Of a DNA stretch of 64,000 nucleotides, positions 1-64,000 are shown piece by piece. Within the stretch, counting starts at the first letter, position 1; each line of letters starts with the position of its first letter. Both the position numbers and the translations under genes were made by a program. This DNA comes from Candidatus Latescibacterota bacterium (GTDB lineage Bacteria; Latescibacterota; UBA2968; UBA8231): the NCBI GenBank assembly GCA_965208105.1, contig OZ242318.1, positions 1,216,001 through 1,280,000 of the forward strand. The letters run 5' to 3'. Under the pieces are notes generated by a model. It was not told the DNA's origin. It saw only the letters and a list, made by a program, of their open reading frames with translations, and ran no database searches.

Positions 1-1631
1 TCGGGCGTGCTCGCCGGACCGAGCTCCTCGACCGCGGTCATGCTGCTCAACCTGCCGGTGAAGATCCCGTGGGGGATATAAATCAGCATCCCGCTGCCCT
101 CACTGGTCCGTTCGGTCGGGGTGGCGATGTCGACACCGGTGGCGGGATACATGCCGTCGTACTTGCCGCTGCCGTCCCCGATCAGGCGGATGTGCTTGAG
201 GGTGCTGCCGTAGTAGTAGGGACCCAGCTCCGGCTCGAAGGTGTGGAAGAACAGACCGGTGCCGTCGCGGCCGAAGGCCCCGAAGTTGTAGCCGATCTGG
301 TTGTGCTGATCGATGGCTATGGACATCTTGCCCGTGGGATGGGCGTCCATGGACACGGTCACCGCGTTGCTGCCAGCGGCGTGCGAGGCGACCCCCAGCT
401 CCTCGGCGGCCTCGGCGGAGAGCCAGTCCTTGATGCCGTCGCCGGTGGTGTTGCACCACTTGACGTTGCCGTCGTGGTCGGTGTGCACGAAGTGGTCGGT
501 GGCGTGGTCGGTCATCCAGATCCCGTTGTCGTTCACCGCGAAGATCGAGATGCCCACTTGAGCGATGCTCTGATTGCCTTCGTCGTCCGTGTCGACGCGA
601 TGGAACCAGTCGAGCATGTCGTTGAACCTGGTCATTTCTCCCGAGGTCTTGTCATAGACTTCGATGCCGATCAAGAGAGGGTCGCCGTTCCTGGTGCCGC
701 TGTAGACGCTGTTCTGGTGCGGAATAACCCACCAGGTGCTGCCGCGGTCGGCGCCCTGGCCCTCGTCGCCGTAGGAGGTGTCGAGATCCAGGGTCTTGGC
801 GGCGTCGTTGCGCTTCAGCTTGAGGATGCCGGTGGTGGTGCCCAGGTTTTCGTTGGCGCTGCTGCGGCTGCTCCATTGCACGCTCGGATCCATGTCGTCC
901 GGGCGGTTGCCGCTTGCGTTGTTCTCCTCCTGGGGATCGAAAGCGGTGATGGTCCACTGCTCGTAGGCGGTGGGATTGGCGACGTAGTCGCGGTCCACGG
1001 TGCCGAAGTAGCAGACGTTGGGCGGCGTTTCCTGGTAGGGCGACCAGGTCTCCGGAGGATCGACGTTGGTGTCCACCGAGTGCTGGCCCCAGGCGCCGGA
1101 GTGGCCGGTGCCCACCAGGTTGGCCTCGAAGTCGTTGAAGGCGATGACGTCGTACTCGTAGTCTCCCGCCCCGGCCGCGCTGCCGTCCCAGGCGGTTCCG
1201 TCCCAGGTCCAGCTGTTGCTGCCGGCCTCGAGGTTCATCACCGGAGAGTGATTGACGTATTGCGGCTGCGGCGCCACCCTGATCCATGCGCCGTGGGGGC
1301 CGGTTTTGCCGGTATGGGTGGAGTTCATGTCGTAGATCACCACGGTGACGCGGGCGCGCTGGTTCAGCTCGAAGGGAATGGCCACCGAGCCCGAGCCGCC
1401 GTAGGCCACGTCGGGGGTGGTCACGACCATGCGGTTGAATACGCCGAGGCCGCTGCGGTCGGGGGCCTTCCAGGTGCCGCCCCCGTCGAGGAACAGGCCG
1501 CCGCGGGACTCCGCGTAGGTTCCCGCCGCTCCCCCTGGCAATCCGTACTGCCCGGTCCAGGTCTCGCCCCAGGCCGAGCCCGCCACCAGAAGCAGGCCGG
1601 CGCTGAGCATACTGGTCAAGATCTTCTGCAT
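1..1631 (-). CDS. Secreted FlgD-Ig-like domain protein, paralogue of 19062-20990; 3' end runs off the window
   Basis: Absent from the ORF track because there is no stop in the window. Manual translation from ATG 1631 (RBS GAGGAG upstream) gives MQKILTSMLSAGLLLVAGSAWG (signal peptide), then GGSGSVAIPF, WTWDGTAWDGSAAGAGDYEYDV, DYVANPTAYEQW, FGRDGTG and GMLIYIPHG..TAVEELGPASTP, colinear with the 642-aa ORF. The C-terminal sorting domain is expected beyond base 1. Confidence 0.9.
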   Translation of the reverse strand, partial: MQKILTSMLSAGLLLVAGSAWGETWTGQYGLPGGAAGTYAESRGGLFLDGGGTWKAPDRSGLGVFNRMVVTTPDVAYGGSGSVAIPFELNQRARVTVVIYDMNSTHTGKTGPHGAWIRVAPQPQYVNHSPVMNLEAGSNSWTWDGTAWDGSAAGAGDYEYDVIAFNDFEANLVGTGHSGAWGQHSVDTNVDPPETWSPYQETPPNVCYFGTVDRDYVANPTAYEQWTITAFDPQEENNASGNRPDDMDPSVQWSSRSSANENLGTTTGILKLKRNDAAKTLDLDTSYGDEGQGADRGSTWWVIPHQNSVYSGTRNGDPLLIGIEVYDKTSGEMTRFNDMLDWFHRVDTDDEGNQSIAQVGISIFAVNDNGIWMTDHATDHFVHTDHDGNVKWCNTTGDGIKDWLSAEAAEELGVASHAAGSNAVTVSMDAHPTGKMSIAIDQHNQIGYNFGAFGRDGTGLFFHTFEPELGPYYYGSTLKHIRLIGDGSGKYDGMYPATGVDIATPTERTSEGSGMLIYIPHGIFTGRLSSMTAVEELGPASTP

Positions 1632-1686
1632 TTCAATTCTCCTCTATGAAATGGATGAACGGAATTGCATCGACAAAGCGCGTCTC

Positions 1687-1730
1687 GACGTCTTCGCGGG
1701 GAACCTCACCTCCTTTGGCGAAAGAACGTC
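1687..1730 (-). promoter_or_regulatory. Leader stem-loop with AAAGGAGGUG in a 20-nt loop (copy 1)
   Basis: Minus strand reads GACGUUCUUUCGC-[CAAAGGAGGUGAGGUUCCCC]-GCGAAGACGUC, about 76 nt upstream of ATG 1631. The same architecture occurs at 21057-21098. Confidence 0.55.
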
Positions 1731-1825
1731 CGATGGGTGTTGGCGGAATTCCTCCATTATAAATAACCTCGTATAAAACAAGGAGTTAATCTCTCAATGA
1801 TGCCTCATTTTGCCGAGGGAAGGTT

Positions 1826-1855
1826 AATATATGAAAATAAGGCGCCGTAAGTCAA
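1826..1855 (-). promoter_or_regulatory. Putative sigma70-type promoter of the 1631 gene
   Basis: Minus strand TTGACT-N18-TATATT in an AT-rich intergenic region. Confidence 0.45.
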
Positions 1856-1896
1856 TCTTTAACCGGAAGCCGGAGCCAGGCCTATCCCGGCCGCCT

Positions 1897-3609
1897 TCAA
1901 TCCTCTGCCGCGGCGGCCCCGCTGCCCTGCCGCAGAGTGACCGTGCGGCCGCCCTCGAACGCACCGAAGCTCTCGCTGGGACCACCGGGCCAGCGCACCA
2001 CCACCTCGGAGGCCCCCCCTGCGGCGCCCAGCCCCACGTGAATGCGCGGATCGTTGGCGGCGAGGTAGCTGTAGGCCGTCCTGACTTCGCGGGTCTTTTG
2101 GGCATCCCCCACGGCAAAGGTGACGACCGCCCCCAGGGCGTCGCCGCCGCGCTCGTTGAGCACCCGGAAGGCAATCCACCCGCCCCTGGCGGGGGCCCGG
2201 TTGAGCAGTAGGTGGGCGGGCGCGTCGCGGTTGACCACCAGCACGTCGATGCCGCCGTCGTCGTCCACGTCGCCGAAGGCCGCCGCCCGGCTCGTCGCCA
2301 CCAGGAGCTCGGAGGTCCCACCCCGGGGGAAGACCTCCTCGAATCGTCCGTCCGGCATGCCCTTCAACAGCAGGTTGGGCTCGGCGAAGGGGTCCCCTGC
2401 CCCCACCTTGGAGCTGCCGCGATCGATGCGGCCGTTGGCGGCGTAGAGATCGAGCCGTCCATCGTTGTCGAAATCGAGGATCCCCACACCGAAGCGGGTG
2501 TAGAGATGGCTGCCCCAGGCCAGTCCAGCCGCCGCGGTGGCATCGGTGAAATAGGTCCCCTGGTTGCGGTAGAAGGAATCGGTCTCCGACTCCAGGTTGA
2601 CCACCAGGAGGTCGAGGGTTGCGTTGTCGTCCACGTCGACCGCGCTGACCCCCATTCCGGCCTTGGCTATGCCGCTTTCGTCCAGGGCGCACCCGCGCAG
2701 CAGCGCCTCGTCGGCGAGGGTGCCGTCGCCGCGGTTCATCCACAGCTGGTTCATCATGCTGTCGTTGGCCACGAAGATATCGGTGCGCCCGTCCCCGTCG
2801 AAATCGCCGCACACCACCCCCAGGCCGTTGCCGAATGCCGCATCCAGTCCGGCTGTTGCCGACACGTCGTCGAAGGTCCCGTCCCCGTTGTTGCGATAGA
2901 GGAGGTCGCGGGCCGGGGCGTTGTAGTCCCGGGGGCTGCAGTAATCCGGTCCACCGAGGGAGTTGGCGCACTCCTTCCTGCCTTCCAGGGTCCAGTCGAT
3001 GTAGTTGGCCGCGAACAGGTCCAGGTCCCCATCCCCGTCGTAGTCCAGGAAAGCCGCCCCCGCTCCCCAGCTCCGGTCCCCCACCCGCGCCGGCGCGGTG
3101 ACGTCGGTGAAGCTTCCCTGGCCGTCGTTTTGCAGCAGGGCGTCGGCGCCCAAGTTGGTGACGTACAGGTCGGTGTCGCCGTCGCCGTCGTAGTCACCCG
3201 AGGCCACCCCCATGCCATAGCCCCCGTCTCCGCTTCCGCTGCCGGCGGTCGCGTTCTCGAAGCGGCCGGACCCGTCGTTGCGATAGAGCTGGTTGAAGTG
3301 CCTGGGCGCGCCCTTCAGGCTTCCCCCCTGCACCAGGTAGGCGTCCAGGTCGCCGTCGCCGTCCATGTCGAAGAGGGCCGCGCCCCCCGCCATGATCTCC
3401 GGCATCAGGTAGTGTTCGCCGTGTCCCGACTCGTGGACGAAGTCTATGCCCCGCTCCATGGCGGCTTCCCGGAACCAGGGCTCGGTACCATCCCGGGGGG
3501 GAGCCGTTCCTGCGGAATCGGGACCGGGCTTCTCGCCGCCATTGCAGCCCATTGACAGCAGCCCGGCCGCCACCGCGGGCAACCATGGAACGACGGAGGC
3601 AATGGTCAT
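1897..3609 (-). CDS. CRTAC1-like FG-GAP repeat / ASPIC-UnbV lipoprotein
   Basis: Repeated D-x-D-G-D-G-D-x-D motifs with LYRNxGxGxFxD; C-terminal SYLAANDPRIHVGLG..VRWPGG (ASPIC/UnbV); lipobox-like LLSMGC. Confidence 0.9.
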   Translation of the reverse strand: MTIASVVPWLPAVAAGLLSMGCNGGEKPGPDSAGTAPPRDGTEPWFREAAMERGIDFVHESGHGEHYLMPEIMAGGAALFDMDGDGDLDAYLVQGGSLKGAPRHFNQLYRNDGSGRFENATAGSGSGDGGYGMGVASGDYDGDGDTDLYVTNLGADALLQNDGQGSFTDVTAPARVGDRSWGAGAAFLDYDGDGDLDLFAANYIDWTLEGRKECANSLGGPDYCSPRDYNAPARDLLYRNNGDGTFDDVSATAGLDAAFGNGLGVVCGDFDGDGRTDIFVANDSMMNQLWMNRGDGTLADEALLRGCALDESGIAKAGMGVSAVDVDDNATLDLLVVNLESETDSFYRNQGTYFTDATAAAGLAWGSHLYTRFGVGILDFDNDGRLDLYAANGRIDRGSSKVGAGDPFAEPNLLLKGMPDGRFEEVFPRGGTSELLVATSRAAAFGDVDDDGGIDVLVVNRDAPAHLLLNRAPARGGWIAFRVLNERGGDALGAVVTFAVGDAQKTREVRTAYSYLAANDPRIHVGLGAAGGASEVVVRWPGGPSESFGAFEGGRTVTLRQGSGAAAAED

Positions 3610-5006
3610 CGCTGCGCACCTTCCGGGGCCCGCGATTGCCGCGCCTCCTTCAGGAGGCCGGCGATTCGCGCCGATCCGGGGTCGAGAACAGCAGCCCGTT
3701 CCAGCGCCGCCACGGCTTCGTCCGAATCGCCAAGCTGCAGCGCCGCCTCTCCGATTCCCATCAGGGCGGGCGCAAGGTTCGAGTCGACCTCGGCCGCCCG
3801 ATGAAAGCTGGCCAGCGCATCCTCCCAGCTCCCGGCCCTGGATTGGCTCCGGCCCAGGCGCAGCAGCAGCGAGGAATTGCGCGGACCGTAGATCAGGCCC
3901 TGCTCGAATGCCTCGATGGCCTCCGGGTACCTTCCCATGGTGGCCAGGACGGCGCCCCTTCCCTCGTAGGCTCCCTGCCGCTCCGGATCCAGTTCCAGAA
4001 CGCGGTCCAGGTGCTCCAGCGCCCTCGCCGGATCTTCCAGCCCCGCGTAGAGAGACGCCACGGCGAGCTGCAGGTCAGCATCATCCGGACGTATCTGCGC
4101 CGCTGCCTTGAAGGCCTCCAGCGCCTTCTCGTGCAGCCGCTGCTTCTGGAAGACCACCCCCAGTTTCTTGAGCACCCCCGCATGGTCCGGGTATTGACGC
4201 CGCAGTTTTTGCAGCAGCACCCCGGCAGCATCCAGCCTTCCCGCATCGACCAGTCCGGCGGCCCTGGTGAACTCGGCCAGCAAGCCGGTGCGGTAGAATT
4301 GAACCTCCTCGTCCCATTCGTCCCTCAGTACGGGACCTCCCCCGTCGCCGCGCCGCAGCTCCGATTTAGCCTCTTCCCAGCGTCCCAGCCGGCGGTACGC
4401 CGTTCCCAGGAGCAGGTGGGTGTAGGCGTAGTCCGTTGGCTTGCCGGCAAGACCAGCCAGGACCCGGACAGCCTGACCGGGCCGATCCTGCTGCAGCAGC
4501 ACCCGCGCCAGCCCCCAGCTCCCGGCCGGGTCCCCGGGGTCCACGGCGATGGCCCGCTCGAAGGAGCGCCTCGCCGCGTCCAGCGCTCCCTGGTCCAGAT
4601 GCCAGAACCCCAGGCGCCAGTGCAGCGGGGCGTAGCCGGACTCCAGGTCGATGGCGCGACCCATGGCCGCCATGGCCGCGGTCCGGCCCCCCAGCCGCAT
4701 CTCGACCCGGGCCAGGCGGTACCACCACCGCGGCCGGTCGGGATCGATGGCCAGGGCCCTGCGGTAGCTGGCGAGAGCGAGGCTGTCCAGGTCGTTGGCC
4801 TCGTAGACGTAGCCCAGTCGCATCCAGCGCCCCGGGGCGCCAGGGTCGGCGGCGACCGCCTCGATATTCTTCTCTACCAGGGCGACGATGGCCGGGTCCC
4901 TGCCCTCCAGGCCGGCCGGCAGATCGAAGTCTCCGCTGCGGGAATGCCGGAGAAAAAAGAAGGCAGCGGCAATGGCCGCCGCCGCCAGCAACAAAATCAG
5001 GCGCAT
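3606..5006 (-). CDS. Tetratricopeptide repeat protein with N-terminal membrane anchor or signal peptide
   Basis: Many TPR units (A..YRRALAIDP, LG..Y...G...EA). Probable start ATG 5006 (MRLILLLAAAAIAAAFFF). Overlaps the downstream FG-GAP gene by 4 bp. Confidence 0.88.
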   Translation of the reverse strand: MRLILLLAAAAIAAAFFFLRHSRSGDFDLPAGLEGRDPAIVALVEKNIEAVAADPGAPGRWMRLGYVYEANDLDSLALASYRRALAIDPDRPRWWYRLARVEMRLGGRTAAMAAMGRAIDLESGYAPLHWRLGFWHLDQGALDAARRSFERAIAVDPGDPAGSWGLARVLLQQDRPGQAVRVLAGLAGKPTDYAYTHLLLGTAYRRLGRWEEAKSELRRGDGGGPVLRDEWDEEVQFYRTGLLAEFTRAAGLVDAGRLDAAGVLLQKLRRQYPDHAGVLKKLGVVFQKQRLHEKALEAFKAAAQIRPDDADLQLAVASLYAGLEDPARALEHLDRVLELDPERQGAYEGRGAVLATMGRYPEAIEAFEQGLIYGPRNSSLLLRLGRSQSRAGSWEDALASFHRAAEVDSNLAPALMGIGEAALQLGDSDEAVAALERAAVLDPGSARIAGLLKEARQSRAPEGAQR

Positions 5007-5161
5007 GGCACCTGTCCTTCGCTCAGGGAATGGTATTTTCGCTGCCGCACGGGTCCATGGAGGGCTGAAGATAGCGGCTCCCCCATTACTTGACAACCGC
5101 TGCAGCCGCCCTACCTTCTGGCCCGGTATCAAGGGCAACTCACCTTCCGGATCCACCCCCG

Positions 5162-6937
5162 ATGAACCCGACCGGCACATATAGAAGCAGGGGCGCGCGA
5201 CCTTCAGCGCGGCACCTTCGCGGGGTGCTGGTGCTGGGGTTGCTGATCCCTTCCTTCGGCGCACCCGGCGCCGAACCGGCGCCGCGCTTCAACGACCTCA
5301 CCCACCAGGCCGGATTGGCCTTCCGCAACTGGTACGGGGACAGCAACGCCAAGACCATCCTGGAGACCACGGGCTCGGGGGCCGCCTTCTGCGATTTCGA
5401 CGGCGACGGCGACCTCGATCTCTACATCGTCAACGGGGCCGTGGGCTTCGATCACCCGCGCCTGCGCGACCTGCCCCACGACGTCAGGCCCCCCGCAGAC
5501 GGCAGCACCCCGCGCAACGCCCTCTTCCGCAACAATGGCGACGGCACCTTCGAAGACGCCACCGCGGAAGCCGGCGCCGGACACACGGGCTGGGGCGCCG
5601 GCTGCGTCTGCGGCGACTACGACAACGACGGCGACCGCGATCTCTACGTCACCTACTACGGCCCCAACCTCCTCTACCGCAACAACGGGGACGGCACCTT
5701 CGCAGAGGTCGGCGCCGGGGCGGGAGTGGACCACGGAGGTTACGGCCAGTCCGCCGCCTTCGGCGACTACGACGGCGACGGCCACCTCGACCTCTACGTG
5801 ACCAACTACCTGGAATTCGACCCGGGGACCGCCATCCTCCCCGGCGAGCGCCGCGGCGACTTCTTCGGCCACATGCGCGGCATCCCCACCATGGCCGCGC
5901 CTGAAGCCCACGATCCTTCCCCGGACATCCTCTACCGCAACAACGGCGACGGAACCTTCGAGGACGTCAGCGCCGGAGCGGGAATCAACCACCAGCTCGG
6001 CCGCGGCATGGGTGCGGTGTTCTGGGACTACGACGACGACGGCGACCAGGACATCTACGTGGCCAACGACGCCAGCGCCAATCTGCTCTACACCAACAAC
6101 GGCGACGGGACCTTCGAGGAGAACGGGGCCCGCATGGAGGTCGCCTTCGACGCCGACGGCAGCGCCGAGGGCAGCATGGGGCTGGCCTCCGGGGACTTCG
6201 ACAACGACGGACGCCAGGACATGGTGGTGACCAATTTCGAGGTGCAGACAACCACCCTGCACCGCAACGAGGTGAGCTACTTCGCCGATGTTTCCATCGA
6301 ATCCGGGGTCGGACTGTCCACCATTGCTCCCATGCAGTGGGGCGCCATCCTGTTCGACTACGACAACGACGGGGACCAGGACCTCTACCTCGCCAGCGGA
6401 CACCTCACCTCGGCCCTGGAGGACTACTACCCCCAGTCGAGCTTCGCCCAGAAGAACCAGCTCTTTCGCAACACCGGCGGGGGCAGCTTCGAGGAGGTTA
6501 CCAACCGGGCGGGAGACGGGCTCAAGGTCATCAAATCGAGCCGCGGCGTGGCCAGCGGCGACTACGACGGCGACGGGGACGAAGACCTCTTCGTGGTCAA
6601 CAAGAACGATTTCCCCACCCTGCTGCGCAACGACACCGAAAGCTCCAACCACTGGCTCATGCTGCGCACCCGGGGCGCTCGGAGCAACCGCGACGGCGTC
6701 GGCGCCAGGGTGCGGGTGGTCAGCGCCGGCCTGTCCCAGGTCAAGGAGGTCCGCGCCGGCTCCAGCTATCTGTCGCACAACAGCCTGTGGCTGGCCTTCG
6801 GCCTCGGCGCCGAGAGCCATGTGGATACGGTGGAGGTGCGCTGGCCCAGCGGCCTGGTGCAGAGGTTCACCGAGGTGCCGGGGAACCGCTATCTGCTGGT
6901 GGAGGAGGGGGAGGAGCCGGTGGAGGCGGGACCCTGA
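5162..6937 (+). CDS. CRTAC1-like FG-GAP repeat / ASPIC-UnbV protein
   Basis: FG-GAP motifs (GDYDNDGDRDLYV, FGDYDGDGHLDLYV) and C-terminal GSSYLSHN..FGLG..VEVRWPSG. Start placed at ATG 5162, because the TTG at 5090 looks like a TTGACA -35 box. Confidence 0.9.
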   Translation: MNPTGTYRSRGARPSARHLRGVLVLGLLIPSFGAPGAEPAPRFNDLTHQAGLAFRNWYGDSNAKTILETTGSGAAFCDFDGDGDLDLYIVNGAVGFDHPRLRDLPHDVRPPADGSTPRNALFRNNGDGTFEDATAEAGAGHTGWGAGCVCGDYDNDGDRDLYVTYYGPNLLYRNNGDGTFAEVGAGAGVDHGGYGQSAAFGDYDGDGHLDLYVTNYLEFDPGTAILPGERRGDFFGHMRGIPTMAAPEAHDPSPDILYRNNGDGTFEDVSAGAGINHQLGRGMGAVFWDYDDDGDQDIYVANDASANLLYTNNGDGTFEENGARMEVAFDADGSAEGSMGLASGDFDNDGRQDMVVTNFEVQTTTLHRNEVSYFADVSIESGVGLSTIAPMQWGAILFDYDNDGDQDLYLASGHLTSALEDYYPQSSFAQKNQLFRNTGGGSFEEVTNRAGDGLKVIKSSRGVASGDYDGDGDEDLFVVNKNDFPTLLRNDTESSNHWLMLRTRGARSNRDGVGARVRVVSAGLSQVKEVRAGSSYLSHNSLWLAFGLGAESHVDTVEVRWPSGLVQRFTEVPGNRYLLVEEGEEPVEAGP

Positions 6938-8036
6938 GAGGGGCGCCCGGGGACTCCCCCATGGACTGCAGCATCTTGTAGGCCAAGCGCTGCAGGTAGT
7001 CGTCGTCGCCGGCGCGCACGATCTCGCGGAAATGTTCAACGGCTCCAGCCCTGTCTCCCTGCTCCATGAGCAGGGTGGCCAGGCCGAAGCGCGGTCCGGC
7101 GAAGTCGGGCTTTATGCTTATGGCCTGGCGGTACTGGCGCACCGCTCCTTCCACGTCACCCTGCTGGTAGAGGATGGCGGCCAGGTTGTTGCGGGCCCGG
7201 TAGTGGCCCGGGTCGATGCGAATTGTCTGGCGCAGCATTCCAACCGCGGCCTCCACCTTCCCCTGCTCTTTGAGCGCCAGGGCCAGGTTGTAGCGCGCGT
7301 TGGCATGGCCGGGGTTGAGTCGGACGGCAGTGCGGTAGTGCCCAACGGCTTCGTCCACCGCGCCCAGATCCCTCAGCAAGTGGGCCAGTAGATAGTGCGC
7401 CCGGCGGTGGTCCGGTTCCAACCGGAGGGCGTTGCGCAAGGCCTTCTCGGCCCCCTCCAGGTCTCCCTGGTCCCTGAGCACGTTGCCCAGGTTGCTGTGG
7501 GCGTCGGCATGTCCCGGAAGGAGACGGATGATCTCCCGGTACTGGAAAGCCGCGCTGTCCAGGTGTCCCTGCCCGAAGAGGACGAAGCCCAGATTGGTGC
7601 GCGCCTTGCTGTTGTCCGGGTCGAGGCCGAGGACCCGGCGGTAGGCCCGCTTCGCCCCCTCCGCGTCCCCCTTTCCATCCAGGGCCACTCCCAGGTTGTA
7701 CCAGGCGTCGACATAGCTCGAATCGAGGCCGATGGCCTGCCGGTAGGCCGCGATGGCGCGGTCCGCATCCCCCTCCCTGAAGAACAGGGCGCCGAGGCTG
7801 TAGTAGGCCGGAGCGTACTCGGGGTCGAGGCGGAGGGCGTGGCGCAGGGCCTGCAGGGCGCCGGTCTTGTCGCCCCGTTGGTAGAGAGCGATGCCGCGCT
7901 GGTGGTAGGACTCGGCGGTCTGCAGGTCGAAGCGAGGTCCCTCCGCCGGGCTGACCTTGCCGCCTCCACCGCGGTTGTCGGAACACCCCAGGCCGCCCAG
8001 CGTACTGACAAGGAGAACCAAGGTCAACAGGGTCAT
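6867..8036 (-). CDS. TPR lipoprotein
   Basis: Regular TPR array (AYYSLG, AWYNLG, ARTNLG, AHSNLG, ARYNLA). Start ATG 8036 gives MTLLTLVLLVSTLGGLGC (lipobox). The 3' end overlaps the convergent FG-GAP gene. Confidence 0.88.
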   Translation of the reverse strand: MTLLTLVLLVSTLGGLGCSDNRGGGGKVSPAEGPRFDLQTAESYHQRGIALYQRGDKTGALQALRHALRLDPEYAPAYYSLGALFFREGDADRAIAAYRQAIGLDSSYVDAWYNLGVALDGKGDAEGAKRAYRRVLGLDPDNSKARTNLGFVLFGQGHLDSAAFQYREIIRLLPGHADAHSNLGNVLRDQGDLEGAEKALRNALRLEPDHRRAHYLLAHLLRDLGAVDEAVGHYRTAVRLNPGHANARYNLALALKEQGKVEAAVGMLRQTIRIDPGHYRARNNLAAILYQQGDVEGAVRQYRQAISIKPDFAGPRFGLATLLMEQGDRAGAVEHFREIVRAGDDDYLQRLAYKMLQSMGESPGAPLRVPPPPAPPPPPPADSGSPAPR

Positions 8037-8040
8037 CCAG

Positions 8041-8200
8041 TGTCCCTTCGCGGAGACAGGTCGACAAAATTGAGCCGCTGAGGCGCCCGGCCCACAAGGC
8101 GTCTCAGGGAGTCGTACCTGTGGTGTACGGCGAGTGAAGGCAACGCCGTGAGCCGGGATGGATCGGCGGAAGAATGGCGGCATATCTCTGCGACGGGACA
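8041..8200. mobile_element. 160-bp MITE-like palindromic element, copy 1
   Basis: Terminal inverted repeats TGTCCCTTCGCGGAGA / TCTCTGCGACGGGACA, flanked on both sides by CCAG. By manual count 142/160 nt are identical to 35336-35495. Confidence 0.8.
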
Positions 8201-8347
8201 CCAGATTACTATAGGGGGCAGGGAGCCAACTTGCAAGGAAGGCAGGAGCCGCGGCTCCCATCCCTGCCGGCTATGAGGTTGCCCTCCGGCGCCGTTGAGC
8301 GGATTCACAAGTCCCGGCCCCTCCATATCTTTCTGAAAGGATACCTC

Positions 8348-9289
8348 GTGGACCAGGCCCCATCGAACAAAGGCACCCAACCCGCCCCGACGCTGATCCT
8401 GGACTGCGACCCCGGAGTGGACGACGCCATGGCCATCCTCCTCGCCCTGGGAGCGCCAGGAGCCGAGGTGCTGGGCATATCCACCGTGTGCGGCAACGTG
8501 CCGGTGGAGCGGGCCACCCGCAACGCGTTGCAGGTGGTGGAGCTGGCCGGCCGTACGGAGGTGGGAGTCTACGAAGGTGCGCGAAAACCGCTGGGTCGCG
8601 ACCCCTTCCACGCCGAGCATTTCCACGGCGAGAGCGGTCTGGGGCGGGCGCGGCTGCCCGACCCGGGCACGGGTCCCCGGGGAGACGCGGTCGATTTCCT
8701 CGTCGATGCCCTGGGCGACCGGCCCGGTGCCGTGACCCTGGTTGCCCTCGGTCCCCTTACCAACCTTGCCCGGGCCGAACGGCGGCGTCCGGGGGTTTTG
8801 CGCCTGGCCCACAAGGTCGTGGTGATGGGCGGAGCCGTGAGGGTTCCCGGGAATGTGACCGCGGCGGCGGAGTTCAATTTCTACGCCGATCCGGCGGCCG
8901 CCCGCCAGGTTGTGCGCTCCGGCGCCCGGCTTGTGCTGGTGAGTCTGGACGCGACCGGCAAGGTGGCTCTGGAGCGCGGGGACATGGAAAATTGCCGCGG
9001 TCCCCTGGGCCGTTTCTGCCGCGCCGCCGCCGAGACCGGCTTCGCCTTCGCCGAGGCGGCCAGGGGCGCCGGAAGGTTTCACCTGCATGATCCGACCGCG
9101 GTGGCCCTGGCCCTGGCCCCTCGGCTGGGCCGAGGTGAGACCCTCGGCCTGGACGTGGAGTGCGATGACCCGGCCGCGGCCGGCCAGATCCTCGTGGACG
9201 AGGGCGGAGGGCACCCCGTGCTCTGTATCCTGGATGCGGACCGGGACGGGGTGGTGGAGCTTTTCAGCCGCCACGTCCTTTCCCGCTAG
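8348..9289 (+). CDS. Inosine/uridine-preferring nucleoside hydrolase
   Basis: Motifs DCDPGVDDA, LGPLTNLA, AEFNFYADP and LHDP. GTG start at 8348 after GAAAGGA. Confidence 0.92.
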   Translation: MDQAPSNKGTQPAPTLILDCDPGVDDAMAILLALGAPGAEVLGISTVCGNVPVERATRNALQVVELAGRTEVGVYEGARKPLGRDPFHAEHFHGESGLGRARLPDPGTGPRGDAVDFLVDALGDRPGAVTLVALGPLTNLARAERRRPGVLRLAHKVVVMGGAVRVPGNVTAAAEFNFYADPAAARQVVRSGARLVLVSLDATGKVALERGDMENCRGPLGRFCRAAAETGFAFAEAARGAGRFHLHDPTAVALALAPRLGRGETLGLDVECDDPAAAGQILVDEGGGHPVLCILDADRDGVVELFSRHVLSR

Positions 9290-9370
9290 AAACCGGGGAT
9301 ACCTGCCTCCGGTCCGGGCGGCCTGCCCTGCCGGTGGCGCAGCGGCCGGGTAGCCAGGCGGCATATGGGG

Positions 9371-9410
9371 GGTGATCTCGCGCCCGTCTCACACGGGGCG
9401 GGAGATCACC
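9371..9410. terminator. Imperfect hairpin between convergent genes
   Basis: GGTGATCTCGCGCCCGT...ACGGGGCGGGAGATCACC overlaps the stop of the DUF6785-like gene. No U-tract. Confidence 0.3.
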
Positions 9411-11379
9411 AGGTATGCACCGTATGCGGGTCCAGGGGAAACCAGATATAGTCCACCAGATCGGAGAGCATGGCACCGATCACGTAGCCGATGCCGAGCC
9501 CGTAGAAGAACAGCTTGCCCTTGTTGTAGGACCGCACCCCCCCGAAGCGCAGCAGGGTGAACTTTGCCAGCCATACCAGGGCCAGGGTGGCCCAGTAGCG
9601 CTGCGGCGAGGGGGTGTACTGGAAGGCAAGTCCGATGGGGTGCAGGGGGAACCAGTGAAAGTGGGCGCGCAGCAGGGCGAGGCCCATGGCCTCGAAGAAC
9701 CCCAGCAGCCACACCGCCCAGCGCTCGAGGTGAGGGATGCGCGGGTTTTCGATCAGCTCCACCATGTAGTCGAAGGCGGCGATGCCCGCTCCCACGCTGC
9801 GCAGCATGCCCCCGCCGTAGCCGTCGGTAAGGGCCGCAACCGCGGCCGCGAAGAAACCCACCACGAAGGCCAGGAGCACCGCCGCAGCCACCTTCCAGGG
9901 CTGCACCTTCATGGAGAAGATCTTCAGAATGTGGGGTATGGCCGGCCACGCCGAGACCCGGAAGTTGCCGAAGAAGGCGTGGCTGGCGACCACGCTGAAG
10001 GCCACCAGACTCTGGGAGGAGAGGCGGACCGTGCCCACCAGCTCGAGGAGGAAATCCTTGCCCTTCATGTGGTCCCAGTCGGGCAGCAGATAGGTGAAGC
10101 CGGTGGCGGCGACGAGCTTGGCGATGAGGAAGTAGATCAGCGCGGTCAGCAGGAACACCCCCGCGGCCAGGGGCAGACTCATTCCCAATGCGACCATCCA
10201 CCCCACCACGTAGATACCCGAAAGCACCAGGCCGGCCAGCACCAGCCGGTAGCGCCACACCTCGTCCCGGTCCCCCTCTCCCGTTCGCACCTGGCGCCAC
10301 ACCCTGCGCAGGTGCCCCCGCGCCAGCCAGAACGACCACGCCACCACGAAGAACATGGCCCCGTAGCTCTCCATCTGCAGGATCTTCTCCCACCCCATGG
10401 GGTGTCCCGCACTGCCCAGGGAGAACCCAACCCGGTGCATGGCCGCCCCCTTCATCACCGCGAAGAAGTAGAAGGCCACGAGGCTGCCCAGGATGTCCAG
10501 GGGACACAGGTACATCATGATCATGAGCAGGGGAAGAATCCGCACCCAGAGCACCGGGAAGGGGTCACCCAGCTCCAGGTCGTAGACCTTCCAGTAGAAC
10601 TCGAGGGGCGGCACGCCCGGAGTGAAGTAGGTGCAGATGCTGTAGAGGATGGGGAGGAAGGCGGCGGCGAACCCGACCCAGAACAGCCTGGTGCGAAAGA
10701 TTTCCGGCATGCGCCCCGGTCCGTCGACGCCGCGGGTCAGCTCCAGGGGCAACTGCGCCATGGGAAAGGCGAGGCGCTCCTGCTCCTCCCACTGGCGCTG
10801 GAAGAGCACGATGAGACAGAATCCGAATACCACCAGGGCCACGGACACGCTCAGCCACTGCATGGTCGCCCCCAGCCAGCCGTCCCAGGGCACGGGCGCT
10901 CCCTGGGGAAGCCCCAGCCAGAAGGCGTCGATCACGCGACCGGAGGTTTCGGGGAATACGTGCCAGGGAAGATAGTCGAAGAGAGTCTCGGCCCACTGGT
11001 TTTCGGCGGAGTCGAAGTAGGCCGGGGCGGCCAGGATGAGGGCCCAGTAGGCCATCCACCCCGACCCCGAGATGGTGCCCGCCACCCAGAGCATGCCGAA
11101 AATGGTGAGCAGTTCGCCGCGCCTGAGCGCAATGGCCGGGCACAGCCGCTTGAGCGCGACGTTGGCGAAGAGCCAGACCACGAATGCGCCGAGCACCACC
11201 AGGGGCAGCTGGGACTTAACCGCTATATCGATCCCGTAGAAGATGGCGGCAATGGTCAACGCCCCCAGCACCATGGCGCGCAGGGTGATTCGAGGCCCCC
11301 GTCTGCGCAGCTCCACCAGGGGGGAGGTCTCCTGGGAACCCCTATCTTCCGGCATGGGCGGTTGGGCGGTTGAGGCCAT
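9406..11379 (-). CDS. DUF6785/DUF6784-like polytopic membrane protein (putative transporter)
   Basis: Many hydrophobic segments and motifs ITLRA, GELLTI, RQWEEQERLAFP, YLCPLDILGS and HWFPLHPIG. Paralogue of 16965-18983. Confidence 0.75.
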   Translation of the reverse strand: MASTAQPPMPEDRGSQETSPLVELRRRGPRITLRAMVLGALTIAAIFYGIDIAVKSQLPLVVLGAFVVWLFANVALKRLCPAIALRRGELLTIFGMLWVAGTISGSGWMAYWALILAAPAYFDSAENQWAETLFDYLPWHVFPETSGRVIDAFWLGLPQGAPVPWDGWLGATMQWLSVSVALVVFGFCLIVLFQRQWEEQERLAFPMAQLPLELTRGVDGPGRMPEIFRTRLFWVGFAAAFLPILYSICTYFTPGVPPLEFYWKVYDLELGDPFPVLWVRILPLLMIMMYLCPLDILGSLVAFYFFAVMKGAAMHRVGFSLGSAGHPMGWEKILQMESYGAMFFVVAWSFWLARGHLRRVWRQVRTGEGDRDEVWRYRLVLAGLVLSGIYVVGWMVALGMSLPLAAGVFLLTALIYFLIAKLVAATGFTYLLPDWDHMKGKDFLLELVGTVRLSSQSLVAFSVVASHAFFGNFRVSAWPAIPHILKIFSMKVQPWKVAAAVLLAFVVGFFAAAVAALTDGYGGGMLRSVGAGIAAFDYMVELIENPRIPHLERWAVWLLGFFEAMGLALLRAHFHWFPLHPIGLAFQYTPSPQRYWATLALVWLAKFTLLRFGGVRSYNKGKLFFYGLGIGYVIGAMLSDLVDYIWFPLDPHTVHTW

Positions 11380-11483
11380 GTCCTCCAGGTGATATTCGCT
11401 TCAATGCGGGCAGGGTTCAGCGGGTGAAGTCGGGCCAATTCGGGCATCACAGTCCACCGGGGCCCTGCCGGTCGCAGGCGGGT

Positions 11484-12335
11484 TCAATCCCCTTCTCCCT
11501 CCCGCTCCCAGCGGCTCGGGTCCATCCCCGGGGCCGTCTGCGCCATGCCGGCCGGTTTGTTTGGCACCTCGAAGTCCCAGTAGCGGGTGTTGGGATCGGC
11601 GAACAGGGGACGGACATCAGGAGGCAAGCCGGCAAGGTCGGCTTCGTTCCACTGCTCCACCGGGCTGATGGGGCCGGCCCAGGCCGGCCGATAGGCCGCG
11701 GATATCATGGTACGCGAGCGGCTGCCCACATTGGGCAGGGTGCCGTGGAAGGTGCGGTGGTTGAGGAAGAGGGCAGACCCCGCCCTGCAGGGCACCACCA
11801 CCTCCTCGGGGTGGCGCTCGTAGCGTTTGTAGGGATTGGCGTCGGCGTGCATGCACAGGTGCGAACGCGGGACCACTCTGAAGGGCGACACGTCCATGGT
11901 CAGGTCATCCAGGTAGTAGAGCACGCGAATGGTGAAGGGACAACTCCCCTGGTATCCGAAGATGGTGGACCCGTAGGGTTGACCGTCGGTGTGCAGGCTG
12001 ATGCCCGGGGTGCCGGGCTCGGAGCGGTCGCAGCCGGCGCGGATGAACACGATCTCCGAGCCGAACACCTGGCGCAGGAAGGCCATGGTGGGGGGGTGGG
12101 CCAGAAGCTCGGTGACGGCCCCTCCCCTGAACTCGACGTTGGAAGTACTGCGCTGGTGTTCGCTGTAGTCCCTGGGATTGCTCTCCCAGGTCGCGGCCTG
12201 GGCTTTGAGACGGGCTACCTGCTCCGGAGAGAGTATATCGGGTATCATCAGATACCCTTCCAGCTCCACCTGCCTGATGCGCTCGCCCGGACTCAGGGCG
12301 GACCAGTCGCGGCTGTCGATCTTTCTGTCCTCCAT
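11484..12335 (-). CDS. Phytanoyl-CoA dioxygenase (PhyH) family Fe(II)/2OG oxygenase
   Basis: HTD...FHG facial triad, VVPRSH and AGSALFLN. Start ATG 12335 (MEDRKIDS). Confidence 0.88.
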   Translation of the reverse strand: MEDRKIDSRDWSALSPGERIRQVELEGYLMIPDILSPEQVARLKAQAATWESNPRDYSEHQRSTSNVEFRGGAVTELLAHPPTMAFLRQVFGSEIVFIRAGCDRSEPGTPGISLHTDGQPYGSTIFGYQGSCPFTIRVLYYLDDLTMDVSPFRVVPRSHLCMHADANPYKRYERHPEEVVVPCRAGSALFLNHRTFHGTLPNVGSRSRTMISAAYRPAWAGPISPVEQWNEADLAGLPPDVRPLFADPNTRYWDFEVPNKPAGMAQTAPGMDPSRWEREGEGD

Positions 12336-12516
12336 TGAAGTTGCTCCTGGGTTGGGACGGCGGCAGCGGCGGAATGGTGCAGGTCCTGCAGGGGCAGGCC
12401 TCATCCGGCCGCCGCCGCCAGCTCCGGTTGTTATTTTTCAGGAAGAATTCGACTCCCCGCTCCTGCCTCGAATGAGAAGGGTCATTCCCTTCCGAAGTAC
12501 CCTGCGGACCAGGGGC

Positions 12517-14727
12517 TCAACTCCGCGGTCTGCGCACGTAGACAGGACTGCTCCAGGCCCTCGCCCGGTCCACCTGCACCACCCTCACCCAGTAGGGCCA
12601 CTCTCCTTCAAGCGGCGACGTATCGCGGTACTCCAGCTCGATCCGCTGCGGTCCGTCCTCCGCGGGCGCCGGTCCCACCTCCACGAACTTGCCCTCCCCA
12701 CCAGCTTTCACCACCATGGGCGCCCGCAGCACCTGCTCCAGGCGGAAATCGAAGGAGCATTGCCGCGACTCGAAGCGGCCCGCCCCGGCTCCCTCCACCC
12801 TGCACACCAGGCCCATGTCGTTGCCCCCGGTAGCGGAGTTCCACCGGAGGGAATGGGGACCGTCCTGCCTGATGCGGTCGGCGCCGCTCTGCAACCCGAT
12901 CCCGCGCGCCTCCTCGATGAGTCCTTCCTCGAGGTGCACCGTGCCGTCCCAGACCACGAGCTGATCTCTCGCCGTTCCGCGCTTCTCGGCTCCCCCCCAG
13001 AGCACCCGCAGGGACCCGGCCTGCACCCGCCCGGTTCGCCAGCTGCACAGCACCTCGACCCCGCGCAGCAAGTCCACCCTCTCCACCGCCGCGGTGCCCT
13101 CCACCTGGATGCGCACCAGGGGCCGGCCGCCGGTTTCATATTCTTCGCCCATGGTCCGGCCATCCACGTCCACCCGCAGCAGAATGCGTTCCCCGCTGGT
13201 GGCATAGCAGCGCCTCGCCCTGAAAGCCCGCCAGAGCCCCTCCCGGGTCAGCTCTTCGGCAAGGACCGCGGTGAGCCCGTTGCGCACCGTGCGCGACATC
13301 CTCCGGCCCGGCTGGCAGGCTCCGGGACGTCCCATCACCCCGTCCGATCCCCCGGTTACCCCGACCTTGTAGCCCCGGCGCAGGGCGTCCTCCACGAACC
13401 ACTCCGAGGTAGCGTGAGTCGAGTGGATCTCGAAGAGGGGCTCGATGGCGGGCTCGTGATAGTCCAAGTTGGTGGGACGCCCGCCAACGTGCAGATTGAG
13501 GATCACCTCCTCGCCGCGCATGGCCGCCAGGAACTCCGGCGCCCGCGGCAGGTCGGGCTCAGGATCGGGCTCCTCCTCGCGGAAGAACCGTCCCGAGCGC
13601 CGCAGCCTCCTCTCGTCGCCGCGATAGATCACGTTGCGGTCGCCCCCGTCCTCGGTGGGGGGGCTCCACTCGCAGCCCAGATAACACGCGAACCGACCCG
13701 GGGCGTCGAAGTCCCGCGAAACCTGCCGCACGTGGTCCCAGACCTCGGCCCCGACGTAGTGGTCGTTGGCCTGCTGGCTGGCGAACTGCAGCCCGGCCAC
13801 GTCGCGGGCGTAGGCGAAATGGTCCTCCAGGGATCCGGCCCCGCAGCCGATGTCGGTCTGGCCCGAGTGCAGGTCGCCCCAGAAGAGCTTCAGCGCCGGC
13901 GGCGACCGATGGACGCGCACCGGGTTTCCCACCGCCTGCAGTCCGGTACCGGCGGCTTCGAACCTGGGGCGGAAGACTCCGGGGGTCCGCCAGCGCAGGG
14001 CATAGCGGTATACGCCCGCGGTGTCTCCACCCTCCCCCTTCCAGCTCATCCCCTCTTCCGGGAGCACCCGGGGGGCGGCGGCCAGCGGGATCGGGTTGCC
14101 CCACCTGTCTTCGGCGCGGACCGTCAAGGGAATCTCCTCCTGGACCACCCCCTCCGAAGGGGATACGGCCACCAGCCGCACCGGCGGTCCCGGCTGCAGG
14201 GGGAATGAAGGAGGATCGGGCAGCCGGATCCAGTCGTCGCCGCCCTCGGGATTGATCAGAAGGAGAAATCCCGCCGAGCGCGCCGCGAAGGTGGGCGCTC
14301 CCCAGCCGTCGCGCCCTCCGCACAGCAAATCGACCCGGTCGCCGCGGCGCAGTTTCCCCGCCTGCACCCGCAGCTCTATGTGATGATTCCAGGGATCGAG
14401 ATCCCCCCTGGGCTCGAAGACGGCATCGATTGCGGCGGCGGCCCTCACCTCCATGTCCTCCCTGCCCAGGACGGTCCAGTCGAAGGGCCAGCGCCAGGCG
14501 ATCCGCAGGCGGCCGCCCCTTCCTAGCTCCGTTGCCCCGATCTCGAAACCGAAGGAGACGCGCAGCCGCTCTCCAACCACCGGGTCTCCTGCGGGCTCGC
14601 ATGTAGCCGCTCCATGCCGCCGCCGGCGCTCGCCGGGGCTCAACCCCGCCATGTGCCAGACCTGGCCCCTGCCTGGAAAACCACTGACAGGCAAGGCCTC
14701 CTTCCCAGTATTGCAAGGCGTCTTCAT
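12517..14727 (-). CDS. DUF3604-like / PHP-fold putative metallohydrolase
   Basis: WGDLH, NDH, GCEWS, EIHSTH, GGSDG..GRPG, GLTAV...ARRCYATSG and C-terminal AWSSP. ATG 14727 overlaps the purM stop (ATGA). Confidence 0.75.
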   Translation of the reverse strand: MKTPCNTGKEALPVSGFPGRGQVWHMAGLSPGERRRRHGAATCEPAGDPVVGERLRVSFGFEIGATELGRGGRLRIAWRWPFDWTVLGREDMEVRAAAAIDAVFEPRGDLDPWNHHIELRVQAGKLRRGDRVDLLCGGRDGWGAPTFAARSAGFLLLINPEGGDDWIRLPDPPSFPLQPGPPVRLVAVSPSEGVVQEEIPLTVRAEDRWGNPIPLAAAPRVLPEEGMSWKGEGGDTAGVYRYALRWRTPGVFRPRFEAAGTGLQAVGNPVRVHRSPPALKLFWGDLHSGQTDIGCGAGSLEDHFAYARDVAGLQFASQQANDHYVGAEVWDHVRQVSRDFDAPGRFACYLGCEWSPPTEDGGDRNVIYRGDERRLRRSGRFFREEEPDPEPDLPRAPEFLAAMRGEEVILNLHVGGRPTNLDYHEPAIEPLFEIHSTHATSEWFVEDALRRGYKVGVTGGSDGVMGRPGACQPGRRMSRTVRNGLTAVLAEELTREGLWRAFRARRCYATSGERILLRVDVDGRTMGEEYETGGRPLVRIQVEGTAAVERVDLLRGVEVLCSWRTGRVQAGSLRVLWGGAEKRGTARDQLVVWDGTVHLEEGLIEEARGIGLQSGADRIRQDGPHSLRWNSATGGNDMGLVCRVEGAGAGRFESRQCSFDFRLEQVLRAPMVVKAGGEGKFVEVGPAPAEDGPQRIELEYRDTSPLEGEWPYWVRVVQVDRARAWSSPVYVRRPRS

Positions 14728-15764
14728 CGCCACTCCAGATCCCCGGCGAACCTGACCGCCTTCGAGCCCTCGGCGATTCTGCCGATGGCGAAACTGTCGC
14801 AACCCTTCCCCTGCAGGTGGGAGATGATCTCCTCCTGGGCCCCGGGGGACACGACGGCGGCCAGGCCCACTCCCATGTTGAAGGTCCTGAGCATCTCGGC
14901 GTCGGCGACGTTTCCCGTCCCGCGGATTACCTTGAAGACCTCCTGGGGCCTCAAACTGGCGAGATCCACCTGTGCGTCCAGGGAGGCGGGAAGGATGCGG
15001 TTGAGGTTGTCCTGAAGGCCGCCTCCGGTTATGTGCGCCAGTCCCTTCAGGCCGGGATGGGCGAACAAGTCCCTGACGGCCAGATAGTAGCATTCGTGGG
15101 GGCGCATGATGACCTTCAGAAAGGTCTCCCCCTCGACGTCGCGGTCTTCGAGCCCTGGCTCCATCTGCAGGAGCCGGCGGACCAGGGTATAGCCGTTGGT
15201 ATGCAGTCCGTTGGAGGCGACCGCCAGCACCGCGTCACCGGCTTCGATCCTCGATCCATCGATGATCCGGCTCCTCTCCACCACACCCACCAGGGCGGCG
15301 CTGAGCACGTACTCTCCCGCCGCGATCACTCCCGGCTGGACCGAGGTTTCCCCGCCGGTGAGCACGCATCCCTGGTCCCGGCAGGCAGCGGCCATGCCCT
15401 CGACAATGGCCTTCACCGTCTCCGCCTCCATCTCCCCGCAGATGATGCAGTCCTGGGCGTAGTAAGGTTCCGCACCCATGACGATGACGTCGTTTATCAG
15501 GTGGTTTATGAGATCGCGGCCGATGGAATCGGCCAGGCCGTGCTGAAAGGCCAGCTTCTGCTTGGAGCCCGGTTCCTCCATCTTGAGGACGAGAACGGGC
15601 TGGTCGTAGCCGGGGAAACTGGCGTCGACCAGGCTGCCGAACGCCCCCATGGTGTTGAGCAGGCGCGGGTCGCCGCGGTCTATGGAAGACTTCATCAGGC
15701 GCTTCACCGCGTCGGTCTCATCCAGGTCTACGCCGCTCCCGGCATAGGACAATCCATCGCTCAT
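14724..15764 (-). CDS. purM: Phosphoribosylformylglycinamidine cyclo-ligase (AIR synthetase), divergent
   Basis: SYAGSGVD, GAFGSL, GGET, SNGLHTNGY, AHITGGG and RTFNMGVG. The canonical DGVGTK is replaced by EEPGSK. Confidence 0.85.
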   Translation of the reverse strand: MSDGLSYAGSGVDLDETDAVKRLMKSSIDRGDPRLLNTMGAFGSLVDASFPGYDQPVLVLKMEEPGSKQKLAFQHGLADSIGRDLINHLINDVIVMGAEPYYAQDCIICGEMEAETVKAIVEGMAAACRDQGCVLTGGETSVQPGVIAAGEYVLSAALVGVVERSRIIDGSRIEAGDAVLAVASNGLHTNGYTLVRRLLQMEPGLEDRDVEGETFLKVIMRPHECYYLAVRDLFAHPGLKGLAHITGGGLQDNLNRILPASLDAQVDLASLRPQEVFKVIRGTGNVADAEMLRTFNMGVGLAAVVSPGAQEEIISHLQGKGCDSFAIGRIAEGSKAVRFAGDLEWR

Positions 15765-15800
15765 CCTGCCTCCTTCCTGCGCTTACCGGCGACGCTCCTT

Positions 15801-15835
15801 ACAATATTGACCCTGTCCCGTTTTAGCAATACATT
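15801..15835. promoter_or_regulatory. Overlapping divergent sigma70-like promoters (purM / dehydrogenase)
   Basis: Plus strand TTGACC-N17-TACATT (15807-15835); minus strand TTGCTA-N17-TATTGT (15829-15801). Confidence 0.45.
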
Positions 15836-15863
15836 ATCCGCCCCCGTCACCAGAAGGCGATAG

Positions 15864-16829
15864 ATGCCCGACACCAAGATCGTCGCCACCGGACCGCTCG
15901 CACAGGTCGCCGTCGACATTCTGCAGGAATCCGGCGAACTGGTCATCGCCCCCGACTTCAGCGAGGACAGCCTCATCCCGCTCCTCGGCGACGCCGCTGC
16001 TCTCGTGGTCCGCGGCGAAGGATCGGCCAGCGCCCGGGTCATCGCCGCCGCCCCGCGCCTGGCGGTCATCGGCCGCAGCGGAGTGGGCTACAACAACATC
16101 GACATCGCCGCCGCCAGCTCGCGCCGGATCCCCGTGGTATTCACTCCGGGCGCCGGCGCACGCGCCGTAGCCGAGGGCGCCATGGCCCTGTTACTCGCCC
16201 TGTGCAAGAACCTGTCCTACTGGGACGAGCAGCTCAAGGCCGGCAACTGGCACAGCCGCTTCGAGAGCTCTCCGGGAGACCTGGAGGGAGCTACTCTCGG
16301 CATCGTCGGATTCGGCCGCATAGGACAGGACCTCGCCCGGCTCGCATCCCCTTTCGACATGGCCATCATCGCCCACGATCCCTACGTGCCGGAGGAGGAT
16401 GCGGAAAAGCTCGGCGTTCGCCTGCTGCCCCTCCCCGATCTTTTCAGCACCTCCGATTTCATCAGCCTGCACGCCGCCGCAACGGCGGAGAACCGCGGCA
16501 TGATCGACGCGGGGCTGCTGCGCCGGGTCAGGAAAGGCGCCATCCTGGTGAACATGGCGCGCGGCGACCTGCTGCAGGACCTCGACGTGCTGCACCAGTG
16601 CCTGATGGACGGGCGCCTGGCCGGGGTGGGCCTGGACGTCTTCGCCCCGGAGCCTCCCGACGTGAGCCACCCCATCTTCAAGCTGCCCAACTGCCTAACC
16701 ACCCCCCATGCCCTCGGCACCTCGCGCCGCGCCACCGCCAAGATCTTCAGCTCCATGGCGCGGGACGTGGTCGCGGTTCTCGAGGGCCGGCGGCCCCGCT
16801 TCGTGGTCAATCCCGACACCCTTTCCTGA
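15864..16829 (+). CDS. D-isomer-specific 2-hydroxyacid dehydrogenase (SerA-like, no ACT domain)
   Basis: RSGVGYNNID, GIVGFGRIG, NMARG, GLDVFAPEP and TPHALG. Confidence 0.9.
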   Translation: MPDTKIVATGPLAQVAVDILQESGELVIAPDFSEDSLIPLLGDAAALVVRGEGSASARVIAAAPRLAVIGRSGVGYNNIDIAAASSRRIPVVFTPGAGARAVAEGAMALLLALCKNLSYWDEQLKAGNWHSRFESSPGDLEGATLGIVGFGRIGQDLARLASPFDMAIIAHDPYVPEEDAEKLGVRLLPLPDLFSTSDFISLHAAATAENRGMIDAGLLRRVRKGAILVNMARGDLLQDLDVLHQCLMDGRLAGVGLDVFAPEPPDVSHPIFKLPNCLTTPHALGTSRRATAKIFSSMARDVVAVLEGRRPRFVVNPDTLS

Positions 16830-16964
16830 GCAGGGGAGGCTCATGCCCCCGGCCGGATCGGGCGCCGCTCCAGCCCGGGTTTCGCCCGTCGGATACCAAC
16901 TGCCGGGCAAGGATGGCTCCGCCCGCTCGAGCCGCAATTCATCCCGGCCCGGCATGAACGGAAA

Positions 16965-18983
16965 CTACCACCCGTGCATGCGGTGTCCGCCGGCGGGGAA
17001 GAAGGCCAGGTCCACCAGTCCCGAGAGGGCCACCCCCAGGGCGTAGCCCACCGCCATGCCGTAGAAGAAGGGCTTGCCGCCCAGGTAGGCGCGCACCCCG
17101 CCGTAGCGCAGCAGCACCAGCTTGACCACCCACACCAGGAAGAGGCTGAACCAGTAGACCCACACCCCAATGGTGGCCTGGAAGGCCACCCCGACGGGAT
17201 GCAAGGGGAACCAGTGGAAGCGGGTGCGCAGAACGGCGATGATTGCCGCCTCCGACCACCCCGCCAGCCAGACGCACCACTTGCCCAGGGTCGGAGCGGC
17301 GGGATTGTTCATCAGACTGGCCATGTCGGTGAACAGGAAGCCGCCCAGGCCAGCCGAACTGCCCTGTTCGTAGGCAAGTCCTATGGTCGACCCCGCCGCC
17401 ACCACGAAACCCACCGGAAACACGATGAAGACCGCTGCCGCCATCCACCACGGCTGGCGCTGCAGCGAAAAGATGCGCAGGTGGTGGGCGATGGCCGGCC
17501 ACGCCGGAATGCGCGTGTCCCCGAAGAAGGCGCGGCTGGAAAACACCTTGAACCCCACCACCTGGCGCGGCTCCAGGCGCAGGGTGCCCACCAGCTCGAC
17601 GACGAAGGACTGGCCCTTGGCGTGGATCTCGTTGGGGAAGAGGTAGGGGAATCCGGTGGCGGCGATGAGCTTGACGATGACGAAATAGGTCAGGGCCATG
17701 GCCGCGAACGCCACCAGGGCGAGTGGCAGGCTCATTCCCAGGCCGACGCCCCAGGCGATGACGCAGGCCGCCGACAGCGCCAGGCCCAGCAAGGCCAGGC
17801 GGTAGCGACCCACCTCGCGGCGGTCCCCCTCGCCGCTGCGCGCCATTGCCCACACGCGGCACAGATGGCGACGCGCCAGCCATATGGACCACAGGGCCAC
17901 GAACATCAGGGCCCCGTAGCTCTCCATGAAGACGATCTGCAGGAACTCGGGAACGCTTCCGGTGGCCCCTACCCCGGAGAAGCCTTCCACCGAGAACCCG
18001 AAGCGGCGGATGAGCCCGACCTTGAGGACGTAGATCAGGTGAAAGACCACCAGGCTGCCGAGAATGTCCACGGGGCACAGATAGGTGACCGCCAGGACGA
18101 TGGGCAGGATGCGGAAGGTCAGGCCCGGGAAGTGTTCTCCGAAGTGGAAGGCGAAGCGCCTGGTCCAGATCTCAAGCGGCGGAAGCCCCGGCGCGAAGTA
18201 GGTGGCGATGTTGTAGGTCAGCACCGGAAAGACCGCGAGAAAGCCGGCCCAGAACAGCCGGGAGCGAAACAGCAGGGGCATGCGCCCGGGACCGTCGAAT
18301 CCCCTGGTCAGATCGAGCGGGAACTGGGCAAGGGGGAAGGTGAGCTTCTCCTCCTCCAGCCATTGCCTGTGAAAGAGAAGGAGGAGGCAATAGCCGAATG
18401 CCACCATGGCGCTGCACACCGCCAGCCATTGGACCAGCACCCCGATCCAGCCGTCCCAGGGCAGGGGCATGCCGGCGGGCAGGCCGAAGAGGAATGGATC
18501 CAGCACCCTCCCCGTGGCAGGAGCGAACACGTGCCAGGGCAGATAGTCGAAGAACAGCTCGGCCCACTGGTTCTCCGGACTTGCCAGCAGGGTGGGCGCC
18601 GCCATGATCGCGGTCCAGAAGCTGATCCAGCCGCGCTGAGGCATAACGCCCACCACCCAGGCCATGGTGAGGATGGTGAGCAGCTCCCCCCGGCTCAGGG
18701 CCCAGCGCGGCGACAGCCGCTTCAATCCGACGTTGACCAGGAGCCAGAGCACGAAGGGCATGATCGCGGACATGGGGAACTGGGAGTTGACGTAGCGCCC
18801 GGCGCCGATTCCCTGTCCCACCACGATCACGTAGTAGAGCATGCCCGCCGCGGTCAGAAGGCCGAGTACGACCCCGCGCAGGGTGATGAGCGGGGCTGCT
18901 CCGGATTCGCGCAGCGGTTTGCCGGTCTCTGGGGACATGTCCATCCTCGCCTGCCCGGTGTTTCGAGCCGGGTATCTCTGCAA
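16965..18983 (-). CDS. DUF6785/DUF6784-like polytopic membrane protein (putative transporter)
   Basis: Same motifs as 9406-11379 (RQWLEEEKLTFP, YLCPVDILGS, HWFPLHPVG). The true start may be MDMSPET near 18944. Confidence 0.75.
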   Translation of the reverse strand: MQRYPARNTGQARMDMSPETGKPLRESGAAPLITLRGVVLGLLTAAGMLYYVIVVGQGIGAGRYVNSQFPMSAIMPFVLWLLVNVGLKRLSPRWALSRGELLTILTMAWVVGVMPQRGWISFWTAIMAAPTLLASPENQWAELFFDYLPWHVFAPATGRVLDPFLFGLPAGMPLPWDGWIGVLVQWLAVCSAMVAFGYCLLLLFHRQWLEEEKLTFPLAQFPLDLTRGFDGPGRMPLLFRSRLFWAGFLAVFPVLTYNIATYFAPGLPPLEIWTRRFAFHFGEHFPGLTFRILPIVLAVTYLCPVDILGSLVVFHLIYVLKVGLIRRFGFSVEGFSGVGATGSVPEFLQIVFMESYGALMFVALWSIWLARRHLCRVWAMARSGEGDRREVGRYRLALLGLALSAACVIAWGVGLGMSLPLALVAFAAMALTYFVIVKLIAATGFPYLFPNEIHAKGQSFVVELVGTLRLEPRQVVGFKVFSSRAFFGDTRIPAWPAIAHHLRIFSLQRQPWWMAAAVFIVFPVGFVVAAGSTIGLAYEQGSSAGLGGFLFTDMASLMNNPAAPTLGKWCVWLAGWSEAAIIAVLRTRFHWFPLHPVGVAFQATIGVWVYWFSLFLVWVVKLVLLRYGGVRAYLGGKPFFYGMAVGYALGVALSGLVDLAFFPAGGHRMHGW

Positions 18984-19003
18984 CTACATTCCGAACAGGC
19001 AAT

Positions 19004-19038
19004 AAAAAAGCAGGGGAGGAGCAAAGCTCCCCCCCTGC
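19004..19038 (-). terminator. Rho-independent terminator
   Basis: GCAGGGGGGGAGC-TTT-GCTCCTCCCCTGC stem followed by TTTTTT on the minus strand, just after the stop of 19062-20990. Confidence 0.8.
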
Positions 19039-19061
19039 AAGGAATAACCGCAGGCTCGCGC

Positions 19062-20990
19062 CTACTTGAGCAGAGTCATTGAATGCGTCGCGGCGAAATC
19101 GCCGGCCTGCATGCGATAGAAGTAGACTCCGCTGGACACCTGCTTGCCGCTGAGGTCCACGGCATCCCAGGTTGTGCGGTAGGAACCCGCGCTCAACTCC
19201 TCGTCCACCAGGCTCACGACCAACTGACCGGCGGTGTTGAAGACCTCGATTTTGACGAAGCCGTCGCTGGGCACGTTGAAATCGATGGTGGTCTCGGGGT
19301 TGAAGGGGTTGGGATAGGCCGCGCCCAGGGCGTAGCTGTCGGGCGTGCCGGCGCCGTCAACTGCCTCGACGACGGTCCCGACGCCCTCGCCCAGCTTGGC
19401 GCTGGCCACGGTGTACGGGGTGTGCAGCAGCATGCCGGGGCCGTACTTGGCCTCCGACGGATAGACGCCGCGGCCGCCTTCATGGTCGATCAGCCTCAGC
19501 CCGCAGGTGCTGTAGAGACCGTCGTAGGCGCCGCCGCCGGGGCCGTTGCCTTCGCCCTCGTAGGTGGCGTTGAACCTGGTGCCGCCGGGACGAAAACGCC
19601 CCCAGGACACCGGGAAGCTGATGGCGAGGATACCGGAGCCGTCGCGGCCGACCACGCCGAAGGTGGTGGGGCCATTGACTCCGACCATGTTGAAGAAGGA
19701 GATATTTCCCCCGGTGCCCGGATCGATGGACGAGCCGGTGATGTTGATCGGGGGACTGGGGACGCCGCCGATCGCGGCCGCGGCCTCGATGCTGAGGCGG
19801 TCTCCGTAGCCGTCGCCATTCTCGTTCACCCAGAGGACCTCGCCGCTGTTGCGGTCCATCCCGACGATGGCCTGATGCCCCCAGGCCGAGGTCAGGATCA
19901 AGTCTCCCTGCACGTCGATCTGGCGCGGACCTCCGGACCTGACGGTCTCGTTGCCGTCGTCGTCGGTGCCGTAGACGTGGTAGAAATCGCCCAGGTCGAA
20001 GGCCTGCATGGTCTCGCCATTGGCCTTGTCCCTGACCTCCACCGCGCTGAAGGGCACTTCCTGGACCCCGTGCAGGGTCTGGTAGAGGACGCCATCCTTG
20101 GGAACCATCTCGAGGATGCGGTCGCCGTTGGTGTTGTGCGAACGGCCGTTGTCAGCCCAATCGGTGACCAGATCCCAGGACTTGGAGGGGCGGTTGATCC
20201 TGAGCTTGTAGATTCCCTGGTCGGGGTCCTTGTACTCGTTGGACCAGAAGACCTCAAGGTCTACGTCGTCCTGCTTGAGGCCGCTGAGGGTTCGCGCCCC
20301 TTCCCAGGGCATGGCGGCGCTGTAGGACCAGCGCTCGAAGGCGGTGGGATTGGCCAGATAGTCCGTGCCTATGGTGGCGCGGATCATGTCGCCGATAGTG
20401 TGGTAATCGGTGGAGCGCTCGTATTCCTGCACGAAGATCTCTACCGGATCCTGGGTGAGGTCGATGTTGGGGCGGGTGAAGCCAGAAGGACCGGTCCCCG
20501 GACCGACCAGGGTCAGGGGATCGAGATTGTTGACCACCACCACGTCGAACTCGTAGGTACCGGCGCCGGCGGCATTGCCATCGAAATCGTTGCCGTCCCA
20601 GGTGATGCTGTTGTCGCCGGCCTCGATCGGCTGCCCGCTGGGGGGCACGGTGGCGACGTAGAGGTCCTGCGCGACATAGCGCTGCCAGGCACCGCCCGGA
20701 CCCCGGTTGCCCGTGGCCGAGTTGCCTGTCTCGTAGATGACTACCCACGCGGTGCCGCGGCTGCTGGAATTGAACGGAATGGTCACCGATCCGCTGCCGT
20801 CCCAGCCCACGTCCTGGGTCGAAGCGCGGATGGGAGTAGGATTACCCGACTTATCGGTGAGGGTGAAGATATTTCTATCCTCGCCGTGGCCGTAATCATA
20901 GCCGGGAACGTAGGTGTCCTCGGCGGTGGCTGCACCGGCAATCATGGCTGCCATGGCCCCGGCCAGGAACGTGAGTTTGAAACTCCTCAT
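19062..20990 (-). CDS. Secreted protein with N-terminal FlgD-Ig-like domain and C-terminal T9SS/FlgD-type sorting domain
   Basis: Signal peptide MRSFKLTFLAGAMAAMIAGAATA, ITWDGNDFDGNAAGAGTYEFDV, and C-terminus AYPNPFNPETTI..WDAVDLSGKQVSSGVYFYRMQAG..MTLLK. Confidence 0.88.
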   Translation of the reverse strand: MRSFKLTFLAGAMAAMIAGAATAEDTYVPGYDYGHGEDRNIFTLTDKSGNPTPIRASTQDVGWDGSGSVTIPFNSSSRGTAWVVIYETGNSATGNRGPGGAWQRYVAQDLYVATVPPSGQPIEAGDNSITWDGNDFDGNAAGAGTYEFDVVVVNNLDPLTLVGPGTGPSGFTRPNIDLTQDPVEIFVQEYERSTDYHTIGDMIRATIGTDYLANPTAFERWSYSAAMPWEGARTLSGLKQDDVDLEVFWSNEYKDPDQGIYKLRINRPSKSWDLVTDWADNGRSHNTNGDRILEMVPKDGVLYQTLHGVQEVPFSAVEVRDKANGETMQAFDLGDFYHVYGTDDDGNETVRSGGPRQIDVQGDLILTSAWGHQAIVGMDRNSGEVLWVNENGDGYGDRLSIEAAAAIGGVPSPPINITGSSIDPGTGGNISFFNMVGVNGPTTFGVVGRDGSGILAISFPVSWGRFRPGGTRFNATYEGEGNGPGGGAYDGLYSTCGLRLIDHEGGRGVYPSEAKYGPGMLLHTPYTVASAKLGEGVGTVVEAVDGAGTPDSYALGAAYPNPFNPETTIDFNVPSDGFVKIEVFNTAGQLVVSLVDEELSAGSYRTTWDAVDLSGKQVSSGVYFYRMQAGDFAATHSMTLLK

Positions 20991-21056
20991 TTTTCTCTCC
21001 TTGGAGTTAAGGTTGAATTGAAAATTGAGTTTGACTTGAAAATTTCATCAGCAAGA

Positions 21057-21098
21057 CAAAATCCCGCCCAGGACCACCTCCTTTCGTGCGGGGCTTTG
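21057..21098 (-). promoter_or_regulatory. Leader stem-loop with AAAGGAGGUG in a 20-nt loop (copy 2)
   Basis: Minus strand reads CAAAGCCCCGC-[ACGAAAGGAGGUGGUCCUGG]-GCGGGAUUUUG, about 85 nt upstream of ATG 20990. Confidence 0.55.
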
Positions 21099-21396
21099 AC
21101 TCAAGGATCGAACCAAGGCGGATTCCGAATTCCTTGAATCCTGTTTATAGCTCAAAATTCCAGACATCGAATGAGCCGATTGAAACTGGTGGAACCTATT
21201 CTAATAATATGAACGCACTGGAATGTCAAGTCTTTTCTCTCACCCCCATTCCCTTTCCCCTCCATTTCCGCACGGCAGCGAACCTTCCCACCAGCGGCCG
21301 CCGCCCTTGACGCGCTGGCGCAACCGCGCCTAGATTAGCCCCTTCCGGGCGGACCGAAGGCGGAGGCGGCCCCAGCTTCACCAGGGAAAAGGAAAA

Positions 21397-22728
21397 ATGG
21401 AAAAATACCTGCGCTCCATCGAGGTCCTCGAGCGCAACCGGCAGTACATCCCCGGCGGAGTGCTCTCGGGAGCGCGCAAGGTCGAGCCGGTCATCAGCTT
21501 CTGCCGCGCCCGCGGGGCCTACCTGTGGGACCTGGACGGCAACCGCTACATCGACTACCACGCCGCCTTCGCCCCCCACCTCCTCGGCCACAACGACCAC
21601 CACGTCAACCAGGCCGTGCGCGAGATCCTCGACGGCGAGGCCAGCCTCTTCGGCTCCGGCCCCACGGTCCTGGAGGGCCGCCTGGCCGAGCTCATCTGCA
21701 CCCACGCCCCCGCCGCGGAGAGGATCGAGTTCCTCAACACCGGGTCCGAAGCCATGCTCGCCGCGCTGCGCCTGGCGCGCGCGGCCACCGGCCGAGACCA
21801 CGTCATCGTCATGCAGGGCGGCTTCAACGGCTCCCACAACGAGCTCGCCTGCAACGTCCTCACCCCCCTGGAACGCCTCGGGCCGCGGGTCTCTCCCGGC
21901 GAGTACCCCTACGTGCGCCTGGGGCCGGGGCTGCCCGCGGCCCAGGAGCGGCTCGTCCACGTGGTCAACTTCAACGACCTGGACTCGGTGCGCCACGTCT
22001 GCGAGCGCCACCCCGTGGCCGCCCTCGTCACCGAACCCGTCCTCCAGAACGTGGGCGTCCTCAAACCGCGGCCCGGATACCTGCAGGGCCTGCGCCGGCT
22101 GGCCGACCACCATGGCTTCGTCCTCGTATTCGACGAGGTCAAGACCGGCTTCCGCCACGGCCTCGGCGGTTACAGCCGGATCAGCGGGGTAATGCCCGAT
22201 CTGGTGGTATTTGCCAAGGCCATTGCCAACGGCTTTCCGCTGGCTGTCCTGGGGGGCAAAACCGGGCTCATGGACTACTTCGCCCATCCCGACCCGGCCC
22301 GGCGCCCCACCATGGGCGGCACCTACAACGGCCACCCTCTTTCCCTGGCCGCGGCCATCGCCACCATCGAGCGCCTGCTGGCCTCGGACGGGGCCGTCTA
22401 CCGCCACCTGGAAGACCTGGGAAGCCAGGCACAGACCGGCATCGAGACGCTGCTCCGGGCTCGCGGCATAGACGGGGTGGTTTCGCGGCTGGGCTCGGCC
22501 TTTTCCATCTACTTCATGGACCACGAGCCCCGGGACTGGCACGACCTGGCCTCCCACCACGACTTCGACCGCGACCTGGCCATGCGACGCGCCATGATCG
22601 GCGCTGGGGTCTACTTCTTCCCGGTGTCCACCAAGCAGTGCTCCATCTCGGCGGCTCACAGCGCCGGGGACATATCCCTCACCCTTGAAGCCCTGGACGG
22701 GGCCCTGGGAGCTGCCTTCGCAGACTGA
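21397..22728 (+). CDS. Class III PLP aminotransferase (glutamate-1-semialdehyde aminomutase-like)
   Basis: GAYLWDLDGNRYIDY, NTGSEA, FDEVKTGFR, FAKAIANG and GGTYNGHP. Promoter-like TTGACG-N18-TAGATT at 21307-21336. Confidence 0.9.
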   Translation: MEKYLRSIEVLERNRQYIPGGVLSGARKVEPVISFCRARGAYLWDLDGNRYIDYHAAFAPHLLGHNDHHVNQAVREILDGEASLFGSGPTVLEGRLAELICTHAPAAERIEFLNTGSEAMLAALRLARAATGRDHVIVMQGGFNGSHNELACNVLTPLERLGPRVSPGEYPYVRLGPGLPAAQERLVHVVNFNDLDSVRHVCERHPVAALVTEPVLQNVGVLKPRPGYLQGLRRLADHHGFVLVFDEVKTGFRHGLGGYSRISGVMPDLVVFAKAIANGFPLAVLGGKTGLMDYFAHPDPARRPTMGGTYNGHPLSLAAAIATIERLLASDGAVYRHLEDLGSQAQTGIETLLRARGIDGVVSRLGSAFSIYFMDHEPRDWHDLASHHDFDRDLAMRRAMIGAGVYFFPVSTKQCSISAAHSAGDISLTLEALDGALGAAFAD

Positions 22729-22881
22729 GTCCGGGGATCGGGATCTATTCGGCTGGCTCAATAGTCCCCAGGTCAGGAGGCCACCTCGACGAGGAGCCGG
22801 GAGAACATGCGCGTCTCCTCCGCCCTCCCGGAGGCGGTCGAACCCGGCCCCGGCAATGGAGCTGACCGACGAAGGCAAATC

Positions 22882-23610
22882 ATGTGCGGAAGATTCGGAC
22901 TCTTCGAAGAGCTGGAAGCCCTTGCAAGGCACTTCCACATCGATCCGAGGGAACTGCTCGACATCTACCAGCTCCGTTGGAACATATCGCCGACGATGCC
23001 GGTGCTCACCATTGAAGGGAACGAGGACGCCTCCGCCAGCAACAGCGCCAGGCTCAGGCGATGGGGCTTGAGCGGGCACCACAGCCGCAGGAACAGGGGA
23101 GCCAACCGGCCCCTTATCAACGCCCGCGCGGAGACGGTCCACGAGCTGTGGTCCTTCAGGGAGGCATTCGAGTCCCGCCGCTGTCTCATACCCGCCAGCG
23201 GCTTCTACGAGTGGAGAAAGGAAGCCGCGGGAGGCAAAACGCCGATTTGGTTCCACCGAGAGGACCGCGGGCCTGTCGCCTTCGCCGGCATCTGGTCGAA
23301 GGAGGACAGTCCCCAAGGCCCGATCGAGGCCTGCGCGATCATCACCTGCGCCCCCAATACCATGGCCGCCCAGGTCCACCATCGAATGCCGGTCATCCTG
23401 CCGCCCGGCAGCTACTCGAGCTGGCTCAGCCCGGATTCGGATACCGATGCCCTTCAGGCCCTGCTGCAGCCGGTAGAATGGCCCGGCATGGGGTGGCACC
23501 CGGTAGCCCGAGAGGTCAACCGCGCTTCGAACGACCATCCCTCGCTGGTCGAGCGGGTGGAAGCCACATCGAAGGAGGATGGTGACAACCTCCTCCTGGA
23601 CTTCCCCTGA
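22882..23610 (+). CDS. SOS response-associated peptidase (SRAP; YedK/HMCES family) abasic-site protecting protein
   Basis: Starts MCGRF (catalytic Cys2), with INARAETV, RRCLIPASGFYEW and HHRMPVIL. Confidence 0.93.
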   Translation: MCGRFGLFEELEALARHFHIDPRELLDIYQLRWNISPTMPVLTIEGNEDASASNSARLRRWGLSGHHSRRNRGANRPLINARAETVHELWSFREAFESRRCLIPASGFYEWRKEAAGGKTPIWFHREDRGPVAFAGIWSKEDSPQGPIEACAIITCAPNTMAAQVHHRMPVILPPGSYSSWLSPDSDTDALQALLQPVEWPGMGWHPVAREVNRASNDHPSLVERVEATSKEDGDNLLLDFP

Positions 23611-23668
23611 TAGGGAGCAGGGTTAAGGGCGGAATCACCCCTCTTTCCCCAAAATTCCCGAGAAAGAA

Positions 23669-24718
23669 TCAACCCCTCAAGGCCTTTCCGTCGTACCGCA
23701 GTATGTGGTGCTGTGGGGGATGGTAGAAGCGGCTCACCTCCCTGACGATCTCGCGCCGGCGCCTCCCGCGTTCCCCTGCCGGCAGGGCCAGGACGATGTC
23801 CTCCACGTCGTGGGGGCCGATGCGCCAGTGGCCGCAGACTGCTCCGCGCAGCTCTCCGTCGATGAGCAGGCAGGCAATCACCTCCAGGCCTTCGAAGCGC
23901 GTCTTCAGCTCGGCCAGGTGGGGAACGACGAGGGGGTCTCCCAGGTGGAGCATGAACACCCCCGAGGGTCTCGGCGCCGGAGCCAGGCCGCGGTCTTCGA
24001 CGCAAGTCCATCCTTCTCCCATGTCCTTCACCTGCTCCAGGGCGAGTTCTTCCTTTTCCAGCAGGGCCAGTGCGGACTGCAGCCGGCGCGAGGTGAACCC
24101 CGACCAGCTCTTGAGCTCCTGAAATGTGGCGAACACGTGGCTCTGAAGAAAGCGTTTAATCACCGCCGCGGCCGCATCTTCCCGCGACAGCCGATCCGGG
24201 TCCACCTGCGGCAGGGCCGCATCCAGGGGGGACCAGAGGCGGTCCCAGCTAGCGTCGCTCTGGTCTTCGAAGACCAGGAAAGCTTCCTGCAGGCGGTGCA
24301 GCACCGGCATCAGCTTCTTGCTCCGGATGCCCAGCTCCAGGCGCAGCTGCCGCGGGGACAATCCGTCGTGATACCGCAAGGTCCGCAGGACTCCCTCCTG
24401 CAGGCTGTCGAGGCGCTCCAGGGGGCGGCGGAAGGCCGCGGCGTAGAGCTCAAAGTCGGCGGCCAGCACGTAGCCTATCCTGCCTTTCGAGAACCGGCCT
24501 TTGAGCAGCTCGCGGCGGCCGCGCAGGGTGTCGGCCAGGGCTTCGTCGTCCCCGGCGCAGCGGTGCATGAGCCGGGGAGGCGAGCCGGGCATGGCGCGGG
24601 CAACGGGAGCGACGGGCTGCAGTCTGCTGACGAGCTCGATGAACTCCCCCTCGTCGCGGTCGGGCGATTGCAGTCCGTGGCGCTTCAGGCGGTGGGCGAG
24701 GATGGTTTCCTTTTTCAT
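23669..24718 (-). CDS. Winged-helix AlkZ/YcaQ-like (HTH_42) DNA glycosylase homologue
   Basis: N-terminal ILAHRLKRHGL, LLKGRF..GYV, winged-helix segments, FATFQELKSWSG, LHLGDPL and LLIDGE..G..W. The canonical QxQ/QxD motif is not evident. Confidence 0.6.
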   Translation of the reverse strand: MKKETILAHRLKRHGLQSPDRDEGEFIELVSRLQPVAPVARAMPGSPPRLMHRCAGDDEALADTLRGRRELLKGRFSKGRIGYVLAADFELYAAAFRRPLERLDSLQEGVLRTLRYHDGLSPRQLRLELGIRSKKLMPVLHRLQEAFLVFEDQSDASWDRLWSPLDAALPQVDPDRLSREDAAAAVIKRFLQSHVFATFQELKSWSGFTSRRLQSALALLEKEELALEQVKDMGEGWTCVEDRGLAPAPRPSGVFMLHLGDPLVVPHLAELKTRFEGLEVIACLLIDGELRGAVCGHWRIGPHDVEDIVLALPAGERGRRRREIVREVSRFYHPPQHHILRYDGKALRG

Positions 24719-24734
24719 GGCCGGGCACCCCTGC

Positions 24735-27458
24735 TCAGAGCAGGCCTCCGTACTCGGTGAAGCCGATCAGGGTGCGCACGAAGAAGGTCCAGGCGTGGAA
24801 GTTCTCGTCCCTGCGGGACGGCGCGTCGAAGGCGATGGAGTCCCGGTCGAACCCGACGATGGTGTAGAGGTCGTAGCCGAAATAGCGCGAGGGATTGGTC
24901 AGAGTGGCGATGAAGGTGCGGCGCTCGTAGCTCTCCAGCCTGCGCGCCCGGTCCTTGTAGCGATAGGGCAGGGGACCCCAGCCCTCGAGGCCGAGGCGCA
25001 GCACGGTCCGGCTCATGAGCTCGTAGTTCAACAGCAGAATGGGAATCACGTCGTACTCCCGGCGCATGAAGCGCCCGGTGCGCTGATCCACGAAGCGCAT
25101 GAAAAGGAGCTTGAACCGGGGCTCCAGGCTCAGACGGCCGCGGCGCCAGGTCCAGTCCACCCGGCTGACCGCGGTCCAGTGGTCCAGGCGCCGGCGGCGC
25201 GCCGGATATCCCGCCGCCGACAGCCCACCCTGCTGCCAGTTGAGCCGCAGCCGCGCCTTCTGCACCAGGTTGAGCGCAGACCCCAGCCGCAGCCGCGCTT
25301 CGAAGTAGGTCTCGCCCACGTAGCTGTCCTTGTAGAACAGGGGATCCCGGGTCAGCTTGGGCAGCAGGGTGTGGACCCCCCAATAGGAGCCCGTGTGCAC
25401 CGAGCTGCGGCGGTAGACGTCCTCGAAGCGGCGCTCGCGGTCCACCACGGTATAGGGATCCGGAATATCGTCCTGCACCCGGCGCCAGTGGCTCTCGAAG
25501 AAAAACTCGTCGGCGCCGTCCTCTTTGCGGAAGGTCAGCAGGGCGTAGGTGGACTCGTTGCGTCCGGGACCGGCGATCTCCTGCACGTGGAAGCGCCCCG
25601 CCCCCAGCGACCAGTAGCGGGTCAGATCGATCTGCGCGAAGACGTGGAAGCCGCGCTGATCGCGGTCGTAGGGGTAGTCCGGATCCCAGTCGTCCTCGCG
25701 CGCGTCGGGCTCGTCGTTGTTGTTGCGGTCCAGGCCGTAGACGTAGTCGTTGGGTTCCACGTCGTACATCAGGAAGGGCTCCAGATAGTCGGGCAGGCGG
25801 TTGTCGTTGCGGTTGGTGTCGGCGAAGCCGTCGTTGTCCTCGTCGCCGCCCAGGTAGACCCCGTCCAGGTCCCCGGAGTCGGGTTTGCTGTCGCCGTCGT
25901 CGTTGTCCTGGACCAGCCCGTTGTAGAGGGTATCCACCGAGAAGAATTCACCCCCCAGGCGCCCACCGGAGAACCGGTGGACGGCGTTGACGAACCAGGC
26001 TGGTCCGCGATCGGCGAAGCGCGGACTGAGGTCGAAGGCGGGGCGGTGATCCAGGTGGGCAGGATAGCGGCGGTAGATGGACGAGCGCGCGTACTCTGCG
26101 TGGACCTCGAGGCCCGGAAGGACGAGGTTCAGGTCGGTGCTGTAGACGAAATGGGCGGTCCACTCCCCGACCTCGAAACGCACCCTCCTGAAGTTGGATC
26201 CGTCCCCAACGTTTCCCCTGGCGCGAAACACGGCTCTGTAATGACCGGCCTCGAAGCGCTGCAGGTAGGTTTTGGCCCCCGGCCTGATTTCCCGGAGGGT
26301 AGACCAGCTGACCCGGCAGTCGTTGGCCACCAGGGCCTCCGCCTCCACCGAGACGATGTCCGGCTCCCGCGAAAGGTCGAAAAGGAATATCAGCTCCTCG
26401 TCACGCCCGGCCTGGAGCACTCCTCCTGGGTCGGCCAGCGCGAAGCGGTTGAGCAGCCCCGGCAGGTTGGTGTTGGCGCTCACGTCCACTCCGAGCTCGT
26501 GGTCGATGCGGTAGAGGTAGTCGGCGTAGAGCGGGATGTTGCGCCCGCGGGTGTAGTGCTTGGGGCGGAATACGCCCTCGGCCTGGGAAATCTGCCCCAC
26601 CTGGGTCAGCGCGCCGCTGCGATGGCGGATCGCAAAGGGCCGCAGGTCCGGCCGCCTTTCTCCGTTGACGATCAACTCCAGCTCCTGGACGGTGGAGCCG
26701 CCGCGGCCGTCGTCCGGGGAGTCGTCCTCGATCTTCACCAGCAGCCACGAGGCCATGCGCCGGTCGGAGCGCAATCTTCCCTTTAGGCTGTTGCCCGCGC
26801 GGTCACTCCGATAGACGTGGCTGTTGGCCCAGTTCAGGCCCAGGCTCAGGGCACCCAGGTCGGCCTGAAAGCGCTGGGCCAGCATCATGGAGGAGTTGCC
26901 CAGGTGGTGGCCCGAGCGGCGGGCGTGGGAGGTGGATTTCAGGCGCGGGGTGGAGACGTCCAGGCGCAGCCCGCTGGTGCGCGCCAGGGACATGGTCAGG
27001 GGGGTCAGAAACAGGGTCCCCGACGAACCCACTATGGCGCTGTAGCCCCAGCCGCCGTACCCGTCGCGCGCCACCACCTGGCCGCCGATGCTCTCGATCG
27101 CGCTGCCGCACTGCCGGCTGTTGTCGACCTCGCAGCTCAAACCGGGCAGGCGCCACTCGCGCCAGTTGTAGAAGTAGTATCCCTTGATGAGGCGGTTGCC
27201 CAGGGGACCGTAATAGATCCGCGGCGCGTCCCCGTAGGGTTCCTGGTGGTTCGGGTACTGGGTGTAGGTGTGGATGGCGTAGTTGCGGTAGGCAGGATGA
27301 GGGCGCCTGAGCAGGAATCTCTGCGCCGCCACCTCGGGCAGGGCAAGGTGGGCATCCCTGTCCTCGGCGCCGCCGCTGGCGGGGTGAACCAGGGAAAGGG
27401 AAAGAAGGAGAAGCGGCCACAGGCCCGGAGCGGGTGATCTCGAGCCTTCGGCGTCCAT
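24735..27458 (-). CDS. Hypothetical secreted or outer-membrane protein (907 aa) with Asp-rich Ca-binding-like loop
   Basis: Signal peptide, amphipathic beta-strands in the C-terminal third, and DEDNDGFADTNRNDNRLPDY..DRNNNDEPD. Paralogue of 27463-30417. Confidence 0.75.
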   Translation of the reverse strand: MDAEGSRSPAPGLWPLLLLSLSLVHPASGGAEDRDAHLALPEVAAQRFLLRRPHPAYRNYAIHTYTQYPNHQEPYGDAPRIYYGPLGNRLIKGYYFYNWREWRLPGLSCEVDNSRQCGSAIESIGGQVVARDGYGGWGYSAIVGSSGTLFLTPLTMSLARTSGLRLDVSTPRLKSTSHARRSGHHLGNSSMMLAQRFQADLGALSLGLNWANSHVYRSDRAGNSLKGRLRSDRRMASWLLVKIEDDSPDDGRGGSTVQELELIVNGERRPDLRPFAIRHRSGALTQVGQISQAEGVFRPKHYTRGRNIPLYADYLYRIDHELGVDVSANTNLPGLLNRFALADPGGVLQAGRDEELIFLFDLSREPDIVSVEAEALVANDCRVSWSTLREIRPGAKTYLQRFEAGHYRAVFRARGNVGDGSNFRRVRFEVGEWTAHFVYSTDLNLVLPGLEVHAEYARSSIYRRYPAHLDHRPAFDLSPRFADRGPAWFVNAVHRFSGGRLGGEFFSVDTLYNGLVQDNDDGDSKPDSGDLDGVYLGGDEDNDGFADTNRNDNRLPDYLEPFLMYDVEPNDYVYGLDRNNNDEPDAREDDWDPDYPYDRDQRGFHVFAQIDLTRYWSLGAGRFHVQEIAGPGRNESTYALLTFRKEDGADEFFFESHWRRVQDDIPDPYTVVDRERRFEDVYRRSSVHTGSYWGVHTLLPKLTRDPLFYKDSYVGETYFEARLRLGSALNLVQKARLRLNWQQGGLSAAGYPARRRRLDHWTAVSRVDWTWRRGRLSLEPRFKLLFMRFVDQRTGRFMRREYDVIPILLLNYELMSRTVLRLGLEGWGPLPYRYKDRARRLESYERRTFIATLTNPSRYFGYDLYTIVGFDRDSIAFDAPSRRDENFHAWTFFVRTLIGFTEYGGLL

Positions 27459-27462
27459 TGGT

Positions 27463-30417
27463 CTAGAACAAACGATCTCCGGCTCCGGGGAACCCGATCA
27501 GGGTGCGCACGAACAACGAAACCACGTCGAAGTTCTCGGCCTCGCGGAAGCGGGCGTCGAACTCCATGTCGTCCCTGTTGACCCCGACGATGGTATAGAG
27601 ATCGTAGCCGAAATAGCGCGAGTGATTGGTCACCGTGGCGGTGAGGGTGCGGCGATCGAAGCTTTCGAGCTTGCGCGCCTGGTCGCTGAAGCGGTAGGGA
27701 AGAGGTCCCCAGCCCTGGACCCCGAGGCGCAGCACCGTGCGGCTCATTAGGTCGTAGTTGACCTCGAGGATGGGAATCAGGTCGTACTCCAGGCGCATGA
27801 TGCGGTCGATGCCCTGGTCGACGTAGCGCAGCAGCATGAACTTGAACTTGGGCTGCACCCGCAGCCTGCCCAGGCGCCAGGTATAGTCCATCCGGCTCAC
27901 GGTGGACCAGTAGTCCAGCCGCCGGGTGCCGCTGGCAAGGCCCGGAGACAGGTGACGGCCTTGCTGCCAGTTGAGGCGGAGGCGCAGCTTCTGCACCAGA
28001 TTGAGGGTGGACCAGGGCCGCAGCCGGGTTTCCAGGTAGGCTTCCTCGACGTAGCTGTCCCGGTAGCGCAGCGGGTCGGCGCGCAGCCGGTTCTGAAAGG
28101 CCCGGTTGCCCCAGTAGCGGTGGTGCACGAAGTAATGGTAGATGCCGACGAAGCGGCGCTCCTGGGCGAGCACCGTGTACTCGTCCGGGATGTCGTCCTC
28201 CACCCGGCGGAAGTGGTTCTCGAAAAAGACGCGCCGCAGCCGGTCCACTCCCTCGCGGCGGTAGGTCAGCAGGGCGTAAGCCGATCTGTTCCGTCCCGAC
28301 CCGGCGATCTCCTCGACGTCGTAACGACCCGCCCCCAAGGACCAGTGGCGGCTCAAATCCACCTGGGCGAAGAGGTGGAAGCCGCGCTGGTCCTGGTCGT
28401 AGGGATAGTCCGGGTCGCGATCGTCCTCGCGCTGGTCCGGTTCGTCGTTGTTGTTGCGGTCCAGCCCGTAGACGAAGTCGTTGGGTTCCACGTCGTACAT
28501 CAGGAAAGGTTCGAGGTAGTCGGGCAGAGCGTCGCCGTCGCGGTTGACATCCGGGAAGCCGTCGTTGTTCTCGTCCTGGCCGAGGTGAACCCCGTCGGCA
28601 TCGGTGTCGGTGTCGTCCCGGTAGATGCTGCCGATGACGAAGCCGATGCGCTTGTCGGGGAATCCGTCCCCGTCCTCGTTGTCCTGTACCAGGTCCCAGT
28701 AGATGGTCTCGTTGGCCAGCCTGCTGATGTTGCTGCGGCGGACGCCAACGCCCGGATCCCAAAGTATGAAGTGGGACATGGTAGTGGTGAAACCGGGGTT
28801 CATGGCGAAGTACTCGGCGCCCAGGCGCATATGCCTCCACCAGCGCGTGGCATTGATGAAGTAGGCCGATCCCGCCTCCGCGAAGCGCGGGCTGCGGCCG
28901 AAGAGCGGCTCCTCGAGGGAGCGCGCCGGATAGCGCCTGTAGAGGGCGGAGCGGGCGTACTCCCCGTTGATCTCCACGCCGACCAGTTGCAGGTTGAGGT
29001 CTGCGCTGTAGGTGAAGATCGAGGTGCTCTCCCCCAGATCGACCCGCCTGCGCTCCAGGTTCGAAAGGTCCCGCACCTGCCCCGGTGCGCGCAGCACGGT
29101 GCGGTAGAAGCCGCTTCTGTACTTCACCTCATGGCCTTTGCCGCGCGGGTTGAAGTGCTCCAGGGTCGCCACCTCCACCCGGTAGTCGTTGCCCACCACC
29201 GCTTCCAGTTGCAAAGACTCCACGTAGGGTTCCTGCGCCACGTCGAAGATGTAGACCACCTGCTCTTCACCGTCGGCGTGCAGCGTCGCGTCGGGAGATT
29301 CCACCGCGATATTGGCCAGCAGTCCTTCCAGGATGGTATTCTTGCTCACGTCCACCCCGTCTTCGTGGTCGAGGCGGTAGAAATAGTCGGCGTAGAGGGG
29401 GATCTCGTTGCGCCCGCGGTAGAAGGGGAGGTTGACCGATCGCGGCGTCGTGTAGGGCCTGGGGATGAACCCGCCGGTGGCCTGGGAATAGGTCCCCACC
29501 TGGGGCCGGACCCCGGCCAGATGGCGCACCACTCTGGGCCGCAGGTCCGGGCGCGCCTCGCCGTTGACGATCAACTGCACCTCCTGCACCACCGCCCCCC
29601 CTCCATCCCCCGGCGAATCGTCGCTGAAGCGCACCAGAATCCGGTCCCACAGCGGCTGGTCCGAGCGCAGCACCCCTTTCATGCTGTTGCCGGGCTGGGT
29701 ACTCTGGTAGACGTGCATATTGGCGCCGTTCAAACCCAGGCGCAGGGCCCCCGCCTCACCCTGCAGGCGGCTGCCCAGGATCAGGGTGGAAGCATCGGCG
29801 AACTGTACGTTTTCGAAGTGCCACAGCGCATACACGTCATCTCCGGAATCCTTGATGTAGTAGGGACGCTCGATGCGCGATCCCAGGGCCGTGAATTTCA
29901 GATGGGGGGTAGCCACATCCAGGCGGATTCCGTTGAAATCCGTCCTCGACAGGGTCAGGGGCGAAAACCGCGCCACCAGACCGTCCCCCACCATGGCAGA
30001 GTAGTTCCAATTGCCGTAGCCGTCCTGTCCTATGGCGATATAGTTGAATACCTCGGTCCAGGTAGCTTCGTCCTTGCTGATGAAGCTGCCCCACTCCTGG
30101 CCCTCGCGGCGCTGCTCGCCCCAGTCGTAGAGCTTGAAACCGTTGAAAAGAAAGTTCCCCAAATCGTCGTAGAAGTAGACAGGTTTGTAGGAATCTCTCA
30201 GGGCTTCTGTCTGGGGGATGGTGTGGAACTTGTAGTTGTCGAAGTTGTCGAAGGCGAAATTGCGATAGGTGGGGTTTTCCCGGCGCAGGAAGGTGAGCCC
30301 GGGCATCACATCCGGAAGGGATACCCGATTTTCCTGCGCCGCCCCGCCGGCGGCCGTGCTCCACCCGGCGAGCAGGGCGATGAGGACCCTGAGGATGTGG
30401 GTGGGGGAAAAGCGCAT
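27463..30417 (-). CDS. Hypothetical secreted or outer-membrane protein (about 984 aa) with Asp-rich Ca-binding-like loop
   Basis: Start ATG 30417 after AAGGAG (MRFSPTHILRVLIALLAGWSTAAG); DENNDGFPDVNRDGDALPDY; ends FVRTLIGF...RLF. Confidence 0.75.
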   Translation of the reverse strand: MRFSPTHILRVLIALLAGWSTAAGGAAQENRVSLPDVMPGLTFLRRENPTYRNFAFDNFDNYKFHTIPQTEALRDSYKPVYFYDDLGNFLFNGFKLYDWGEQRREGQEWGSFISKDEATWTEVFNYIAIGQDGYGNWNYSAMVGDGLVARFSPLTLSRTDFNGIRLDVATPHLKFTALGSRIERPYYIKDSGDDVYALWHFENVQFADASTLILGSRLQGEAGALRLGLNGANMHVYQSTQPGNSMKGVLRSDQPLWDRILVRFSDDSPGDGGGAVVQEVQLIVNGEARPDLRPRVVRHLAGVRPQVGTYSQATGGFIPRPYTTPRSVNLPFYRGRNEIPLYADYFYRLDHEDGVDVSKNTILEGLLANIAVESPDATLHADGEEQVVYIFDVAQEPYVESLQLEAVVGNDYRVEVATLEHFNPRGKGHEVKYRSGFYRTVLRAPGQVRDLSNLERRRVDLGESTSIFTYSADLNLQLVGVEINGEYARSALYRRYPARSLEEPLFGRSPRFAEAGSAYFINATRWWRHMRLGAEYFAMNPGFTTTMSHFILWDPGVGVRRSNISRLANETIYWDLVQDNEDGDGFPDKRIGFVIGSIYRDDTDTDADGVHLGQDENNDGFPDVNRDGDALPDYLEPFLMYDVEPNDFVYGLDRNNNDEPDQREDDRDPDYPYDQDQRGFHLFAQVDLSRHWSLGAGRYDVEEIAGSGRNRSAYALLTYRREGVDRLRRVFFENHFRRVEDDIPDEYTVLAQERRFVGIYHYFVHHRYWGNRAFQNRLRADPLRYRDSYVEEAYLETRLRPWSTLNLVQKLRLRLNWQQGRHLSPGLASGTRRLDYWSTVSRMDYTWRLGRLRVQPKFKFMLLRYVDQGIDRIMRLEYDLIPILEVNYDLMSRTVLRLGVQGWGPLPYRFSDQARKLESFDRRTLTATVTNHSRYFGYDLYTIVGVNRDDMEFDARFREAENFDVVSLFVRTLIGFPGAGDRLF

Positions 30418-30530
30418 GTTCCCGTCTCCTTGGGGGTTGGTCGACGGCGGCGGGCGACGACGGGAGCTTGCCGCGAGGCATTCAGGGCCAGGGTCCAGCG
30501 CCCTGGTTGTTTCAAGGTAATTATACGAAT

Positions 30531-31349
30531 CTACATGAGCTTCTCCAAGCGCTCGAACATGGTCCTCGCCAGTTCCTCCACGGAAATTCCCTCCATCGCC
30601 GGCTGGTGGGTGGTGACGAACCCGTCGTAGCCGACCGCATGCAGGCCATCGAAGAAGCGCTCGAAGTCGATCCCCCCTTCCTCGCCGACCACCAGGCGGT
30701 CGTAGTGGACCCTGCCGTCGAGGGTCATGACGCTGCTGCTGCCGGTCTCCGACAGGCGCAGGTTCTGCAGGTAGACGTTGAAGATATGCGGCCCCAGCCG
30801 CTCGATGGCCTCGGGACCGTAGTCCTCGCCGCAGATGACCAGATTGCCCGGTTCGACGGTGATGCCGAAGTTGGGCCGATCGATGCGGCGCACCACGTCC
30901 AGGCACTGGTCGACGGTCTCGAAGAGGCTGTCGGAGTGGGTCTGATGCTGCACCCGGATCCCGCGCTCGGCGGCCTGGTCGCAGGCGCGCCGGGTCCAGG
31001 CCACGTCCTCCTCGTTCTTGATGGCGACGCGGATCAGGTCGGCGCCCAGCATCTCGGCGACGTCCACGTGGCGGCCGAAGTTCCTCTGCGGCTGTCCCGC
31101 TTCATCGGTGTTTGCCGCGATCACCGGATCGAGGGTCACCATGGAGGGCCGCAGGCCGTAGCGGTCGAGTATCTCGCGCATGGCGGCGATCTCCTCGTCG
31201 GGCGTTTTCACAGTCGCCTGGGAAGGCCGTATGCAAAGGCCTGCGTAGCCGATGGAGCTGGCCAGCCGGGCAAGCTCCTCGAAACTGATGGCGGTTCTGT
31301 CCTTGACGTGCTCCTCTTCGGCGATGCGGGCGGAAATCGACAGTTTCAT
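30531..31349 (-). CDS. Sugar phosphate isomerase/epimerase (xylose isomerase-like TIM barrel)
   Basis: Start ATG 31349 (MKLSISARIA), with GYAGLCIR, QTH, ITVEPGN and GYDGFVT. The usual metal ligands are partly substituted. Confidence 0.8.
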   Translation of the reverse strand: MKLSISARIAEEEHVKDRTAISFEELARLASSIGYAGLCIRPSQATVKTPDEEIAAMREILDRYGLRPSMVTLDPVIAANTDEAGQPQRNFGRHVDVAEMLGADLIRVAIKNEEDVAWTRRACDQAAERGIRVQHQTHSDSLFETVDQCLDVVRRIDRPNFGITVEPGNLVICGEDYGPEAIERLGPHIFNVYLQNLRLSETGSSSVMTLDGRVHYDRLVVGEEGGIDFERFFDGLHAVGYDGFVTTHQPAMEGISVEELARTMFERLEKLM

Positions 31350-31351
31350 GA

Positions 31352-32383
31352 TCAATCCTCGTACTTGAGTAAGACGCTCACGATTTCCTCGTGGCGGTCC
31401 AGCACCAGGTCGAAGGCGGCAGCTGCCTCCGCCACGGGAAAGGTGTGCGAGATCAGCGACTTGACGTCCAGTTTCTTCTGGGCTACCAGGAGGAGGAACT
31501 CCTCCATGTTGCGGTTGAGGGTCCAGCGCACGAAGTTGTAGGGATAGTCCAGCCCTTCCTCCTCGTAGACCGGATCGTGCCGTCCAGGTCCGTAGGCGCG
31601 CGAGACCAGAAACTCGGCTTCCTTGCGGTGCCACTGCAGGAACGGGATTTCCAGTTCCGCCAGGCCCACCACCACTATGCGCCCGTTCTTGCGCACCATC
31701 TCCAGGCACTGCTCCAGGGTACCGGCCCCCTGAGGCGCGGCGCACATCAGCACCACGTCGGCCCCCTGGCCGGCGGTGAAATCCAGCACCGCGTCCACCG
31801 CATTCTCGCGGTCGTTGAGCACCACCCTCTCGGCCCCCAGCCTGCCCGCCAGTTCCAGGCGCATTTCGTTGCGGTGCCCCACCACCATGACGTGCCCCCC
31901 GTTCAGGCGCGCCATCTGGGCGGCCATCTGTCCTATGAGGCCCGTCCCCAACACGACCACCCTGTCCCCCAGCCCGACCCTTCCCTGGCGCACCCCGTGC
32001 ATGGAATCGGTGCCCAGGGTGGCGAAGGCCGCCTCCTCGGGATCCACCCCCGCCGGAACCGGAGCGAACATGTTGCGCGGAATCGAGCAGTAGTCCCCGT
32101 GCCAGGCCATCTGCAGACCTCCGCCCGCCACCAGGTCGCCGGGGGCCGCGGGCTTGCCGCAGTCGGGACCCACCTCCTCTACGCGGCCGCAGTTGCTGCA
32201 CCCCAGGACCTCGGGGGGCTGGGGATCGGCAGCGCCCCGGCGGCTGCGGACGATCCACGATTCCGTGCCCGTATTTATCAACGAGTAGAGGGTCCGCGTC
32301 ACCACCCCGTTGGGCCGCGGTGTTGGCCTTGCGCCCTCCTGCACCGTCACCAGTCCCCGCCCATCGACTGCAACCTGCCTCAT
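31352..32383 (-). CDS. MDR / zinc-type alcohol dehydrogenase-like oxidoreductase
   Basis: SLINTGTE, VVVLGTGLIGQ and SRAYGPGRHDPVYEEEGLDYP..VRWT.NRN. Confidence 0.87.
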   Translation of the reverse strand: MRQVAVDGRGLVTVQEGARPTPRPNGVVTRTLYSLINTGTESWIVRSRRGAADPQPPEVLGCSNCGRVEEVGPDCGKPAAPGDLVAGGGLQMAWHGDYCSIPRNMFAPVPAGVDPEEAAFATLGTDSMHGVRQGRVGLGDRVVVLGTGLIGQMAAQMARLNGGHVMVVGHRNEMRLELAGRLGAERVVLNDRENAVDAVLDFTAGQGADVVLMCAAPQGAGTLEQCLEMVRKNGRIVVVGLAELEIPFLQWHRKEAEFLVSRAYGPGRHDPVYEEEGLDYPYNFVRWTLNRNMEEFLLLVAQKKLDVKSLISHTFPVAEAAAAFDLVLDRHEEIVSVLLKYED

Positions 32384-32425
32384 TTCCTTGCCCTTTCCGT
32401 ATATGGAGCCACGATCATATCCCGG

Positions 32426-33376
32426 TCAATCCTCGATCAGACCGTCCATTATCCGCTGCCCGAGCGCCATGGTCTTGACCGCCTCGTCCAGGTTGGCGGC
32501 GGGCAGCCCGATCTCCCTCCCGTCCCTGATGCACTCTATGAAGAAACGGTCTTCCAGCTCGGTGCCGTCCGGCCCATCCTTCGAAACTGGCCGGGTCTCG
32601 CCGTCCTTGTAGACCATAACCCCCTCGCGCTCGATATAGGCGCATACGTCCCTGCCGTGGATTTCGTAGCGCTCCAGACGCGGCGTGCTGGTCATGTTGA
32701 AGGTGAGCTGTGCGACGCAGCCGTTGGCGAAGAGAACCAGGGCCGCGTGCACGTCCTTGTGGTCGTGAACGGCGCGGCGCACCAAGCTGTGCACCTCGAC
32801 CACCTCGGCACCACCGAGAAAGCGCACCAGGTCGATGGCGTGAATGGGGGTCTCCCAGAGGAAATTGTCCAGCAGGTGCTCGGGGAACCGGTTCAGGTCC
32901 TCCAGGCGCGTCATGTTCTTGTGGAATTCTCCCACCAGCTGAACTATGGGACCATTGTCCCTGATCTCCTCGACCGCATTCCGGATCACCGGCTCGAAGC
33001 GGCGGTTCCATCCCACCATGCCCTGGGCCCCGCTGCGCGCCGCCGCCTCGTGCAGGCCCCGGGTCTCCTCCAGACTGAGTCCCGGCGGCTTCTCCAGAAA
33101 GGTGTGGACTCCGGCCTGCAGGCATGGCAGCGCGGCGATGGCGTTGATGTGCGCCGGTGTGGCGACGAATGCGGCGTCGAGCTTCTCGCTTCCCAGCATG
33201 TCCTCGATGCTGGCATAGCGCCCGGGAGCACCGAACTCCTCGGCCACGGCCTCGCGCAACTTCTCCACGGGGTCGCAGATGGCGGCGATCTCGACCCCTT
33301 CGAGGTTTCTGACGTTACCGAGATGCTGGCGGCCTTTGCCCCCCGCTCCCACCAGTGCGACGCGCAATGCGGACAT
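32426..33376 (-). CDS. Gfo/Idh/MocA family NAD(P)-dependent oxidoreductase
   Basis: VALVGAGG, FLEKPP, VGWNRRF and IHAID. Start ATG 33376 after GGAGGAGG. Confidence 0.9.
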   Translation of the reverse strand: MSALRVALVGAGGKGRQHLGNVRNLEGVEIAAICDPVEKLREAVAEEFGAPGRYASIEDMLGSEKLDAAFVATPAHINAIAALPCLQAGVHTFLEKPPGLSLEETRGLHEAAARSGAQGMVGWNRRFEPVIRNAVEEIRDNGPIVQLVGEFHKNMTRLEDLNRFPEHLLDNFLWETPIHAIDLVRFLGGAEVVEVHSLVRRAVHDHKDVHAALVLFANGCVAQLTFNMTSTPRLERYEIHGRDVCAYIEREGVMVYKDGETRPVSKDGPDGTELEDRFFIECIRDGREIGLPAANLDEAVKTMALGQRIMDGLIED

Positions 33377-33493
33377 GGTGCCTCCTCCATTGAGAATATT
33401 GATGATCCCTCCAGTTGCGCCGCCAGGGGCCGCAAGCTTCAGGCGCCGGGCCCCACCCCACGCCTTCGCCGGCAACTACGAGGATTCGTGAAA

Positions 33494-35314
33494 CTATCTC
33501 CACAGCATCAACGGCGCAACCTCCGGCACCGTGCCCGGGACCGCCTCTCCTTCCCTGTACGGGGTAAGGAGTATCGCGATGCGCCCTCTCTTCAGCCGGT
33601 CCAGGCGCAGTGCCAGCTTGCGCACCCCGGGTTGCTGCTTCTGCGGCTCCGGCGCATCGCTTCCCTCCACCTCGAAGAAAACCCCCTCGGGCTCGAGGAT
33701 GCGCGCCTGCAGACGGGCATCCCCCTGAACCAGGGTGGCCTCCCTCCCTGCGGTCTCGATCTCCGCCTCGGTGAGCATTCCCCAGTGCACCTCGGCGCAG
33801 GCCTCCAGGTGGACCTCGTCCTGGACCAGGACCTGCCGCCGCTGCCGCAGCGCAACGCCGCGCCACACCCGCCGCGCACCCTTGTAGGCCTCGGTCAAAT
33901 CCGCGATGGCGAAGGCATCCCCGGAGGTCGAAGCGAAGCGCAGGATGGTCGTTCTCGCGGTGGGGTTCTGAAAGGTATTGCCGATCACAAGGGTATTGTG
34001 GCTCCGGGTTCCCAATCGGTAGATCTCCCAGCGCTCCTTCACCCGGCCGCTGTGCAGGAGGAAATCGCGGATTTCGTACTCTTCCATCCCCAGGTCGAGG
34101 GCCCAGCGCCATCCCAGGGCGTCCAGCACGAAGCTTCCCAGGTCCATGTGTCCGTGGCTGACGCCGCCCTCGCCGCCCTTGAACCCCACGAAAATGGCGT
34201 TCCCGTCATCCCATCCACTGCGGAAACAGGCGACCTCGACCTTGCGGAATAGGGCGTCCAGGGGCAGCTCCGGCGCCTCCCCGCCATTGGCTTCGAACCA
34301 CAGCAGATCCTGCGCCAGGGCTCCTTCGTTGCGCGGCAGTCCCTTGGGGTCCAGGTGATGGTCGTCCAACCACTGGAGCTGGTGCCGTGCATAGTGCGGC
34401 TTGTGGAACCTGCGCGCCAGCCAGAACATCTCCGGGGCTCCCCCCGCTTCCTCGTAGCCGTCGCCGTAGTTGAAGGTCTTGCCCAATGGTCCCACGGTGT
34501 GGATGCGGAAGTCTCCGCTGCAGTCGAATCCCGGCATGCCGGCCAGACCGAAGTCTTCGCCGAGAGCGGTCTCCAGGGACTGGAGGAAGTAAACCAGGTA
34601 GCGGGTGCCGTAGTGCCAGTACAGGATTCCTTCGTCCCATCCCCCGTCGGGAGCGTAGGTTTCCATTGCCCGGCGGAGGGATGCCAGGGCCCGGGCCAGG
34701 ACCTGCTCCGCCAGCTCCGGCTCTTCGTCGGCGACGGCGAGGGCCCCGATGCCGAGGCCTCCGTTGCACACCTGGTTCCAGTTGGTGCCGCGCATGGCGA
34801 AGTGGTGTTCTTCCCGGTAGGCCGCGACCCCCGCGGCCAGCCCCTTGGCGGCAATGGCACGGCGAACCGTGCTCCGGGTCTCCCCGTCCAGGCAGTGGTA
34901 GAGCCAGTCGTAGCCGATGCCCAGGGCATGGGTCATCTCGGCCGTATCGAGAAAATGAGCGGGATTCCAGTCGGGAAAGGCGGCGGCGGCCAGCATCTCA
35001 TCGGCGGCGCGGCGGGCGAAGCGCTCGTCCCCTTCCAGCCGGTAGACGAGCGCCAGGGTGTATATCCGCTCCAGGCAGAGCCGGCTCACGGGCAGGAGCA
35101 CCCACACCTTGTCGAGACTGCGGTCGGCGTAGCCCCCTCTGCCCACCAGCTTGAACTCGACGGCAGGCTCGTCCAGCAGGCGCAGCGCGGCGGCGTGCAG
35201 CCTGTCCCTGAGGGCTCGCGCCCGCTCGTCCTCCCCGACCAGCGTGCGCACCCGCTCCAGGTCCTCCTCCAAGGCAAGCAGGCGCGGATGGCCGCCTCGC
35301 AGTTTCTCGAACAT
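33494..35314 (-). CDS. Heparinase II/III-like polysaccharide lyase family protein
   Basis: HPRLL, WNPAHFLDTAEM, GYDWLY, NWNQVCNGG, DGGWDEG..YW.YG, SHGHMDLGSF and SHNTL. No signal peptide. Confidence 0.85.
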   Translation of the reverse strand: MFEKLRGGHPRLLALEEDLERVRTLVGEDERARALRDRLHAAALRLLDEPAVEFKLVGRGGYADRSLDKVWVLLPVSRLCLERIYTLALVYRLEGDERFARRAADEMLAAAAFPDWNPAHFLDTAEMTHALGIGYDWLYHCLDGETRSTVRRAIAAKGLAAGVAAYREEHHFAMRGTNWNQVCNGGLGIGALAVADEEPELAEQVLARALASLRRAMETYAPDGGWDEGILYWHYGTRYLVYFLQSLETALGEDFGLAGMPGFDCSGDFRIHTVGPLGKTFNYGDGYEEAGGAPEMFWLARRFHKPHYARHQLQWLDDHHLDPKGLPRNEGALAQDLLWFEANGGEAPELPLDALFRKVEVACFRSGWDDGNAIFVGFKGGEGGVSHGHMDLGSFVLDALGWRWALDLGMEEYEIRDFLLHSGRVKERWEIYRLGTRSHNTLVIGNTFQNPTARTTILRFASTSGDAFAIADLTEAYKGARRVWRGVALRQRRQVLVQDEVHLEACAEVHWGMLTEAEIETAGREATLVQGDARLQARILEPEGVFFEVEGSDAPEPQKQQPGVRKLALRLDRLKRGRIAILLTPYREGEAVPGTVPEVAPLMLWR

Positions 35315-35335
35315 GGGGCCTCTCCTCCTTCTTAG

Positions 35336-35495
35336 TGTCCCGTCGCAGAGACAGGTTGACGCAATTGGGCCGCCGAGGCGCCCGGCTCACAAGGCGCCTG
35401 AGCGAGTCGTACCAGTAGTGTACGGCGAGTGAAGGCAACGCCGTAAGCCGGGATGGATCGGCGGGAAAATGGCGACATATTTCTGCGACGGGACA
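35336..35495. mobile_element. 160-bp MITE-like palindromic element, copy 2
   Basis: Perfect 14-bp TIR TGTCCCGTCGCAGA / TCTGCGACGGGACA, flanked on both sides by CTTAG. About 89% identical to 8041-8200. Confidence 0.82.
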
Positions 35496-35502
35496 CTTAG
35501 GC

Positions 35503-36240
35503 TTACAGGTCCAGGAGACGGATCGCGTTCAGACCCAGAACCCTGCGCTTGGCATCCTCCGGGATGTCGGCGGTGACGATCCGTCCCAGTTGATAGCGCA
35601 CCTCCTGTTCGGGCATGTCCGAACCGAAGAGCACCCGGTCCGCTCCCGCCCCGTGGACCAGGTATTCGATGGTGCGGCTGTCGCCGAAGGAAGTGGAGAC
35701 CTCCAGATAGATGTTGGCGCAGGCCTGCGCCGCCGCCACGGCGTCGGCCTGGCCCAGGGGGCCGTTGCCCGCGTGGGCGATCACCCAGCGCACCCGGGGG
35801 AAACGCCGCGCCACGCCGATGTAGCGCCGCGGCTCGGGCCAGCGGTCGTGGTGGCTCATCACCACCAGGTCCCGCGCGTCGGCCCAGGAAAAGACCGGGT
35901 CGAACGCGGGATCGTCTATGGGCCTGCCCAGGTAGGCCGGATAGAGCTTGATGTACTTCATCCCCAGTCCGTCGATGCAGCGCTCCAACTCCGGAACCAT
36001 CTCCTCGGGGTAGTGGGGGTTGACGAAGCAGGAGCCGATGAAGCGGTCCGGATGGCGGTCCACCAACCGGGCCGTCATGTCGTTGCCGTAGCGGGCGTCC
36101 CCGTACCAGACGTTGAAGACACAGGCCCGATCGACGCCCGCCGCGTCCATGATCCGCAAAAAGCGGCCGGGGTCATCGTCCATGCGCAGGTAGCCGCAGC
36201 GGCCGACGTGGTTGTGGAAGTCGATGACGGGGGTATCCAT
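35503..36240 (-). CDS. Amidohydrolase family (amidohydro_2) protein with intact metal ligands
   Basis: IDFHNH, IKLYP, SHH, IAHAG and RVLFGSD. Confidence 0.87.
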   Translation of the reverse strand: MDTPVIDFHNHVGRCGYLRMDDDPGRFLRIMDAAGVDRACVFNVWYGDARYGNDMTARLVDRHPDRFIGSCFVNPHYPEEMVPELERCIDGLGMKYIKLYPAYLGRPIDDPAFDPVFSWADARDLVVMSHHDRWPEPRRYIGVARRFPRVRWVIAHAGNGPLGQADAVAAAQACANIYLEVSTSFGDSRTIEYLVHGAGADRVLFGSDMPEQEVRYQLGRIVTADIPEDAKRRVLGLNAIRLLDL

Positions 36241-36242
36241 TT

Positions 36243-37037
36243 TCACTCCTTTCCCAGGAGGAGGTCCAGGTTGGCGGAGCACACGGCGCGCAAATCGTCC
36301 TCGCTCAACCCGGACCGGTGCAGGCTGTAGAGCTGCGCCGCCATGGGCGAATCAGGGTACCTGGACCCGTAGATCACGCGCTCCACTCCCGCCGTTTCCA
36401 GGAGCAGGGAGATCCCGTCGGTGATGACGAAGCGCGAGATCTCCACGTAGATGTTGGGCAGGCTCCTGAGCAGGGGCAGAACCCAGGGAACGTGCCTTAT
36501 CTGCGCCTCGCACAGCACCACGCGGACACGGGGATGGGCCTTGAGGGTGTCGTGCAGCGCCTCCGGGTCCAGCTGGGTGGAGTCCAGGTCCTCCCGCCTC
36601 GCGGGAATGCCGTAGTTCACCGGCATCCAGACGGGAATGGCCTCCGCCGCCGCCCACTCCAGCCACGGTCCCACGACCCAGTCGCGGAAGGGGTAGTTGT
36701 GCATCTTCGGCAGCAGGCGTATGGAGCGCACCCCGTGCGCCGCGAGCTCCGCGGAGAACTCGTCCATTTGGTCGAAGGTGGGGTTGCAGGCGAACTGCGG
36801 CACCAGGCGCGGGAAGCCGGCGATGGACTCGAGCAGGTAGCTGTTGCCCTGGAGCGAATCGTAGGCCGCCGCGTGGGGCGCGTAGACCAGGGCGCGCTCT
36901 ACCCCCGTCCGGTCCATTTCGGCGATGGTAGCCGCCGCGGTATCCACGCTCTGGCGCCGGTTGTGCCTCCTTCCCAGGGCCACGTTGGCGTCGAAGACCG
37001 GCACCGCAGGCATGAAGTCCAGGTCTACCCGTCCCAT
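36243..37037 (-). CDS. Amidohydrolase-fold protein lacking metal ligands
   Basis: FDANVALG in place of D-x-H-x-H, and YGSRYP in place of FGSD. Confidence 0.75.
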   Translation of the reverse strand: MGRVDLDFMPAVPVFDANVALGRRHNRRQSVDTAAATIAEMDRTGVERALVYAPHAAAYDSLQGNSYLLESIAGFPRLVPQFACNPTFDQMDEFSAELAAHGVRSIRLLPKMHNYPFRDWVVGPWLEWAAAEAIPVWMPVNYGIPARREDLDSTQLDPEALHDTLKAHPRVRVVLCEAQIRHVPWVLPLLRSLPNIYVEISRFVITDGISLLLETAGVERVIYGSRYPDSPMAAQLYSLHRSGLSEDDLRAVCSANLDLLLGKE

Positions 37038-37885
37038 CGCTTTTCCCGGTAGTCCCTGAGCCAGCGCACACTCTCAGCGACCGCCGTCTCCTCATCCGGC
37101 CAGTCGGGATGCATGTTCGACATTTCGATCATCACCGGGCCGTCGAATCCGCCTTCCCTGAGCCGGTCCAGGGCGCCTTCGATGTCCATGGTCCCGCGCC
37201 CGAGTGGCGCGCTGGGCCAGGAAGCGAGGGGATTCCCCCTGGATTCCTCGAGAACCACCAGGTCTTTCAGGTGCACCATCCGGGTCAGCGGGGCGACGCG
37301 CTCCGCTCCCTGCAGCAGGTCGGCTCCGAGCCGGACGCAGTTGCCCAGATCGAAAACCGCGCCGAAGTTGTCCTCCCCCACCCGCTCGATCAAATCTCCG
37401 AGCTCGGGGGGGGTGAAATCCGCGTGATTCTCCAGGGCCAGCTCCACGCCCAGACCGGCGGCCCTTCCGCTCAGCCTGCGGAGGACGGGAACCAGGCGCC
37501 GGACCTGGTCCTCCACCGGCTCCCTGCCGCGATAGGTGGGATATCCGGCGACGATGCGCACCAGCCTGACTCCGCCGGCGGCGGCGAACTCGAGGAAGCG
37601 CCCGAGCTCCGCCTCCGCCTCGGTGGAGCCGCCCATCTTCAACCCGTCAGGATGACCCCACTCGAAGACCACCTCGCCGAAGCGGCCGTTTCTCTGCATC
37701 GACGCCGCAGCGGACAGTTCCTCCAGCGCGGCGAACGCCGTCTGGATCGAAACCCCATCCGCCCCCAGCTCTTCCGCCCGGTCGAGGAAATCCGCAAGGG
37801 TCCAGCGCACCCCCGGGTCCCTCTCCCAGGGCATGACCGCGCCGAAGAAACGGTGGTAGCTGAACTGGTTGATCCCGATCTTCAC
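37025..37885 (-). CDS. Sugar phosphate isomerase/epimerase (xylose isomerase-like TIM barrel)
   Basis: LALENH, FDLGN, VHLKD and VMIE. Confidence 0.87.
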   Translation of the reverse strand: MKIGINQFSYHRFFGAVMPWERDPGVRWTLADFLDRAEELGADGVSIQTAFAALEELSAAASMQRNGRFGEVVFEWGHPDGLKMGGSTEAEAELGRFLEFAAAGGVRLVRIVAGYPTYRGREPVEDQVRRLVPVLRRLSGRAAGLGVELALENHADFTPPELGDLIERVGEDNFGAVFDLGNCVRLGADLLQGAERVAPLTRMVHLKDLVVLEESRGNPLASWPSAPLGRGTMDIEGALDRLREGGFDGPVMIEMSNMHPDWPDEETAVAESVRWLRDYREKRWDG

Positions 37886-37894
37886 GAGCCAGGC

Positions 37895-39433
37895 TCAAGC
37901 GAGGTAGACCGCGAAGAGCCGGGGGTCTTCGCGCCGGATCCCCTCCCAGTCGACCCGCACCCGGACCGGGTGGCCGAACCCTTCCAGGACGTCCCGTTCG
38001 CGCCAGGTCACCTGCTGGCGCAGACCGGGCTGTTCGAGCCCGATGCAGTCTGCTTTCGAGTAGCCGGGAATGGGCCTGAACTGCTCGTCGAGCAGCTCGA
38101 CTTTCAGCCGGCCGTGCTGGTTCAGACGGTCGGCGTTGACGAATACCCTGGCCGCCCCGCCCTCGAGTGAAACGGGGCAGGAGATGCAGTGGGGTTCGTA
38201 GGCCCCTGCCGCCGAGCCGTAGTTGCGGCCGCAGGGCGAGAACCAGCCGAAGCGATCGCGCTCCCAGGTGGCGACCCACACCCCGGTCATGGACTTGGGG
38301 TTGTCCATGTGCCAGGTGGAGGCTTCCTCGCGCCAGACGCTGAACCAGTAGACGGAGCGGTCGCCGATGTTGGCCCAGGCATTGCGCTGCAGCAGGCGCG
38401 GCGCCGCGTAACCGCCCGCACCGGGCCCCTCCGGGCAGCGGATCTCGTAGGAGTGGACCATCTTGAAATCCGGTACGGGCTCGGTGTAGTGCATGGCGTC
38501 GTGGCTGACCGCGAAACCCAGGTCGAGCACCACGTCCCGGCGGTCGTTGGTGGAGCTGCGGTACTGCCCGTAGAGGCCGAGGAGAAGATTGCCCCGGTTC
38601 CACGTGGCCACTCCCTCGTGGATCTGCTCCCCCGAGTGCCCCTCGAAGGTTTCCGGGGCCCGGGGAGGAACGGGGTCGCGGCGCAGTCCCATGGCCGCGG
38701 CGTGGGTCCAGTGGACGAAATCGTAGGAGGCGAAGGTGACCACCAGGCGCTTGGATGCCTGCCTTATGGGATGAGGGATGGGGCGGTTCAATGATGAAGG
38801 TCCGCCCTGGCCGTTGACGTAGTAGCAATCCCCCCACTTCTGGATATTGCCCCCCTCGAGGCCGGTGGCGAAGATGTCGTCGCTTTCGGCCGCCCGCACC
38901 CAGTGCAGGCCGTCGGCGCTGAACGAGGCGCTCTGGCGCAGCGGTCCGGAGGTGGCGAAAATAGATTTGAAGCGCCTCGAGGGATCGGGGTCCCCGGGGT
39001 CGAAGAAAACCGAGCTGCCGCAGGGGCCGGCAACCCGGTTGTTGTCCTTGCCGCCCCTTTCTTCCACCAACCCAAGGCGCGGCCGCTCCCAGTTGAAGCC
39101 GTCCTTGGAAACGGCGTAGAGACCGGGCCGGCGGCGGCCATCGTCGTCGCCCCCTACGTACCACATGCGGAACTCGCCGTCCACCTGGTAGACGTGGGGG
39201 CAGATGATCTCGGTGGAATCCAGCGATCCCGGGGGACCGTAGGTCAGCACCGGGCCGTCAGGGTGGCGCTCGTCGAGGTCCACGCTGAGCCCGTGGTCCA
39301 TCTCGGCCTGGTTGGTGCGGCCGGCCTGCAGGCTCAGGTTGACGTCGCGCAGGAAGGGCATGCTGCCGCGGTCGAAGGGAAAGAGCACGGCCTCCCCGAT
39401 GGAAAAGGCTGGACTCGAGTTCAAGGCTCTCAT
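37895..39433 (-). CDS. Hypothetical glycoside hydrolase-like beta-propeller protein
   Basis: FRMWY, YAVSKDGFNWERP.LG, SADGLHW, SYDFVHW, and a C-terminal VNAD..VELLD..PIPGYS..DC sandwich. Tandem paralogue of 39451-40968. Confidence 0.7.
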   Translation of the reverse strand: MRALNSSPAFSIGEAVLFPFDRGSMPFLRDVNLSLQAGRTNQAEMDHGLSVDLDERHPDGPVLTYGPPGSLDSTEIICPHVYQVDGEFRMWYVGGDDDGRRRPGLYAVSKDGFNWERPRLGLVEERGGKDNNRVAGPCGSSVFFDPGDPDPSRRFKSIFATSGPLRQSASFSADGLHWVRAAESDDIFATGLEGGNIQKWGDCYYVNGQGGPSSLNRPIPHPIRQASKRLVVTFASYDFVHWTHAAAMGLRRDPVPPRAPETFEGHSGEQIHEGVATWNRGNLLLGLYGQYRSSTNDRRDVVLDLGFAVSHDAMHYTEPVPDFKMVHSYEIRCPEGPGAGGYAAPRLLQRNAWANIGDRSVYWFSVWREEASTWHMDNPKSMTGVWVATWERDRFGWFSPCGRNYGSAAGAYEPHCISCPVSLEGGAARVFVNADRLNQHGRLKVELLDEQFRPIPGYSKADCIGLEQPGLRQQVTWRERDVLEGFGHPVRVRVDWEGIRREDPRLFAVYLA

Positions 39434-39450
39434 TGCATCCTCCTCCCCCT

Positions 39451-40968
39451 CTAGTTGACGTACACGGCGAAGAGCCGGGCGTCCTCGGGACGCAGGCCCT
39501 CCCAGTTCACCCGCACGCGCACGGGATGATCGAATTTCCCCACCACCTCCCCGTGGCGCCAGCGCACCGGCTGGCGCAGGCCAGGATCACCCAGGACCAC
39601 GCAGTCCTCGCCGGAATAACCCGGAATGGGCATGAATTCACGGTTCAGCAGCTCGACCCTGAGCTGGCTGTGCGCCCCCACCCGGTCGGCGTTGACGAAG
39701 ATGCGGCGGCCATCGCCCTCCAGCTCGATGGGGCAGGAGATGCAGTGGGGTTCGTAGGTCCCCGCGCCCCAGTCCAGATCGGGACCGCAGGGTCTGAAGA
39801 ACCCCAGGCGGTCGCGCTCCCAGGTGGCCGCCCATACCCCGGTGAGGGCGACGGGATTGTTCTTGGCCCAGGTGGAGGCTTCCTCGCGCCAGACGCTGAA
39901 CCAGTAGACGGTGCGGTCTTCGATGTTGGCCCAGGCATTGCGCTGCACCAGGCGCGGCGCGGCGTAGCCTACCCCGCCGGGGCCCTGCAGCTCGTAGGAG
40001 TGGATCATCTTGAAATCGGGCACCGGCTCCTTGAACTCCAGGCCGTTGTGGCTCAGGGCTAATCCGAGATCGAGGACCACGTCGCGGCGGTCGTTGGTGG
40101 GACTGCGGTACTGGCCGTAGAGACTGAGCAGGACGTTGCCCCGGTCCCAGACCGCCATCCCTTCGTGGACCTGCTCGCCGGAGTGGCCTTCGAAGGTCTC
40201 CGGAGGCAGCGGCGGAACGGGGTCGCGGCGAAAGCTCAGGGCGGCGGCGTGGGTCCAGTTGACGAAATCGTAGGAGGCGTAGGTGATGACGATGCGCTTG
40301 GACGCCTGGGTGATGGGAGAGGGCACCGAGCGGTTCCACTCGGAAGGACCGCCCTGGCCGTTGACGTAATAGCATCCTCCCCACTTGAAGATGTGGCCGC
40401 ATTCCATGTCGATGCCGAAGAGCTTGCGGTCCGGACCGGAAGCCGTCCAGCGCAGGCCATCGGGGCTGAAAGCGGTGTTGGACCCGCATCCGGTGATGGT
40501 CTTGAAGCGGCGGCCGGGGTCGGGGTCGTCCGGTTCGTAGAGGATCCACTCGCCGCAGGGGCCCTGGACCAGGTTGTTGTCCGCGCTGCCGTCGACCTCC
40601 ACCAGACCGAGACCGGGCCGCTCCCAGTGAAAGCCGTCACCGGAAACGGCGTAGAGGCCGCACCGGCGCCGGTAGTTGTCGTCGGCCCCGATGTACCACA
40701 TGCGATACTCGCCGTCCACGTGGAACACGTTGGGGCATATCACCTCGGTAGAGTCCAGCGACCCCGGAGGCCCGGGGGAGAGCACCGGACCTGCCGGATG
40801 GCGCTCGTCCAGATCGAGGCTGAGCCCGTGTTCCATCTCCGCCTGGTTGGTGCGGCCGGCAACCAGGTTGGTGTGGAGGTCCCGGACGAATGGCATGCTG
40901 CACTCGTCGAAGGGAAACAGCACCACCTCGTTTAGGGAATCGGTCGGGCTGGAGTTCATGACCCGCAT
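39451..40968 (-). CDS. Hypothetical glycoside hydrolase-like beta-propeller protein
   Basis: Colinear with, and highly similar to, 37895-39433. Confidence 0.7.
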   Translation of the reverse strand: MRVMNSSPTDSLNEVVLFPFDECSMPFVRDLHTNLVAGRTNQAEMEHGLSLDLDERHPAGPVLSPGPPGSLDSTEVICPNVFHVDGEYRMWYIGADDNYRRRCGLYAVSGDGFHWERPGLGLVEVDGSADNNLVQGPCGEWILYEPDDPDPGRRFKTITGCGSNTAFSPDGLRWTASGPDRKLFGIDMECGHIFKWGGCYYVNGQGGPSEWNRSVPSPITQASKRIVITYASYDFVNWTHAAALSFRRDPVPPLPPETFEGHSGEQVHEGMAVWDRGNVLLSLYGQYRSPTNDRRDVVLDLGLALSHNGLEFKEPVPDFKMIHSYELQGPGGVGYAAPRLVQRNAWANIEDRTVYWFSVWREEASTWAKNNPVALTGVWAATWERDRLGFFRPCGPDLDWGAGTYEPHCISCPIELEGDGRRIFVNADRVGAHSQLRVELLNREFMPIPGYSGEDCVVLGDPGLRQPVRWRHGEVVGKFDHPVRVRVNWEGLRPEDARLFAVYVN

Positions 40969-41178
40969 CTACGGCATCTCCTCTCGGTGAACTGCCCGGA
41001 TCGCCTTGGGCGATATCCTCCGGATCAATCCTCCCCTCGGGGGAGGAGCCCTGCAAACAGGGCGCCGGCTTCCCAACCTGCGGCGCCCCTCCCGGTTTCA
41101 CGGGGCAGGGAAACTAACAACAATCCAGGCGCCGAACAATGCAACCCGGCAGGGACCGTCTCCATGTCCCCGCTTCAA

Positions 41179-41207
41179 TTGACTCCTCCGGGAGATTTTA
41201 CTATAAG
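41179..41207 (+). promoter_or_regulatory. Putative sigma70 promoter
   Basis: TTGACT-N17-TATAAG upstream of the cupin gene. Confidence 0.55.
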
Positions 41208-41266
41208 ACAAACCGACGCCCCCCATCCCTCATTCCACCGCGCCCATCGCTGAAAGGAATCCCGCT

Positions 41267-41647
41267 ATGAAGACCAACCAGGCCTTTGCCGCCCACATTA
41301 AAGACGCCGACTGGACCACGGGTTTTCGTCCCTACTTCCAGTACCGCGACCTTGGGATCAAGGACGCCACCGAGGGCCGGGTGATGGCCCAGGTAATCCG
41401 GGCTTCCCAGCCCTGTGGCGGCCCCATGGGCTACCACTCCCACGTCCTCGAGTTTCAGATGAACTATCTGCTCAGCGGCTGGGCCCTCCTCTTCTTCGAG
41501 GAGGTGGGCGAGGTCCGCGTGGAGGCCGGCGACGCCTGGTACCAGCCTCCCGGGGTCAAGCACGAGGTGCTGGAGTACTCTGAAGATTTCGAGACCATCG
41601 AGATCACCATGCCGGCCGACTTCCCCACCGTTGCCGAATCCCGCTAG
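41267..41647 (+). CDS. Cupin domain protein
   Basis: HSH..EFQ..Y...G and GDAWYQPPGVKH. Confidence 0.85.
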   Translation: MKTNQAFAAHIKDADWTTGFRPYFQYRDLGIKDATEGRVMAQVIRASQPCGGPMGYHSHVLEFQMNYLLSGWALLFFEEVGEVRVEAGDAWYQPPGVKHEVLEYSEDFETIEITMPADFPTVAESR

Positions 41648-41711
41648 TGTTCGCGTTTCTCCGTAACCGGCAGCCGCCCTCGCAATGGTCGGCCGCCGAG
41701 AAAGGGCTTCT

Positions 41712-42590
41712 ATGAAGGTCGGATTCATCGGCCTGGGAAACATGGGCAACCCCATGGCCGCCAATATCCTCGATGCCGGCCACGACCTGTGGGTGTACGA
41801 CCTTCGCCGCGGCGCGGGAAAAAACCTCGAAGCGTCCGGGGCGAGGTGGGCGGAAAGTGCCAGGGAGGCGGCGGCCCGGTCCCAGGTCGTGCTGTCCTCC
41901 CTGCCCGGTCCAAAGGAGGTCGAAGCAGCCGTTCTGGGTGAAGAGGGGATCTTCGCCGGCCTGAAGAAGGGCGGGACCTATATCGATACCAGCACGAATT
42001 CACCGACGGTCATGCGCAGAATCGCCGGAATCGGCGCTTCGAGGGAGCTCGACGTCCTCGACGCCCCGGTGAGCGGAGGTGTGATCGGCGCACAGGAGGG
42101 CACCCTCACCGTTTTCGTCGGCGGCACGAGGAGGAATTTCGAGAGCTTCAGGCCCCTTCTGCAAACCATCGGCGGCAATGTCGCCTACATGGGGCCGGCC
42201 GGCAGCGGCAACGTGACCAAGCTGGTGAACAACATGATGATGTTCATCAGCTTTCTGGGTGTGTGCGAAGGGATGGCCCTCGGCGCCAGGGCCGGAATCG
42301 ATCCGCAGATGCTGTTCGAGGTGATCAGGCCGAGCATGGGAAACAGCAGGATCCTGGAACGCACCATGGGGATGCTCCTGCAGGGCAAGGGGACCTCCTC
42401 CGCCATTCACCTCGCGGTGAAGGACATGGATCTGGGGGTCGAGCTGGGCAGGGAGATCGATGTTCCCCTGGAGGTGGGTCCGCAGGTCAAAACCATCCTC
42501 GCGCGCTTTCTCGACCAGGGGCTCGGGAACGAGGATATCACCGAGATCATCCGCCAGTTCATTCGGCGTTCGGGCATCGAGCTCGGGTGA
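41712..42590 (+). CDS. beta-hydroxyacid dehydrogenase (3-hydroxyisobutyrate / tartronate semialdehyde reductase family)
   Basis: GFIGLGNMG, DAPVSGG, KLVNN and KDM. Confidence 0.9.
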   Translation: MKVGFIGLGNMGNPMAANILDAGHDLWVYDLRRGAGKNLEASGARWAESAREAAARSQVVLSSLPGPKEVEAAVLGEEGIFAGLKKGGTYIDTSTNSPTVMRRIAGIGASRELDVLDAPVSGGVIGAQEGTLTVFVGGTRRNFESFRPLLQTIGGNVAYMGPAGSGNVTKLVNNMMMFISFLGVCEGMALGARAGIDPQMLFEVIRPSMGNSRILERTMGMLLQGKGTSSAIHLAVKDMDLGVELGREIDVPLEVGPQVKTILARFLDQGLGNEDITEIIRQFIRRSGIELG

Positions 42591-42604
42591 GGGGATGAGC
42601 GCAT

Positions 42605-43408
42605 TTACACCTTGATCTTCCGCTCGGCCAGCCCCGCAACCATGTTTCTCAGGCGCGGGCTCTCGCTGTCGAGAAACGCGGGGTGGGGCTCGAAGGCGGA
42701 TTCGGTGTAACGTTCCAGAGTGCGCAGATGGTCTTCGGTGGTGGGTCTGGCGGCAAATTTCAGGGCGATGTAGCAGCGGCCCTCCTCTCCCCCGAACATG
42801 GCGTGCCAGATGCAGTGGTTGAAGAGAATCACGTCTCCCGGGGTGGATTCGAGGGCGACGCTGGGGATGTCCGCCCCGGCCACGCCGAAAGGCCTGGAAT
42901 CCGGATCGATCTCCTGCGGTCCCAAGGCCTTGTGGAACGGCATCCTGTGCGACCCCGGGATGACGCGCATGCACCCCGTTTGCCTTGTCACCTCGTCGAG
43001 GTAGAGCATCACCTTCAACTGCGGATAGCCCATCCACCTCTCCTCGCCGCGGCGATAGTACTTGCGGTCGGAATGCCACTTCAGCTCGCTGTAGTAGGTG
43101 ACGTTGCCCTCTGATCCGACCCAGACGAAGCGGGGACCCAGCAAGGCTTCGACCCGGCGGTAGATGCGGTCGTCTTCCACCAGCCGGGCCAGCGGCTCAC
43201 TGCGCTCGACGAAGTAGGTCAGCCGGCGGTCCCCGTCCTTCACCGGCGCGGGATCCTCCCGCCATATTTCCTCTGCGGCATCTCTGACCGCCCTGATCTC
43301 GGCTGCCGAGAAAAGCCTGGGAAGAAATAGAAACCCGAAGGTATCGAAGTGCGCAGTCTCTTGCGGCGAGAGCATGTTACTCCCTCTGGGGGACCCGGCA
43401 GGGCTCAT
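42605..43408 (-). CDS. Phytanoyl-CoA dioxygenase (PhyH) family protein
   Basis: WHSD, VIPGSH and PGDVILFN..IWH. The start overlaps the DUF1080 stop (ATGA); an alternative start lies at 43375. Confidence 0.87.
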   Translation of the reverse strand: MSPAGSPRGSNMLSPQETAHFDTFGFLFLPRLFSAAEIRAVRDAAEEIWREDPAPVKDGDRRLTYFVERSEPLARLVEDDRIYRRVEALLGPRFVWVGSEGNVTYYSELKWHSDRKYYRRGEERWMGYPQLKVMLYLDEVTRQTGCMRVIPGSHRMPFHKALGPQEIDPDSRPFGVAGADIPSVALESTPGDVILFNHCIWHAMFGGEEGRCYIALKFAARPTTEDHLRTLERYTESAFEPHPAFLDSESPRLRNMVAGLAERKIKV

Positions 43409-44148
43409 CCTTCATCGTAGCCGGTCAGGGGGCGGTACCAGATGTTGCGGTAGCGCACCGGGTCGTTGTGGTCCTGCAGCTCCAGGGGCCCCACTTCGGG
43501 ATGGGGCTCGTAGGGCACCACCCGCCTGTTGGCCGTCTGCCCGCTCAACTCCCTGTCGTGATGCACCAGCACCCCGTTGTGAAAAACGGTCACCCGCGCA
43601 GGTCGCGCCACCGCCGAACCCTCGAAGCGCGGTCCGAGCCAGACAATGTCGAAGGTCTGCCATTCCCCGGGTTTGCGGCACGCGTTCACCAGGGGAGGGC
43701 ACAGGCCGTAGATCGCCGCGGCGGCGCCGTCGGCATAGGTGGGGTTGTCGTAGCAATCCAGCACCTGAATCTCGTATATCCCCATGAGAAAGACGCCGCT
43801 GTTGCCCCGTCCCTGACTGTCGCCCTTGACCTCGGCCGGGGCGGCCCATTCCAGGTGCAGCTGGCAGTCTCCGAAGTGCTCCCGGGTGCGGATGGACCCG
43901 GTCCCGGCGGCCACTTCCATGTAGCCGTTCTCCACTTTCCACCGCGCCTCACCGTCCGCACCGGCCCAGTTGGATAGGCTGCTGCCGTCGAAGAGAACCA
44001 CCGCGTCGGAGGGGGCCCCTCCTGGAGAATCCGGAGAGCTCTCCGCGCCGGGACTCACTATGCGCGGCTGAGGCCTGTCCGGATCGTTCACCCGGTAGCT
44101 GGAACCCGGGATCAGGGGAAGATCGTCATCGCGGTTTCGCTGCGTCAT
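43405..44148 (-). CDS. DUF1080 / 3-keto-disaccharide hydrolase family protein
   Basis: VVLFDG, FGDCQLHLEW, GNSGVF, YEIQVLD, GEWQTFDI and LQDH..PVRYRNIW. No signal peptide. Confidence 0.9.
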   Translation of the reverse strand: MTQRNRDDDLPLIPGSSYRVNDPDRPQPRIVSPGAESSPDSPGGAPSDAVVLFDGSSLSNWAGADGEARWKVENGYMEVAAGTGSIRTREHFGDCQLHLEWAAPAEVKGDSQGRGNSGVFLMGIYEIQVLDCYDNPTYADGAAAAIYGLCPPLVNACRKPGEWQTFDIVWLGPRFEGSAVARPARVTVFHNGVLVHHDRELSGQTANRRVVPYEPHPEVGPLELQDHNDPVRYRNIWYRPLTGYDEG

Positions 44149-44222
44149 TTCACAAGCTCCTGTGTTTGGTCGGAAAAATTATCACACTCCTACTCGATTG
44201 CATTCCATTCTCAGCTGCACTC

Positions 44223-46112
44223 CTACCATCTCCGCGCCACCCATCCGATCAATCCGCCGAAAAAAGCTCGGTGGTACTGTCCCCATCCATCCCAGATGAC
44301 GTAGGCGCTCTCCTCCCCCCAGGCCGAACGGGTCGCCACCGCCGCCACCCTTCCCTTCCCGGCCTCGCTCAAGGCCACGGCCGGATGGTTGTCGGCATCG
44401 TTGAAGCGCAGGGTGACCAGGGCTCCCGGCCGGGCAATGGCCGGGGCCCACTGGGCGATCCCCACCGCCGCGTCGGGATCCAGCATGAGCCGCTCGGAGG
44501 TGTGGTGCGGCGTCCCCCGCTGCAGGCCCAGCTCCGGGTCGGCGCGCTGCAGCCGCCCATCTCCCCGGGCCTGCAGGGGAACCAGGTCGTCCAGGGCCGA
44601 CGCCAGCTTGGCAAAGGGGGCGCAGAGCAGCAGCCCCCCTCCAGCTTCCACCCAGCGGCGCAGCTCGCCCGCGCGCCCAAGGGGCCATGCATCGCCCACC
44701 AGGCAGGCGGCCGCACAGCCGCTCAGAGATTCCGGGATCTGCGGCCCCGACCCGGACCAGTCAGCCTCGAAGCCGCACTGCAGGCTGTGGCTGCACAGGT
44801 GCAGATAGTCGACCTCGCCGTCGACCAGCCCGCGGTCGCTGGCCACGAGGACCCGCGCCTTGCCTCCGTCGAAGGGCAAGCGCGCGGTGGGGCATTGAGC
44901 CTTCAGGGGCACTGTTTCCCGGGCCTGCAGGGCAACCTGGCCGCCGTGCTGAAATGAAGCGGAAACCACGGCAAAATCGCCGGCCTCCGGCAGCGCGGCC
45001 GCTGCCCTGAGGGGCGACCCGGGCGCCGCGGCCCCCTCCTCCTCGATCCCCCGGAAAACCGCCCCCGACTGATCCATGACCCGCACCGACAACACACCCC
45101 GGAGCTGGCCGGCGGCGTGCACCCCGACCCGCGCCAGGCCGTCCTCCCTGTCGATGGTCAAACCGCAATTCTCGGCCGCCTTCACGAAGTTTCTGCCCCC
45201 TTCTCCAAGGGTCACGTCGAATCCCCAGACCGCCCTTTCTCCCGCCGGCACCTCGACCTGACAGATTCCCTGGGGAGTGAACGCGCGCCAGGCGTGCCAG
45301 AAAAGACCCCGGAAGGGCTCGAAGCGCCCCCTCAGCAGATAGAACTCCTCCCCGTCCCCCGGCCCAAGCGCGTACCACCAGCCCTCCTCGTCCAGGTCCC
45401 ACGCGATCCTGCCGGCGACATAGGTGTTGATATCGAGGGTGGCGAATATGGGGCTGGCCTCCTTCAGGACGGTGCGCATGCGCGTATCGCCATAGCTGAC
45501 CCAGGCCCGCTTGGGGGCCATGAACCAGGAGGACCGGGGAGGCGCGCCGCTTTGATGGAAGGAGTGAATGTCCCACTCCGACGAGAAATCCTTTCCGCCC
45601 TGGTTCTCCCATGCAATGTCCAGGGCGAACCAAGCGCTGTCTGCGCGGAAGCGGTAGCGCTTCTCGTAGGAAAAGCTGTATTCACCCAGGTCCCTGCCTT
45701 CCTGCCGGAAAATCACCGCCATCTCCGCTCCGCTGTCCTCCTCGCGCCAGGACCACGGCAGCGGCTCCAGCGAGGTCTCCCCGCCTTCTTCACTGAAAAC
45801 CCCCACCCCCATCTTGAGCTCGCGCTTCCCTCCCTCCCCGGGTTCAAGCGGAAAGTGGGCGAAGAGCTCGTCCGGAAGGCCGAAGGGCCGCACGTCCTCC
45901 GGATCGATCATCTCGGGCATGAAGTACTCCCTGCCCGTGGGCTTGTACACCAGCGACTGCAGCCGCCCGCCCCAGGTGAAGCGGCGGCCATAGAATGCCT
46001 CTCCCACCTTCTCCGGAAAGCGCAGCACCATCCGCAGCCAGGTGTTCTCCACCACGACCTCGCGGTCCCCGTCGCCGTCCACATCTTCGAATTGCACAAC
46101 TACGTCCGTCAA
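44223..46112 (-). CDS. Hypothetical protein: beta-sandwich (mutarotase-like) N-terminus plus GATase1-like C-terminus
   Basis: N-terminal EDVDGDGDREVVVEN..LR...GGRL.SL; C-terminal LRRWVEAGGGLL..GKGRVAA. TTG start after AGAGGAGG. Confidence 0.55.
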   Translation of the reverse strand: MTDVVVQFEDVDGDGDREVVVENTWLRMVLRFPEKVGEAFYGRRFTWGGRLQSLVYKPTGREYFMPEMIDPEDVRPFGLPDELFAHFPLEPGEGGKRELKMGVGVFSEEGGETSLEPLPWSWREEDSGAEMAVIFRQEGRDLGEYSFSYEKRYRFRADSAWFALDIAWENQGGKDFSSEWDIHSFHQSGAPPRSSWFMAPKRAWVSYGDTRMRTVLKEASPIFATLDINTYVAGRIAWDLDEEGWWYALGPGDGEEFYLLRGRFEPFRGLFWHAWRAFTPQGICQVEVPAGERAVWGFDVTLGEGGRNFVKAAENCGLTIDREDGLARVGVHAAGQLRGVLSVRVMDQSGAVFRGIEEEGAAAPGSPLRAAAALPEAGDFAVVSASFQHGGQVALQARETVPLKAQCPTARLPFDGGKARVLVASDRGLVDGEVDYLHLCSHSLQCGFEADWSGSGPQIPESLSGCAAACLVGDAWPLGRAGELRRWVEAGGGLLLCAPFAKLASALDDLVPLQARGDGRLQRADPELGLQRGTPHHTSERLMLDPDAAVGIAQWAPAIARPGALVTLRFNDADNHPAVALSEAGKGRVAAVATRSAWGEESAYVIWDGWGQYHRAFFGGLIGWVARRW

Positions 46113-46151
46113 CAGGCCCCCTCCTCTGCCGGGCGCAACTCCTCCCTCATC

Positions 46152-47141
46152 TCAGCCACCTTCCACCAGATCGGCGATGGATATCTGGCCTCCATTCGCT
46201 TGCGTGGACATCACCACGGCCTCCATCATCGCCACCGTCCACAGGTTGTCCTCTCCGCTGGTGCTGGTCCGGCCTCCGGTCCTGATGGCCTCCGCCAGCT
46301 CGTCGAGGAGGGCAAAGTCTCCAGTGGTGGCATCCAGATTCTCCATGGTCCGCCACTGCATGTCCTCGGGGCTGCCGAACTTCAGCCCGTCGCCGTACTG
46401 CAGCGACCCGCCGCTGCCGTCTATGCGCCAGTGGAACTCGGGCACGTGCGATGCCCAGGCGCCGAAGTAGCTCACCCTGACTCCGTTCTCGAATTCGTAG
46501 GCCGCGCTTACCGACGTCTCTCCACTGAAGTCTCCCCAGGGGGGCAGGAAACTCGCTCCGCTGACCTTCAGCGGCCTGGAGCAGAGGGTGAATCGAATCA
46601 GGTCCAGGTCGTGCACCCCCATTTCCCAAAGGTAGTTGTGGGGCATGTGCTGCTGGTAGGTAGCGGCTCCATAGCGCTTGCGATGGCGCACGAAGACCCC
46701 GTGACCCAACTCCCCCAGGCCGCCCTCGGCGACCCTGCGCTGCATGGTCGCCACCTCGGGAATGAAACGGTAGTTCTGCGCCGCCGATACCACCTTCCCC
46801 GCCTTTTCGCCGGCGTCCACTATCGCCCGGGCTTCCGCCAGGGAAAGGGCGAACGGCTTTTCCACCAGGAGGTGCCATCCCGCATCCAGGGCGGCGAGGC
46901 AGGTTTCCTTCCGGGTCCACGATATGGCCGAGTTTATGGCCACGTCCGCCTTCACTGCGGCGGAGGCCTCCTCAACCGTAGAGAAGACCGGCAGATGGGG
47001 GTACTTCTCCGCTGCGATCTCATGCGCCGCCTCCGCCGGATCCACGATCGCCGCCGCTTCAAACCCCTCCCTGTCCGCCACCTTGTCTATCCAGCCCCGT
47101 CCCCTTCCGCCGGCACCGATGAAAACCACTCTCAAGGTCAT
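46152..47141 (-). CDS. Gfo/Idh/MocA family oxidoreductase
   Basis: VFIGAGGRG, LVEKPF, AQNYRF and EMGVHDLD. Confidence 0.9.
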   Translation of the reverse strand: MTLRVVFIGAGGRGRGWIDKVADREGFEAAAIVDPAEAAHEIAAEKYPHLPVFSTVEEASAAVKADVAINSAISWTRKETCLAALDAGWHLLVEKPFALSLAEARAIVDAGEKAGKVVSAAQNYRFIPEVATMQRRVAEGGLGELGHGVFVRHRKRYGAATYQQHMPHNYLWEMGVHDLDLIRFTLCSRPLKVSGASFLPPWGDFSGETSVSAAYEFENGVRVSYFGAWASHVPEFHWRIDGSGGSLQYGDGLKFGSPEDMQWRTMENLDATTGDFALLDELAEAIRTGGRTSTSGEDNLWTVAMMEAVVMSTQANGGQISIADLVEGG

Positions 47142-47150
47142 TGGCTCTCC

Positions 47151-48008
47151 TCAGTCGAGAAATTGTCGAAAATCGCTGACGATTTTCGCTGCCCCGTCCA
47201 TGATCAGGAAACGTTCGTCCGAGGTCTCGAAGAACGCCGCACCCATGCCGGTCCACCGTTTCGCCGCCTCCATGTTTGCGGCGGTGGTGCCGAAGGGGAT
47301 TCCGTGGCTCTTGCACAGCTGCAGGATTTCCTCCATGGGACCGCGCACGTCCGGATGCTCGGCATTGCCGGGCTGGCCCATCTCCACCGAGAAGTCCCCC
47401 GGCCCCACGTAGACCATGTCCACCCCCGGAGTAGTGACGATCTCCTCCGCCTTTTTGTATCCCGCCCTGGTCTCGATCTGCGCGATGACGGTGGACTCGG
47501 CATCCTGCTCCGCCATCCACTCCCGGCGGTCGCCCGCCCTCATGTAGTCGCTGTTGCCGTAGCCTGAAGCAAGCGCCCTGGTGCCGGCGGGAGGAAACTT
47601 CATGTAGCTCAGCAGGGTCTCCACCTCTTCCCTCGACTCGGTTCGCGGCAGCTGAATACCCACCACGCCGCACTCCATGAGCTTGGCCACCTCCGCCCGC
47701 TCGAGCTGCGGGGTCTTGGCAATGACCGGGAGCCCGCTGTCGCGCCCGGACAGCACCGTGTCCGACAGCGCCGGAGGATCGAAATAGGCGTGTTCGTACT
47801 CGATGAAGACGAAATCGAACCCGGCCTGCTGGTAGAACTTCATGATCGAGGGCCGCACGTACTCGGCGACGACCCCGGCCAGCAGGACCTCGCCGGCCTG
47901 CAGGCGGCCCTTCAGTTGCCTCCCTGGCCCTCCCTCAGGATAGAGATGAGCTGACGGCGCACGTCCGGTCAGTGGTCTTGGCACGGAATTTCCTTTCGTT
48001 GAATCCAC
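47151..48008 (-). CDS. HpcH/HpaI class II aldolase family protein
   Basis: GFDFVFIEYEH, KFPPAG.R, AQIET and YVGPGDFS. Confidence 0.88.
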   Translation of the reverse strand: MDSTKGNSVPRPLTGRAPSAHLYPEGGPGRQLKGRLQAGEVLLAGVVAEYVRPSIMKFYQQAGFDFVFIEYEHAYFDPPALSDTVLSGRDSGLPVIAKTPQLERAEVAKLMECGVVGIQLPRTESREEVETLLSYMKFPPAGTRALASGYGNSDYMRAGDRREWMAEQDAESTVIAQIETRAGYKKAEEIVTTPGVDMVYVGPGDFSVEMGQPGNAEHPDVRGPMEEILQLCKSHGIPFGTTAANMEAAKRWTGMGAAFFETSDERFLIMDGAAKIVSDFRQFLD

Positions 48009-49604
48009 TCATAGTGAGAATGAAAAGAGCGTGGCCCTGCACATCTCTATGCGCACGGCCAGGGTATCCGAGAGCCTGGCGACATTGTCCTTCCCTCTCC
48101 ACCTCACCACCTCTTCGATGGCGTCCCCCTGCAGCACATCGCAATCCCCGAAGCTGTATCCCGGGATCGCCTGCAGCGACCCCGACAGGTGGGGCTTGGG
48201 GCCCAGGTGGGTAATCAATTCAGCCTTGATCCAGCCACCCGTCTCGGTCCGGTAGTTGAGCTTGAGCTGGCGCGGCGGCTCGTTGGGGTCCAGCAGCGGC
48301 GGGAAGCGGTCATGGGGAGGAGCCTCGATGCAGTCGGGACAGTCCTCCGGGGCCCGGTAGCGGTCCTGCCGCAGGGTGAAGCGCCCGTAGTCGCGCGCCC
48401 GGATTCCGGCCAGTCGGTCCTTCTCCCACAGGGCCTGGCGCAGGGGCAGGCGCAGCCACTCGGCGTCGTGGGGTTGCTTTCGCGCCGTACCCCAGTACAG
48501 GGCGGCGTAGCCTCCACCTGGCATTTCCAGCAACCCGGGAGCGACGTAGAGCATGGCTCCGTGGCCCGGCCCCTCGGAATAGTTGGAGATCAGCGGGGTC
48601 TCCCGGTCGGGCCGGTTCCAGTTGATCCCGTCGTGGCTTACGGCGAGCTGGATGTCCTTGGTCGCCCTGCTTTGCGAATAGAGTGAGAGAAACATCAGGT
48701 GCAGGTCGTCGCGGCCGGGGTACCGGGTGTAGCCGTGGTTGTAGAACGAGGTGTCCGGGGGGTCCTGCGGGTCGGTGAGGACCATGAGCTGTTCGGGGGT
48801 GAAAGTGCGGAAATCGTCGCTTTCCGAGCGCCCGACGCAGCGCCGCCCCGCCACGTGGAAGCGCAGATAGCCCACGTATTTCCCCAGCTTTTCATCGTAG
48901 AACACCACGTTGTCGCCGTCGACGAACTCTTCGAGCAGGGGCTCCTCCAGGTCGGTCCAGTGGAGTCCGTCCGGCGAGACCGCGCCGGAGAGAAAGGCCT
49001 TGAGCTGCCCCCACCTCCCCTTGTAGTTCTCCTTGAGCGACTCCTGCAGCTGGAGAATGTCCTGCCGCGACGGGTTCCGGGGGCCGCCCATCCCGGCCAC
49101 CGCCTCCTCGTCGACGGGCAGCTTCACCAGGTTGCCCTCGCTGTCGCGCTCGCGCAGGTACATGTCCCCCTCCCCACCCACCGCCTTGAAACGCTCGGAC
49201 GGCGGCGCGGCGGGGTCCTCGAACACGCGATAGTAGTCGCCGACGATATTGTTGCGCTTCGACCCCTCGAACTCCACCGCTCCCAGTTCGGGCTTGGTCC
49301 AGTTGAGCCCGTCGTCGCTCTCCGCCCTGCACAATCCTCCCGGCTCGCCGCGGTAGTAGATGACGTAGCGGCCGTCCTTTCGATAAAACGACCCCACCGC
49401 GCCGATCCCGCCGCGCTCCCAGGGGCGGTCGGGAACCAGGATCGGATCCGACTTGGCGGCCGGCTGCACCTCTATCTCTATGCCGAGGGGGGAGTCCCAG
49501 GATTTCGAGGCCCCGTCCTTGAAGCCCATGTAGCCGGCGTGGACGTACCACCAGTCGAGCAGAGGTCCCGATGTGGGGTGTGAATCGCGCGAGCGATTGG
49601 TCAT
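48009..49604 (-). CDS. Hypothetical glycoside hydrolase-like beta-propeller protein
   Basis: PDRPWE, AESDDGLNWTKPELG, SPDGLHW, SDDFRTF, SHDGINW, and C-terminal IPGYS..DC..L.GD...V.W. Start ATG 49604. Confidence 0.7.
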   Translation of the reverse strand: MTNRSRDSHPTSGPLLDWWYVHAGYMGFKDGASKSWDSPLGIEIEVQPAAKSDPILVPDRPWERGGIGAVGSFYRKDGRYVIYYRGEPGGLCRAESDDGLNWTKPELGAVEFEGSKRNNIVGDYYRVFEDPAAPPSERFKAVGGEGDMYLRERDSEGNLVKLPVDEEAVAGMGGPRNPSRQDILQLQESLKENYKGRWGQLKAFLSGAVSPDGLHWTDLEEPLLEEFVDGDNVVFYDEKLGKYVGYLRFHVAGRRCVGRSESDDFRTFTPEQLMVLTDPQDPPDTSFYNHGYTRYPGRDDLHLMFLSLYSQSRATKDIQLAVSHDGINWNRPDRETPLISNYSEGPGHGAMLYVAPGLLEMPGGGYAALYWGTARKQPHDAEWLRLPLRQALWEKDRLAGIRARDYGRFTLRQDRYRAPEDCPDCIEAPPHDRFPPLLDPNEPPRQLKLNYRTETGGWIKAELITHLGPKPHLSGSLQAIPGYSFGDCDVLQGDAIEEVVRWRGKDNVARLSDTLAVRIEMCRATLFSFSL

Positions 49605-49727
49605 TTCGCCTCCCTCCCCGGCGGGCGGTGGAAACGACGGCGGCCGGGAGAAGCATGAGTTTACCACAATAGGATGGGCCGATCAAGAAGGGGTACCGCG
49701 CGCTGGAACATCCCCCGCCGCGCTCCT

Positions 49728-51170
49728 TCACTCGAACCAGTAGGAGTAGAGGCCGGCCCCCTGCAGATCAAACCGCAGCCTGATCTCCCGCCCCCTCAGC
49801 TCCTCCAGGTCGGCCTGCCCCTCCCAGCGAACCTCGGTCCCGACGCGGTCGCCCTCGATGGGCAGGCACTGCGACGTGGAGAAGCCATCCAGAGGTTCCC
49901 TGGCAGCGTCCAGGATCGCCCCCCGCAGCCGGCCCCCGGATGCATCCACGTTGACGAACAGCCGGCGGCCCTGCGGCCGCATCAGCCGGGTGGTGACACT
50001 GCCTTCTTCCTCCCCCGCCTCGAGGGCGACGAACCCGTCGCGGCGCAGCACGGCCAGGCAGACCGCGCCCTGGTCCGCATCCATGTTCTCGGGCTTGGGG
50101 CTCCAGCCGGAATACTTGAGCCCGTTGTAGTAGAACCACAGCTCGTCGCCGCGGACCACTGCATCGGAGGGAGGCTGGCTCTTGGCCAGATCGGATGCTC
50201 CGCTTCCCATGTATGAGGGAAGAAGGAAGGGCTGGCGTCCTCCCACCCGGTGCCAGTAGCGCAAATCGCGGCTGCAGAGCAGGGGGAAAAAGGTGAAGGC
50301 GTACTGGGGCCTGTCGCCTTCATTGCCGGGACCGAAGCGGTGGAAAAGGGCGGGGATGCCGATGTAGAGAGACTCGTAGCGGAAGATCCCCATGTTGTAG
50401 ACGTCCACGTTGTGCCAGTTCCAGCTGGAGTGGGCGCCGGCCTCCTGGTAGAGGGTGGGATTCTTCATGTACCACTCGATGTGGGCGGGAGCCAGCTCCT
50501 GGTCGAGCTCGTCGGTCTCGAAAGTGAGGACAGACTCGCTCCAGTGCTCGAAATCGGTGCTGGTGGCCAGTCCGACGGAGCGCCCGTAGACACCGCTCAG
50601 CTTGGGGGTGGCGATGTAGAGGTGAGCCGCTTCGTCGAACGACATGTTCCACTCGTCCGCCGATACGAACGGCGTGGCCTCGAACGGCTGCCAGGTCAAC
50701 AGGTCCGGCGATGCGGCCGGTAGCAGGCACTTCCCGGTATGATACAGCGACTTGAAGCGCCGCGCAGGGTTCTCTTCCAGGTCGTCGCGAATGAGGACGT
50801 AAAGGGAGGTTTCGCGGTCTGGAAGCCTGGCGCTGAAGATGTTGCTCCCGTCAGGCCCCATCGCCTTGGGAGACCAGTTCAGGCCGTCCTTGCTCTCCCA
50901 GCAGGTGTTTGTGCGGGTCTCGGCGCTGGTATCCACCACGACGTAGCGCAGCAACTCCTCGTCGGGATCCCAGCTGGGGGCGCTGCGGACCTGGTAGACC
51001 GTGTCCCTGCCCAGTGACTGGCAGTCGGGGCGGATCACCGTACCCTTCTTTTCCGGCTGCTTCATGCCCCGCTTCAGATTGCGGATCTCGACGATGTCCT
51101 CGTCATCCAGAAAGAGCTGTCGCTCCCCTGCGGCCGGCTGCAGGGGCCGCGCCCTCGACTCCTCGTTCAC
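49728..51170 (-). CDS. Hypothetical glycoside hydrolase-like beta-propeller protein
   Basis: RQLFLDD, ESKDGLNW, SPDLLTW, STDFEHW, SRDLRYW, LWFYYNG, LRRDGF and LFVNVDA. GTG start at 51170 after GGGAGGA. Confidence 0.72.
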   Translation of the reverse strand: MNEESRARPLQPAAGERQLFLDDEDIVEIRNLKRGMKQPEKKGTVIRPDCQSLGRDTVYQVRSAPSWDPDEELLRYVVVDTSAETRTNTCWESKDGLNWSPKAMGPDGSNIFSARLPDRETSLYVLIRDDLEENPARRFKSLYHTGKCLLPAASPDLLTWQPFEATPFVSADEWNMSFDEAAHLYIATPKLSGVYGRSVGLATSTDFEHWSESVLTFETDELDQELAPAHIEWYMKNPTLYQEAGAHSSWNWHNVDVYNMGIFRYESLYIGIPALFHRFGPGNEGDRPQYAFTFFPLLCSRDLRYWHRVGGRQPFLLPSYMGSGASDLAKSQPPSDAVVRGDELWFYYNGLKYSGWSPKPENMDADQGAVCLAVLRRDGFVALEAGEEEGSVTTRLMRPQGRRLFVNVDASGGRLRGAILDAAREPLDGFSTSQCLPIEGDRVGTEVRWEGQADLEELRGREIRLRFDLQGAGLYSYWFE

Positions 51171-51268
51171 GGGAATCCTCCCTTCAGATTGTGTCCGTCG
51201 GCCCCGTTGGCGCCGGGGCATCGACGGCCCCGCTGCCCGCACAGGCTCCCGAACCGATCCACAATGGC

Positions 51269-53239
51269 CTAGGCCCCCGACCGCCTCACCCGCCATTCTC
51301 CGGCCGGTCCGGAAATCCTAAGGTAGTCAGTGGAGAGCACCACGGCCACGGGTCCTGAAGCAGCGGTGACACGCCACGAGAGAGTCTCCGCTTCACCTGC
51401 GGCGAGTTGCCACGACTCCCCGGTTTCGGCCTCCGTCCCCACCGAAAACAGGCTCAGGAACCATACCGTGCGGCCTTCGGCCAGGGCGTCGATGAAAGGT
51501 TCGCGCCGTTGGGGCAGGGGGTTGCCCAGGCGGTCGCGGTCCCTGGGGGGAAGATACTGGTGGCGTCCGCAGCCGAGTTCCAGGTCACGGCTGCAGGAGC
51601 TGGCGACGATGGCCTCCAGACCCGCGCCCTTGTGGGCGAAGCCGAACCGGCCTCGGGCATCGATGCGCGGAGCCACGATGGGGTGCCAGCGCAGGCGGAC
51701 CTTCTCCTTGCGCTGCAGGTCGGCCTCGTCGAGCACCGCCACGATGCCGGGCAGCAGGTGCACCACCGTGCGCTGCACCCTCTCCACCCCCTCGTGCAAC
51801 TCGGTGAGGTCGACCCGCCACCAGCCGCCCAGGCCGGAGTCGAAGACGTGGTCGGACAGGTGGGAGCGGCGCAGGGGCTCCGCCTCCCAGAACGGCGGCC
51901 GCCCTCCGATGGTGATCAGGTTGTGGCCGTCACTGCCGAAGTGATAGTAGGGCCGGCGGTCGTCGCCGGGTGGGTAGCTCACCCGGCCCAGGTCGACGAT
52001 GAGGCGCCGGGCGTGGGCGTGAATCTCCACCTGGCCGGCATCGGGATGGGAGTGGATCATGCCACCGTGCCCCGCCTTGCCGAACACCAGGCAAGGGGTG
52101 CTGCGAGGGTCCCAGCTCGTGCGGCTGCTCACCAGTCCGGAGTGGGCGGGGAAGCCGCGGCCGAGAGGCAGGTTGTCCTTCGTCGGGGCCCGGGGCTTCA
52201 GGGTGGGGTCGAACCACAGGAGCTCCCATACGGGAAAGCGGGGAGGATCTCCGTAGGCCAGGTAGAACCACTGCAGCACAGGGTCGCGGCGGGCGGCGGC
52301 CACAGCCGGAAAGAAGGAGGTCACTGCGGGATATTCCGGGCCTCCGTCCCCGAAGGACACCGCGTGTCCCGGCGGTGCGGTGGCGTAGATGCACCAGTAG
52401 CAGTGGGGACCAAGCGCGGCTATCTGCGGCGCCGGACCAGTCTCGCCGCGGTAGTCACGCAGAGCGGAGAAGTAAAGGACGGGCAGGAAGGAAGAGTTGG
52501 CATAGGAGGGGTTCTCGTTGAACTCGCCCTGCGGCCCGTAGAGCCCCAGATAGCGCTGCATGATGGGCAGGGAAATCTCCACCAGCTCTTCGGACTCAGA
52601 TTGGTCCGGTCCCAGAGCCATGGCGCAGATCCCCAGTCCGCCGACGATGCAGGTGGTCCAGTTGCTCAGGCGCTCGATCCACGGAGGCCGCGCCGCCAGG
52701 GCGCGCAGGTAGGGCTGAATGGCACGGCGGTCGATTCCCTCTACAACGCGCCGGCGTTCCGCGGGGGTGAGGTGGGGATTGAGCCAGTTGTAAGCCAGGC
52801 CCAGGTCGCGCGCCAGTTGCCCGGTGCGCAGGTCGGCGTCGAAGTTCAGGCTGCGGCGGTGGTAGAGGTCCTGCCACTCCGGCCACGCCGAAGGGTCGAA
52901 CAGGCATTCCACCTGGGCGAGGGCCGCATCGGCGTAGCGGCGCTCTTCGCCCAGCGCACAGGCCAGGGCAAGCTGGAGGACGCGCTGCCCGGCGGCGTTT
53001 ACCACGATGTACTCGGGATTGCCCTGGCGCAGGTCCTCGGGAGAACGCCCGGGAAGGGGCGTGAAGACGGTTATGGGCTCCTCCTCCAGGGCGGAGTCGG
53101 CGGCCGCGAGAACCCCATCTAACAAATGCCCGGACGCATCCCCCTCATCGGGAGGAACCTCCGACCGGGCAAGGCGGCGCAGCCCGGCGATTTTGTCCGG
53201 TGTGAGCAGGATCCTGCGACGCTGTCCTTCGGCGCCCAT
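51269..53239 (-). CDS. Heparinase II/III-like lyase family protein
   Basis: AYNWL, SNWT..IVGG, G.FNE..SY, FGDG, HSHPDAG and GHN. No signal peptide. Confidence 0.78.
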   Translation of the reverse strand: MGAEGQRRRILLTPDKIAGLRRLARSEVPPDEGDASGHLLDGVLAAADSALEEEPITVFTPLPGRSPEDLRQGNPEYIVVNAAGQRVLQLALACALGEERRYADAALAQVECLFDPSAWPEWQDLYHRRSLNFDADLRTGQLARDLGLAYNWLNPHLTPAERRRVVEGIDRRAIQPYLRALAARPPWIERLSNWTTCIVGGLGICAMALGPDQSESEELVEISLPIMQRYLGLYGPQGEFNENPSYANSSFLPVLYFSALRDYRGETGPAPQIAALGPHCYWCIYATAPPGHAVSFGDGGPEYPAVTSFFPAVAAARRDPVLQWFYLAYGDPPRFPVWELLWFDPTLKPRAPTKDNLPLGRGFPAHSGLVSSRTSWDPRSTPCLVFGKAGHGGMIHSHPDAGQVEIHAHARRLIVDLGRVSYPPGDDRRPYYHFGSDGHNLITIGGRPPFWEAEPLRRSHLSDHVFDSGLGGWWRVDLTELHEGVERVQRTVVHLLPGIVAVLDEADLQRKEKVRLRWHPIVAPRIDARGRFGFAHKGAGLEAIVASSCSRDLELGCGRHQYLPPRDRDRLGNPLPQRREPFIDALAEGRTVWFLSLFSVGTEAETGESWQLAAGEAETLSWRVTAASGPVAVVLSTDYLRISGPAGEWRVRRSGA

Positions 53240-53308
53240 TATCCGAGCCGCGGAATCATCGCGGCCATATCCCGGGTTCGAGCGGCGGACAGGCCGGAGG
53301 TCGTCTGC

Positions 53309-54400
53309 TCATCCTCCCAGGTCCAGGTTGAACTCTGCCGGATTCATATCCATATCCCCGGCCAGACCGCGCAGACTCATGAGGACGTCCTCCGGCATCA
53401 CCATGCCTTCGGCCAAGGCCTTGTCGCGGCGCTCCCACTCCATCTCGCCCGGAAGGTATATTTTTTCCGCTCCCCTTACCCTGGGGGCGCTCTTTATCTC
53501 TGCGATCATGGCATCCATGCGGGCATGGAACTCCTCCATCGGCATCATCGCGCCGATGTCGATGGCCATCAGAGCGTGGCCCTGATCGCTGGGATCCGCA
53601 AGGTCCTGGGCCCAGCTGTTGACGCCGCTGAGCATCGCCGCGCCCGTGAGGGTCGCCGTCAGGATCTCCACCAGGACCGCGAGGCCATAGCCTTTGTGAC
53701 CGGCCATGGGCAGCTGCGCCCCCTCCTCGGGGAATCTGCTCGGATCGGTCGTGGGCACGCCCTCCTCATCCACCAGCCAGTCCCCCGGGATGGATCTTCC
53801 CTCGTTCTTGGCGGCGAAAATCTTGGTGGCCGCGACCGCGCTGGTGGCGATATCCAGCATCACGGTGCGCTCCCTGCCCGCCGGAACCGCATAGGCGATG
53901 GGATTTGTTCCCAGAACCCTGGCGCGCGCGCCCGGCGCGGTCATGCAGGGTTCCACGTTGCACATCGACAGCCCCAGCATGTTCTGCTCGGCGGCCATGT
54001 TCGCGTAGAATCCCGCCGCACCGAAGTGGCTGCTGCGCCTGATGCCCACGTAGCCCAGTCCGCTTGCTTCCGCCTTGCGGATCGCCCGCTGCATGGACCG
54101 GTGCGAAATGGCCGGGGGCATGCCGTCGCGCGCGTCGACGATCGCCCACGAGGGCCCTTCCGCAACCACCTCCTCGCGCGCTTTCAGATCCAACCGGCCT
54201 CGCCTTGCATTGCGCAAAAGGCCGCGGATCTGCCTGCTGCCGTGAGTGAAGGTGCCCCATGTATCGGTGGTGACGAAGACCCTCGCTGTCAGCCTGGCGT
54301 CTTCTTCGCCGAGGCCCGACCTCCGCATGGCCTCCGTGCAGAAGGCTTCCAGGTCCGGGGGCTGGATCTTCCCGGCCGGTGAATCCTTGACTCCCTCCAT
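53309..54400 (-). CDS. Ldh_2 family (type 2 malate/L-lactate/sulfolactate/ureidoglycolate dehydrogenase)
   Basis: THG, SSHFGAAG.Y, GTNPIA, LDIATS, GHKGYGL and YLPGE. Confidence 0.9.
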   Translation of the reverse strand: MEGVKDSPAGKIQPPDLEAFCTEAMRRSGLGEEDARLTARVFVTTDTWGTFTHGSRQIRGLLRNARRGRLDLKAREEVVAEGPSWAIVDARDGMPPAISHRSMQRAIRKAEASGLGYVGIRRSSHFGAAGFYANMAAEQNMLGLSMCNVEPCMTAPGARARVLGTNPIAYAVPAGRERTVMLDIATSAVAATKIFAAKNEGRSIPGDWLVDEEGVPTTDPSRFPEEGAQLPMAGHKGYGLAVLVEILTATLTGAAMLSGVNSWAQDLADPSDQGHALMAIDIGAMMPMEEFHARMDAMIAEIKSAPRVRGAEKIYLPGEMEWERRDKALAEGMVMPEDVLMSLRGLAGDMDMNPAEFNLDLGG

Positions 54401-54596
54401 GCTTTGCTCCTTTCGATCGCGGATTCCTTTCCCAGGCTTTCGGAACCTGCCTGAAAATAGGTATGTGCCGGGGCCCTTTCAAGCGACCTCAAAAGGACCG
54501 GGACCTTCGCCGGACCGCAACCGGGCGGAGGGGAAACCGCTGCAACCGGGGATTCGGGCAGGCCTCTCGCGGCGTGCGCAACCCCTTGGTTTTTCC

Positions 54597-54627
54597 TTGA
54601 TTCCCCAATGGCGGTGTAGTAAACTAC
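54597..54627 (+). promoter_or_regulatory. Putative sigma70 promoter with an inverted repeat over the -10 box
   Basis: TTGATT-N17-TAAACT, with palindrome GTAGT-AA-ACTAC at 54616-54627. Confidence 0.45.
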
Positions 54628-54725
54628 GCACTATTCGAGGACCGCGGCCGGCGAGGGGATGGACCTGTCCTGGCGGCGAGAATTTTATCGGCTCACCGCG
54701 GCCAGTGGAGCTGCCTGGAGGAGAT

Positions 54726-55949
54726 ATGCAGAAAATATGCCTGATCGGGGCCTTTGATACTAAGGGCCGGGAATACGGATTCCTGCGCCAGCGCATACTC
54801 GACCGGGGACACGAGGTGCTCGCAGTCAACACGGGCGTCATGGGCTCGACCGACCTCTTTCCAGTGGACGTGGACGCGGACGAAGTCGCCCGGGCCGGCG
54901 GAGGCAGCCTCGAGGACCTGAGAAAGAGGAAAGACCGCGGCGAGGCAATGAAAACCATGTGTGCGGGAGCCCCGGCCGTCGTCAAGGCACTGCACGACGG
55001 CGGCCAGCTGAGCGGGATCGTGGGCATGGGCGGGACCGGCGGCACGACGGTGGTCTCCGCTGCCATGCGCGCACTGCCCACCGGCTTTCCGAAGGTCTGC
55101 GTGTCCACGGCCGCCTCGGGCGACGTGGCCCCCTACGTTGGCACGAAGGACATCGCCATGATTCCTTCCATCGTCGACGTAGCCGGGATCAACCGCGTAT
55201 CCAGGGTGGTTTTTTCACGGGCGGCCGGAGCGATCTGCGGAATGGTGGAGGCGGAGATCCGAACCGGCGACAAGGACAAGCCGGTGGTCACCGCGTCCAT
55301 GTTCGGAAACACGACCGAATGCGTCGAGGCATGCATGGAAATGCTCACGGCGAGGGGATACGAGGTACTCGTCTTCCACGCCACCGGAACGGGCGGCCGG
55401 ACCATGGAAGGTCTGGTGCAGGATGGTCTGGCGGATGCGGTCCTGGACATCACCACCACTGAATGGGCCGACACCATCTGCGGCGGAGTTTTCGACGCCG
55501 GCACCACGCGCCTGGACGCGCCCGGCGAAAGGGGGGTTCCCCATCTCATCGTACCGGGATGCGTCGACATGGCCAACTTCGGCGGAATGGAGGATGTGCC
55601 CGAAAAGTACAGGAAGGCGCGCAGGACTTTCTACGAGTGGAATCCCTCCGTTACCCTGATGCGCACCAACAGGGAGGAGAACGAAAGAATGGGGAAGATC
55701 TTCGCGGAGAAGGCCAACGCCTCCTCCGGTCCGGTCGCCTTCCTCATCCCCCTCAAGGGCGTGTCCATTCTGGACGGGGACGGAGAGCTGTTCTGCGACC
55801 GCGAAGCGGATCAGGCCATGTTCGACGCCCTCAAGGCCAATTTGAGGGGAGACATCGAAGTGGTGGAATTGGACAACAACATCAACGATCCGCAATTCTC
55901 GGCCAAGGCCGTCGAAATGTTGCTGGATCTCATGGGAGCGGCACACTAA
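54726..55949 (+). CDS. Tm-1-like ATP-binding domain protein (UPF0261)
   Basis: IGAFDTKG.EY, GMGGTGGT, KVCVST, SMFGNTT, FHATGTGG..ME and DITTTE. Start ATG 54726 after GGAGGAG. Confidence 0.88.
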   Translation: MQKICLIGAFDTKGREYGFLRQRILDRGHEVLAVNTGVMGSTDLFPVDVDADEVARAGGGSLEDLRKRKDRGEAMKTMCAGAPAVVKALHDGGQLSGIVGMGGTGGTTVVSAAMRALPTGFPKVCVSTAASGDVAPYVGTKDIAMIPSIVDVAGINRVSRVVFSRAAGAICGMVEAEIRTGDKDKPVVTASMFGNTTECVEACMEMLTARGYEVLVFHATGTGGRTMEGLVQDGLADAVLDITTTEWADTICGGVFDAGTTRLDAPGERGVPHLIVPGCVDMANFGGMEDVPEKYRKARRTFYEWNPSVTLMRTNREENERMGKIFAEKANASSGPVAFLIPLKGVSILDGDGELFCDREADQAMFDALKANLRGDIEVVELDNNINDPQFSAKAVEMLLDLMGAAH

Positions 55950-55987
55950 TGTCCCGGGGGCACTAGGTTTCGCCGGCGGAGAAGAGA

Positions 55988-56818
55988 ATGGCATTCACGC
56001 GACAGCAGGTACTGGACCGTTTGAGAAAACGCATCGGAGAGGGCGTGCCGATCATCGGCGGCGGCGCCGGAAACGGCATCAGCGCCAAGTGCCAGGAAGC
56101 GGGCGGGGTCGATCTGCTGATAATCTACAACTCCGGGCGCTTCCGCATGAACGGACGCGGCTCGCTGGCCGGCTGCATGCCCTACGGCGACGCCAACGCC
56201 ATCGTGATGGCCATGGCCGGCGAGGTCCTGACCATCGTCGAAGACACTCCTGTCCTGGCCGGAGTGTGCGGGACGGACCCCACCCGCCTGATGGAGGTCT
56301 TTCTCGACGAGGTGCGCCGCGCCGGATTCTCCGGGGTACAGAACTTCCCGACAGTCGGACTTTGCGACGGCATGTTCCGCGCCAACCTCGAGGAAACGGG
56401 CATGGGCTACGAGGTCGAGGTGGAGATGATTCGTCAAGCCCACGAACTGGATCTTTTCACCTCGCCTTACGCCTTCACTCCAGAAGAAGGCGAGACCATG
56501 GCCCGCGCCGGCGCGGACGTGGTCGTTGCCCACATGGGACTGACCACGAAGGGCAGCATCGGCGCGGCGACGTCCCTGTCCCTGGAGCAGTGCCCCGAGA
56601 AGGTTCAGGAGATTTGCGACAGGGCAAAATCCGTGAACCCGGACCTCATCGTGCTGTGCCACGGAGGGCCAATTTCAATGCCGGAAGACGCCGGCTACGT
56701 CCTCCGCAACACCCGGGGGGTCGACGGATTCTACGGCGCTTCGAGCGTCGAGAGGCTGCCGTCGGAAACCGCCATCAGGGCGCAGATGGAGCAGTTCAAA
56801 GGCATTCGCTTCGAGTGA
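55988..56818 (+). CDS. TIM-barrel signal transduction / PEP hydrolase-like protein (partner of the Tm-1-like protein)
   Basis: GGGAG.GISAK, IIYNSGRFRM.GRGSLAG.MPYGDAN, GVQNFPTVG, LCHGGP and GASSVERLP. Confidence 0.9.
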   Translation: MAFTRQQVLDRLRKRIGEGVPIIGGGAGNGISAKCQEAGGVDLLIIYNSGRFRMNGRGSLAGCMPYGDANAIVMAMAGEVLTIVEDTPVLAGVCGTDPTRLMEVFLDEVRRAGFSGVQNFPTVGLCDGMFRANLEETGMGYEVEVEMIRQAHELDLFTSPYAFTPEEGETMARAGADVVVAHMGLTTKGSIGAATSLSLEQCPEKVQEICDRAKSVNPDLIVLCHGGPISMPEDAGYVLRNTRGVDGFYGASSVERLPSETAIRAQMEQFKGIRFE

Positions 56819-56847
56819 CTACACGCAGAAAAGGAGGCAACAGAGAA

Positions 56848-57630
56848 ATGCTCTTGGAAGGGAAGAAGGCCCTGGTCACAGGCTCCAGGAGGGGAATCGG
56901 CCGCGGCATCGCCACTCTCTTCGCGGATCACGGGGCGGACATCGGGATCAACGACGTGGAAAGGGACGAGGCCGCCGAAGACACCCTCGGGATGATCGGA
57001 GACAGGGGCCGCAGGGCGACATGGCACCAGGCGGATATCAGCAAGAGGGACGAGGTGGAGCGGATGTTCGACGAGTTCAACCAGGCCCATGGGGGCATCG
57101 ATATCCTGGTCAACAACGCCGTGGCCACGCGGGACAAACCGTTCCTAGAAATCGAAGAGGAGGATTGGGACTTCGAAACAGGCGTGGCCCTCAAGGCCTA
57201 CTTCTTGTGCAGCCAGCGTGCGGCGCGGGACATGGCAGCTCGGGAAAGGGGCGGGCGCATCGTATGCATCAGCAGTGTGCACGCCTTCCGGGCGTGGCCG
57301 GGAGATACGATCTACGGCATCTGCAAGGCCGGCCTGGTGCGCATGGTGAAAAGCATGGCCCTTGACCTCAAAGGCCGCAACATAAACGCCAACTGCATTG
57401 CCCCGGGGTATATCGACAGCCGCCTGCTGCCGCCCGGGCAGGAACCTCTGCGCGGCGGCCCGGGATACGCAGACAACGCCAAACCGTGGATTCCCTGCGA
57501 CCGCGGCGGGACCCCCGAAGACATCGCCAAAGCCGCCCTCTTCCTGTGCTCGGACCTGGGTGACTACGTCAACGGTGAGTGCATTACGGTGGACGGCGGG
57601 TTCCTCGTCGGCGGGACCCCCGAGGACTGA
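56848..57630 (+). CDS. Short-chain dehydrogenase/reductase
   Basis: TGSRRGIG, LVNNA, YGICK (YxxxK), IAPG and VDGG. Start ATG 56848 after AAGGAGG. Confidence 0.92.
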   Translation: MLLEGKKALVTGSRRGIGRGIATLFADHGADIGINDVERDEAAEDTLGMIGDRGRRATWHQADISKRDEVERMFDEFNQAHGGIDILVNNAVATRDKPFLEIEEEDWDFETGVALKAYFLCSQRAARDMAARERGGRIVCISSVHAFRAWPGDTIYGICKAGLVRMVKSMALDLKGRNINANCIAPGYIDSRLLPPGQEPLRGGPGYADNAKPWIPCDRGGTPEDIAKAALFLCSDLGDYVNGECITVDGGFLVGGTPED

Positions 57631-57780
57631 GGACATCAAGGCGGCAAGATGATCTCGGGGAAGGCGCTGCCACCTCGATAACTTCCCCGCCCCCATCTTC
57701 AGCCAGGGGACCGAACGCCCGGCGGCGGGCCCGCAGGAAGCCGGGCTCCCGGTCGGGATGCCAGGCTTCCTGTTCCCGGC

Positions 57781-58095
57781 TCAGTCCTTCAGCTCCACCA
57801 CGATATTTCTCCAGGGTTCCGCCCCCGCGTTGATCGCCTCGTGTACCGCCTCCCCTGAAACCCGGTTGAACCGCACCTCCCCGTCCATCATTTCCCTGGC
57901 CTCTCCGCGCTTGCCTTCCGCATCCGCCGCCTGCAATCTGCCGTCGCCGATGACCACGTACAGGTAGTCGCACTCGTGCCGGTGCAGGCCCGTGCTCTCA
58001 CCGGGCTGCAGGCACAGGTCCCAGACCCGCACCCGCTCATTCTCATACAGCAGACGCGTTCCCACTTCCGGCGCAACGGACTTGCTCGTTGGCAT
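57781..58095 (-). CDS. Cupin domain protein
   Basis: LLYENERVRVW, PGE...HRH and H...N.....NIVVELK. Confidence 0.82.
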   Translation of the reverse strand: MPTSKSVAPEVGTRLLYENERVRVWDLCLQPGESTGLHRHECDYLYVVIGDGRLQAADAEGKRGEAREMMDGEVRFNRVSGEAVHEAINAGAEPWRNIVVELKD

Positions 58096-58288
58096 GACAA
58101 TCCTCCTATGGGTTCGATATGCCTGCAGGCCCGACCGTCCACCCCCCGCCGGCGGGCCCCGGCGGTTGATTCAGGTCAGGATGCCGGCATCTCGGTGATC
58201 GGGTGCGGACGGGCGCTCACCGCCTGCCTGGCGCCTGCCGGTGCGCCGGTGAACCCAATCCCCATTGCCCGATTATCCGGCTGACAGG

Positions 58289-59173
58289 TCAACTCAAGGG
58301 TATCCGCTGGTTGGCGCCTTGGGCCTTGTGCAGGCGGATGGAACCGCCCCCGGTACACAGGGTAACGAGTGGACCCCCGCCGTTGACCGAGGCTTTGAGG
58401 CCGCTCTTTTCCAGGCCGCCCCGGAAAGCGAGGGGATAATCGGTGGTCAGGCTCCCGCCCGAGGTCCGGGCATCCAGGCACAGTCCGATATCGACAGCCA
58501 GGAACACCTCCAACTCACCCCCCGAAGTCTCCAGGAAGCAGGGCACCCCGGGTTCCTGCGACAGCCCCAGGTGGATGCTGCCTCCCCCGGCGCAGACCTC
58601 CGCCGCGCCCCTTATCGAGGCAAGGTGGACGTCGCCGCCCGAGCTCCTTGCCACGAGGTCGCCGTCCAGGTCCTCGATTCGAATGTCGCCCCCTTCAGTC
58701 CGCGCATCCACCGGCCCCTCGACATGAGCACAGCTGAAGCCACCTCCCGCGGTGCTTGCCCGCACGCCCCCCTGGAGCTGGTCCAGCTCTATGCTGCCCC
58801 CATCCGTGGTCAGCTCCAGGTCCTGGCGCAGGGGAATGGTGAGGATCAGCCTGGGTGGGCGCCCCGGGATTGCCGCTGCGATGATCCGGGACATGAGCGA
58901 GGAATCCCCATCTATTTTGTGGACTCGAACGGTGGTCCTGCCATCCTCCCGCCGGTATTGCAGTTCGAGCTTGCGGGTCCCCTCCAGGACCAGTTTAACC
59001 TCGGGGCGCTCCCAGGTGTGCACCTCGACGGCCGCCAGTTCCACCTCCGCTGCCAGCAGGTCGCCGGGCTCGGCTGCAAAAGACCGGTGTGCGGTGTCCT
59101 CGGCGGCGAGGCCGGGGCTTCCGGGAACCAGGGGCGATACGGCGGCGGTGAGCAGTGACCACAACCTCTTCAC
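58289..59173 (-). CDS. DUF4097-like beta-strand repeat protein (exported)
   Basis: Repeated T/S-x-GG-x-I motifs. GTG start at 59173 gives a signal-like VKRLWSLLTAAV. Confidence 0.78.
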   Translation of the reverse strand: MKRLWSLLTAAVSPLVPGSPGLAAEDTAHRSFAAEPGDLLAAEVELAAVEVHTWERPEVKLVLEGTRKLELQYRREDGRTTVRVHKIDGDSSLMSRIIAAAIPGRPPRLILTIPLRQDLELTTDGGSIELDQLQGGVRASTAGGGFSCAHVEGPVDARTEGGDIRIEDLDGDLVARSSGGDVHLASIRGAAEVCAGGGSIHLGLSQEPGVPCFLETSGGELEVFLAVDIGLCLDARTSGGSLTTDYPLAFRGGLEKSGLKASVNGGGPLVTLCTGGGSIRLHKAQGANQRIPLS

Positions 59174-59213
59174 CGGATCCTCCTCGTCACCTGTACCGGA
59201 CCGGGAGGAGTGG

Positions 59214-60713
59214 TCATTTTCCCCGCTTCCAGTTGCGTGCAAACTGGGTCAGGAGGCGGACCCCCACACCGGCTCCACCTCTGGGGATGTAGGGCCTGGT
59301 TGCGTCGCTGTATGCCGTTCCGGCGATGTCGATGTGGACCCAGGGATAGTCCCGGGCGAACTCGGCGAGTAGAGCCGCGGCGGTAATGGCGCCTCCAGGG
59401 CGGCCGCCACTGTTCTTGAGATCGGCGACCCGGCTCTTTATCTGCTCGCGGTAGTCGTCCCAGAGGGGCAGGGACCATACCCGCTCTCCGCTCTCCTCAC
59501 CCGCCCTCTTGACCAATGCCGCCAGCTCCTCGTCGTTGCCCATCATGCCGCTGGCGTGGTGTCCCAGGGCGATGACGCAGGCGCCGGTGAGGGTGGCCAG
59601 GTCGATCGCCGCGGCGGGCTTGTAGCGCCTTGCATAGGCGAGGGCGTCGGCCAGGATCAGGCGGCCCTCGGCGTCGGTGTTGAGGATCTCGATGGTCTTC
59701 CCGGACAAGGTCCTGAGGATGTCTCCCGGTTTGCAGGACTTGCCGTCGAGAAGATTCTCGGTAGCGGCCACGAGGCCGACGATATAGTGCGGAACCCTGA
59801 GGGCAGCCACCGCCTGCATGGCGCCCAGGACCGCAGCGGCGCCGGCCATGTCGAACTTCATCTCGTCCATGCCGCTTCCGGGCTTTATGGAGATGCCGCC
59901 GCTGTCGAAGGTCACGCCCTTGCCGACAAAGACCAGGGGACGTACTCCCGCCTTCCTGTTGTACTCGAGAATGATGAAGCGGGCGGGCTGGGCGCTGCCC
60001 TGGGAAACCCCCAGCAGTCCTCCCATCCCGAGGCGCTTCATGGCTGACTCGTCCAATACCCGGCAGCGCATGCCGCCGTCCCTGGCTATTTTGCGGGCCG
60101 TGCGCGCAAGGTAGGCAGGTGTGGCGACGTTGCCCGGATGGTTCGCCAGGTCGCGGGCAAGGCAGGTGGCCGTGGCGATGCGGGCACCGTGCCGGGCGCC
60201 ACGACGGGCCGCCGCCAACTTGTCGCCGTCGAATTCTACTATGGTGAGGGCTTTCAGCTCCTTTGCCTCCCTTCGTCCACTGCGATAGTGGTCGAACCGG
60301 TAGCAGGCCAGGATGCTGGCCTCGGCCACGGCCTGGGCGGCTGCCTCGGTTTCCAGGCCGCCGGCGCCGGTGCCGTGAAGAATGGTGGCAGCGTGCTCGA
60401 GACCGAGGTCCTGCAGCCTGCGGGCAGCGGTGCCGGCCGCCTGACGGGCAGCCTCGAGACTGAAGTCCTCCCGGGGACCCAGCCCGACCACCAGGACACG
60501 CGGGGCGGGAATCCGTCCCTGGCCGTAAAGCAGGAGGACCTCGTTCTTTTTGCCGCTGAAATCCCCGCCGTCCACCGCGCCCGCAACGAGGTTACCGAGG
60601 GCGGCGTCCACCGCGCCCGTGGCCCCGCCGGGGCGAGCTCCCTCGAAAAGGTTGACTACAATGGCCTCATCGGCCTTCTTTTGTACCTCTCCCCGCTCTA
60701 CCCGAACTTTCAT
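59214..60713 (-). CDS. pepA: Leucyl aminopeptidase (M17)
   Basis: GKGVTFDSGG, MKFDMAG, NTDAEGRL, DLATLTGA and HIDIAG. Confidence 0.96.
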   Translation of the reverse strand: MKVRVERGEVQKKADEAIVVNLFEGARPGGATGAVDAALGNLVAGAVDGGDFSGKKNEVLLLYGQGRIPAPRVLVVGLGPREDFSLEAARQAAGTAARRLQDLGLEHAATILHGTGAGGLETEAAAQAVAEASILACYRFDHYRSGRREAKELKALTIVEFDGDKLAAARRGARHGARIATATCLARDLANHPGNVATPAYLARTARKIARDGGMRCRVLDESAMKRLGMGGLLGVSQGSAQPARFIILEYNRKAGVRPLVFVGKGVTFDSGGISIKPGSGMDEMKFDMAGAAAVLGAMQAVAALRVPHYIVGLVAATENLLDGKSCKPGDILRTLSGKTIEILNTDAEGRLILADALAYARRYKPAAAIDLATLTGACVIALGHHASGMMGNDEELAALVKRAGEESGERVWSLPLWDDYREQIKSRVADLKNSGGRPGGAITAAALLAEFARDYPWVHIDIAGTAYSDATRPYIPRGGAGVGVRLLTQFARNWKRGK

Positions 60714-60749
60714 GAAATACCCTCCCGATAGTGGTCCGAAGGCGGGCTG

Positions 60750-60778
60750 AGTATAGAAAACAGCACGGGGACTGTCAA
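60750..60778 (-). promoter_or_regulatory. sigma70 promoter of pepA
   Basis: Minus strand TTGACA-N17-TATACT. Confidence 0.7.
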
Positions 60779-60812
60779 CGATAAGACTAACAATTGGACT
60801 AACGATAAGACT
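60777..60812. repeat. Three tandem 12-bp repeats
   Basis: AACGATAAGACT AACAATTGGACT AACGATAAGACT, ending immediately before ATG 60813. Confidence 0.8.
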
Positions 60813-61517
60813 ATGGAATTATTCATCATCCGGCATGGCCAGTCGTTCAACAACGCGCTGGCGGAAGAGCACGCCGGCCAGCGCCACCGGGATCCGGCGC
60901 TGACCGAAACCGGCGAGCGGCAGGCGGAATGCGTCGCCCCCTTTCTGGCGGCCGGCAGGCACCTTGCTCCCGGCGAGAGGGCGGCGGGAGGTCCCCGTTT
61001 CGACGAGCTCTACTGCAGTCCCATGATTCGCGCCCTGCAGACCGCAGAGCCCATTGCCCGGGAACTGGACATGGCGCCCGAAGTCTGGGTGGACATCCAC
61101 GAGGAGGGGGGAATATTCCTCGATCATGGTCCCGATGGTGGGGTGGTGGGATATCCGGGGCAGACCCGGAAGGAGATAGAGGAGCGCTTCCCCGGCTATG
61201 TGCTGCCGCTGGAGGTTGGCGAACAGGGGTGGTGGAACCACGGCTTCGAGGAGCGGCAATGGTGCCTCGGGCGGGCAATAGGGGTGGCGTCCGCCTTGCT
61301 CGAACGCGCCTCCGAAGACCGCCGCATCGGCCTTGTTTCCCACGGTGGATTCATCGACGCGCTCCTGAAGGCCTTCGGCCGTCAACTGCCGGGCAACGGG
61401 TTCCATTACCATCACCACAACACCGCCATCACCCGGCTCGGTTTTGGCGCCCAGGGCAGGATAGACATCCGCTACATGAATCGGGTGGACCATCTCCCCC
61501 GTGAACTGCTCACCTGA
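60813..61517 (+). CDS. Histidine phosphatase (phosphoglycerate mutase-like) family
   Basis: IIRHGQS, LTETG..QA, SPMIRALQTA, VSHGG and NTAIT. Confidence 0.92.
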   Translation: MELFIIRHGQSFNNALAEEHAGQRHRDPALTETGERQAECVAPFLAAGRHLAPGERAAGGPRFDELYCSPMIRALQTAEPIARELDMAPEVWVDIHEEGGIFLDHGPDGGVVGYPGQTRKEIEERFPGYVLPLEVGEQGWWNHGFEERQWCLGRAIGVASALLERASEDRRIGLVSHGGFIDALLKAFGRQLPGNGFHYHHHNTAITRLGFGAQGRIDIRYMNRVDHLPRELLT

Positions 61518-61536
61518 TGAACCGGAGTACTCTCGC

Positions 61537-61875
61537 ATGAAAATCCACGGCCTCACAGTCAACCTGAAAGACGACCCGGAAGTTATCGAGAAATACAAGG
61601 AGTACCACAGCGAGCCCTGGCCCGAGGTCATGGAGTCGCTGCGCGCCTCCGGCGTGCTCGATATGAAGATCTTCCTGCTGGGAAGGCGCATGTTCATGTA
61701 TCTGGTCACTACCGACGAGTTCGGCTCGGAGACGGAGGCCGCAGCAGAAGGGGTGACCCATCCGCGGGTGGAAAGGTGGAACGAATTGATGAACGGCTTT
61801 CAGGAGGCCGTGCCCGAATCCCCCGAAACGCTGTGGGCGCCCATGGAACAGGTCTTTGATTTCAAGCAGCATTGA
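61537..61875 (+). CDS. L-rhamnose mutarotase-like protein
   Basis: YKEYHSEPWPEV, W..LM...Q and W.PMEQVF. Confidence 0.85.
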   Translation: MKIHGLTVNLKDDPEVIEKYKEYHSEPWPEVMESLRASGVLDMKIFLLGRRMFMYLVTTDEFGSETEAAAEGVTHPRVERWNELMNGFQEAVPESPETLWAPMEQVFDFKQH

Positions 61876-61940
61876 TCGGCGGCGCGAACCGGAGGCTGTC
61901 CAACCCGGATTTTCCGGGCGAGGACCAGAGGAAGATTTCA

Positions 61941-63023
61941 TTGGTCTACAATTTCTCCCCCGGACCCGCACTGCTGCCCCCCGGGGTCCTGCGGGAAGCG
62001 GCGGCGCAGCTGGTCGACTTCCGGGAAAGCGGCACATCCATCGTCGAGGTGAGCCACCGCAGCAGCAGCTACGAGGAAATGCACCGCGAAACCATGGTGC
62101 TGTTCCGGCGGATTTATGCGGTGCCCGACCATTTCGCCATTCTCCTCCTCCAGGGCGGTGCCTCGGCCCAGTTCGGCATGGTGCCGCTCAACCTGATTCG
62201 GCCGGGATCATCCGCCGACTACGTGCACACCGGACACTGGTCGGCGAAGGCCATCGAGGAAGTCCGCGTCCTTGGCAGGAACCACCGCATCGCCGCCAGC
62301 AGCGCGGACCGCAACTTCAGCTATATCCCATCCGGACCGGAGCTGAACCTGGACGGGAAGGCCGAGTACCTTCACATAACAACCAACAACACGGTCTACG
62401 GCACCCAGTACCCCTCCCTTCCCGACGGCGGCGGCGTCTGCCTGGTGGCGGACATGTCTTCGGATATTCTGTCGCGGCCCCTCGCCTGGGAGAATATCGG
62501 AATGGTATACGCCGGGGCCCAGAAGAACGCCGGAATCGCCGGTCTCACCCTGGTCATCCTGAGGCGGGACCTCCTGCAGCGCGAATGCCCCACTACACCC
62601 GCCATGCTGCGCTACTCGACCCACGTGAAATCCCATTCCCTCTACAATACACCGCCGGTTTTCGCGGTCTGCGTATTCAACCTCGTGCTTCACTGGATTG
62701 AAGAACAGGGAGGCCTGGCAGACATGGAGAGGCGCAATCGCCGCAAGGCGGAACTGATATACCATGTCCTGGACGGGCAGGGAGGGTTCTACCGTGGCCA
62801 CGCCGAGCTCCCCTGGCGCTCGCAGATGAACATTGCCTTCAATCTGCGGGACCGCGGTTTGGAGCCTGTTTTCTTGCGCGACGCCGAGGATGCAGGGCTG
62901 CGGGGTCTCGAGGGACACCGCGCCCTGGGGGGCGTCAGGGCCTCCGCGTACAACGCCATGAGCCGGGAGGGATGCAAGGCCCTGGCAGACTTCATGACCG
63001 ATTTCGCCAGGCGCTACGGGTGA
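61941..63023 (+). CDS. serC: Phosphoserine aminotransferase
   Basis: YNFSPGPA, LQGGAS.QF, TGHWS, DMSSD, AGAQKN, YNTPP and GHR..GG.RAS.YNA. Probable TTG start at 61941. Confidence 0.95.
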   Translation: MVYNFSPGPALLPPGVLREAAAQLVDFRESGTSIVEVSHRSSSYEEMHRETMVLFRRIYAVPDHFAILLLQGGASAQFGMVPLNLIRPGSSADYVHTGHWSAKAIEEVRVLGRNHRIAASSADRNFSYIPSGPELNLDGKAEYLHITTNNTVYGTQYPSLPDGGGVCLVADMSSDILSRPLAWENIGMVYAGAQKNAGIAGLTLVILRRDLLQRECPTTPAMLRYSTHVKSHSLYNTPPVFAVCVFNLVLHWIEEQGGLADMERRNRRKAELIYHVLDGQGGFYRGHAELPWRSQMNIAFNLRDRGLEPVFLRDAEDAGLRGLEGHRALGGVRASAYNAMSREGCKALADFMTDFARRYG

Positions 63024-63176
63024 GAAAGGGGCCCCTTACGCCCCATCGGGCAGCATTGCCTGCAAGCCTGGGGAGGTTGGGTGCAGACTGAACACGGCCC
63101 GCAGGGTCAATCCCGCCGGAAACCCCCTATTCTCGGGACAAATCGGGCCGGCGGTCCGAAAATACAGGCTGCAGAA

Positions 63177-64000
63177 ATGGTTCGCGACCTACTCGCCAGT
63201 AACCCCGACATCGAAAAATTCCGCAAACTCCTGCTGGACTGGTACCGGAGCAACAGGAGAGACCTGCCCTGGCGCGACAGCGGCGATCCCTATCACATCT
63301 GGGTATCGGAAATCATGCTGCAGCAGACGCGCGCTGACCAGATGGAGGCCTACTTCGACCGCTTTATCCGGACCTTTCCCACGGTGGGGGATCTGGCCTC
63401 CGCTTCCGAGGACCAGGTCCTCAAGGTCTGGGAGGGGTTGGGGTACTATGCTCGCGCGCGCAACATGCTCAAGGCCGCCCGGCGCCTGCTTGCCGAGCGC
63501 GGCGGACGCCTTCCCGACACCTACGACGAGCTTGTCGAGCTTCCCGGGATCGGACCGTACACCGCGGCTGCGGTAAGCAGTATCGCCTTCGACCGCGACC
63601 ATCCAGTGCTCGACGGCAACGTCACCCGCCTCCTGTGCAGGGTCCTTCGCCTCGAAGAGGACCCGCGCAAAGCTGCCGCCAGAGCAGGGCTGATCGCAGC
63701 CGGGGAACGGCTGCTGCCTCCGGGACAAGCCGGCGACTTCAATCAGGCCATGATGGAACTGGGATCGCGCCTGTGCACTCCCGCGCGTCCGAGGTGCGGG
63801 TCCTGCCCCCTCGGTTCACTATGCCGTGCCCGCGCCGAGCTGCAGGATCCCTCGGCGCTGCCGCGAAAGGCCGCGAAAAGGAAAAGGCCGCATTACCAGG
63901 TGACTGCCGGCCTCATCCACAGGGGGGACAAGCTGCTCATCGCCCGGCGGCCCGCCGAGGGCATGCTGGGCGGGCTGTGGGAATTCCCCGGGGGCAAGCA
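63177..64000 (+). CDS. mutY: A/G-specific adenine glycosylase with C-terminal NUDIX-like domain (partial)
   Basis: Absent from the ORF track (no stop in the window). Manual translation gives RDLPWR..DPYHIWVSEIMLQQT, WEGLGYYARARN, LPGIGPYTA, DGNV, FNQAMMELG..CTP.RP.C..CPL...C, then GGLWEFPGGK. Confidence 0.93.
   Translation, partial: MVRDLLASNPDIEKFRKLLLDWYRSNRRDLPWRDSGDPYHIWVSEIMLQQTRADQMEAYFDRFIRTFPTVGDLASASEDQVLKVWEGLGYYARARNMLKAARRLLAERGGRLPDTYDELVELPGIGPYTAAAVSSIAFDRDHPVLDGNVTRLLCRVLRLEEDPRKAAARAGLIAAGERLLPPGQAGDFNQAMMELGSRLCTPARPRCGSCPLGSLCRARAELQDPSALPRKAAKRKRPHYQVTAGLIHRGDKLLIARRPAEGMLGGLWEFPGGK

Follow-up and report, generated by a model that had tools for sequence, protein, structure and literature searches.

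Genes for a family of secreted proteins in a Candidatus Latescibacterota bacterium carry in their 5′ leaders, far upstream of the start codon, an extended Shine-Dalgarno sequence (upstream SD, uSD); this element is a conserved, family-specific leader feature beyond chance. We favor, with modest confidence, a reading in which the uSD would dock 30S subunits without initiation and raise the output of the secreted-protein gene; that 30S subunits bind, and that translation or mRNA half-life is affected, we infer from comparison of sequences. Two copies lie in the window, by which we mean the whole 64,000-nt stretch of DNA that was analyzed (G000:C1:1216001-1280000), part of a one-contig genome of 4.85 Mb (61.6% G+C, 93.9% complete by marker count). 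The feature and both genes that follow it are on the minus strand, a correction to the preliminary description of this DNA:

3..1631, minus strand: gene A, which continues past the window edge (635 aa in the genome)
1637..1645, minus strand: true RBS of gene A, AGAGGAGAA, 5 nt 5′ of the ATG at 1631-1629
1687..1730, minus strand: hairpin around uSD-1 (arms 1730-1718 and 1697-1687, 20-nt loop 1717-1698)
1706..1716, minus strand: uSD of gene A, AAAGGAGGTGA, 11-nt exact complement of the 16S 3′ tail
1826..1855, minus strand: sigma-70-like promoter match TTGACT-18-TATATT in leader A (promoter tool, consensus match only)
19062..20990, minus strand: gene B, 642 aa, with a T9SS type A sorting domain and a FlgD-Ig-like domain
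20995..21002, minus strand: true RBS of gene B, AAGGAGAG, 5′ of the ATG at 20990-20988
21057..21098, minus strand: hairpin around uSD-2 (arms 21098-21088 and 21067-21057, 20-nt loop 21087-21068)
21075..21085, minus strand: uSD of gene B, GAAAGGAGGTG, 11-nt exact complement of the 16S 3′ tail
21201..21229, minus strand: TTGACA box (21229-21224), 17 nt, then TATTAG, in leader B (by eye and with our own script)

Each of the two leaders contains an 11-pair stem with CGC/GCG closure and a 20-nt loop that includes AAAGGAGGUG, read on the minus strand. The stem of leader A is built from a 5′ arm GACGTTCTTTCGC (1730-1718) and a 3′ arm GCGAAGACGTC (1697-1687), which form 11 pairs with two T bulged (own-flank duplex, -14.4 kcal/mol); that of leader B, built from CAAAGCCCCGC (21098-21088) and GCGGGATTTTG (21067-21057), extends over 11 positions including one G-U and one C-A mismatch (-17.3 kcal/mol). 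The distance from the 3′ end of the motif (the end of GGAGG) to the ATG is 77 nt for gene A (ATG 1631) and 86 nt for gene B (ATG 20990), and ATG, GTG, and TTG are absent 4-12 nt 3′ of the uSD in both leaders. RNAfold recovered both outer stems, plus inner GGAG/UUCC and AGGA/UCCU pairings, and placed GGA in the hairpin loop of the window copies. What the preliminary description had said of these two leaders (stems, 20-nt loops, inner pairings, a separate RBS, and no start codon at initiation spacing) was thus borne out by the minus-strand reads and by RNAfold. Folding energies were ordinary relative to shuffled sequences (z = +0.18 and -1.41 for hairpins A and B; +0.43 and +0.01 for the whole leaders), and a MAFFT alignment of the two leaders was uninformative, the uSDs not even being aligned to each other. 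The promoter match in leader A predicts a transcript start ~100 nt 5′ of uSD-1; the promoter-like boxes of leader B were not called by the promoter tool because the second hexamer ends in G. A terminator-like hairpin (1767-1783, minus strand; six pairs, then TTATTTATAA) lies between the predicted promoter and the uSD of leader A, and none was found in the other leaders.

The product of gene A combines a signal peptide with an Ig-like domain, a beta-propeller, and a C-terminal T9SS sorting domain, and an AF2 model of the gene B protein (pLDDT 72) likewise shows an Ig-like domain and a beta-propeller. A fold search with the gene B protein returned generic beta-propeller matches only, and assignment of a function on this basis was rejected. 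By tblastn, A and B belong to a 13-member paralog family of this genome with an Ig-like domain, a beta-propeller, and a T9SS sorting tail, in which no Pfam families were found beyond FlgD-Ig and the T9SS tail. Relatives also have the family, with 22 matches in a genome of the same genus (G001) and 15 and 17 in two genomes of another genus (G008 and G021, respectively). Two of the paralogs, C and C2, form a tandem pair with 92% identity. Conservation of the uSD across the family points to these unannotated surface or secreted proteins as probably important to the bacteria that make them.

The 10-mer motif occurs twice in the window vs 0.15 expected, a count reached in 3 of 100 shuffles, and 18 times in the 4.85-Mb genome; five of the 18 lie 75-117 nt 5′ of paralogous secreted-protein genes of ~625-650 aa. 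The 16S rRNA 3′ end in the same genome is the complement, AGAAAGGAGGTGATCC, and therefore the motif is an exact anti-16S sequence. Nine of the 13 paralog leaders (A, B, C, C2, D, E, G, I, and J) bear a uSD, carrying far-upstream (A/G)AAGGAGGT(G/A); it is absent from F, H, and K, and ambiguous in L. As background we took 3420 genes from our own crude gene caller and searched their intergenic leaders, beyond 30 nt upstream, for matches to the 16S-tail complement. Matches of at least 8 nt were present at 49 genes, nine of them in the family (9/13 vs 40/3407 other genes, Fisher p = 8e-15), and matches of at least 9 nt at 17 genes, again including nine of the family (p = 1e-19); the uSD copies share descent, so these and all other p values given here overstate independence. 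The 40 non-family sites probably include some RBSs that serve small genes missed by the crude caller. The earlier view that the motif is a real, conserved leader feature of the CTD-protein family is upheld by this comparison of paralog leaders with the other genes.

We extended the tally to four genomes, counting exact matches of at least 8 nt located 40-250 nt 5′ of the chosen ATG in near-full-length members only and leaving out two genes broken in two pieces (G001:C1:2331702-2333022 and G008:C1:4106520-4107720). A uSD was present in 9/13 leaders of the window's genome (G000), 10/20 of G001, the same-genus relative, and 5/13 of G008 and 6/17 of G021, from the other genus, giving 30 of 63 leaders in four genomes of two genera. 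These 30 copies are exact 16S-tail matches of 8-13 nt, situated 63-197 nt (median 93) 5′ of the ATG; the 16S 3′ end is identical in G001, G008, and G021, and E. coli has the same anti-SD core. By the criterion of at least 8 nt, 33 of 63 leaders lack a uSD, a number in which three members with starts poorly chosen by the heuristic (G000_L, G021_L046, and G021_L090) are entered as negatives and which includes the near-misses AAGGGAGGTAA (L071), AAGGGGGGTG (L032), and GAAAGGAGT (L082, L091, and L094). In a further genome (contigs CAYNZV...), two of three readable leaders have a uSD. A far uSD is absent from 16 B-like orthologs of other Latescibacterota genomes (L106-L121, ~49-51% identity), whose leaders are shorter. 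With 33/63 leaders and all 16 of these orthologs lacking the element, the family can do without it.

On a tree of 67 members (54 of 73 relative loci plus the 13 own genes), 30 rows are uSD-positive and 37 are not, and at least nine state changes are needed; two deep clades are each uSD-positive in 7/7 members, across three or four genomes. The tree left out L105 (upstream region N-masked), L113 and L114 (near-copies of the 51% group), L140 and L154 (short contigs), L157 (broken gene), and L162-L174 (at most 28% identity or fragments). Same-genus ortholog leaders are 60-83% identical, with the promoter box, the uSD and its stem, and the RBS as conserved islands. Leaders of paralogs, whose proteins are 35-47% identical, cannot be aligned apart from the 9-13-nt exact match. 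In one ortholog pair, gene G of the window's genome (L024) and L044 of G001, the uSD lies 77 nt and 197 nt 5′ of the ATG, respectively, and where L044 has its uSD, the leader of gene G has a decayed copy (GGTGAAAG-CGCAGG). This pair looks like a case of positional turnover and argues for turnover under selection.

These comparisons bear on the possibility that the uSD has no function, being a relic of gene duplication or a by-product of G/A-rich leaders. The paralogs do have common ancestry, and half of the family as well as whole sister genera are without a uSD, which speaks for this possibility. We nevertheless consider this explanation very improbable: an exact match of 9-13 nt is kept in paralog leaders that are otherwise unalignable, the uSD is a conserved island among same-genus orthologs, the different places of the G and L044 copies argue for turnover under selection, and the motif is strongly enriched in the family relative to all other genes (p = 8e-15). 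The uSD thus appears to be kept by purifying selection across a paralog family, in two genera and a further genome of an uncultured phylum.

One relative leader has an unusual composition. Between ~90 and 200 nt upstream of L054 (G021:C4:1312634-1317271) there is a stretch like the 5′ end of a 16S rRNA gene (...AGAGTTTGATCCTGGCTCAG...), after which the last 60 nt are the same as in the G001 counterpart, L053; the 16S-like stretch may be an assembly chimera or the insertion of an rRNA fragment.

To define the conserved sequence, we compiled all 45 GGAGG sites found 40-250 nt upstream in the 63 family leaders, leaving the flanks unselected. The resulting logo, (G)AAA-GGAGG-TG(A), is the 16S-tail complement (-4 G in 28/45; A at -3 to -1 in 30-32/45; +1 T in 31/45; +2 G in 34/45), while true RBSs with GGAGG (n = 28) read AA-GGAGG-AA (-4 G in 1/28; +1 A in 23/28). 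The motif tracks the 16S tail, not GGA or GGAGG alone. Pairing with the 16S tail is predicted at -21.7 ± 2.5 kcal/mol for uSDs (n = 30) vs -9.8 ± 2.1 kcal/mol for true RBSs (n = 63). This extended complementarity confirms the sequence behavior expected from the earlier comparison with the STAB-SD of Bacillus thuringiensis. No other 6- or 7-mers were shared by the leaders beyond shuffles in 16 ortholog groups; a second leader motif noticed by eye in A and B, GGAAT(T)CCGCC, did not exceed shuffles in the same groups and was rejected.

ATG, GTG, or TTG is found 4-12 nt behind the uSD in only 5/30 copies vs a leader background of 0.385 (binomial P = 0.009), i.e., start codons are depleted. The five copies open ORFs of 4, 7, 19, and 23 codons and one ORF in frame with the main gene. 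Although they could be taken to indicate that the uSD serves a small upstream ORF or leader peptide as its normal RBS, we regard this as extremely improbable and rejected it, because 25/30 copies, including both window copies, have no start codon at initiation spacing and the few ORFs differ in length and frame. The earlier statement that no normally spaced start codon follows the motif accordingly holds for most copies in the family.

The hairpin seen in the window copies is less regular elsewhere. Across the family, the 5′ and 3′ flanks of a copy form a duplex of -12.2 kcal/mol on average vs -9.9 (SD 3.8) when flanks of other copies are combined, and the own-flank duplex is -14 kcal/mol or lower in 15/30 copies. 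With one representative for each of 16 ortholog groups, own flanks paired better than foreign ones (permutation p = 0.02 and 0.005), and offset controls placed 40 nt downstream and 60 nt upstream of the motif gave p = 0.55 and 0.91. Stems differ between paralogs, and even between the 87%-identical orthologs B and L031; loop lengths vary from about 19 to 28 nt or more, so that the loop of "exactly 20 nt" reported initially is correct for window copies A and B and does not extend to the family. The preliminary description had also likened the preserved pairing to covariation, for which the signal is weaker than stated: RNAalifold produced no consensus structure (0 pairs) on the 30-copy alignment, and in a clade of seven members (the E clade), where 90.5% of helix cells are paired vs 30-68% when the helix is slid, only one pair has changed on both sides, in two cells. 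The enclosing hairpin is a real tendency, frequent but variable, and not a demonstrated covarying structure. A search of Rfam, which had been suggested as a check, matched no family in the 64-kb window at gathering score, and permissive scans of leaders A and B gave chance matches only (E 4.4-5.7).

Whole-leader folding assigned the uSD a predicted unpaired probability of 0.39 vs a leader mean of 0.43, so the motif is not especially open. Pairing of its 3′ flank with the uSD is slightly weaker than that of random leader windows (p = 0.024), which fits display in a loop. True RBSs have an unpaired probability of 0.43 in leaders with a uSD vs 0.39 in those without (p = 0.23) and are not weaker where a uSD is present (p = 0.20). 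Two helper roles were rejected on these grounds: a standby site forced by an occluded RBS, given the same RBS accessibility with and without a uSD, and compensation for a weak RBS. The true RBSs being neither more occluded nor weaker, there is no evident need for a helper site.

The same data weigh on a cis-acting switch, in which alternative pairings of the uSD or of the hairpin arms would make the true RBS accessible or mask it, in the manner of a thermometer or a riboswitch-like anti-anti-SD. Some elements of such a device can be found, since the 3′ arm CACCTG of the C lineage can pair with either the 5′ arm CAGGT or the uSD sequence AGGTG, and copies A and B have the inner GGA/UCC pairings. 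But own flanks pair with the uSD no more than random leader windows do, and the 3′ flank pairs less; on this result self-sequestration was rejected. The true RBS is equally accessible with or without a uSD, the leaders have no second conserved sequence, and no Rfam family was matched. We therefore judge a switch improbable.

In leaders bound by CsrA/RsmA, GGA is found in an upstream hairpin loop and again in the RBS. The leaders studied here resemble them in holding GGA in a hairpin loop, although the loops are long, and a site for a trans-acting regulator has to be considered: a CsrA-like or other RNA-binding protein, or an sRNA with an anti-SD-like, C-rich loop, would control the paralog family as a regulon, and the likeness to an SD would be a by-product. 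The family specificity of the motif, the GGA in the hairpin loop, and the real hairpin tendency all agree with this. Yet no CsrA gene (PF02599) was found in the one-contig genome, which leaves the CsrA/RsmA precedent invoked earlier without its protein there, and conservation goes far beyond the GGA core: 11-13 nt are kept that match the 16S-tail complement exactly, -4 G and the TGA at +1 to +3 among them, which a GGA-loop binder would not need. We consider regulation in trans unlikely.

We return to docking of the 30S subunit, the reading that we prefer. The uSD, located in the 5′ untranslated leader, usually in a local hairpin loop and ahead of a much weaker own RBS, would be docked by a 30S subunit through SD/anti-SD pairing, and initiation would not follow because there is no start codon behind it. 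The docked subunit could then form a roadblock to 5′-end-dependent decay, which here would involve RNase E/G and two RNase Y enzymes, not RNase J, and it could keep a subunit loaded on the leader near the true RBS. A promoter-like match was found by our own scan in 21/30 uSD leaders, with the predicted start 15-211 nt 5′ of the uSD; these distances, and those of 63-197 nt between uSD and ATG, do not separate a stabilizer from a loader. The original proposal of a candidate cis-regulatory RNA for secreted-protein genes is supported by conservation, family specificity, and complementarity to the 16S tail; that these genes are highly expressed, also part of that proposal, is only hinted at by metatranscriptome contigs. 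A more far-reaching version has the hairpin-displayed "super-SD" as a 30S parking module, which would make the T9SS cargo paralogs one post-transcriptional regulon tied to the free 30S pool, and hence to growth state, with mRNAs shielded from RNase Y or RNase E/G and the element kept by selection with positional turnover. We offer this version as speculative and unlikely; if true, the parking module would be a route of stabilization other than the RNase J1 roadblock of Firmicutes.

The best-known relative of the uSD is the STAB-SD of B. thuringiensis cry3A (Agaisse & Lereclus 1996), which, according to later accounts, adjoins the 5′ end of the processed stable transcript and places a 30S roadblock in front of the 5′-3′ exonuclease RNase J1 (PMC4113751, PMC12970973). 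The STAB-SD, like the uSD, is an SD-like sequence complementary to the 16S 3′ end, stands in the 5′ UTR ~100 nt or more before the start codon, directs no initiation (for the uSD, as predicted from the missing start codons), and precedes the gene of an abundant exported or accumulated protein; the core of the uSD, GAAAGGAGG..., is the same anti-SD-complement stretch. Unlike the STAB-SD, the uSD reaches up to 13 nt, tends to lie in a hairpin loop, and is common to a whole paralog family, and its host belongs to a Gram-negative-type, T9SS-bearing phylum. In the one-contig genome there was no match to RNase J (TIGR00649), with the control positive in 13/14 genomes; the canonical STAB-SD mechanism, a block to RNase J1, therefore cannot apply as such. 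The STAB-SD precedent put forward at first thus holds for the sequence features and not for the RNase J1 block. The RNA decay set of this genome is unusual, with one copy of RNase E/G and two full-length copies of RNase Y (L099, L100, and L101), and neither RNase J nor CsrA found.

The closest functional model is provided by the uSD/uRBS elements that 30S-seq revealed in E. coli, a host that degrades mRNA with RNase E: in that report, 30S occupies the focA -213 site in the absence of initiator tRNA, and expression drops ~10-fold when the site is mutated (bioRxiv 10.1101/2025.04.04.647229). These elements, as presented there, are likewise strong SD-like motifs far upstream (>35 nt) in a long 5′ UTR, with no functional start codon and separate from the true RBS. 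They differ in being experimentally defined in single genes and in that "strong" means 5-7 nt; our evidence is comparative only, the matches span 9-13 nt, and paralogs as well as different genera have kept the element. Bound ribosomes are also reported to obstruct RNase E scanning (PMC9943677). Ribosome standby sites (MS2 coat, tisB) also preload 30S ~100 nt 5′ of the RBS; they are reported to serve RBSs in stable structure and to use single-stranded RNA and protein S1, not an SD (PMC6690012, PMC7708055), unlike the present leaders, where true RBSs are not predicted to be more occluded when a uSD is present. A limited search of the literature on the STAB-SD and on SD-like leader elements with RNase E returned nothing for Latescibacterota or T9SS genes.

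Far-upstream, non-initiating SDs are known from experiments on few genes: cry3A of Bacillus and, in recent work, focA and some others of E. coli. The present element is set apart by its family-wide retention, its complementarity of up to 13 nt, and its tendency to display in a hairpin loop. Retention across paralogs gives evolutionary support, independent of those experiments, to a function of far-upstream SDs, and suggests that such SDs are compatible with mRNA decay by RNase E/G or RNase Y. The ~30 natural uSD variants, with their differing stems, loops, and distances, make a compact set for learning what renders an upstream SD effective.

The uSD-bearing leader is present in contigs from RNA libraries. 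Metatranscriptome contigs from two studies, belonging to a close strain (66 differences in 1817 nt), run from the interior of gene B through the uSD to 21115-21120, beyond which they diverge over 27-46 unlike letters, and one RNA contig spans leader A (1550-1835). Contig depth was 20-89 over gene B through the uSD vs 0-14 over the neighboring 17 kb, a comparison to be read with the fact that the runs were found with gene B itself and that the data are assembled Logan contigs without 5′ ends or strand; uncovered parts of the 20-kb stretch are uninformative. At 5421-6683 of the window, many RNA contigs contain skips of 63-1261 nt between similar places, which suggests an internally repetitive gene or relatives with other repeat numbers.

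Two sites outside the family deserve mention. L012 (G000:C1:3902194, plus strand) has a perfect SD of 12 nt, behind which come a 15-codon ORF and a terminator-like hairpin; the next called gene is 780 nt away. L010 (G000:C1:3447117, minus strand) has an orphan 12-nt AGAAAGGAGGTG, separated from the next gene by 303 nt, and 3′ of this sequence there is a stretch with GGATCACCT, like the 16S tail itself, together with a GC-rich hairpin and a T run; this locus may be a small RNA.
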